NCBI GenBank assembly: GCA_012295275.1 | Contig: CM022679.1 | Coordinates: 3,100,001 to 3,164,000 of the forward strand | Reading direction: 5' to 3' | DNA: 64,000 nt | From: Chrysomallon squamiferum | Taxonomy: Eukaryota > Animalia > Mollusca | Shown: one piece after another, positions 1 through 64,000 of the stretch | How the letters are laid out: each line of letters begins with the position of its first letter | Position numbering within the stretch: the first letter of the stretch is position 1 | Program-made: the position numbers and the translations under genes | Notes under the pieces: generated by a model | The model's input: the letters and a program-made list of their open reading frames with translations, nothing else | Told to the model about the DNA's origin: nothing | Databases searched by the model: none

Positions 1-1809
1 GAAAATATTCATTACTGATGTTAATCCATGGATCGTTTGGTGCAGACGTAATTTAAATGAAATTGTAAATAACGTTTTATATGTAAATATTGACCCATGA
101 CACATTTGTGATGAATGATTTTTATTTTTTGGAAATGTCTTTGCCAGCAGATGTACAAATTGTATTTATATTTTTAACTTACATGATTTATTAGTGTCAC
201 TGAGTTGTGTCTCGAATGTTATGTTTATGTGTTTTCAGGTGGTTTTTATTTTTTTTTATTATTATTATTTTTTTTTATAGAAATATGTTGTTAAATTAAT
301 TAGAATAATTCTTAATTAACAAATAGATCAATGAATTTCTTGCAGACTGGTATATACAGGTTGATTGTAAATTGGTTAGAATTTACTTTGGTCCTGCACA
401 AATCAGATTTTTCCTCTTGTTTTACCAAGCTCTTCCTGGGTGCTTGTTTTGATCTGTAAAAGTCTGAAAATTCTGTGTATTTTATTAAATTAATCTGTTT
501 ATGAAATATTTTTTTAAATGTATCTTTTGTTCTAGCAAAAATAAATAAATAAATAAAGTTTATCAAATTAGAAAGTGTGAAACAAATGAATAACTTGTCT
601 CTTTCTGTTTTCACAGATTGGGTTTGACAGATTCACGAATTTCTTCTAGCTATAATTAATTGTTTTAATAAACTGCTGACTATTTGAAAATGTGTATTTA
701 GTTACATCAGTACTGTGTATTGCATAATCCTTCTTTGACTTCAGTATAATTTAATAACAGACAGCTAACTGTGTAATAATTAATGACAGTCGGTCTAAAC
801 ATATTTTAAAAAAGCTAATTAACTTAGCTACATTTAAAATGATGTGACCTTATTTCATGAAATGTACTTAGTGTTTTTGTTAAATATTTATTAGGTATTT
901 TAGTTATTCATATTTCACAAATTAAAATATTCGCTCTTGTGACACAAATTTAATTATTTTAAAATCAAGATGCAACAATTCACACTAAGCATATGTTAAA
1001 AATAAACCTTATCCTAATAAATGTCTATGCAAATTCAGGCTTTATTTAGTTTGGTAACAGCTTTTTGTAGAAAAACAAAAATGAACAATTAAGTAATTAT
1101 TTTAAAAAATAGCTGAGCTTTTTATTGGCAGTTGTACTAATTCACGTTGTATATCAGACACATATATTTAAACCTCCTGTCTTGTATGATAATTGTCTTT
1201 GTACATTTTAAAATACTACCTAGATATATTTAAAAGTTAATTACAATTGTAAATTTAAAAATTTTAAATGTTAGGAATGTAATTTAAAATGTTAATCAGA
1301 TATTTTACTTAGAATATTAATTACATATATAAATTTAAAATGTTAAATTTGTACATAAATTTAAAATGTTAATTTAGATATTTATGTAAAAGGTGCACAT
1401 TGGACAATATTAACTTGGTCAGTTGTGATTATAAACATTATACTGAAGTTACTGTATTTTTATTTTATTTTCACAAATTTAATTCTGTGGCCTATATAAT
1501 GTAAAATTTAGCATTTTTTTCCCTAACTGCATGTCAGTTATTTGAAATAAAACATTTATTTGATATAATAAAAATAACATTTAGAGAAGATATGTTTACA
1601 TTTAATATTGCTTTTATGACAGTTTTACATCTGTGAAATAGTTTTATAAATACAATTTAGTATCCTATGAATACATTTCACAGAAAATATACACAGTTCT
1701 GACTTTTCTTTTTGTTTTATATATTGATATTAGTTTTATTTTCATTTATTTATTTATTATTATTATTACTATTATTATTCCAGTTAATATTACCATATGA
1801 CTATTACTA

Positions 1810-1845
<36 letters not shown>

Positions 1846-2092
1846 TTTTTAGCTTTCTAATTTTTCCCCACCATTTCTCTTATAAATATTTTTTTTAAAT
1901 ATTTCTTAGTAAACTTTTAATTTGTATAACATTACTTCAGATACCATTAGGTTTTATTTTGATAAATTAAAACTGTATAAAAAGATAATTAATAGTCTTT
2001 ATCTGTCTTTCAATTTAAATAACATATCACATTTTTTTAAATGAATTTGTGGAACTGAAGTAGATTTGTCTTTAAACAGACAATCTACTTAA

Positions 2093-2259
2093 AGGAATAC
2101 TTGGGCCATGCTGTGTATAATGGGAATTATTTACTGCTCTTTATTGCTTAAAATGAACCAATATTTTAATAAATTTATTTAACACACATATGCATTTTTT
2201 TTTTAAAACCAGTGCATTCATTTTTCATTAGTCCATAAATAATGAATATATTATATGGT

Positions 2260-2295
<36 letters not shown>

Positions 2296-2444
2296 AACAA
2301 AAAGGAAATAAAAGTCAGTGTACCAGATATCATTATTTTTAAATAATAATTCTTAATTATATTTACTTTTTCAGTTAGTATATTGAAATAGATGTATGTT
2401 TTTTTTTTAATGTAGGAAGGTTTACATGTGGCCTGAATATTCCT
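2093..2444. mobile_element. Possible Kolobok-like MITE remnant
   Basis: Imperfect ~16-bp TIR (AGGAATACTTGGGCCA vs reverse-complemented AGGAATATTCAGGCCA) flanked by TTAA / TTAG. Confidence 0.4.
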
Positions 2445-3282
2445 TTAGAAGATTTAACATACATACATGTTTTACCTAACACTAATTAGTTTTGTATTTG
2501 TTTATTTTACGTTAGTGTTGTACATGTCATATGTATGTTAAAAATGTCCATTGTTATTTAGAGTCATGATCATTTAATAGTTCACTGTAAATTGTATAAA
2601 CTAATGTTTTGAAGAAAAAAAAAATTATATAAATAATAAAAAAAAAGAAATAAATAAATACAAGAATTATCAAAATTTGTTTGTTTTTTGTTGCTGATTG
2701 GAGACATCAGTATGGAATTCTGCTTCATTTGTGTGTTTTCCAATTCAGCCAGTGACATCAGAATTGTTTAAATAGACAGTTCTGTTATGTACTGTACTGT
2801 CTTTGAATGGGTACAAATGATTAAAGTTTAAAAAATAATAATAATGATAAGAATATGCTGTACAACACCTGTAAACGATTTTCGCTTGTTTCTGTTTATT
2901 TATTTATTTATTTATTATTGTTTTTCCTTCGGATCTGCTTTGTTTATAAAATAAAATAAAATAAATATAATAATAAAAAAAATCATATTACTTTTCCAAA
3001 AATAGATCGGCCTCGCTAACTTAGACTAGTTTCGGTTACAAGAATTTCTTGAACGCCGTTTATCGGAATAGAAGTAGACGCTTGTGTCAACGACAAAAAA
3101 GTTGGCTGAAAGCTAACTGGCTTACTACAACTACATTTTTATGTAACCTTTTCAATACTTCACGGAGAGTAAAACAAAAAAATTCGTTACAAAATACTGA
3201 GTGAAACCTGAACTAATAAGGCTTGGCCTAAACTGCGAAATAACAATAAGTGTAATAATAATAGTGTCTATAAATAATAATA

Positions 3283-3333
<51 letters not shown>

Positions 3334-3696
3334 TAAAAAAAAAAGTCAAAAAAGAAAAAGTTCAAGATGTAAATAAATGAATAACAGCTGAAAATAAATA
3401 AATAAAAAAACTGAACGTTTGTACGTTTTTATTAGTGTCGTATTATGAATATCTACATTAAACACATTCGCCATGGGTAAAGCGGATTTTACAAAAATAT
3501 AATATTAAATTCGTATTAAAGCTAATCGTTACAGTATAGTTAAAAGTGTATATATTAAGTGATAACAATGACAGTTAAAACAAGAATAGCGCTAGAAAGG
3601 AAAACAGAATAAGAAAAATATATAAAAACAAGTTGAAATCTTAAGCGATAGGAAAATAAAGAGAAAAAAGGTAAAAAAAGAAAAGAAAAAAGACTG

Positions 3697-3766
<70 letters not shown>

Positions 3767-4189
3767 CAAGCAATCATGATGTACATTTTATATACATTGA
3801 ATATCTAATTGTTTTTGTACAATAAGTGTATGATAGATACATATGCCACGCATCTATCTATGATTAATACATATTTTTCTGTGCGATTCCATTTATATCC
3901 ACTCTTCGCCAAGAAAGAAAGTATATAAAAGATTAAGATAAAAAAAAAAAAAAAAAAAAAGATTATTATATATGCTTAAAGGGCATAAAATCTCCTGAAG
4001 CTGTTAATTCTGTCCTTCCGTACTTCCTGAAAATATCTCAATAAAAAAAAAAATAAAAAGAATAAAGAATAAAAAAAATAAAATAAAGCCATCTCTAAAT
4101 ATTACTTGTATAATAAAAAATGTGTATGTTAAGAAGAGTAGATTTTTAAATTGTTTTTTGTATTGCCACTGAAGTTTCCTGACTCCTGT

Positions 4190-4850
4190 TCAGTTTTTCA
4201 GAACAATGCGCTTGTCTGAAGTCGCAAAGAAGAGCCTGCGGTAAAATAAAAAAAAAAAATATTTAAAAAATTTAAAAAAATGAAATAAAGGAAAAAAAAA
4301 AATGAATTAATGAGGTAACAAAATAAATACATGTATATACATTTTTAAGTCATTGAAATACATTGATAATTAACTGAAAGGTCATGATGTGTGCATAAAA
4401 ACGTCTTCCTATATATATATATGTGTGAATTACATATAAAAAACAACCACACATATAACGCCCACACATATATGCATATCTGTTTTGTATTGAGTTGTGC
4501 ATGCGCTAGTGAGTTTGTATAGCTGATTGTCTGTGTGTGTGTGTGTGTGCGCGCATATATTCGTGGCAACATCTGTTGATTCGCACCTATATAATAATCC
4601 TGCAATACAGGCCCCTAAGGCCGGCCCCACCCAGTACACATAGTGGTAGCGCCAGGCGCCTGTCTCGTACACTGTGAGAGCTATGGCTGGACCAAGACTC
4701 CGAGCTGGGTTCATAGAGGCTCCAGTTGTCGTGAATCTGTCAAATATACAAACAAATAAATTAATGTAAATGAATCACTGAATGAATTAATGAATAAATA
4801 AATAAACCTTAGAATTGTAGATTCATCTTTTCTTCCTTTAGTTTTCTAGT

Positions 4851-4884
<34 letters not shown>

Positions 4885-5466
4885 AGTACAAACACGAATT
4901 TTTTTCATCTAACCAGTTTATTATTAACCGCAGTAACTATAATTAATTATCATTATTCTATTTCTATTTTTGTTAAAAGTAACGTTAATGTTAGTAATAA
5001 TAACAGTCTTTTTGTCGTTGCAGTAACAGCAGTGGTGTTGCAGTTGTGGCAGTAGCAGTAACAAGAACTAAATAGAAATGTTCTTTTACCCAGCCAAAAC
5101 GCCACACGTGACTGCGAAGCCGATTGCCAAAGGTGCGAGAGGCGATCGAGTTCGTTCGTCCACTGCAGACATGATGACCGTGAGGACAAGCAGGGTGGTC
5201 ATGATGGTCTCAGCAAGAATCCCCTGGGCAGGACCCACTCCGACCCCCAGCGTTGTAGTTCCTGCGTCTATTACATCGACAAACATGTGCTCTGACAAAA
5301 CACCCTGTTCAGAAATACATCTACTAATGAATTCAAAAGGGAAACAAATTTATAAAGCTAATTAAGTAAAAAGAGAAAGAAATCTGTAGAACAAGGACAG
5401 AATAATGGAATTTAAATATCTATACCACTCGGTTTTAATAATAATAATAATAATAGTAGTAGAATA

Positions 5467-5501
<35 letters not shown>

Positions 5502-6064
5502 ATAATAATAATAATAATAAAGAAAAAAAGAAGAAGAAGAAGAAGATGATGATTATGATGATGATGAAGGAGAAGATGAAAAAAAACCATACGAATGTGT
5601 CTCTCTTACTTATTCCAGAAACTTTACATTTCTGAATGGGTTTATCAAAATTTGTTTAACAATTGTTAGGCATCAGAAGTATTGTTGGTGTGTTTGTATA
5701 ATGATATTAAAATAAGGTGGATATTATTATCGAACCTATAACCTATCACGACTTGCTGATCTGTTGTTCTGAAACATGTTTGGTCATGGCTTACCCTGCA
5801 GAGACCAGCTCCAACGATGGCGCCTATAAGTTGCACAATGACGTAGACAACGGCAAGACCAGGTTTGATGCCGCCAGCGATACACACTCCTAATGTGATT
5901 GCTGGATTAAAATGACCTCCACTAGTAAAACAAAATAAAGAGAAATAAGAACACACACACACACACACAACACACACACACACACACACACACACACATT
6001 TCTCTCTAAAAATAATGAATCGTCAAATGTTACTTAAGTGACAAATGTATATATCTATGGGTAT

Positions 6065-6115
<51 letters not shown>

Positions 6116-7176
6116 CAGTAATATTTTATTGAAGGAATTAGTTTTAAACTAAGTCCGCATTTCGAGTGTCTGTCTCTTTCTCTCAGTAAAAACAGCAGAA
6201 GCAGGTGTCCGTTGCTATGCCGATATGAAATGAACAGTCAATGGAGACTGGCGCACTTTAAAGGTATCGTCTCTTTAATACCAGTTTCTAACCTTATGTT
6301 ACCAAATATTGCAACCAAAAGTGCGAACAAAAATCCAAACGCAACTGCTACTGCAGTATAACTGAGTTCGTATTCGCCAGTCGTGCTGGAAACCATCGGA
6401 TTTTGACCAGCCATACATCCAATAAAAACAGCTAAAAAAGTTCCCGAGAACTCTGCCAAACACGGCTGCACTGTTGCTTCGAATCTCCGTATGGCTATTT
6501 CATCTCTCAGCTTATAGAACTGTTCTGCCATGGCGTCCATTTTGATTAAATTGTATGTTGGATGAACTGCAGTTACCAAAACACTTATAATTTTATATGT
6601 ATAAATAAATGAATGAAGGCCGTTATGTTTACTTCGTCCGTGATTACGTCACTGTATTCGCAAAATTACGTCATATGCCAAAACACAATATATATATTAA
6701 AAACCCTTTCTACAGGGTACACAGATAATACTTTATTAAATATCATAAATAACCAAAGAGACAGGTACGACAGAGCAAAAGAGATACCCAGAACCTATAT
6801 ATATATATATATAATTTTATGTAAAACGGCAACCAATTATTCAAAAGTAAATAAATAAATAAATAAACAGAAAAAAATTAGATTGATGCTTAACTAACCT
6901 CAAAGCATTCATCGAAATGATTAACAAAGCAATGGTAAACCCATGTGCCACAGCCACAGCCGATGTATTGGGCACGTGTATCTTCGAATCTGGAACTAGC
7001 GGGTCTTGAACCGACATACACCCGATAAAGACAAACAAACATGTCCCTAGAAACTCTGCTACGCATGGCTGAACAACTGAGTCAAATCTTTGCCCAGCTG
7101 TGTTGCCGAAATCTTCTGCCCCCATTCGATTGATGAGGGGTTCATCTTCTTTTCCCATATTACTTGTATTATCCAT
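4190..7176 (-). CDS. AQP8: Aquaporin-8/TIP-like MIP channel, gene A, isoform with distal first exon 1a (~271 aa)
   Basis: Phase-consistent GT-AG exons: 7176-6899 (MDNTS...[17 protein letters not shown]...AVAHGF), 5921-5795 (SGGHFNPA), 5304-5090 (GPAQGILAE...[12 protein letters not shown]), 4736-4587 ([14 protein letters not shown]...HYVYWVGP), 4235-4190 ([15 protein letters not shown]). Two canonical NPA boxes and the AEF motif; AQP8-like AHG and ILAG-type signatures. The symbol denotes the family; orthology was not tested. Confidence 0.93.
6293..6540 (-). CDS. AQP8: Alternative first coding exon 1b of aquaporin gene A (gives ~261-aa isoform 6540-4190)
   Basis: Intact paralogous TM1-TM2 exon: [45 protein letters not shown]...[20 protein letters not shown]. 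Ends AG|GTTAGA in phase 2 exactly like exon 1a, so it splices in frame to exon 2 (5921). TATAAAA lies ~50-57 nt upstream of the ATG. Confidence 0.85.
6591..6673 (-). promoter_or_regulatory. Putative promoter of aquaporin A exon 1b (TATA-like box + two TTACGTCA bZIP sites)
   Basis: TATAAAA on the minus strand at ~6597-6591; TTACGTCA at 6644-6651 and 6666-6673. Confidence 0.45.
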
Positions 7177-7379
7177 TATGCTTGTTTAATGTGCTTCAGC
7201 TGATGTTCGTTTTCTTCCTTTTCCTATTAATAAAATAAGCAATATGACAATACCTGCCTGTGATATGTGACCTTCTAAGTCATGTGATCGTTAAAAAATA
7301 ATATAATTATGCTAGTGGCGCGCAGTGCGGTTGGCAAAAACATTGTAAAAGCTACATCAGTGGGTACAAAAAGAACAAC

Positions 7380-7700
7380 ATAAGGCCGTTGGATCTGAAT
7401 TAAATAATGACGTCATTTAAATACGTCAGATTAAGCTCTAAAAGGGATCTAAAATAAAATAAATGATTAATTATAACTTAGTAATTAAAGCTGCAGTACA
7501 ATTTCTTTATATCAGAGGGGTGTTTAGTTAGCTAGAGAAATGAGTGAAACGATTTACTAGATAAGATTTCGTTAATCCGGCTGCGTTTTCATGTACGATT
7601 ACGTCAACGATTCGAAACGATTTCACGCGTTTTCCAGTTTGTCTTTTAGTAGCATGGACCAACAGGAACGATAACTCGTAACGGCACAAATTACGTCAGC
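7380..7700. promoter_or_regulatory. CpG-containing upstream region of aquaporin A exon 1a with CRE/ATF-like sites
   Basis: Perfect CRE TGACGTCA at 7408-7415; TTACGTCA at 7599-7606 and 7691-7698. Confidence 0.4.
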
Positions 7701-9690
7701 GGAAAAAATGCCCTTCAGAGTTCCGCCGATTTAATGGGTGCAAACTTCACCTGAATATTCTTTTCTGTTGGGTTCTGATACGGTGAATATTGCCAATTAG
7801 AAAAGTTAATACATTAATCTTATACCGATTTATAATTTTAGTTCACTATGCACGCATTTGCATAAAAATCGTCCAGTTTAAAAAGTTTGATTAAGTTGAA
7901 AAAGGCGCAGGATTTTATGGTTTGATAATATGAACAACCGTCCTTATCTGTATCAGCGTAAATCATAAGAAGTTCAGAAAATAGACGTAAAACAATTGAA
8001 TTTGGAAGTTTAAAAACCTCCGTGAAGCACAAACTTTTAAACACGTATTGCTTCATAACGTAATCAGTTCGACAAGGATTATTAAAAGTACTTTGTGGAA
8101 ATACGTCATTTAATCAATGCCTCGTATACACAGATGTCTATTGTGGAGTAGAAATTGCTGCAAAGATCGAAACCTTTTTTTTGGGTGGGGGTTAACTGAC
8201 GTAGAACCACCTTGTACCCGTTGCGTATTATTTTTTTCCAGATATTACTACGACGTCGCCAGCCAAAAAAAACAAAAAAAAACAACAACAAACAAACAAC
8301 AAAACAAAAACAAAAACAACAAAAAAAAAAAAAATAAATAAATAAATAAATAAAATAAAATAAAATAAAATAAATAATTTTCACAGACACAGGCGCATGA
8401 ATATGAAGATGACTATTCTCATTAGATACAATGTGAACATGTTACTCTGCTAAAACTCCATAGCGGACACTTCTGAGTACGTAGTTGTAAAACAATACTT
8501 GAAACCATTATAATTCTTTATATATATAAAATATTTATTCCCATTTTCAATGCATTAGAGGTAGTATTTACATGTAAAAAGCAAATTGATCAGGTGGTAT
8601 TTGAATGATTGTCTTGATATATTCATTATAATGCTTGATACCAGTTTTACAATGGAAAACAAAAACAAAAATTTAAAGGTCCGTCAACCGGCCGAATAAT
8701 AAATATAATTTTTCACTCTTTTTCGTTAAACCAAAAAGCATTCAACTTCTAAAACATGTACTATTATGTATGCAAACAATGAATTCCTATTTTTATTTTT
8801 AAAAACATCATTGGTCCTTGCTACTTTTAGTTTCCCCATTTTTAATTTTTTTATTTCCTAAGCAAGTATTATCACAACCCCAATATACTTCATCAACAGC
8901 TATAAAAAAAAAAAAAAATAAAAATAAAAAATAAAAAATAAAATAAAAATAAAAATACAAACATGCCCGGTAGCATACGTTAACACTGAAAGATCACTTA
9001 ATAGTTTTTCATTCATTTATTAATTTATATAAAACACACATTTATCTATACATCGAGTAAGCTGAGAATAACAGATTTATGGACCAACTTTCGATGGGCT
9101 ATTCAAACAGACAGGTGTAGTTTGTCTGTTTATAACAATAACTAATAATAATGAAAATAATAATAATAATAATACACTGATTTGGTGTAATTAAAGGTGC
9201 AAATAAAAATGTACAATGCACATGCTGAACGTGCACATGTAAAATCGAAGCAGTTACAAACTGGACAAATGCAAAGTCATGAATTGATTTACTTAGAATA
9301 AATCATTTAGTAATTTTGATTATTTTGATTATATTATTATTATTATTATTTTAAAATGATGAATCAGTACACACACACACACACACACACACAAAAAAAA
9401 AATAATAAAAAAATAAAATAAAATAAACACAAAAAAAAGGAGAAAGGACAAAAACATAAACGCCCCTTCTACCAAAAAAGCTAGTTTAACATATATTTTT
9501 TTAATGTATTAAGTACATTACATAAGTCATAATATCACAAATATAAGATTAAACTTATTTAGAGTATTTGAAACGGGGCGCTGAAAAATAAAACATTAAG
9601 ATGCTAAAATCGTGTCATTTTAAAGAAAACAGTTAAAATATTAATTGAATTAAATTTTTATAAGAAAAATATTAAAACAGACTGGAAATA

Positions 9691-9797
<107 letters not shown>

Positions 9798-10469
9798 GTC
9801 GTGTCCAATAACTATATATATTTATCCATCTCTTTCTTTCTCTCTCTCTCTGTCTATCATACGAACACAGTCACAGCCACTCATGTGACTTTTAATACAC
9901 ACCCACTTGTTAATTACAGTTACCTGTGTCTCAGTCGTGTATTAACATAACCTTTAAAACGACCATTCCTGTCAGCACTCGCTGTTCACCATGTGATGTG
10001 ATTCAACGTCATGAATATTCCATATGTTAATTCTGCATAAACAAAAATACCTCCGCACTTTGGATTCTTCTTTCAAAGTTTCGTTTTATGTTCGTTGCGA
10101 CCAGATGACCTTAAATCTAAGAAACGTATCAAATACGTAATTGAAAACAGAGAACGAACGCTACATGGACTTTCAGTATGATAACATTTATCGCTATCTG
10201 TCCCGACATGTAAATAATACGTAGTTATCTGTTCTGCTATGTAAGCATACATCTGCTGGGTTAAGCAAAACAATGACATGTGACATGTCATGTGACCCAA
10301 GTGCGAAAACAGCTGGAAGGTAATCTATAAAACAATTGTAAAAAAAAAAAACGGGTCATTTGTTTATGACATTTTTATAGTCGTTGTTATTTTGCGAGAG
10401 TATTATCGTGCATTATTTGAATTCGCTTCAGTGTTACGCACCGCAGATACGTTGTGCGGTGGGAACATT

Positions 10470-11080
10470 ATCGCAGTTATGTGAATATTCTGTACACTTC
10501 AGGCAACAGTGGTTGTGTGAATATTCTGTACACTTCAGGTAACAGTGGTTGTGTGAATACTCTGTACACTTCAGGTAACAGTGGTTGTGTGAATATTCTG
10601 TACACTTCAGGCTAACAGTGGTTGTGTGAATACTCCAGGCAAATAGCGTTTGTGGGAATATTCTGTCCTCGGACATTACACATTTTGTATGAATATTTGG
10701 TACATTTCAGACATTACAGCCTTTGGAGTGCATATTCTGTATATCTTAAACATTACAGTAACTGTGAATATTCTGTTTACTTCAGACATTACAGTATTTG
10801 TGTGAATATTCTGTACATTTCAGACATTACAGTATTTGTGTGAATATTCTATACATTTCAGACATTACAGTATTTGTGTGAATATTCTGTACAGTTGAGA
10901 CATTACAGTATTTGTGTGAATATTCTGTTTACTTCAGACATTACAGTCTTTATGTGAATATTCTGTACATTTCAGACATTACAATAACTGTGTGAATATT
11001 CTGTACACGTCAGACATTACAGTATTTTTGTGAAAATCTTATACATTTCAGACATTACAGTTTTGTGTGAATATATTAAA
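10470..11080. repeat. Minisatellite, 36-38 bp unit (GTGTGAATATTCTGTACAYTTCAG...ACAGT), roughly 16 copies
   Basis: Directly visible tandem units in two sub-variants (..CAGGTAACAGTGGTT.. then ..CAGACATTACAGTATTT..); ends ~85 bp before the gene B ATG. Confidence 0.9.
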
Positions 11081-11164
11081 GTATTTATGGATTAGTTCAT
11101 TTCATTGGGAGTACAGCTCTATTTAGAAAAACAGCTGTTATTTAAATTATATATTCACACAAAA

Positions 11165-12785
11165 ATGATTGAGAAATTCAAAGAATTATCCCTTAACGGA
11201 GAAGAATTGACTTTGAAAAATATATTTGAAGACTTCGTTCGACCATGCATGGCTGAATTTGTGGGCACGTGTTTGTTTGTTTTCATTGGCTGTATGGCCA
11301 TTCCACATTCTATGGCGGGGAATTTACACCCTGCCTTGGCGGCCACGCCTATAGCTTTGTCTCATGGGCTCTTAATAGCTTCTCTAGTAATTTCATTTGG
11401 AAAGGTGAGGTAAGTTTTAATTAATTCAGATCAGTCTGACCAAAGAACGTCTGTTTCTGTCTAAATGACTGTAAGGATAATATAATTTTAATTTACCATG
11501 ATTAAGCAAAATTAATAATTCTTTTCTATCTTAAACAATAACTGTTAAAAAACAAAAACAAACAAGCAAAAAAAAAAAAAAAAAAAAACCCAACTAAACA
11601 AACAACAACAAAATAAAAATAAAAATAAAAATAAAAATAAAAATAAAATAAAATAAAATAAAGGTAAAAAAAAAAGAAGAAAGGTAATGAATTAGAAATA
11701 TATATACATTTAACATATAGAAAAAAATTAAATAAATACATAAACAAACAAACAACTGCAACAATTAAAAAAAATATATATATATTACCCCCCCAAAAAA
11801 TCCTTAAAAAATCCAACGAAAACAATAGGATTGCACAAAAAAAGATTGGGGAAACGTTTGGAATACGAAATAGTCGTCATCATGGTAAATCTTTCTAACG
11901 TAAGCTTATATTTTGATACTAATTTTAAATAACATTGGAGAATGGAGAAAATAAGATAAACTTTCACTCTAAAATACTGACACTGACAAATTACGGACTA
12001 TGACGGAAATACAGTCATTTGCGTCACTGCTTTTTCATATGCTTAATCTCTCAGTAAATCTACATATATCGTGTATTAATTTTTTTTTCTTTTCACTTTG
12101 TGCGTATATGTATGAGAGTGCGTGTGTGTTTGTTGAACATTTCTGTTCATTTGTTTTCATTATCAATAATTTTGTTATTGTAATCATTATTTGATGTTGC
12201 TAACATTAAACATTTTTTATTATTCCTCGTTAGTTTCTTAAATATAGTAACGTACTTAACACAGCGTTTAAATATACCATCATTTTCAGAGGGAGAGAGA
12301 GAAATAGAATTTATTTAATGCTACAATCAAATATTAATCTTATATGCGAGTGTATGTATGTATGTGTATGTGTATGCATGTATTTATGTGCATATGTATG
12401 TATGTGTGTGTGTAGAGTAAGTGAACTAAAGACATAAACATATATATATCTTTAATGCTACTACGTCCACAAACATACATACAAACTAGGATTAATGCAT
12501 AATTATTTGCCTGCAGTGGCGGTCACTTCAATCCTGCCATTACGCTGGGGGTTGCTTTGTCTGGTCACATTACAACGCCCCTAGCGTCGTTCTACGTCAT
12601 CATGCAGCTGACCGGGGCACTGCTGGGAGCTGTGCTGTGCAAGGTACAATTAGTTTTATATTTTTAATATTTGTTTTATTTATGTGTTTATAACGTGAAC
12701 CCCTCAAAAAAAAAAAAAACCCAGTAAAATTTACTACACACACATTCACTAATCATTCAAGTGCACATACATAAGTATGTATGTT

Positions 12786-12823
<38 letters not shown>

Positions 12824-14422
12824 CACACACACACAAACAACAATATGAAAAACTAAAATTAACTATACAAATTAAAAAACAAAAAAAAAAAAAAAAAAAA
12901 AAATGTATTTTACCTTCTTTTGTCTTTTTGTAATATGCTCAGAACTGATTTGACATCAACCAGTATTTATAACGTATCTACTTGTGTTCATCAACATTAC
13001 AATCATCATCAAATAAACAACAACTCTATTACGCTTGCATCAGGTGGTGGAGGGAACATCTCTGTACACGTCGCTAAACGGCGGGGCCCACATTTTGCCG
13101 CATGGAATAACACCTGCGCAAGGTATTTTATGTGAGATGCTGTTGACGACGGTGCTGGTTCTGACAGTGATTCTCAGTACCTGTGATGAACGTACTAAAT
13201 CAGGACGAGCCCCACTCGGTATAGGATTCTGTGTGCTCATCGACATCTTAGCAGGGTAATGAATATTCATTAGCTTAACGTTATCTAAATTTATTTCCAT
13301 CTGAATCATTATTTGACGCAAATAATGAATATTCATTAGTTTAACGTTATATAAACATATTTCTGTCTGGATCATTATTTCACGCAAATAATTTCTTTCT
13401 GTCTGAATCATTATTTGAGGTAAAGGTCATATGGACATAGAATGCAGAACAAGTAAACAAAGAGATAAAGAATTGCACTGTCTGTGAAAGGTAACCCACT
13501 GTAGCAGCTATAACCTGGGTTACACTTATCAGATACCAGGATGGTACATTTTTGACATTATCGAAGGCAGGCCATGTATTTTGATAGACCAGTCGTTTCT
13601 CTATGGTATGAGAAATACAGTTCCTGAGATTAATCACAGGAGTGCTTTACAGTCTGTCTGTCTGTACCCCTCTCTCTCTCTCTTTCTGGTAAAGGAACAA
13701 ACAAACAAACAAATAAATGTAAAAATAAATTAAACACACACACAAACACAGTCAAAAAAAAAAAACCAATTAAAAAAAAAAAAAAAAAAATTAAAGAAAA
13801 AGAAAAAAGAAAGAAAGAAAGAAAGAAAGAAAAAATACATGTTCTGTCCATTACAGCAATTTATCAACTTAACGTTTTTTTTATTTATGTACACGACTGT
13901 TAATGTGAAATGTTATTTATATGCGTAGTCAGCGCTACGATGACTTGTAAAGGAAGTAACAGTAGAATATTGTAACTCGTGTCGCACGTACAAAAAAACC
14001 CCCAGTAAAAAAAAAAAAAAAAAAAAAAATTATGAAGATGGAACCCTATGTACATATCGTTTGTCATACTTTATAATTGGTAAAACCTGGTTGTTTTAAA
14101 ATGTATATCCATATCCTGGAAACGTATAAGATGTTTTAGTCCAGGTTTTATCTTGTGTAGGATATTCTTTTTGCTTTTCATTTATTCATTCACTCAGACT
14201 TACTTTGTTTCAAGGATAAGGACAAGTGGAGCGTCAATGAATCCTGCTAGAAGTTTTGGTCCGGCGGTGATACTAAGTGCTTACAACAGCGAGGTGTGGA
14301 CCTACCACTACGTTTACTGGCTGGGCCCTCTTTTGGGTTCGGTTTTTGCCGCCATTATGTACAGGTAAATATCTAGCTATCTGTCTATGAACAACTATAA
14401 ATAAATATGTGTACTTAGAAAG

Positions 14423-14458
<36 letters not shown>

Positions 14459-14473
14459 AGAAACACACAGAGG

Positions 14474-14541
<68 letters not shown>

Positions 14542-14675
14542 TAAATTATAAAATATATATTGGTATATAAAAAAAGAAATCTTCATGATATCTTCAAATA
14601 AAATAATAATAATAATATAATAATAATAATAATAATAAAAAGATGAACATTAACTTAACATTTAAAACAAACAAA

Positions 14676-14710
<35 letters not shown>

Positions 14711-15251
14711 AATAATGTAAATTAAAATAAAATAATAAAGTAATATCTAATTTTGTGAAAATTTCTGTAAGCATCAATGGCATTTCCTAATCACTTATTT
14801 TCCCTCCTTCCACTGTTTTACAGAATGATATTATTTTGGCCCCCACAATAGTGAAAATAGTACATTTTCAATTCTTACAACAAAAAAAACCTTCAACATT
14901 CGTACCACCTTTCTGAACCACTAGCGGCACACAACAGAATGTCAGCCATATTTTAGGTGCTTCTCGCCCGGTAATCCTGCCAAGATTCAATCCATCAAAG
15001 TGAAATTAATAATAATCCTTGCTTGTTTCTTTCCGGCACTTGCTCGATCTTCCCAAATAATGCACAGGTTCACAAATGATCTAAATTAAATTATCAGACG
15101 ACAATATTTTGTTTGCAGGGCATTTTTAGCCAATCACAACAAGCGTCTTTTCATGAAACAGGAAGTACCTGAAGTATCAATTCAAACAGAATCAAAAATA
15201 CCAAATGTTTGGTTGGTCGAAATGTCCAATGACAAAACTGTAGATGATTAG
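11165..15251 (+). CDS. AQP8: Aquaporin-8/TIP-like MIP channel, gene B (~288 aa with last exon 5a)
   Basis: Exons 11165-11409 ([17 protein letters not shown]...ALSHGL), 12517-12643 (SGGHFNPA; absent from ORF track), 13044-13255 (TPAQGILCE...[12 protein letters not shown]), 14215-14364 ([14 protein letters not shown]), 15119-15251 ([15 protein letters not shown]...VDD*). Same intron positions and phases (2,0,2,2) as gene A; exons 2 and 4 are 127 and 150 nt in both genes. Confidence 0.92.
13256..13415. repeat. ~66 bp tandem duplication (about 2.4 copies) starting at the gene B exon 3 donor
   Basis: TAATGAATATTCATTAG.TTAACGTTAT...TCATTATTT.ACGCAAA occurs twice, followed by a partial copy. Confidence 0.75.
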
Positions 15252-15651
15252 TTTTATCGTAAAAGAATAGGGTGAATTAAAAATGATATATATACTCACA
15301 TTTAAAATTAGTTTTCAAAATTTATTTATTTTTTCATTTCATTAAATTTTGATCATTATTTTATCATTTATTTTATACTCCTTGACTGGCATGTTTTGAC
15401 GTTTCTGATGCATGTAAAATCCCCATCTACACTGTCATACAATTTAAAAAAATATAAAAATAAAATAAAATTAATAAAATAAAAAATAAAATAAAACAGA
15501 ATAAAATAAAATAAAAAAGAAAAGAACATTAATATGCAAATAAATAAAATTTTATGGACTGGGACGACAAACTTCAAATTGTGAAATAGTATACCTAGAA
15601 TAACAATTGATAGAAACTTTTTTAATGATTATACTTGTAATTATTTTTCAG

Positions 15652-15718
15652 ATTCTTCCTTGCAAGCCCTGAGAAAATAATTTTTCTCCATAAAATTTAC
15701 AGTGAACTTTGGAATTGA
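15652..15718 (+). CDS. AQP8: Candidate alternative last exon 5b of aquaporin gene B
   Basis: Acceptor ttatttttcag|A in the required phase gives RFFLASPEKIIFLHKIYSELWN*, which aligns with exon 5a ([12 protein letters not shown]) and gene A exon 5 ([13 protein letters not shown]). Confidence 0.65.
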
Positions 15719-17801
15719 AATTACATTTAAATTTGGAATTATTTTTAAAAACATTTTTTTTTATTATAATTTTTTTTACCTTTTTTCAGAATTTTATTTT
15801 AATGGCATAAAGCGCACAAATTTAATCTGTGTGGCATTTATTTTGAAGTTCAGTGCATTAAAATAGTTTTTCTTGTTGAATAAGTTTGTGTTGAATATTG
15901 TGGATACACTAAAGATCTTTTAATTATTTAAGAAATGTATGCATTCCTTGTTATGACATACACAAAGCTTGACCACTCATCAGATCTCTAATGCATTTAC
16001 AACTTGTTGTTCATCATACTGAAATGTGACTCCTGAAGCCCTCAAAAGAACAACAAATTAAAGACACTCAAACATTATATGTAAACTTAGTTGGCAACTA
16101 ACAACACTCTCCAAGTTCTTATTTTATAATAAAACACATTTTATGTTGTGCATCTTTTCATTGGTATCTGCCCTCAAGTATAATGTTAATGTATGATACA
16201 CAAGACAAACAAACGTAAATTAATTTATTTTAATTTGAATAATAAATAATGATAAAAAAATTGTCAGACAACATGATAGAAATAGAGCAAGATTACAAAA
16301 ATGCATTTTTTCTTCTCCTTCTTCAAACAAGTTTTCAACAGTCACACATGTCAAATGTTGACTTAAAAAACACTATATAATATTTTTCCTTTTATAAATT
16401 ATAAAATATATAAAAAATACATATAAGGAATCATTCACATCATTTTGGACAGACTGAAATAATATGAAAGCTGACAATAGGTAAAAACATCACAGTAAAT
16501 GGAAATGCAAGAAATCATTGCATCTTTTAATTTTGTATTTTATTTGCTAAAATCTTGTTCAATGCATGGTTACGGTTTAAAAATTAATACCAGTTCAAAC
16601 GGATGTGCAGACATCATGCTTTTGTTGTTTACCTTTCAATTTTCTACAGCTTTTTTCAAAACAACAGGAAGTTGTATGAACGTTTCAGGTTTTAAAAACA
16701 TGGTTCTTACTGTCTGGCAGCACATCACATGAATGTAAATTTATTAAAAAATGTAAGAAACGAAGTGTTGTAACTTCACAGGATTTTCACATCTGATATA
16801 ATCATCTGGGTCTTGTTTGGAACTCTTGTCTTGGCATAATCTGACACTGCATATGATCTGTGGTATTTTGTGTGACATTATTTTGCTTATGGCAGTGGTG
16901 GCACCAGTTCTTGGCACTTCTGATGAATAAACCAAGCCAGAGAGAGAACTGAGTTCAGTGCTGAATTCAGGGTAAACATTTAGTAGTCTGTTTTCATACT
17001 GTCGTACTCTGTGATTGGTATGGGACATGGTGAAATTTTCAACCTGTTCATTTTTGTTTTCTCAGTTTGGCTGTATTCATTTTTAATTTCCCAGGATCTG
17101 CTGCAGTTCAGTTCATGAAATATGTCTCTGTAATGAAAAGTTCCTGGAAGTGAAGATTATATTTCTGAGTAGCTTTCATGGATTTTGATATGAAGGATAG
17201 TGCAATGACAAGGGATTTGTTGTTTTATTCTCTTTTGTGGAAATCTTTCTCTTCTTCTAACTGGTCATCAGGAGCTGATACTGAGAAGGTGTTGTTATCA
17301 CGTCTTTCACTGGAAGCTTTTGCTGTTTGTCTCAATTAGTTCAAGTTACATCATGGTGATGGTATGTCCTGATACATTAAAGTTATGTGCATAATACCCT
17401 TGGTTTTCCAACCATTTTCTACTTCATATTTCACAATGCAGTTGGTATTCAGAAAACGGTATTTCCCAGGATGTGTCAGTATGAATCAAAAATATTTTAT
17501 TTTATTCCTACTTATTATTTTATTCCTAGATATTACAAATTCCAAATCAAAGATATCTTCTTCTAAAATCCTGCTTATGTAGTTGAATCATTCATTGTTA
17601 AAAGGTTTTCAAAATTAATGTCACGTCTGAGAATTGTAATGTAAGGACATCATTTTAATCCTGATGTAACTGTAGGGATGATGGTAATCATTTCTTGGTC
17701 TTCTGCGTCCTTCAAACTGAGGACTTAACAGTGGTCCACCAGCTTCAGAATGTCTGGCTGATGGTCCTTCCCATTGTGACCAGGCTGAGGCTATTCAGAC
17801 T

Positions 17802-18303
17802 TCACGTCAATCGCTTTGGACGTCTGACGTAAGGTGCCATAGATGAAGACCTGCGATAGACCCTTTGCTGGCTGTTATCACTGTAGTTTTGTACATATGG
17901 AGATTGGTGTCTATATGGAGAGCAGCTTCTGTGTGGAGAACAACTCCTGGAAGGTGATGTTCTTCTTACTGGTGACACAATGTATGTCTTCTTGGGTGAT
18001 GCTGAGTATGGTGTTATTGTAGATGACAGTTTACGCGTGGGTGACCTCTGAACATACTGGCTTGTTGACCTTGGAGTATACTGGTTTGGTGACCTTTGAG
18101 AATAATGGGGAGGTGACCTCTGAGAGTACTGAGCATGAGCTCTGAAATAAGTTGAAAAAATTAAAATAATTCGATTACTGTTTCAACTTAGAACACATAT
18201 AACAATAACTAATACAAATATTTGGATTATCCAGTGAACTGAAGAGGACTACTACATTATTTACCATAAAACACTTTTATGATGTTAATCTTACTTCTTT
18301 CTG

Positions 18304-18348
<45 letters not shown>

Positions 18349-21300
18349 ACTCAAATGCACACAAACATGAACATGCTCTTCCCAGTTTGATTCTCCTACC
18401 TCTCTGTATCAGTGTCCAGGTTTGAAACTGACTGAATGATGTCCAGTACTTTGTTCTTGTTGTCTTTCACTAACATGGAAGCTCTGTGGGCCTTCAATGC
18501 ACGTTGCACTTCAACAACTGGATCTTCAAACAGAAACCAAACATTACACATTCAAGTTTTATCTAATTATATTATTTGAATACAGTGAAGTAAAATATGA
18601 AACAAAGAAACAATAACAAATTATATATATATATATAAATATACATAAAACCATTGACAGAGAGAGAGAGAGCGCCATTCAGAACTGAAAACACAGAACA
18701 CATATGCAGAAAATACCTTTGTTGCAGATTAATATGTAATCAAAGCCTCAGATTTCATTTCTGCAGAAAGATGTCACTGAAAATACCACAGTACATTATT
18801 AACGTATTTCATTATCACATATACTTTTTTTTTACCTTCCTCATTGTCATCATCACTGTCATCACTATCGTCAGTGTCATCATCACTTTCATCATCATCA
18901 TCTGAACTATCTGAATCTGAATCATCAATCTTTACGGGAACACCATCAATTATGACAATACCATCAGCCGCTAAGTCATAATCTTCTTCTGCTATGTAAG
19001 CATGCGCTGCAACATTGGCTGCAACAGTGGCATCACTTTGATACACTGGAAGTTGGTATCCTGAAACCCCTCCAGCTCCTTTGTTTGAAGGAGGTTTCTC
19101 TGTTGGAGGATTTGCCATGAGAGCCCGAACTGAAGGAGCCTCCACCGAAGGAGGTTTCTCTGTAGCAGGAGCAGGTTCTACTTGTAATGATTTTTTCTTC
19201 TCTGGTGCAGAGCTTTTTTCATATGATTTTCTCCTGACTCTATAGAACAAAATGTTAAAAACCGTCTGGTAATTAAGGTAAAACAATGATTTTAGAAATA
19301 AAAAATTTGTTTAAAATGGCACACACTGTGTGACAAATAAATATTTTATTTTATTTGTCCCTAATTCATCTTATTTAAAAAATATACTATAATGCACACA
19401 CACACACAAAATAATAATAAAATTATTAAAAATAAAATAATATTTTGTTAATGTTTTGGTTATATTTCCCACCATCTGAGATTTAACATTTAATCATGAA
19501 CAATAAAATGGATACAGTTAAACAGTTTGTTTAGTTGCCTCATTTTTCTTTAATTAGCCTAGGTGCGACTAAGTACAAAACAAATACTTACATAATAATT
19601 CTACAGACTCCACAGAGAAGAATGATGACTAAAATGACAGTGACTATCACTATACCAATATCCGTGTCATCAAGTTCCAATACTGCTGCACAGAAAAACA
19701 TGTACATTAGGAAGGTAAAAAAACACATTATAGACATAATCAGAAAACCCCCATTAATTTAGTTCTTTTCACTGATATTTGGTATATATAGAACAAAAAA
19801 AAAAAAAAAAAACCAACAACAATGTTTATAAAAAAAAAAAAAGCTGAATAAATGAAAAAAATGAATTAATATTATAAACAGAACCAGTCTGTTTTTCTTA
19901 TTTCTTTTGTGATCTGATTACCTAATTTGGAAGTGTGTCTCCAAATGGCGAATGTTTTTATCATGATAAGATGTCCATTCTTGTTCACTGCACAGCCATA
20001 GAAACCGTCAGAATGTTTTTCAGGTACGAGTTTTATTGCACTTTCATTTCGACGTCCAGGGAGCTATCTCAGAGAAACATAAAACTCGAATAAAGAAGAC
20101 TGTTCGGTTAAACAAACACTCCTTTATTAAAGGAGAGTTCTTACAGGGAGAGTATTTTCTATCTTATTTCAGAACAGAGGTAGGTCTCCTATATGATTAA
20201 TTCAGAAGACTTACCATCTGATCAGGAGTTTAATTAGTTTGGATAATTAGTAAAAGCTAAAAATATTTCACTGATACACTCTATCACACAAACACACACA
20301 TTCAGTCACACACAGAATTTACATATCAATGATTGAGGTGAATGTTCACAATTTAGAAAGGAAGATACACCTTATGTACATTTTATTTAATTAAAATTAC
20401 ACCACTTTTAAAAGAAATAACACCACTGATAGATAATTAATATCCACAAAACTCCATTCAGTTATCCATCTCTTTACAAAACAGAGGCTGAAGATATTAA
20501 TTAATAAAAAAAAAAAAAAAAAAAAAAAAAGAAACAGAAACCCTTGGAATGATAACAATTCCTGAATCAGCTGATAACAGTCTGTCATCTTTAAACCATT
20601 CAGTGAAGACATCATTACTGCCAAAATCAGTATAGTCACACTTTAAATACACAATATCTTCTGCATGTTCCAGTACTTCATCAAGATGAGCTGCAGAGAA
20701 TGGAAATTTCATATGTGTAAGTGTATGTACATGCAAAGAGACAGAATGAATTTTTTTTTAATTTAGGTTTGCTTTGCTGTCATATATAATTCACTGAACA
20801 TCTGTCACTGTATAAAATTTAAGCTTGGAATGCAACCAGAAAAAGTATTTGAAATGGGGCATTGGGAAATAAAAAATTAACAGGCTCTGATCTTTTTCAA
20901 TAACTATTTATTTTAATACAGAAATCAGATCATGATATGAAAATTTCATTAGCTAGTTTTATCATTATATATTTCTGATATAAACAAAAGTTATTACATT
21001 TTTTTATATAACATAAAGAATAATTTACCTGAGATGGTGTAGCCCATGGAATTCATATATCCATCATTATCAGTTTTATTATTATATTTCTGATATAAAT
21101 AAAAGTAATTACATTTTTATATAACATAAAGAATAATTTACCTGAGATGGTGTAGCCCATGGAATTCATATATCCATCATTATCAATGAGTGCTGCTCTC
21201 TTAAACGAAAACCTCTGTCCGTTGACAACCACAACATCAACAATGCCGCTGAAGCCGGACTTCACCCCAGTGGCAAACTGGATGATGAGCCACTCTGCAG

Positions 21301-24300
21301 GCTCAGTGTGGCCGAGGAAGAGCTCACCTACAGGAGAGTACTTCTTACCTAGCCCAGTGACCTGCATCGCTGGGTGTCGGTCCACCTGCAAGTCCACCTC
21401 CATCCCATTCACATCAGCTGTCAGGTAGAACCACTGGTTTAACTAGCAGCAAAAACAACAACACAATAAAGTAAAGAATGTGTAAGTGTGTATATGATTA
21501 TATATCTGCGTGTATATGATTATATATGTGTTGTATATGATTATATGTGTGTGTGTATGATTATATATGTGTATATGATTATATATGTGTGTGTATATAA
21601 TTATATGTGTGTGTATGATTATATATATGTGTATGTATATGATTATATATATATGTGCATGTATATGATTATATATATGTGTGTGTATATGATTATATGT
21701 GTGTGTATGATTATATATATCTGTGTGTATATGATCATATGTATCTGTGTGTATAAATGATCACATATATCTGTGTGTATATGATCACATATATCTGTGT
21801 GTATATGATTATATATACATGTGTGTGTAATGTTTACTTACTTGCAGTTCTATACTTTCCTCACACTCAGTTTTCAGTCCACAGTTGAGACACACTTTGA
21901 TTGATCCGTGGTCTACGAAGATTGCCAGGAAGGAACCAGGTTCTTTGCCCTCGTTGTAGAAGATGAGGCCGTCTAGTGCGTGTATCTGCATCGTCGCTTG
22001 AATCTGCAGGTGTTGTGTGTGCTCAAAGATAAGTTTGGCGAAGAAACGACCTCGGAATTCTGAATGGCTGACAGCTGGTCCTGGATGAATGAATGAATAA
22101 ATAAACAAATACAAAAATAAACAGAAATATTTGCATGAGGCATGACAGGCCACAGAATCAAACCTTCTGAGTGTGCTCTGCATAATATGAGTAGCCAAAA
22201 GCCCCACTTCAATTTCTGATTTCAAATTATCACTGCATTAAAAATAAAAAATAATAATCCTATTTCTGACATCATGTTTCTGAAAACTTGATATTAAAAT
22301 ATTCCGAGATAAATATTTACACAAATATTTAATCATTTCCGATTAATTAAGCTGTCACTGACCAAGTGAGGTTTCGATAATTGACTTCTGCTGGGATGGA
22401 GACCCAGGCCCCACCCAGTCCATTGACCGGATCAGATTGAGTGGTTTGTAGTTCTGTCTCAGTTCAGAGATTACACCTTTAAAACCTGAAAGAGAAAAAT
22501 AAATCAATCTCTAGTACACCATTATGTCAAACGTGCATTACAGGTGGCAAACCTGTTCTACAATTTTATTCAAGTCTGCTGACCTCATTTTGTTTTATTT
22601 ATATAAATTTCCTTCTATTCAAGGTGTATATGAAGTGGTATGAATAAAATTTAATAGCCTCAGTTTGTTTATTTATGTAAACTTGTTTTTAATTCAAGAA
22701 AGTTAAAATGTAATTAACATGTCCCAGTTTGTTTTGTTTGTATAAACTTCTCTATGAATGTTTTATGTGTGAAAACTTACACTGCTAAATGTCAACGTTT
22801 AAAAGCTCAGCTAATACAAATTTAATTTTAAATGCCATTCTGCCTCAAAAATGAAATCAACATAGGTTTATCTAGTTATTATGATGACATTTTCTGAAGA
22901 AATATTTCTATTATAGTAAACAATTTATAATGATTAAATATATTCTTTATTGATGAAATGTAAAAAATTCTTTCACTTTGGAATTATTTCTGTTGTTGTC
23001 AATAAATTAAAAAATTATTAAATCTTTTTTTTCTCCATAAAAATTAAAAAAATTCCCACAAATCTCGAAATAATTTCTGTTTTAAATCATTTACAATAAA
23101 GATTATTAAATCAGTTTTCATCAATAAAATGTAAAAATTCCCACACTTCCGAAATAATTTCTGTTTTAAATGATAGTAATAATTATTATTAAACAATTTT
23201 TTCAATAAAACACATAAATTTTCACACCTCTTGAATGATTTCTGTCTGTTCCGATGATCATCTCTGCATCAAAGTTGATGTCGTGATGAGGGTCACTGTC
23301 GTACTTCGCTATGGCGTGTCTGGTATCGTCCACTCTGATGTAGCCCTCTTTTGTAGTGACCCCAACCTGCAGGTCATGCCAGTGTCCAACCTTGTTAACA
23401 AAACAACTAACCATGTTTATGTATTTTCATATAAAAATTAACAAATAAATACTGCTGAAGTATTTTGTTCAAAATTTTCATAGATGTATTTATTAAAAAA
23501 TTAGCTTTATTTCATTTTAACTGCTTATGTTTATTTAAAGCATGTTTGTTTTAAAGGTAACAACAGTAGCAATACAATATTCTTTTGAGTAAAGAGTAAA
23601 GATTCTTTTATATGCTATTTTCCCAGAACACTGTTCTTAGTATTTTTGCTATTATTACTCATCTGAAATAAAATAAAAATTTAAAATAATTTATAACAAT
23701 TGCTATTAAATAATTTCTTTATCAGTAAAATGTGAAAATTCCCCCCACTTCTGAAATAATTCCTTTTGAAAAATAACAATTATCAAAAAAAAAAATTTCA
23801 CATTATTATTATTATTATTATTATTATTACTTGAAGTGTGAGATTTGCTACAACGTGTAAATTAGATTTCCCATCATGCACTCTGAGGTTTGGTATTCCG
23901 TCTTCCAGACTGAGGGTTATGTGATGTTCACACTGCGACTCTTCTGTGCAGTTGTCGTATCGCTCGGCCAAAACACCACTGCTAGCCCTCGGCTGCAGTC
24001 GCAGGTAGAGAAGAAGAAACCTGGTTGGTCGCATGAACTGCTTGTAGATCATCCAGCTGTTCCCAGAGAATGTTATCCCTTTGTCGTTCTCATCTGTGGG
24101 GTAGACAAATCACTCGCAAATCAGAACTGTGACATCTCAACATAGTTTGATAGGTATTAATACAGTAATATTAACAGTTGTTAAGTTTACAACATATAAT
24201 TTATATCATTTAGCAGGAAGTGAACCTTTATATTCACCTTCCCATGAAAAAACCCCACATGAAAGCAGATAATGTTGTTTTTGGTGAACCGGACATGGAG

Positions 24301-24419
24301 CACTGGTTGGAATGTGAAACAGCATAAAATACAAAATAAATACTGTGCATGAACATTTTTTAGTAGCTGTAATAAATCATAAATTATAATTAAAATCTCT
24401 GTCTCTCTCTGACTCTTTA

Positions 24420-24461
<42 letters not shown>

Positions 24462-27400
24462 GAAATATTAATTTTACCTGTACATGGCCCAGTGTAACAG
24501 TGAACAATCTCAGTGCCAGTTCCCCTACACTGCTTTCCTCCATTGACTGGTGAAGGGTCAGTGCAAGCCCGGTCTCTGAAATGTCGTCCTAGACCACAGG
24601 TCACTGTACAGTCTGACCACTGACCCCAGAATGACCAGCCACCATCCTCTGCAGTAAAATAATTAACTTTAATGACTATGATATAATTTATTTATGTAAT
24701 TTTGCATGTGTGAAATTTTTTTATGTTACTCTTGTTGATTTAGACTGGATTGCACATACCACAATGTTTAAAATATTTTTGAGACACTAGTTGGAATGTC
24801 ATATTCTGTTAGTGTAGGATGCTGTTTGCCTTGTTTTGGATATTTTATACTGTGATAGTGAAAAACATCCAAAACTACAGACACACGCCATGCCAGATGT
24901 ATTTTCCACCATCAAAAACAATTATGTCCAGTTTTTATTTTATTATAAAAATGAGTACTTTTAAAGAATTTATAAAAGATTTAAAAAATGATTGAATGTT
25001 ATTATTTAATGAATTATTATATTAACTGATTTTTGAAAAAAATACTTTACTGTTGATGAAAAACAACATTTCAGTACAAGGACAGTTATCAAAAAAATTT
25101 AAAAAAAGAAAAAAAGAAAAAAGGAAAACAAATATTCATCAAATTTGGGATTTTTTATCTCTGACATTTTCTGCACATTTTGCTTTATGCAAGGTGATAA
25201 CATTTCATACCACATACACTAATATATGTCTATCTCTCAGTTAATAATTATATTATATTACACATATTACATATCTAGTGTGTAAGTTTCATACTTGGAC
25301 ATGGTGCTAGGTAGCATATTTCTCCAGCGACATACGTCCCACTTTTTCTCGTCCGAGTTCCTTTTCCACACGTCTTGTCACATTTTGTCCACTGAGTCCA
25401 TGGAGGGGCAGAGAATGTCTGTCCTGAACAAAGAAGTCTAAAGGATTAAATGATACATGACCTCAGTCTGACCTTCAGAGGCTAAAAGGTCAGATATACA
25501 GACCACACACAGTCAATACAACACAAACACGTCCATTTGTAACTTTTATACTTACACACACAAACACACAAAATACAGATTCTCATTTAGAGACACAAAC
25601 ACATGGACACACACACATACACACACAGACAAAATACATGTTCACCTTTAGACACACAAAAACATAGAAACAAACACACACACACACACAAAGCAGACTC
25701 ACATTTAGATAAACACACATACAAAATATAGACTCACATTTAGACACAGACACACACAGAGAAGTTGTGAGGACGTCTAGTTACCTTTACACTTTCTTAG
25801 GTTACACTTCTGTCTTTCACTGTCGTCCCCCACGCAGGAGCCCCCGTGCTGGGGGAGAGGGTGGTCACACTGACGATAGCGCACTCTGTGACTCGGGCCA
25901 CACGTCTCCCCACAGTGGGACCAGTGCAGCCAGCGACTCCACCCACCAGTCTCTGCAGACACATTTAACAAACACACAGTTATAACTGTAGACACATTTA
26001 ACAAACACACAGTTATAAATGTAGACACATTTAACAAACAGTTATAACTAGACAGATTTAACACACACACAGTTATAACTGTAGACACAGTTAACAAACA
26101 CACAGGTATAACTGTAGACACATTTAACAAACACAGTTATAACTGTAGACATTTAACAAACACACAGTTATAACTGTAAACACATTTAACAAACACACAC
26201 AGGTATAACTGTAGACACATTTAACAAAAACACAGTTATAACTGTAGACACATTTAACACAGTTATAACTGTAGACATATTTAACAAACATACACAGTTA
26301 TAACTGTAGACACATTTAACAAACACAGTTATAACTGTAAACATATTTAATAAACACACAATTATAACTGTAGACACATTTAACAAACACACACAGTTAT
26401 AACTGTAGACACATTTAACAAACACACACAGTTATAACTGTAAACACAAATACCCCAAATTATAACTGTAAACACAAATACCCCAAATTATAACTGTAAA
26501 CACAAATACCCCAAATTATAACTGTAAACACAAAAACACAAATTTGTAACTGTAAATATAAATACACAAAATTGTAAACAGACATTTAAAATTGTAACTG
26601 TAAATACAAATACACAGAATTATAACTGTAAAAACAAATACCCCAAATTATAACTGTAAACACAAAAACACAAATTTGTAGCTGTAAATATAAATTCACA
26701 AAATTGTAAACACAGACATTTATAAATGTAACTGTAAATACAAATACATAAAATTATAACTGTAAATACAAAAACAAAATTATAACTAAACACAAACACA
26801 CAAAATTATAATTGTAAAAATAAATACATAAAATTATATCTATAAATACAAAATTATAACTAAACACAGATATACAAAATTATAACTGTAAGCACAAACA
26901 CCCAAAATTAAAACTGTAAAAACAAATACACATAATTGAAACTGTCAACACAAAGACAAATAATTGTAACTGCAAACACAAACTCATAAAATTATAATTT
27001 TAAACACAAGCACACTGTAATGGTAATTGCAGCAGCAACAGTGACGTTAATTTGCAACAGCGTTATTATTAATTTCTAAAAAAAAAAAAGGTTACCAGGA
27101 CAAGGTTCAAGGTCACAGAACTGGTCTTGTTTGACCTCTCCCTCGCAGACTTGAGTCAGGTTCAAGCAGTTTCTGATTCGAGATCGGTACCCTCCCCCAC
27201 AGGTCTGACTGCACACTGTCCAGTATGACCACTTAGTGAACTGTTTCTCCATGGACAAGTCCAGTGGCTCTTCAAATGGATCTCCTCTTGCAGGAGTCAC
27301 CTCCTAAATGTTCAACACACTTTGTCAAATTTATTTTCCTTATAAACAGTTTATAAATATCTCAGTTCATGATTTTAAAGGATAAATTTACATAAACCAC

Positions 27401-28485
27401 AACGATTTGTGATGAAAATATATACATTTTTATTTGTAAGTGGTAGGTAGGATTTTTTTACCTTGCACTCAGTCTTTGTAGAACATTTATGAGCTGTCTT
27501 TATTATAAATTATTATTAATTATTATTTTTCATGTAGTTCGGTTTACTAATAATCAGGATTTAATGTAGTAGTAGAAAGTTTCTTAGTGATCCTTCAGAT
27601 TTATTATCAGATTTACAGAGATCTTCATAGATTTATCAATGGCTTTAGCATCTTAATTCCTGCCTATGTATGTAAAATATATCTTTGCACTCATTTCTTC
27701 ATTGTAAAAATTATTTAATAACTTTACCCTTTGACCTACCTCAGTTTCTTCTTCATCTTCTTCTTTTGCTAACAGAAGAAACATAATAAAATATATTAAA
27801 TAATATACATTATTCTTGAAATGGAGTCTAATTATATATGTAATAGGATAAAAGAAAGTATGTTGTAAAAATTAAAACCTTTATCTCAAATATATTAATT
27901 TAGAAAAATTTATATTATTTATATATAATAATGTTATAAAACATTTTTTAATGAAAAAATAAAAATTAAAAAAAAAAAATATAAAATGTTTATTTATATT
28001 TTATTATTCCATTTTCGTGCCTCTCAAATAATGTACTGAGGACTTTAACATGCACTCTCTCTCATCTGTTGATATATACAGAAGAAAATTTCTTTAAAGT
28101 AATTTTGTTATACTAACAGTCAAGAACAATAACTTCACACTTTTTCCCTGTACAATTTCCTGTTCTAATGCTGACTCCAAGACAGTCAAGGCCACCGCTG
28201 GGGAGTGGGTTGATGCACATGCGTATCTGAGTTCTCCGCCCGATTCCACAGTTTGCAGTGCACGGAGCCCACTGTGACCACTTTGACCAGCCTCCATTTT
28301 CTGTACAAAAACAAACAAAGTAGTAGAAAAAACCCCAGAAAGAATGAATTAAAAAGATGATAAAACCCCACTCTAAAAAAAAAAAAACGAAGAATATAAT
28401 GGAATATAATTATCATAATGTATTATTAACAAAACACATATATAAAAAAAACAATTTATAAATTAATTAAATCACCGTCGGGCAG

Positions 28486-28521
<36 letters not shown>

Positions 28522-29039
28522 ACTGTATACTCAGTCTGATATGACTTTTTCACATTTCTGTGACAATTTTTATATGATGGACCTCTTTAACTTGTTTGAA
28601 CAATGAAGTTTATAAAATATATTTTTTGATTAGCATCATGTATTTAATCACGAGAAATGTAAAAATACTTGGACAGGGTCCTCTGTAGCAGGGTTTGATG
28701 ATGGCCAATTTTTCGACTTGTTTTCCCTTCTCATTCATACATTTTCCCTGTTTCAGACACATCTTTATTGACTGCTGTTGTCCATATGCTCCACATGAAA
28801 TGGAACAACGCGAAAAAGCTGACCACTCTGACATGTATTTGTGATTGTCTGAAAAATAAAATCATAAAATTGTTAATAATTTTAATAAATTAAATATGGC
28901 TTTCAGGTTAATTTTGTTTGCTTTTTATAATTATGACGTTTTATATAATAAAGATGGAGTATATTAGTTTCCTTATGTGATAGCATTTGTTTACAACAAT
29001 TTTACATTTGTTTAAAAAAAAAAAGCTATAAAAAATATA

Positions 29040-29094
<55 letters not shown>

Positions 29095-30054
29095 AAGGAC
29101 AGTTAAATATACTATATAATTAAAAAATTTTAAACATTATTTTAATTTTTTTTTTAAATATATTACTATCTGGCCAGACAATATTTGTTAATTTATTTTA
29201 TAAGTTACATTTCAGTTTATTGGTATTTAAATTGTACAATCAGTAGAAAATTCATTTATGATGTTAACAATTTGTATTTTATGTGCAAGAAATTTAAAAA
29301 CTCCTAAAACCCCAAACAACAATGAACCCACACCCTATATACCCAACAAACCTGGAAAGCCTAAAAGCAGTTTTCTAGTCTCATTAATATTTTACAGTAA
29401 AATCCCAGTTTCTATAAGTTATGTTTCTTACTACTAAAACATAAATTTTAAAATATATTTTTAGATAATAAAATTCAAAATAAATACAGACAAAAATAAC
29501 GACTGATTTAAATAATAATTACATAAATTATAGTTTTAATTTTATTTCAGTTAATTTTGAAATAACAATTTTCTGACTTATGACATTTTAATTTGATAAT
29601 ATTTTTCATAATGTTTCAGAAATTATTAATTTCATGTATAACACCAAACATTTCATATATAAAAGAGTACAATATTTGATTTTTATTTAACATTTTTTTA
29701 TAAACTACTTTCTATAAGTTTTATATTATGTGTCAAAACTGCTCTAAATATTTTGTTTCAAATGTTAATTACATTCTGGGCGGTCACAACTGATTCCAAA
29801 GCAGCTTTCTGACTCGTAGTATTTTCCGTCACAAACGACCCCCCCATGTGCTGGTTTCGGATCATCGCATCGTCGAGTTCGGTCACGTCTGCCATAGCCA
29901 CACTTTTTATTACACTCTGACCATGGCGTCCATTTACTCCACCCACCATCAACTGTTTTAAAATTGTTATACAGATTATGTGAGGAAAAATGGACATAAT
30001 AATAAAAATTAAATATATACAATGAAAAAAAAAAAATGAAAAAAAAAGAGATGA

Positions 30055-30095
<41 letters not shown>

Positions 30096-31786
30096 TAATT
30101 TAGTAGACAAATGAATAATAAATATAAAATAAACCAATAAATAAATAAATAAACCAATAAATTATAACTATAAAATAAGTAACTGAATAAGTAAAAAATA
30201 TAAAACAATTAAAAAAAATATATATTTTAAAATAAGTGAATAAAAAAAAAAAAGAATAAATAAATATAAAATAAATAAATAAATAAGAAAATAAATAAAT
30301 AAAAATAAATATTAACACCCCCCCCCACAAAATCATATGTCTATTAACTTGAAAACTGCAGCAATTTTAGGATTTGAAATCAATATTAAAGTCAAATTCA
30401 GATAAAAAAAAAAAAAAAAAAAAAAAAATCAATACAAGATTTATTTGTGTAACATGTGTTTTCAAAATGGAAGGTAAACTTACATCATACATGTGTTCAT
30501 TTGAAAAATGCAGCAATGTTAGAGTTTGAAATCAATATTAAAAATCTAATTCAGATTCAAATAATAATAATAATAATAATAAAAAATAAAAATTAAATTT
30601 CAAAATTTTAAAAATCTTACTGAACAGTTATTAAAATATCTAAATTTCTAAATTAATTTCTTAATGCATTTGAATTATATTTGAGAATGAAAGATCAGTA
30701 TCTGAATAATAAATGGAGATGGCCAAATATATAAAAGGTTTACATTGTGGAAGATGTTTACAAAATACCAAATTTCTTACATTTATATTTGTTGGGGATG
30801 TTACACACCAAGTATATTAAAAATCAAACTAAAGAATAGAGTTTATAATAAGACATTAAAAATCTATACATATAACACATCCAATATTTTCTTTAAATTT
30901 AAGGAACCATTGTACTAAATATATTATTTAAAATCTAACAAGACAATTAACTCCTTTAATTCATTTTTGAAAATGATTGTCGATGCTAATGGTAAGGGAG
31001 ATAAACATGATTGTCCATGCTAATGATAAGGGAGATAAACATGATTTTCCATGCTAATGATAAGGGAGATAAACATGATTTTCCATGCTAATAGTAAGGG
31101 AGATAATCATGAAATGAAGCGTTCATACTTGGGCAGGCTCGGTGATACTTGACACAAAGCAAACTGGACCAGTATCGATGCTGTAGAAAGAAAACTGTGT
31201 ATCATATCAAGTGTTCAGGTTAGTATATGTTGCATCCATGTATAATTAGTGTGTGCAAGCATTATGTGTGTGTGTGTGTGTGTGTGCATGAATATGTTTG
31301 AGTTTAAATGGTTATGTTTATCTATATTTTTCTCTCTCTCTATAAAACATTAAACTGGCTACAGTCTTAATCTAAAAGTTCTGAGTTCATTTTATTCATT
31401 TCAAGTAATATTACTTGGATTATTGAGAAGAAACACAATCTCTGAAGCTATTAATACTTTTTCTTTTCCCTACTGAAATAAATGTTATTATTATTATTGT
31501 TGTTATTGTGTTGTTTGTTATTATTTTTATTTTTATGATTATATAATCTTAATATTAACAGTAGAATTAAATGGATACCAGTCTCCTGCTGTCAAGGAAC
31601 TCACTAACTCTTTCAAAGTTGCAGTGATGTTTTATGCATTGTGTGTAAAGAACTGGTACTTTAGCATGGATGTTATTCAGGTACTCCTGTGATTCTTCAA
31701 GTCCATTGTTATGAGTGTCTGAAACCATCAAAAATTATATTAAAATATTTAAATGTAACTGTTTTTGTGTATATCAGTTATATATC

Positions 31787-31840
<54 letters not shown>

Positions 31841-31995
31841 TCTATACATATATACACACATTTCTGCAGTTCTTAAAATGTATAAAATTAGCTTTTGTCG
31901 AAGGAAGAGAAATAGCAAATGAAGTAAAAAAGTAAGTGAAATAAATAAATAAATAAATAATAAAAATATGTATAAATAAATAAAAAATATGAATA

Positions 31996-32035
<40 letters not shown>

Positions 32036-32766
32036 CAAAATAAAATAATAAATAAAACATAATTAAAAAAAAAAACCCCCAAAACCCCAAACAACAACAA
32101 CAAATAAATAAATAAACAAATTAACAAAAAAATACTTTTATTTCAGTGATAAAACAAAAGCCAAGGTCAGTGTGAACTTGCCTACTTTTCACTAAACTCG
32201 ACAAAATCCTTCACATTTTCACTTCATTGAAATAACACAAAATAACAAAGTGACAACTAATATTTTCAAATCAGCAGCTGTCTGTTATTTAAAATATTAT
32301 GAAGCAGTAGTCACAGAATTTATTGACAGTTTTATTTCTTGGATTACTCTCTCTGCTGTCACAAACACAGTGGTTGACAGATTTATTTCATTTTCATGAC
32401 ATGATTATTTTGAGCTGCTGCTTTAATTTTAATACAACTGATAATGTAACTCTGGTTTGCATCTATAGAAAAAAATTTGTCTAGAAATTGTGATATTAAT
32501 TATTTTATTTTTATATTAATGTTTAGTGCAAAGGTTACGGTGACTTGTCAGAAAAAAAGTCACAATTCAGGAAGTTCAGTATCTCTTGTTGCCGGAAAAA
32601 AATCAATCATCATTTAACATTTCGTGGTAATACTGAAGTTAAAATGCATTTACTTCTTCATATACATGAAAACACACTACTGAAAGCTCTATTAAAATAA
32701 ATATTTTTGATAGAAAAAATAAATATATATATATTGAATCGTATGTTTCTGTATGAAAGAGAAAGT

Positions 32767-32826
<60 letters not shown>

Positions 32827-34868
32827 AAGATAAAGAGATATATAGATAGAAAAATAAATCAGACTGCAAGAGTGTGAGTGAAAGGAAAAAAGAGAGACAG
32901 AAATAAAAAGAATGAGAGAAAGAAATAGAGACACAGAGACAGAGAGAGAATGTATGTGTGTTTGTGAGATGGAAAAAGAGAGATATTTTGTTGCACAATC
33001 ACTTTGCTTTTACCTTCACATTGTCCTATGCAGGTTCGTTTTGTCTGTTTAAGGCCACTGCATGATCTACCACCATATTTCGGTAACGGATTATTACACA
33101 GTCGAGTTCGGGTTTTATGTCCTTTTTCACCACATTCCGCATCACAAGATGTCCACTTTGACCACACGCTCCACCCACCATCAACTGAGAAAACAATTAT
33201 TATTTCATTACTTTTCATGTCATACATTTTATATAAAATGTTGTTACGATGAAATGGTAAGATAATGATTACGAAAACAGTTATAAATGTTTAATGTTAA
33301 AGTTTAACCATTCACATCAATGTAGCCTGAAGAGAGAGAGAGAGAGAGAAAGAGAGACACAAACATACATTAAAACAGTTAAGTAGTTGCATGATGTCCA
33401 CACAAAAGATGAATAAAACAAGAATTTTCTCAGAATCAGATACTTACTTGGGCATGTGCTGAGAGTTTTTTTGAAAACACATGCATAAATATTCCAAAAC
33501 CTGACCTGAAAAAAGTATTAAAAAAAAAAAAAAAAAGAAAAAAAGAATAAATTTCATTGGTCAGTTTTTCTTACTTTGCTATAATGTATGTGTGTGTGTG
33601 TGTGTGTGTGTGTTTATCTGTATACATATGCATGGTATGTACCGTATATACTTGTTTATAAGTCGAATTTTTGGGAGACTATATTAAGGTAATATTTTGG
33701 GGGTCAACTTATACATAGGTAATGCTTTTGTAGCTGTTGCTGAAGAGTCGCCATTTTGACTATTTTTTGCTACGGGATGCATCTAAAATAATCGCAGTCT
33801 TTCAGCGTTTCAAAAATATAATTTTATCGTATAAAAATTTTTGAAAAATTAAATAACAAAACCAAATATGAATGTAAAACATGATATTCTTCCGTTTAAT
33901 GACATAAAAATACATTTTAAAACAAGAAAACTGTCAGTACGGCATTATGCCTTATGGTGTCTTGCAATGATCTAGGAATGCAGACTTCTCTGCCAAATTG
34001 CACTAAATATCGGTCCTAATTTCATAAACAAAACTCACTTGTTTAATTGTAAAGAATTTGGTGAAATAATATTGCAATCGTCATTAATATCCACTACCGA
34101 CAAATTTTGTAAATCATAGAACGGCTAAATATAACGGTAAGTTAGGTCTCCATGTTAGACCTATTACATTAAAGAGATACTATTTATGATACATTTAGGC
34201 TATAGCTCGTGTAATACATGCATTTACGTTATTATGGTATGTTCGTGCAAGTTACAGCTCGTGCAAGTTATGTTACAGTAGGCGTACAATGTAGGCCTTC
34301 ATGCCACTGTCACACTGGTCTAAAAATAGTGACGGTGCCTGGAATCTACAGTCGACTTATACACAAGTAATACCTAAAATGACGCAATTTTTGGTCTTAA
34401 AATACACATCGACTTATACATAAGGTCGCCTTGTACACAAGTATATACGGTATGTATACACAAATATTTTATGTAAGTGCACTCTGTGTGTGTGTGTGTG
34501 TGTGTATGAATATGTGGTTTTGTGTAACAACCAGTTCTTCTTTGGTAATGCTGTCCCTGGTCCAGTGGAACAAAGAACTTTTGCCTCCTGAAAAAACTTG
34601 TGGGTGACAAAATTTCTTCTTCAGACAAACGTCTATAAATGATTTCCTGTCTTTTGGGGCCACGTACATCAGTGCTTGAAGCATGTGTCTCCACAGAGCC
34701 TTCGCATCTGAAATACATAACAATAACAATTACTGTTGTTAATTAAAATAATAATCTGACAACAATGATGATAATCATAATAATGTGCTTAACATAAATA
34801 ATGAGGATTATAATGTTAATGACAAGGATAATGATAATAAGGATGAAGATAATGTTGATGATGATGAT

Positions 34869-34899
<31 letters not shown>

Positions 34900-35029
34900 C
34901 AACAAGATGCTCACTTACCTTGAATACTGATAGTACTGTTGGTTCTTTCCACATTGAAAATCAGAATAAAACCAAACAAGAATGCAAGAGACCCCAGAAT
35001 CTGAAAGAGTTTTAGTTACGATAATGCAT

Positions 35030-35083
<54 letters not shown>

Positions 35084-35434
35084 TTCCATGTGATAAATTT
35101 TTTTTTTTTTCCAGTTTGTTTAAATTTGACACTTGATTTATTATTTGAGATATTTGGTCTTTTGATTACGATTATAATGAAAAATAGTCCTATACAGTTA
35201 ATTCAAAGATTAAAATGGAAAGCATAAAACATAGTTATTTTTGGAGTGTTAATTAATTATTTTAAAATAATAATTTATTTTGGAATCTTGGAAAACATTT
35301 GTTAAAGAGAAAACAACCTCCTGCTCCACGAATGAACACGTATTCAGAACAAGTTAGAATATTTTACTATTATCTAATAATCAGCGTACCCACCACAAGG
35401 AAACAGTTTGATCGTTTCTTACCGTTTTAGTCAT
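17802..35434 (-). CDS. Multidomain type I membrane adhesion/receptor-like protein (~1426 aa): SP, 2x(Gla-like + TSP1), 6x TSP1, 2x laminin G, Ig, TM, disordered tail
   Basis: 26 phase-consistent exons: 35434-35423, 35000-34919 (signal peptide [21 protein letters not shown]), 34707-34532, 33505-33448, 33184-33014, 31718-31579, 31180-31129, 29952-29773, 28848-28669, 28300-28118, 27768-27740, 27303-27096, 25952-25785, 25423-25295, 24648-24478, 24093-23831, 23390-23228, 22485-22363, 22080-21842, 21442-21142, 20690-20542, 20063-19922, 19685-19592 (TM), 19239-18836, 18523-18400, 18141-17802. Total 4281 nt with no internal stop. The exon 3 donor (CTG|GTTGTT) is weak. Confidence 0.88.
19592..20690 (-). 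other. Ig-like domain followed by a single transmembrane helix
   Basis: VYLKC...EWFKD...SDGFYGC (B-strand Cys, C-strand Trp, F-strand GxYxC); then [19 protein letters not shown] followed by a basic RIIIVRRK stop-transfer segment. Confidence 0.82.
20955..21185. repeat. 113-bp tandem duplication copying the 3' end and splice donor of the second LamG exon
   Basis: TAATTTACCTGAGATGGTGTAGCCCATGGAATTCATATATCCATCATTATCA occurs twice, with the donor CC at 21028 and 21141. Confidence 0.9.
21142..24093 (-). other. Two laminin G-like domains
   Basis: FSGNSWM...[10 protein letters not shown]...ITLSLEDG...VGHWHDLQV...GYIRVDD...MIIG...GFKGVISEL and FRGRFFA...DGLIFY...FLAIFVDHG...NQWFYL...LQVD...LFLG...[13 protein letters not shown] match the LamG strand pattern. 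Confidence 0.8.
21487..21815. repeat. Degenerate intronic micro/minisatellite (GTGTATATGATTATAT)n
   Basis: Directly visible; fills most of the intron between two LamG exons. Confidence 0.85.
25955..27010. repeat. Intronic minisatellite, ~31-35 bp unit (ACACAGTTATAACTGTAGACACATTTAACAAAC), degenerating into a related ~27 bp unit after ~26440
   Basis: About 14 near-perfect copies at 25955-26440, each with the 14-bp palindrome ACAGTTATAACTGT; then AAATTATAACTGTAAACACAAATACCCC variants. Confidence 0.9.
30973..31112. repeat. 34-bp minisatellite x4 (ATGCTAATGATAAGGGAGATAAACATGATTTTCC)
   Basis: Four visible tandem copies starting ~17 nt into the intron after the exon ending at 31129. Confidence 0.88.
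33642..34450. mobile_element. Non-autonomous Tc1/mariner-superfamily (pogo/Tc2-like) MITE, 809 bp
   Basis: Perfect 14-bp TIR CCGTATATACTTGT (imperfect out to ~25 bp); TA on both flanks (33640-41, 34451-52); internal copies of C(G/A)ACTTATAC; CpG-rich relative to the host intron; no transposase ORF. Confidence 0.8.
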
Positions 35435-35492
35435 TACATAGACCTACAAGGAATTAATTCAGCCCGGACACCAAAGAAAGCGAAACATGGTT

Positions 35493-35547
35493 ACTTCCGT
35501 TATGTTCCAAGTTGGTGGTGAAAGTATGTGACGTCAACATGACGTCA
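35493..35547 (-). promoter_or_regulatory. Putative proximal promoter of the TSP1/LamG/Ig receptor gene
   Basis: Two perfect CREs TGACGTCA (35529-35536, 35540-35547) and an ETS core CGGAAGT (minus strand, 35499-35493), 60-113 nt upstream of the ATG at 35434. Confidence 0.6.
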
Positions 35548-35630
35548 ATGTAGTCTTTCATTTTATTTTATAATTTGAATGTAACAGGTGCTCTGGAAGT
35601 TTCCCGGCATGGTTCGGCCGGTATTTAATC

Positions 35631-35808
35631 CACTGGTCGGCAACCAATTCTGTTTTCAATACTGAGCGAAAAAAAAAGAGATGTTAGGAAGCAACGCAGC
35701 CTTGGTCTGGAGGTTTAAAGGAAAAAACATGGTGTTCATTTGGTGGACCGGATTAAAATTCCTTCGAGGGTCGGACGTGGCCCGCGGACCAAGGGTTGCC
35801 GACCCCTC
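35631..35808. mobile_element. Short hAT/Charlie-like MITE remnant
   Basis: Inverted ends share GGTCGGCAACC; the right end TGGCCCGCGGACC..GGTTGCCGACCCCT resembles Charlie/MER58-type termini (from memory). No clean 8-bp TSD. Confidence 0.5.
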
Positions 35809-36211
35809 AAATTTTAACCAAATACACTAAGATGGATCTAACACATATGAATTGTCCTGATGTTTTTAGTTTCCAGGCGAATGAATATTTTATTTAACTT
35901 TCAGAGTCCAATGTAGACTGATAATTAATATAGAATGCTTTTAATATAAATTTTAAAACTTTAATTTAATTTTGTAATTTGTTTCGTTATACTTGGTAAA
36001 AAATATTTTAGAGACTTTCAACGTTTTCGTTTCCTTAGAGTTATTTCCCTTACACCATTCGTTGTTGTTGTTGTTATTATTATTATTATTATTATTATTC
36101 TGAATTCATCATAATTATGATACTGACAGTTTAAATTTGATGTAAATTCAATTCAAGAAGATTTTGTAAAATTTCTAGTGCTTGCTTTTGTTGTTTATTT
36201 ATTTTGATGGG

Positions 36212-36262
<51 letters not shown>

Positions 36263-36669
36263 CTTATTATTATTTTGTATGTTTATGATTATTTATTTAT
36301 TTATTGTTATTGTTGTTATTACTAATGCAATATTATACAAACAGAAACATTCTTAAGTTTTATGTAGTTCATTTCCTTTCATTCATCTTCCTGAACCCCT
36401 AGATTTGTCTGTTTTATTTATTTATGTTTTATGTTCTGTACCTTAGGTGAACAGTCCCCCAGAAACACATTTTCAAGTATGAGTTCCTGTATTAGCCACT
36501 CTGAGGTGGGGGTATCATCACTCACCAGGTGACTCACTGTTGCTGCATTTAAGGTACAGATAACTTTAAAAAAAAAATTAATAAATAAATAAAAATACAA
36601 TTATGGTGAGGAATTATTTAAAAATAAAATAAAATATAAAAAGATAACAAAATAATAATAATAGTAATT

Positions 36670-37291
36670 AATAATGTCTTCCTTTTAGTCTTCTTTCTTC
36701 CGTGTTAGGTATATTGTTGTATGCGTGATGCAGAAAAAGAAGAAGAAGAAAAAAGTAAATAATAATAATGATAAAAAAAAAATAATGAAAAATAAATAAT
36801 AAAAAAAAAATAAAAAAATAAAGAGATAAATTAGAAAAAAATAAAAAATAAAAAAAAATATTAAGAAAAATTATTATACAAAATAAATAAAAGAGAAGAA
36901 ATCAAAATTAAATAATAAAAATAAAAAATAAAATTTAAATTAATATTTAAAACTACTACTACTAAAAAATTGTTTTTTAAAATATTCAAAAAAATAAAAT
37001 AAAATAAAAAGAGGACTGTAAAAGATATGTGAAGATGATGTTTGTATGCAGGAAAATGGCAGTGGGATCTTCCATCTCTTGACTTTCTTTCTTCTGTGTA
37101 GGGTGTATTCATGTTGTATGTGGAAGAAGAAGAAGAAAAAGAAGAAGAAGAAGAAGAAAATTATTAAAACATTAAAAACATAAATTAGAAAAATAAAAGT
37201 AAAAATATAAAAAATAAAAGAAATTAGAAAAAAATAAAAATTAAAATTAAATAAATAAATAAATAACTAAATAAGATAAAATACAAATTTA

Positions 37292-37349
<58 letters not shown>

Positions 37350-37360
37350 TGAAAATCTAA

Positions 37361-37397
<37 letters not shown>

Positions 37398-37833
37398 GAA
37401 AATCTAAATTAATAATAATAATAAAAAAGCAGACAATAAAAAGAAAATAAGAAAAAAGAAGACAGTAAAAGATTTATGAAGAAGATGTTTGTATGCAGGA
37501 AAATGGGATCTTCCATCTCTTGACTCTTCTTTCTTCTTCTTGGTCTTCTTTCTTCCATGTAGGGCGTATTTGTGTTGTATGCATGATGCAGAAGAAAATA
37601 AATAAATAAATAAATAAATAAAAAATATAAAATAAAAACAAATATAAATAAATAAATAAAATAGAATAAAATAAAATAATAAATAAATAAAATAAATAAA
37701 TAAATAAATAAATAAATAAAATAGAACAAAATAAAATAATAAATAAATAAATAAAATAGAACAAATTAAAATAATAAATAAATAAATAAGTAAAATAGAA
37801 CAAATTAAATTAATAAATGAATGAATGAATGAA

Positions 37834-37864
<31 letters not shown>

Positions 37865-38010
37865 AAAGATGTTTGAAGAAGATGTTTGAAGAAGATGTTT
37901 GTATGCAGGAAAATGGCAGTGGGATCTTCCATCTCTTGACTCTTCTTTCTTCTTCTTGGTCTACTTTCTTCCATGTAGGACGTATTCGTGTGGTATGTAT
38001 GATGCGGAAG
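36670..38010. repeat. Long-period complex tandem repeat: ~120 bp core x4 (first copy partial) separated by A/T microsatellite spacers
   Basis: Core TGTTTGTATGCAGGAAAATGG(CAGTG)GGATCTTCCATCTCTTGACT...TAGG.GTATT..TGTATG at ~37040, ~37490 and ~37900; partial copy at ~36680. Confidence 0.8.
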
Positions 38011-38749
38011 AAAAAAGAAAACAAAAAAGAAAACAAAAAAGAAAACAAAAAAACAAAAATTAAAAGAATTTAGAAGCGTCGGCCGAAATGATCAAAACAA
38101 AGTAATAATAATAAAAAATAAAATTTGTACGCAGATTTAGACGGTTCACGAAAATAATGTAGATCGGAATCAGAAACCATGATGAAAATACCCTGAATGC
38201 CAATTTAAAAATTTAATTTCCGATCGAGAACCTCTTCCACGTTAGAAGTCGTTTCTGAAAGTCACAATTGGTTACCGCTGACGACGTTATTTATAACCCA
38301 AGTAAAGCGGACGTGACGGAGAACACCAAATAAATATGTGACGTCAATCCATTAAAATGGCACTAGTCTGTGTTTCTTTTTATAGAAATTAAGTTGATTT
38401 AAAATCTGTTATAAAATTTTAACATGAAATACTGATTAAAATATGTTGCAGTCAGCTTCTGGTTTCAGTTTGTCATTTTAATACATAAATAAAGCGGTTG
38501 TGTAATTTACAGTTCTAAAAATTTGAAGTATCGAAAACAGTTTTCACATTGAAAATTACATTTAATTACCTGTTTGATGTAATTTTTGGTAGAATATTTT
38601 TATATTTGCTGTTTAATATTAAAACAAAATAGCAGGTGCAAAATGTGTAAGAAATAAGATACTTCTAGACTTCGTAATTACAAAATTATATCATAATTTT
38701 AACAATTGGCTTGAACAGGTCGTTCGCTTCGTGACGTTTCCGCCGCTTC

Positions 38750-38852
38750 TTTCGGCAGTTTTATTCGGATAGTTTCGGCCATTTTATTCGGATAGTTTCG
38801 GCCATTTTATTCGGATAGTTTCGGCCGTTTTATTCGGATAGTTTCGGCCGTT
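38750..38852. repeat. 23-bp minisatellite x4 (TTTTATTCGGATAGTTTCGGCCR)
   Basis: Directly visible tandem copies. Confidence 0.88.
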
Positions 38853-38957
38853 CGACTCGTGGAAAATGTTATCAAGATTACTTATTCCAATATCATAAAT
38901 AAATTTCTGTATTATTATTAGTTATATTACTTATACACTGAATTTTTTTACATGTTA

Positions 38958-39005
<48 letters not shown>

Positions 39006-42000
39006 GTTATTTTGTGAAAATATTCCTATACCATTCATATTTAGAGAATCACAATTTTTTTAAATTTATTATTATTGTTATTACAATTACTGTTATTCTT
39101 GTTGCTGCTATTTTTAATAAATTAATAATAAAAAAAAAATAAAAAATAACAATAATAAAAAAAAAAAATATTAGAATAATTATTATTTTTAGAATTCATC
39201 TGCTTTTCAATTCTGTTTGCATGCATATGTATGTGTGTGTATGTATGTATGTATGTACGTCTGTACGTATATATGTACTGTTTTTCATGCCGCGGTTTTT
39301 AATGTATTTTAAGCTATTTTGTATTTTTTAATGTTGTGTTAACGTTGGGGCATTTTGTGGGTTATTCATATGAAAACACACAGACACACACACACTCACA
39401 GAGAGAGAAACGCAGAAAACTCGACCCCCCCACATACATACACACACACACATATATAACCAAAAGCAGACGATAAATGCTGACGCCTGTTCAAACTGAC
39501 AAAAGACTGTTGATCAATTACTTGCGTATCATTTTCAATTTCTGTTCAACTTGCCGCCTAAGGCGTGGAATGAAACATAATGAAGGTAGTTTATGAAAGC
39601 CTGCTTCACAAATTAACGCCTTGTTACTTAAAGAAATGGGAGATGGTCGAGAAAATCATCTTAAACTAAATGCTCAAGTAAGTCTAGGATGAAGAGCTTT
39701 TTTTTTCAACAAAATATTAGAACTGTTGAGGTGCGGATCTAGCTGGTGATATGGAATGATGGGTTAGGATTTCTGTCTTTTTTTAAATCATAAAATTTTA
39801 TAAAAATTTATATTGAAGTTGCTCAGCTAAAAAGAAATAAAAAAAAAATAAATAAATCTTTTGTTTTAATGTACATATGCTATAGTTTGTTACAGGGTTC
39901 AGTTTCGTATTAAAATACGATTTCAGTTAGTTTGTTTCCCTGTTAACATTAACCATCATTTTATTTAATATGTAAATTATAACATTGCACATATTAATAT
40001 AAAAGCACGTATTTTATCAACAACAGTTAGAAGGCACATACGTATATCTACTGTTAGGTAAATCTGCAGCAGGCGAGGTGGCTGTCTCCTTCCACTCTCT
40101 GTCAAGTTTCGCGGTTCTTCTCCTCACGTCGTCTGCGGAAACGTGTAATTTTCATCTCCGCAGCCGATGGGTGTTCGCTAACGACGTCGTTCTGCTCGCT
40201 TGTAATTAACGAAACTCAAGTACCGCGCTGACGTCTTCGTGACTGAAATGACATTATAATACTACAGAAATCTGCTAATATTAGCCATTTGTGTCAAGAG
40301 TAAATGATTCAGGATCATTTAAATCGCACATTTTCTGTCGTTAAAGGAAGAAAAAAAAAAAAAAAATGAAAAAAATAAAAATAAAAATTTCACTGACCTA
40401 AGATATAGTTGAAAATAAAATATGTAACTACGTCGTTGGGTAAAAATTTCAAGGCAAATTAAGATCACAGAAACAACAGCAACAACAACAACAACAACAA
40501 CAAAATATTGATAAACTATATCCGAGATGATGCAGACTATATATATTTTAAATTACTATTAGTTGTCTGTTTATCAGTTATGGCTTACGCTTACTGGCTT
40601 CTAGTTAGACCTGCCTAGGTACTGTTCCTTTAACTACTTTTTTTTCTTCCATCCTGCAAAGATAACTAGACTCGTAGATAGATTATGTCCCCATGGCAGA
40701 CGTGCTTCACATCAGCTCGGTCTAATTAGCACGTTAAGACCACCCCAGCCGTCTCTTTCTTTACTGATACATTCAAGACACATTCACAGCGCAAATTTCA
40801 GTTCATTAAGACGTTAATTTTCACTGACAAATTAAATTATACCTCCGCGATTAAACCAAAGAAGTGAGTGGCACTTCTCCTGATTATATTTTGTTCAATG
40901 TTCTTTGCGAGCTAACCTGGCTTTTTTGCTTCACTTGATCTTTGCAGGCCAAAAAATCTGACATATTGTGTTGTGCATGCATTCAAGGTTGTCCACTATA
41001 TCAAGAGGCGGCCTGACTTGTGAGAGTGGTGCGGGAGGAAATTACGTGAAAGAAAAACGTTATTTCCTTAAACATAAGAGCGCTGTTTCCGGAACAATGT
41101 TTTATAAAATAATATCGAAATGTTTAATATATGTATCTTGTATTCAGTCGCGTTTTTCTACCGTATATATAAATAAAGGATTATGTAGTGCCAATTCAAC
41201 ACAATTTTAATACTAACATGTGTTGAATGGTGATTTTTTAATAATAATTTTCTGAGAGGTGATGTACGTTCTGTCACCATTCGATTGGTTAACTGCGAAT
41301 TTCTTTTTTATTTAAAATTTATATTTTGTTATGCATCAGTGTATGACTGAACATGTTTTATATAGGTTTGTAAATATTTATTTATTTATTTACTGTTATG
41401 TTTTGAAATCAGCTCTTGATAACTATCAAATACAAATCAAACTGACATGATGCTAAACAAATATTGATTCTTTCACGCTTACCGTGGATAATATTAAAAA
41501 TTAATATTTACATTTATATACAATCATTTGTTGTTTTCTCAGAAATTAGCTTCCGGCATTTTCTGCATTATTTATCCGTACTTTTATTCGATATTTTGTT
41601 TTATATTTGAAATGGTTGAATAATAAAACATAATACGGTTGAACAATCATTTACCCCATGGTGTACTGATCATTTATAACAATACTTAATGATCAGTCAA
41701 AAAAACAGCTGAATAATCAATCACCCATATATACAAACAAACTCGTATTTCAAGTTCTCAGACATGAAAGTGAATTAACAATGATATTTAAATATTTTCA
41801 TCATTATGTAACGGATCAAATATCTAGGGAGATGAACAACAAAAACGTCCCAGTAGAAATAATCAGTCTGTCAACAGAATGAAATGAACTCATGTTTACT
41901 AATGGTTCTAGCATGGCTGTTAATGAACACAAAATTAAAAATCCTGATTTGTCTACTAAGACATGTTGCCATGTTAAACAGAAAGAAGAGATGGGGTATT

Positions 42001-42014
42001 GTACCCTAAAGTAC

Positions 42015-42340
42015 AAGACTGTGGTGCAGTGGCTTTCATTCTCCAGCACATTCCATTAGTCAGTTTTCTGTCTCAGCCAGTTCCAAACACCTGATCTGTA
42101 AAAGAGAGTAGTATGTTTTTTACTTGTTGGACAGTAGTTATAAAAGACCCCATTGTTGTAGGGATGCTGCATAGAAGAAGAAAAAAAACCTTTGCTGCAG
42201 AGAGAGACAAAATTAGTAACTTACGTGGCGGTAACCGGTTTCCTGTCCTACTGCTAACTATAATAATACAAAACGTAATAAAATCACACATCTAAGATGT
42301 GTTGGGTGCATCATTAAATAAAACGTGTCTTTCTTTCAAT
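42015..42340 (+). mobile_element. Degenerate tRNA-derived SINE copy (gastropod-type)
   Basis: A-box-like TGTGGTGCAGTGG head, CAGCCAG core, CCTTTGCTGC...GTGGCGGTAACCGGTTTCCT, and tail ATGTGTTGGGTGCATCATTAAATAAAAC..TTTCTTTC. Resembles a gastropod SINE family recalled from memory; related fragments at ~45480-45570 and ~48105-48150. Confidence 0.45.
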
Positions 42341-45300
42341 TCCATAAAATTGGGTTATTTTTGTCTAGTGAACAGACCCACCCCCCCAAAAAAAAACACA
42401 CCCAACAAACAAACAAACAAAAAAAAACAAACAAACAAAAACAAAAAAAAAAAAACCCACGAAATATAACACTACATTAAACAATAAAATTACAGTCAGT
42501 CAGTACAGGAAATCCTGAGAAGTTAAACTGACACTGCTGATTATTTTTAATTATTGATCGTAATAGTGGTAAGATGATACTATGGATATCAATCATCATT
42601 AATTATGCATGTTTAATTTTCTTTAATCATAATTGTGTAAGTAAAATAAACTTTGCAGAAAAAAAAAAAAAAAAAAAAAGAGTTAAAATCGGTAATCCAT
42701 GGAAGAAAACAAAAAATAAAAGTTAATAGTTACTGCAAGACTTGTACCATAATAGAAAAAAAGTATTAAAATATATTTAGATTCCTTGTTAGTACCAATA
42801 CTATGATACGTTTTGACAGGGTAGTCATATAGAAGTATATAAAACTTTTTAGGCAGTTTGTTAGCACGATAATACGAAACCAATAAAACAGTCAGTTGGA
42901 ACTGTACAAAAAGCATATAAACTATTTATACGTCACAAGAACACCTTAAGCGTAACAAAGACTTTCCTTTCTCGGTTCCATTCTTCGGATTTGCAACGTC
43001 ATCGATCTTAAATCTCGTCTATAAAACTTCGCCTCGCTTGTGATTGCACCATTTTGTCAGACGACTTAAGAGCTTTTAACTCTTTCATGTGGACGACAAT
43101 GGACTTGAAAATTAAATCAAGAAACGGGTTCAAGAAAGCAGAAATTATTTAATGTAGTTGGAGGTTTCGCTAAATTGGCCTCGCAAATAGTGCCGTGGAA
43201 TTTTCACACCCAGCCCAGGCACTGATTCGCGATATATTTCGAGAAAGGATCTGAACCCGCTCAGTTCACGGCGGAATAAAATATTTTCGCCAAAAAGATT
43301 TTCAAGTCCTCGCCTGTAGAGAGCAGTCTTCAGTTTAAACGATCTACCTGCCTCTCCTCCTCTCTTTCGGTCAGTTTGTATTTTGACCAGAAGACTGATT
43401 AATGCTTACATATTTTTGTTATATGTATCTGCATGTTTACGTTGCTAAATCTCTTGCTACCGACATTATCAGATTAAAAGATATTCTGGACCCGACCCTG
43501 CTTTTTTGATGAACAAGAATGATAAGGAAGTGAGACATTTATTCCAGGTGTTGATCAAGTTAATAAATAATAGATTATCGATCATAATAAGACTGATGTT
43601 ATCTTGGACAGTAATTTTCCAGTACAGGTTGTATTAGTGTTATGACTGAAACGTTAAGAATCATCCAAAATTACGCAACAATTCTGGTTGTGACTTTAAA
43701 AGGAACTCTCTGGCAAAGAAACAGATTGTGTCCACAATTAGCATCCTGGTATATTAATCTGAAAGAAGCATGACTCAAATTATCGACGTCCATATACATT
43801 AGTCATGTATAAAATAAAATAGTCCGTCCAAAAAAAGGAAAAAAAGGAAAAAAAAAAAAAAAGAAAAGAAAAGAATAATAATAATAAAACAACAACAACA
43901 AACAAACAAATATTATGAAAGGAAAAATATTATTATGTGGGTTTTCCACTAAAATGGTCAAAACATTTTCTTAATTTTGTTGTCTATGTAGAATAAGAAC
44001 ACGAAATAGAAGACGCGAATTGTTTTGATTCGTGGTCTACGATTGGAAACCTGCTTCCATCATCCACATCTGAACTGTCAGTGACCAGCTCTAAATGACA
44101 TCCTGTAATCTTGATTTATACTTTCTCTAAGAGTAAGATACACCTTTATATACTCATCAACCAAAAATCTTGGACTGAAACAAAATAATCCAATGAGTAA
44201 AGGTGATCGATATTGATTGATTTTATCCCCTGTAATGACAGCTCAAAAAATATTACCAAAAAACAAATAAACAAACAAACAACAAAAAAAAAAAAAAACA
44301 AGAACAAAATAAAAAAAAAAAAAAAAAAATAAAAATAAAAAAAAAAAAAATGATAATAAAAATACTGAAAATACTAAAAAATAAAAAATAAAACAGTGAA
44401 TAAAGAAAATCGTGTTTAAATAAAACACATAGATTTGTTCTCATTTAGCATGCATGTCAGACGATTGCTGATTCTGCCATTGTCTTCAGCTGAAGTTTAT
44501 TTTGTTTGACAACATCACTGTAACACACTGATTAATCTTCTAAGCTATTTGATGTCAAACTTAGCGATACCGCTACAATACGTTGATTAATTTTCTGTCA
44601 CCGGTTATTGGAAGAGAAACAGCTGATAATTTTAACATGGTCTTCGGAGATACTCCCCCGTATTTTTGTCATTGCCAAGAAATCATCTTTGAGAAGTGCA
44701 GCTACAGAAGCCACTATAACATAGACAGCCTGTCTGAAAAACGTAGAGTACACGTATGTTTCAGAGGATCTGATTGAATCTCGTTTGTAGGCAGTGTCCC
44801 GATCTGTAGAATTGTAAATACAAATCAGTAATATTCTGTAAAAAGTTTATTTTTAGAGTCCGTAACATTATTTGGCCGTAATTGTAGTTGACATAACTTT
44901 CAAAATTAAATATATATATATATATATATATATTTTATAATTAGATAAATAGATAAATAGGTAGATAAATATTAATAATAATAATAATAATAATAATGAT
45001 GATGGTAGATAATAATAATAATAAAAACAATAATCGGATAACTAGAATGATGAGAGATGGCGCTCCAACTGAAGTCTTTGATTCTGTAAGGGAGTATACA
45101 GCTTTTGTCATCTCAAATCGAAATTCATCAGTTTATAATAAAACTTTTATAAACGTTTAATACACAAGTTGCGCAACGCTGTAAGCTCTTGTTTGAACCT
45201 AAATCCATGGAGCATAAACTGCATTTGAGTCATTTAATACTGCTTAATACGAACTTGTATATAAAGTGTTTTTTATCGAATAATTATGTTTAATGTGAAC

Positions 45301-47662
45301 TTCTCTGTAAACTGTGCCAATGCCAGTTTGTGTATAAAGTGTTTTTAAATCGAACAATTATCCATAAGACGGACTGATGTATAAAATGTATTTAAGAGAA
45401 ATAATTATGCTTAATATAAACTTGTGTATATTGTTGAATCGCTGTATTATATATATTATATATGTAACATATATTTATATTTCCCATCCCAGCCAAGAAC
45501 CAGCCGTTTGGTTTATTACAGGCAATGGTAGGATCTGTGCTGTCTGCTGAAAGATCCCTTGCCGCGGTTCGAATTATCGAATAAAACCATATTTGACATA
45601 CTGAAACATATTCAGGGGATTTACATTTAGATCTAAATAACTTGTTGGATGAATCATTTTTAATAATATCTTTGACGTGGGTCAGGTCAGAGTGTTTCTT
45701 TTCTAGCATCCCTGAATACAAATCAACAGAACAGGGAATACAGCAGTTAATTAATATGCACCTAACAGGTATCACATTACTTCCGGTGCGTTGGCGTCTC
45801 TGAAAAATACATCTACTCAATTAATATTACATCCGAAATAACACAGCAGCGTTATCATTGCGTTGCAAAAGCGCGAAACGAGATCAAATCATCGAAAGCA
45901 TAAATAAAATATCATCACAATAGTTTTAATTTACTTTATCAGACATTTTCAGGGTAGAGTTATTTCCCCGTGGCTCTCATTTTCTAACCAAACATCCCAG
46001 CGGAAGCGACTTTCGTTATTACACTAATTTTTAACAAAGCTGGTGTATTCTCCGATGGTCTGGGCGTCATGAAGCAATATCAATTTGTACTGCGGCAAAT
46101 TAATGACATTAAAGTTTAACGGAAAAGCGACGCGAATCCCCGAGAGTCACCGAAATTAAGAATCGCAACTCGGTTCCGCTGCTGCTAATAGAAGCAGCGA
46201 TACTGTTTGAGGTTTACGTAGTGCTAGTTTATGTATAATTTTTGTTCGCTGGATGGAGTAGCAGTGCAGTGTCGTGTGTAAACATCAGAAACGAGCTTTT
46301 TAGAACGATGCACAAGAAAAGCAACATGAGTGTTATTTATACATAATTCTAGTGTTTCATAATTCTTAAGATAAATTTAGCTATAATACTGAGATGTACA
46401 CGGATATCAACGCTTATTTATTTTTGAGCTGTTATATTTGCGCCTTTTTTTTTTTTTTTTTTCTGCAGTTCGGACAGATTCGCAGATCTTTTCACGTATT
46501 TCTGGCCGGGCAGATTGAAATATTTATTGTGTTCACGAAAAACAAGCTAGATGAGTTGATGTGCACATATGGAATTAGTAATTGATTGTCGTCGCCTGGT
46601 AAAAGTAACTCAGGAAGATATACTAGTGTTATATAGAGCTTGCAGTATGTAGTGACATACCAGAATTTCAGTTTATTACAACCGTTTATTCAGATTATGA
46701 GACGTTTAATATGCCTGTAACAAATTCTTTTTTCATCTTCTTTTCATCATTTTCATCATCATCACCACCACCAAAACGATTATCGTCGTCATCCTGGTCT
46801 TCATCATCATCATCGTCATTATCATCATCAACTTAATCATCATCGTCGTCGTTATAGTCGTCATCATCATCATCACCATCATCATCATTTTCTTTTTCTC
46901 TGTCTCAGATTCTTTCATTAATTGTATTCAGCATTGCTCTCCTTATACTTTAATAAGTCAACATCTTATATATACTTGAATTACCAAGTTAACCTTCTAA
47001 CATATAATTTACCAAGTTATTGGTATAACAGATAAAATACTAAGTTGCCATTGTTGTTCTTAAATTACCAAAATAAGTAAATTATTAAGTCACATTCCCA
47101 ATATCTAAACTACCAATTCGTCACCTCAATAATTATATTTAATACCAAAGTCACCAGTATAAATGTTGAAATTACAAAGCAGTCGTAGCAAATTAAAAGT
47201 TAAAACCATTACAGTATATAAAGTACCAAAATGATCAAACTAATATTTGAATAATCACAATCGTAATGAACAAATTTCAAAGGCATTTTAATAATTCTTT
47301 TCATGTATGATTCAGAGGGGGTGTAGAAGCAATTAGATTAAACTCTTCTGTTGTTGACTTCAGTTTTTTGCCAGGGGGCGCTGCTGTAACAAAGCAATGG
47401 TTTTCAAGTAGCGAGTTCTCAAGACGAAGCAGAAAATGTCAGGGAAAGAGTAGAGAAACGTGATCAAACAAACTGCACCATGTTGTCGAAACAAAAATAT
47501 CTTTACGTCTGCTTCAAGTGTGGAGCTGAAGAGACGCGCTGAAAAGAAGAGGCTGATTAATTACATCTCTGAAATTATTTTTATTAAGTTAGAAAGATTT
47601 GATCCTTTTGATCAGAAAATAAAATATACAATATGAAAATATACCGTATTTTTGTTTGGTCT

Positions 47663-47711
<49 letters not shown>

Positions 47712-47733
47712 AAAAAAATAAAAAAAAAAAAAA

Positions 47734-47799
<66 letters not shown>

Positions 47800-48622
47800 C
47801 TACAATACAATAAAATAAAATACAATTTTAATCAAGGTATCTCAGAATTGCATTAAAATTTTAAACCAATGTGAACTGAATTCACCTTTGGGGCTCTTTT
47901 AGATTAATCTGAAGTTTAATCTTTATCAATTTCGAAATAGATCTGCCCCTGTTTTTCAGACATCCTCTCACTAAAATCCTGGACCCGCCCCTTGTACTAA
48001 AAATAAAACGCAACGTCAAAAAAACAGATGTGGGTTTAAAACAAAATCACTGATAAGATAAAATCAACTGCTGCAGCCTTTCTCTTAGTTCATTACCATG
48101 TTCAGCCGTGGCCCGGTGGTCAGAGCGATCGCTTGAAGGATTGTTAATTGATCAGTCTTCCTCCATGCAGTCACTGAGTTGTTTTACGTCACATCCTCGT
48201 TTTTATCAAACACAGCAGTTGATGGATGACGTTCAGACTACCGGGACATCATTACACGACCACAGCTACAGCGACGTATGTCAACAGTCACGTTCGTGGA
48301 AAGGTCACTCACAAAGTTAAACCAGGACAAGAATCTTATCTTCTTCGAGAGATTGAAACTGTCAAAATATTATTTGTAATTGTATGTGTGTGTGTGTGCG
48401 TGCGTGTGTGAGAGCAATACATTCTCACTAATACGCATATCTACAGACGCATGTATGAAAGGCTTTCGCATTTAAAACGTCTTAGAATAAAATGTCAAAC
48501 AGCTTATTCTACAATCAACACTGCAAAAGCAAAATAATTAAATGAATATTTATTAAAGGAAATTTTCGTAAGAGATATTCAGTGGGTGACAGAAAATGTA
48601 TGTGGAATAAAGAAATGACTTC

Positions 48623-48674
<52 letters not shown>

Positions 48675-49630
48675 TAAAACACCACGGTTTGAAAATAATA
48701 AAAAGTTTCTAAGAACAGAAGTGAAATAAAGATACGGTCACTGTTACTTAATTACTTAGTTGAAATGTGCAAGTTATGTGAAATTTGTGTTTTATTGCGA
48801 GTTAGTAAAACCAGAAAGATATAATTTACTATGTAAAAAGTATAACAACGTGTATAAACCAGAGTGTCCTGGTTAAAGGAAAAATGTAATGGGCGAATCT
48901 AACCTTCAGAGGTAGGAGACTGAATAGCATGATTTTGAAATAAGAAATATCCATAATTTTGTATGACACAGCAGATAATAGTAGGTAGATTTATTTCCAA
49001 AATGTCCTGTATGTTGAATAAATGATATATAGTGTTATTAACATTACCTTCCAGTGCTTCAGTATATGGTTCAAAATTTCATCTTGTTTAGGAAACCTCG
49101 TATTTGCATTGAATCATTGTCAGAAATAATTACAGGGTAATACGTGTTATTTATTTATTTTATGAAACACAGGATTTACATGGCTTATTTTATTTGTAAA
49201 ATACATGGTAGTCTAAGGTCATTATTCCAGGTCAGCTAGATGGTTTTGGAACCATTAAGATCTATTTATATCTTACCGTGCTTTTTACATTTATAACATA
49301 CATGTAGTTAATTGTATTTAGTGAAATAGCGAAAATTGTCAATTACATTTTGCGATAAAAAATTGAATCAACAATAATTAAATGACATTTAACTTTCTAA
49401 CTCAAAAATCGTATGAAAATTCTGTCAACGCATTGCAAAGTAAAAAACTACAACAACTATTGAATCTTTAATGTAAGTGCAGCATACTTCTTAAGTTAAG
49501 ATTTATAAAAAAAATTTATAAAAATTTATAACCTTTAAATTTAAACGTTAAAAAATATAGAACAATTTTTTTTCCCTTTGTTTTCACTTTAAAACAGAAA
49601 CGTCTAGTTAATGGAATACAAGAAGAAAAA

Positions 49631-49662
<32 letters not shown>

Positions 49663-50114
49663 ACAATCAAAAAAATAAAAATAAAAATAAAAATCCCGAA
49701 TTGGTTGTTTCTTGTGCATTATTTAATGATTCACGCGTCAAGTAAAGTGCAAATATGTTTCACTGTTGAGTGAGTAAAGAAAAAAAGAAAAAATGAGATA
49801 AAAATCGATGAGATCACGATTCCAGTTTGCTGTGGCAGCTCGCCTCGTTGCAGGTTCTGTATACACACACACACTCACACACAGACACTCACACACACAC
49901 AGTCACGCACAAACAAACACGGAACAATCCCGACAGAAAAAAAAAAAAAAAAAAAAAAAACTGTCACCAGGAGCAGACGAGTGAAAAGGACTGTCACAGA
50001 CAACCAATCAAAAACCAGAAACACTTCGTCCACGTGCGGTTTTTCGAATACTTTACTACGATGGTTGTCACCTTTGAGGAGCATTTTTCGCGAATATCTT
50101 GAACAGCGAAGATA

Positions 50115-61705
<11,591 letters not shown>

Positions 61706-63718
61706 GTAAGTAAGAGAAACAGTTTCTCTCGAATCATATCACATTACTGAGCTACAGAGCAGAACCCTGGATATCGTGTGATCAACCAACCAAAACCACA
61801 GTCAGTTTTATCGTATAAGAAATGACGACGTCAAAAGATGAGAATGAAACGTTTTTGAATGTTTGTTTTAAAATAATTCGATTATCGTCAAATGGTCAAA
61901 GACTTGGTCTTTTAGATGTTGCCTGCATTCGAGCGTGAATAAATGTAGCATGTAGATCTGTTAAGTTTATTGAATTGTAAATTTTATATGTGTTTTTTTT
62001 GGCTGGATATATCAGATATATTTCTGAGATACTATTATATTTTGATGATGATGATAATAATAGTAATAATAGAAATAATAATAATAATAATTTAAAAAAT
62101 CAACAAGATAAAATCACAAGAAACAAATAACAAAAAAAAAATAAAAATAAAATATAAGAATATTTATATATAAAAAAATAAATAATATAAAATAAGAAAT
62201 AAAACAATAATGATTAACAAGAACTCTCTAAACAGACTGACCTGAAATGATATTAAATTTGTTTTCTTTATTCCACATGTTTCATACGCGAAGCAGACTG
62301 TTACAGACTACAAAAAACAATTGCGACTGACAATAATTATCACTCGAAACAATTTATTAAATGTAAAATTACAAATTAAAACGATTATCAACAAATTGGT
62401 CTGGTTGCTTTGGGGAAATTGTTCACATCTGTTATTAATAACAGTTAGTCCAGGTCTCAAAACTGTGATGTTATTACGAGAATTAATTTTGAGTTTCCGA
62501 GGTAACATCGGCTGTCGTGCTGCTATTTTTGGTTAATATTCAGTTAATAGCGAGTGTGTTATGATAGAGCGTACGTTTGGGTATTTGGAAATCTTGTTAA
62601 GTCATTCATCTATGGCTGGGTCAGAGCCTGCTTCTCTCTGTGCGTTGCGTCTCTACAAATATCATTTCAAACGTTTGATTATTTGGCGATTCAAGTAGAA
62701 ACACACACACATACACGCACACGCACGCACATGCACACATTAACACATACACACTAACATACGCACTCACACTAACACTACACACACACACACACTAACA
62801 CACACACAGACACACATACAGTAAAACTATTTTTATTCCTCTGTTTCTTTTTATGGGGTTACGAGAAATTAAAGTTAATTTGAATAACAAAATTTTAAGG
62901 AATGCCACATTTTTTTTTTTTTTTTTTTAAATAAATAACTGATTAAAAAAACTAAATCTCTACAGCTAATTTAATTTAATTTAATTTAATTTAATTAATA
63001 CCATTTCGTCTACATTCAGACTGAAACTTATTTGTCCGAGGTCATCAGATTAAAATGAAATTATCGGATTAACGTGAAATTAAAGGATTAAAATCCAATC
63101 AATGAATTAATGTCTGATTAACGGAACATAACGAAATTACCGGATTAGGTTAAGATTACGAATTATACAGCTATTATCGGATTAATATTAAACAAGTAGA
63201 AAGATACCACCACTGACTCTAGTTGTTGTATCTCTCCTGTTACTGACTCTTAGGTTATTTTTAAAACCAAACCCGAGGCTAGAGAGAAAGAAGTATTTTC
63301 AGAAGTCTTAGAAACGTCATGACGAGATTCCAATAAGGCGAGTCGTGTTTGGCAAAGTCACTCAGAAGAGTCAGACACGCACAGCGATTTTCTAAGAAAG
63401 TAACTGAAAGAAAAAACGTAAATGATAAGAAGCCTTATTCTTCAGAAATTTCGTAAATTTCGTTACGTGATAAATATAATGTTTTATTTATTTCTAAGGA
63501 TGGGTAAGAGAAAAGAGAGTGTAATGCAAAGTTCGTATATTCTTTCTGAAACTGATGTGGGTAGAGTGTTTTACACGTGTTTTATTGATTTCGTATTATA
63601 TTTGTTAGTACTCATCAGTTAATATGTCGGAGTCGTAAAATTATTTCCCTGTGCAATAGCTCTCTGAGTCAGCACACTGTTGTTTTCACTGAAATTGTGC
63701 AGTGTGTATGTATATATG

Positions 63719-63749
<31 letters not shown>

Positions 63750-63822
63750 CGTAATAGCAATGAATTTCATATGCAATATTTAATAGTGATTTTTCATCCA
63801 AAGGGTAATTGTGCAAAATCGC

Positions 63823-64000
63823 TCAGTCAATCAGTCAGTCAGTCAGACAGTCAGTCAGTCAGTCAGACAGTCAGTCAGTCAGTCAGTCAGTCAGTCAGAT
63901 AGTCAGTCAGAGAGTGAGTGAGTGAGTCAGTCAGTCAGAGAGTGAATGAGTGACTGAGTGAGTGAGTGAGTCAGACAGACAGTCAGTCAGTCAGACAGTC
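63823..64000. repeat. (TCAG)n/(TGAG)n tetranucleotide microsatellite
   Basis: Directly visible to the end of the window. Confidence 0.92.

Follow-up and report, generated by a model that had tools for sequence, protein, structure and literature searches.

Alternative homologous first exons carry different selectivity-filter residues in an expressed aquaporin-8-like gene of Chrysomallon squamiferum

Introduction

Aquaporin selectivity is normally diversified through gene duplication. The best functional parallel to the gene described here is NKCC2 (SLC12A1), in which ion affinity is tuned by TM2 exons that are internal and not first exons. In Mytilus and oysters, whole-gene AQP8 duplicates have exchanged the helix-2 His of the ar/R selectivity filter for Pro or Thr, and their functions are uncharacterised (PMC12771848). 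Several isoforms, with tissue or trafficking differences, arise from single aquaporin genes in Anopheles (AgAQP1A/B; PMC3774814), barnacle (Aqp1/Aqp2; PMC5513457) and salmon louse (Glp1/Glp3; PMC8167128); as described, the variants alter the N- or C-terminal tails and no pore helix is swapped. Tandem-duplicated 5' coding exons that are used via alternative promoters, giving homologous N-termini, are a known type of event, and the word aquaporin is absent from the main text of the human survey that covers them (PMC8373072). An annelid aquaporin survey contains, in its available parts, no case of alternative pore-helix exons (PMC8700629). Our literature search, which covered mostly openly readable papers without their supplements, returned no paper on an aquaporin with duplicated pore-forming first exons or with isoforms that swap pore helices.

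Here we analyse an AQP8-like gene in a 64,000-nucleotide stretch of the Chrysomallon squamiferum genome (contig CM022679.1, positions 3,100,001 to 3,164,000), referred to as the window, from whose first letter all coordinates are counted. The gene shares a duplicated 5' exon with the cases of PMC8373072 and differs from them in that the swapped part holds the selectivity-filter residue. Like the Anopheles, barnacle and louse genes it produces more than one isoform, but it exchanges pore helices. The bivalve duplicates are separate genes, whereas here alternative exons are used and two-thirds of the protein is held in common. We conclude that this expressed aquaporin with a duplicated first exon is real and that the type of event is known; the functions of the two forms are predicted.

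Results and Discussion

Organisation of the gene

The AQP8-like gene lies on the minus strand and possesses two paralogous first exons, 1a and 1b, each encoding TM1 and TM2 (Table 1). Joined to exons 2–5, exon 1a gives an open frame of 271 amino acids and exon 1b one of 261. The initial annotation had proposed two intact first exons, each running from its own ATG to a phase-2 AG/GTTAG donor and feeding one downstream exon set, and the open frames together with the RNA contigs described below bear this out. The two exons are identical at 36 of 77 residues, and each alone exceeds the Pfam MIP cut-off of 25 bits (30.6 and 27.9 bits). The encoded proteins have a MIP domain, two NPA motifs and six helices. 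Their closest relatives are AQP8-like proteins, and the first NPA motif falls in a second exon of 127 nt, a length typical of oyster AQP8 genes (PMC8925068). A profile run against 2047 stop-free segments from the six frames of the window retrieved 1a, 1b and the first exon of a neighbouring paralogue and no third copy in this gene (next E 0.06).

Table 1. Coordinates of the features of the AQP8-like locus
Feature	Coordinates	Strand	Description
First exon 1a, coding	7176-6899	-	278 nt; ATG to phase-2 AG/GTTAG donor; N-tail, TM1, loop A, TM2
First exon 1b, coding	6540-6293	-	248 nt; ATG to phase-2 AG/GTTAG donor; TM1, TM2
Exon 2, common to both forms	5921-5795	-	127 nt; first NPA motif and TM3
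Exon 3, common to both forms	5304-5090	-	Loop C, TM4, TM5 with H5 Val
Exon 4, common to both forms	4736-4587	-	Second NPA, LE1 Ala, LE2 Arg, TM6
Exon 5, common to both forms	4235-4190	-	C-tail and stop; agrees with Gigantopelta C-terminus
Transcribed leader of 1a	7177-7377	-	Run X1 contig to 7377, X2 to 7303; longest contig end, not a mapped start site
Unspliced RNA leader of 1b	6541-6673	-	Inside the 1a intron; X1 contig to 6673, X2 to 6633; no upstream ATG
Two CRE/ATF-like 8-mers	6644-6673	-	Upstream of 1b ATG; candidate 1b promoter
Three CRE/ATF-like 8-mers and one half-site	7408-7698	-	Upstream of 1a; candidate promoter
AQP8-like paralogue, separate and divergently oriented (predicted)	11165-15252	+	Exons 11165-11409, 12517-12643, 13044-13255, 14215-14364, 15119 to stop

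Transcripts and the mode of exon choice

Contigs of three of four RNA runs (X1, X2 and X3), which belong to one study, and contigs of run X5, whose kind is unrecorded, were mapped on positions 6130–7480 only. In both X1 and X2, 1a and 1b lie on separate contigs. These contigs stop matching exactly at the donors 6899 and 6293, and the 28-letter loose end that follows is the start of exon 2, so that the junctions of both first exons with exon 2 are present in two of the three RNA runs. X3 covers 1a alone, from which the absence of 1b does not follow. Among the mapped contigs, two differences were seen in the 1a coding sequence, both silent, and none in that of 1b. Contig depth was 147.9 for 1a against 31.2 for 1b, and 25.2 against 5.8, placing 1b at about a fifth of 1a; such depth is a poor measure of level, and contigs of this kind show neither transcription starts nor expression levels.

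No joint between 1a and 1b occurs among the contigs of X1–X3, and in X1 and X2 the contigs of either first exon have no loose end on the 5' side. The gene shows tandem exon duplication, with adjacent homologous 5' coding exons that are each spliced to one exon 2. Mutually exclusive splicing in the strict sense concerns internal exons behind a common upstream exon, an arrangement that is not found here, and N-terminal swaps fall outside it under the definition of PMC8373072. Exons 1a and 1b are therefore alternative first exons. Their mutual exclusivity, which the initial annotation had proposed, agrees with the RNA to the extent that the two are not joined; the mechanism is a different one, the 1b transcript continuing unspliced at its 5' side into the 1a intron. 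The proposal had rested on a frameshift that splicing from 1a to the nearest AG before 1b would cause. An acceptor at 6566 would indeed break the frame. Of 22 AGs examined from 6890 to 6433, however, 4 preserve it, and the pyrimidine tracts of these four (6–10 of 20) overlap the lowest value among true acceptors (10 of 20). Both arguments are weak, and we base exclusivity on the RNA contigs instead.

The choice between 1a and 1b is likely to be made by two promoters. Upstream of the two exons lie 8-mers that we take to be CRE/ATF-like elements: 5 of the 10 in the window are found there, two of these before 1b. Half-sites are likewise dense, with 6 of 36 in 6541–7760 and at most 3 in any equal span elsewhere in the window. 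These sites were spotted by eye before they were counted and so are a mere hint of two promoters. Compared as DNA, the regions upstream of 1a and 1b have one 11-mer in common and nothing further.

The filter residue and neighbouring pore positions

The filter codons can be read directly in the sequence: His78 of the 1a form is CAT at 6945–6943, and Phe68 of the 1b form is TTT at 6339–6337. This helix-2 site aligns with the ar/R Phe of AQP3, weakly (E 0.043) with 1b as query, and with that of AQP4 and AQP5 when X1 of Gigantopelta, described below, is the query; the His/Phe swap previously assigned to the filter is thereby supported. Since Val at H5, Ala at LE1 and Arg at LE2 are common to both forms, as read from the alignment, the filters are H-V-A-R for 1a and F-V-A-R for 1b, as had been proposed. 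In an alignment of 142 rows, which is redundant and includes fragments, the window's three proteins and a model from Owenia cut in two, the helix-2 site is His in 133 rows, Gln in 4, Asn in 3 and a gap in 1, with Phe in 1b only.

The substitution at the filter does not stand alone. In TM1, 128 of the 142 rows agree on Phe at a position where 1b has Ala; in TM2, four residues past Phe68, 1b has Phe where 127 rows have Ile. We take these sites to be the equivalents of the pore-lining Phe24 and Ile60 of AQP1; the literature search found no paper that confirms a pore-lining role for them. Judged from the residues themselves, the gain of a Phe in TM2 with the loss of one in TM1 looks compensatory.

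Exon 1a resembles the aquaammoniaporins human AQP8 and Arabidopsis TIP2;1, and the mollusc AQP8-like proteins, in two NPA motifs, a helix-2 His, no helix-5 His, a small LE1, Arg and the 127-nt second exon, and its H-V-A-R has the form of an aquaammoniaporin filter. We do not place 1b in this class because the helix-2 His is replaced by Phe. The gene further departs from the class in its two first exons and apparently in loop C, for which Kirscht et al. describe an aromatic residue and where the gene would have Thr and not His or Phe; the corresponding residue is His in the Gigantopelta orthologue and in 81 of the 142 rows, in a column that was set by motif, not by structure.

An acidic dileucine motif in the N-tail

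Acidic dileucine motifs are adaptor-binding sorting signals. The motif [DE]xxxL[LI] is present at residues 10–15 of 1a and is missing from 1b. Of 132 homologous N-tails, 60 contain it, against 5.4 on average and never more than 13 in 1000 shuffles, so that 1a carries a conserved motif in a cytosolic tail, as a sorting signal of this type should be. Gigantopelta X1 has it too, and it is absent from Gigantopelta X2 and from Pomacea X1. The exon swap had been regarded as a change of filter, which it is; what had been overlooked is that the dileucine motif and two conserved helix residues are exchanged along with it.

Paired first exons in other species

The closest named protein is an aquaporin-8-like protein of Gigantopelta aegis, identical at 133 of 179 residues in the common part. 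Its two annotated isoforms, X1 and X2 (XP_041363391 and XP_041363393), agree at 179 of 179 residues from the exon-2 boundary onwards and differ before it. The X1 first exon matches 1a at 54 of 82 residues and has His at the filter. X2 has Asn there and has the other two conserved helix sites changed to Leu and Val, so that it alters the same set of three positions as 1b. The likeness of 1b to X2 is 28 of 75 residues (37%), and to X1 it is 37 of 81. A predicted model of X2 is a complete aquaporin (pLDDT 91.4, pTM 0.88) whose top structure matches are aquaporins, with the qualification that the underlying alignment consists mostly of canonical proteins and that X2 is not the window's 1b.

Seven further species with two isoforms were returned, five of which show homologous alternative first segments on an identical remainder. 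These are Haliotis asinina, H. rufescens, H. cracherodii, Patella vulgata and Pomacea canaliculata; in each the first segments are 71–90% alike and His is kept in both. The isoforms of Physella and Pecten do not have homologous alternative first segments. The gastropod pairs are like the window gene in setting TM1–TM2 alternatives on an identical C-terminal part, and they are RefSeq annotations known from proteins alone, not from genomic DNA. Among the pairs examined, the filter changes between paired exons in the window gene (His/Phe) and in Gigantopelta (His/Asn) only. Since neither exon has lost its His in five of the gastropod pairs, filter switching is not the cause of the layout. The initial annotation knew of no described case, and our literature search found no paper on one; the layout itself is annotated in Gigantopelta, three Haliotis species, Patella and Pomacea, whose isoform pairs are RefSeq entries that carry no remark on it.

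In the Haliotis pairs, type-specific TM1 residues are kept across species and loop A is common within species, a pattern that, at the sequence level, resembles partial gene conversion. A protein of Owenia fusiformis (CAH1794531.1) contains two TM1–TM2 units in tandem, both with His, the second having Phe four residues past the His, as 1b does past its Phe68. It is likely a pair of alternative first exons fused by annotation, and annotators should be warned that this model appears to merge two such exons in one protein.

Age and constraint of exon 1b

Over 64 codons, 1a and 1b differ with pS 0.83, which is saturated, and pN 0.34, and the frame, the donor and the helix motifs are kept. Since synonymous sites are saturated while pN is only 0.34, 1b appears old and constrained. 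The end branches of 1b (1.22) and Gigantopelta X2 (3.53) in a tree of first exons are nevertheless long, and these branches, the low identity of the two and their differing filters fit relaxed constraint as well. Built on 63 columns and with 2 of its 29 branches starred, this tree cannot tell independent duplication from gene conversion; copies cluster by genus in it, and 1b and X2 are not paired.

When 1b by itself was the query against longer proteins, none of 138 candidates obtained a score. A search of representatives gave 10 matches, namely the Owenia model, three long ones and six that were inspected; of the six, four are His-type first exons and two are repeat-rich chance matches. There is no close 1b-type relative among the matches examined. 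A count of changes on a tree of the common part was discarded as uninformative, because unlabelled rows do not mean negative.

Predicted functions and alternative explanations

The exon swap is likely to change channel selectivity, judging by analogy with published mutants. Of four single filter swaps in Arabidopsis TIP2;1, the helix-2 His-to-Phe exchange (H63F) alone lost ammonia complementation (PMC4814140), which was attributed to a clash that the loop C His brings about (PMC4814140; PMC5813003). This result makes a selectivity switch plausible, although it may not transfer to the window gene because Thr occupies the site aligned to that His. Other mutants point both ways. AQP1 H180I retains the helix-2 Phe and yet passes ammonia with little water (PMC4814140), and AQP4 H201A, which also bears the Phe, passes glycerol (PMC6937295); when the helix-2 Phe of AQP1 or AQP4 is changed alone, urea and glycerol flux are unaltered (PMC6937295). 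Having the helix-2 Phe, AQP1 H180I and AQP4 H201A are more apt comparisons for 1b than the W-V-A-R filter of NIPs offered by the initial annotation.

We assign a probability of about 0.6 to the reading in which one AQP8-like gene sets either of two duplicated first exons on a common body, giving two channels predicted to differ in pore chemistry and sorting. Tandem-duplicated first exons are spliced alternatively onto one body, likely from two promoters. Exon 1a would represent the ancestral type, passing ammonia and water, and its motif would route the protein to endosomal or lysosome-type membranes. Exon 1b would be derived and less abundant, with a more hydrophobic filter, likely a lower water flux and an altered flux of ammonia or small solutes; free of the dileucine motif, it would more likely be kept at the cell surface. 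Exon duplication recurs in gastropods, the second copy having diverged in its pore in the lineage of the window gene and in Gigantopelta. On balance we thus expect 1a to be an AQP8-type ammonia and water channel of internal membranes and 1b a more hydrophobic, surface-prone channel with probably less water flow. A further-reaching version, to which we would give somewhat less than even odds, holds that promoter choice swaps the sorting signal together with the TM1–TM2 pore wall, so that a channel for ammonia and H2O2 inside the cell becomes one of the cell surface with another solute range; that duplicated first exons are a recurrent lophotrochozoan AQP8 route to new selectivity without gene duplication; and that the forms can mix in tetramers.

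The second exon might instead serve expression and trafficking, having its own promoter and no dileucine motif, with the pore changes as tolerated drift and the same solutes passed. The His/His pairs of five gastropods, the Pomacea pair that differs in the motif and not in the filter, and the unlike filter residues of the second exon in the window gene and in Gigantopelta would all fit, as would the copepod Glp N-terminal isoforms, which differ in tissue and trafficking (PMC8167128). Drift accords poorly with the alteration, in 1b and in Gigantopelta X2 likewise, of three positions as conserved as these, and the same His-to-Phe exchange had a phenotype in TIP2;1 (PMC4814140); we regard this explanation as unlikely, if the most serious of the competitors. 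Rather less likely still is that 1b yields a subunit which is closed or conducts poorly and so dampens 1a in mixed tetramers, or that it is a copy in decay whose transcription continues. Phe at the helix-2 site was suggested by Kirscht et al. to occlude the TIP2;1 pore (PMC4814140), and the long branches, the lower contig depth, poor measure though it is, and the want of a close 1b-type relative among the inspected representatives are in keeping with it. Against both versions, frame, donor and helix motifs are intact behind saturated synonymous sites, 1b is correctly spliced, and the paired Phe gain and loss may be compensatory. That 1a and 1b are an assembly artefact or alleles is largely refuted and very improbable: although no single X5 contig spans the whole mapped stretch, overlapping X5 pieces cover nearly all of it, the exons share fewer than half of their residues, both appear spliced to a single exon 2 within the same RNA runs, and the layout is annotated in other species too.

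On the reading that we prefer, one gene would achieve here what bivalves do with whole-gene AQP8 duplicates. With 179 residues in common and differences confined to TM1–TM2 and the N-tail, the isoforms form a natural controlled pair for the helix-2 residue and its neighbours, and abalone, limpet and apple snail, whose pairs have His in both exons, supply natural controls. The pair lends itself to asking how these residues set the flux of ammonia, water and solutes through AQP8-type channels, a class that in molluscs is largely uncharacterised (PMC12771848).

The paralogue and neighbouring segments

The predicted paralogue has a single first exon with His, the filter H-I-A-R and a loop C His; it is identical to the window gene at 97 of 178 residues of the common part and is without the dileucine motif. 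The loop C Thr and the H5 Val (not Ile) of the window gene are carried by both isoforms through exon 3. Two further first exons of the His type, which resemble 1a and that of the paralogue, lie on ENA contigs of equal length (1,822,453) and suggest the same gene pair in another relative. A degenerate tandem repeat with units of about 30 bases lies at about 10490–11070, just upstream of the paralogue's first exon. Stop-free segments at 29768–33290 and 21812–22237, both on the minus strand, look by their sequence like parts of another gene, with repeats of the thrombospondin type 1 kind and an exon of the laminin-G-like kind. A 178-residue stop-free segment at 18777–19310 on the minus strand, Pro-rich and then acidic, is, by its sequence, likely an exon of a neighbouring gene.
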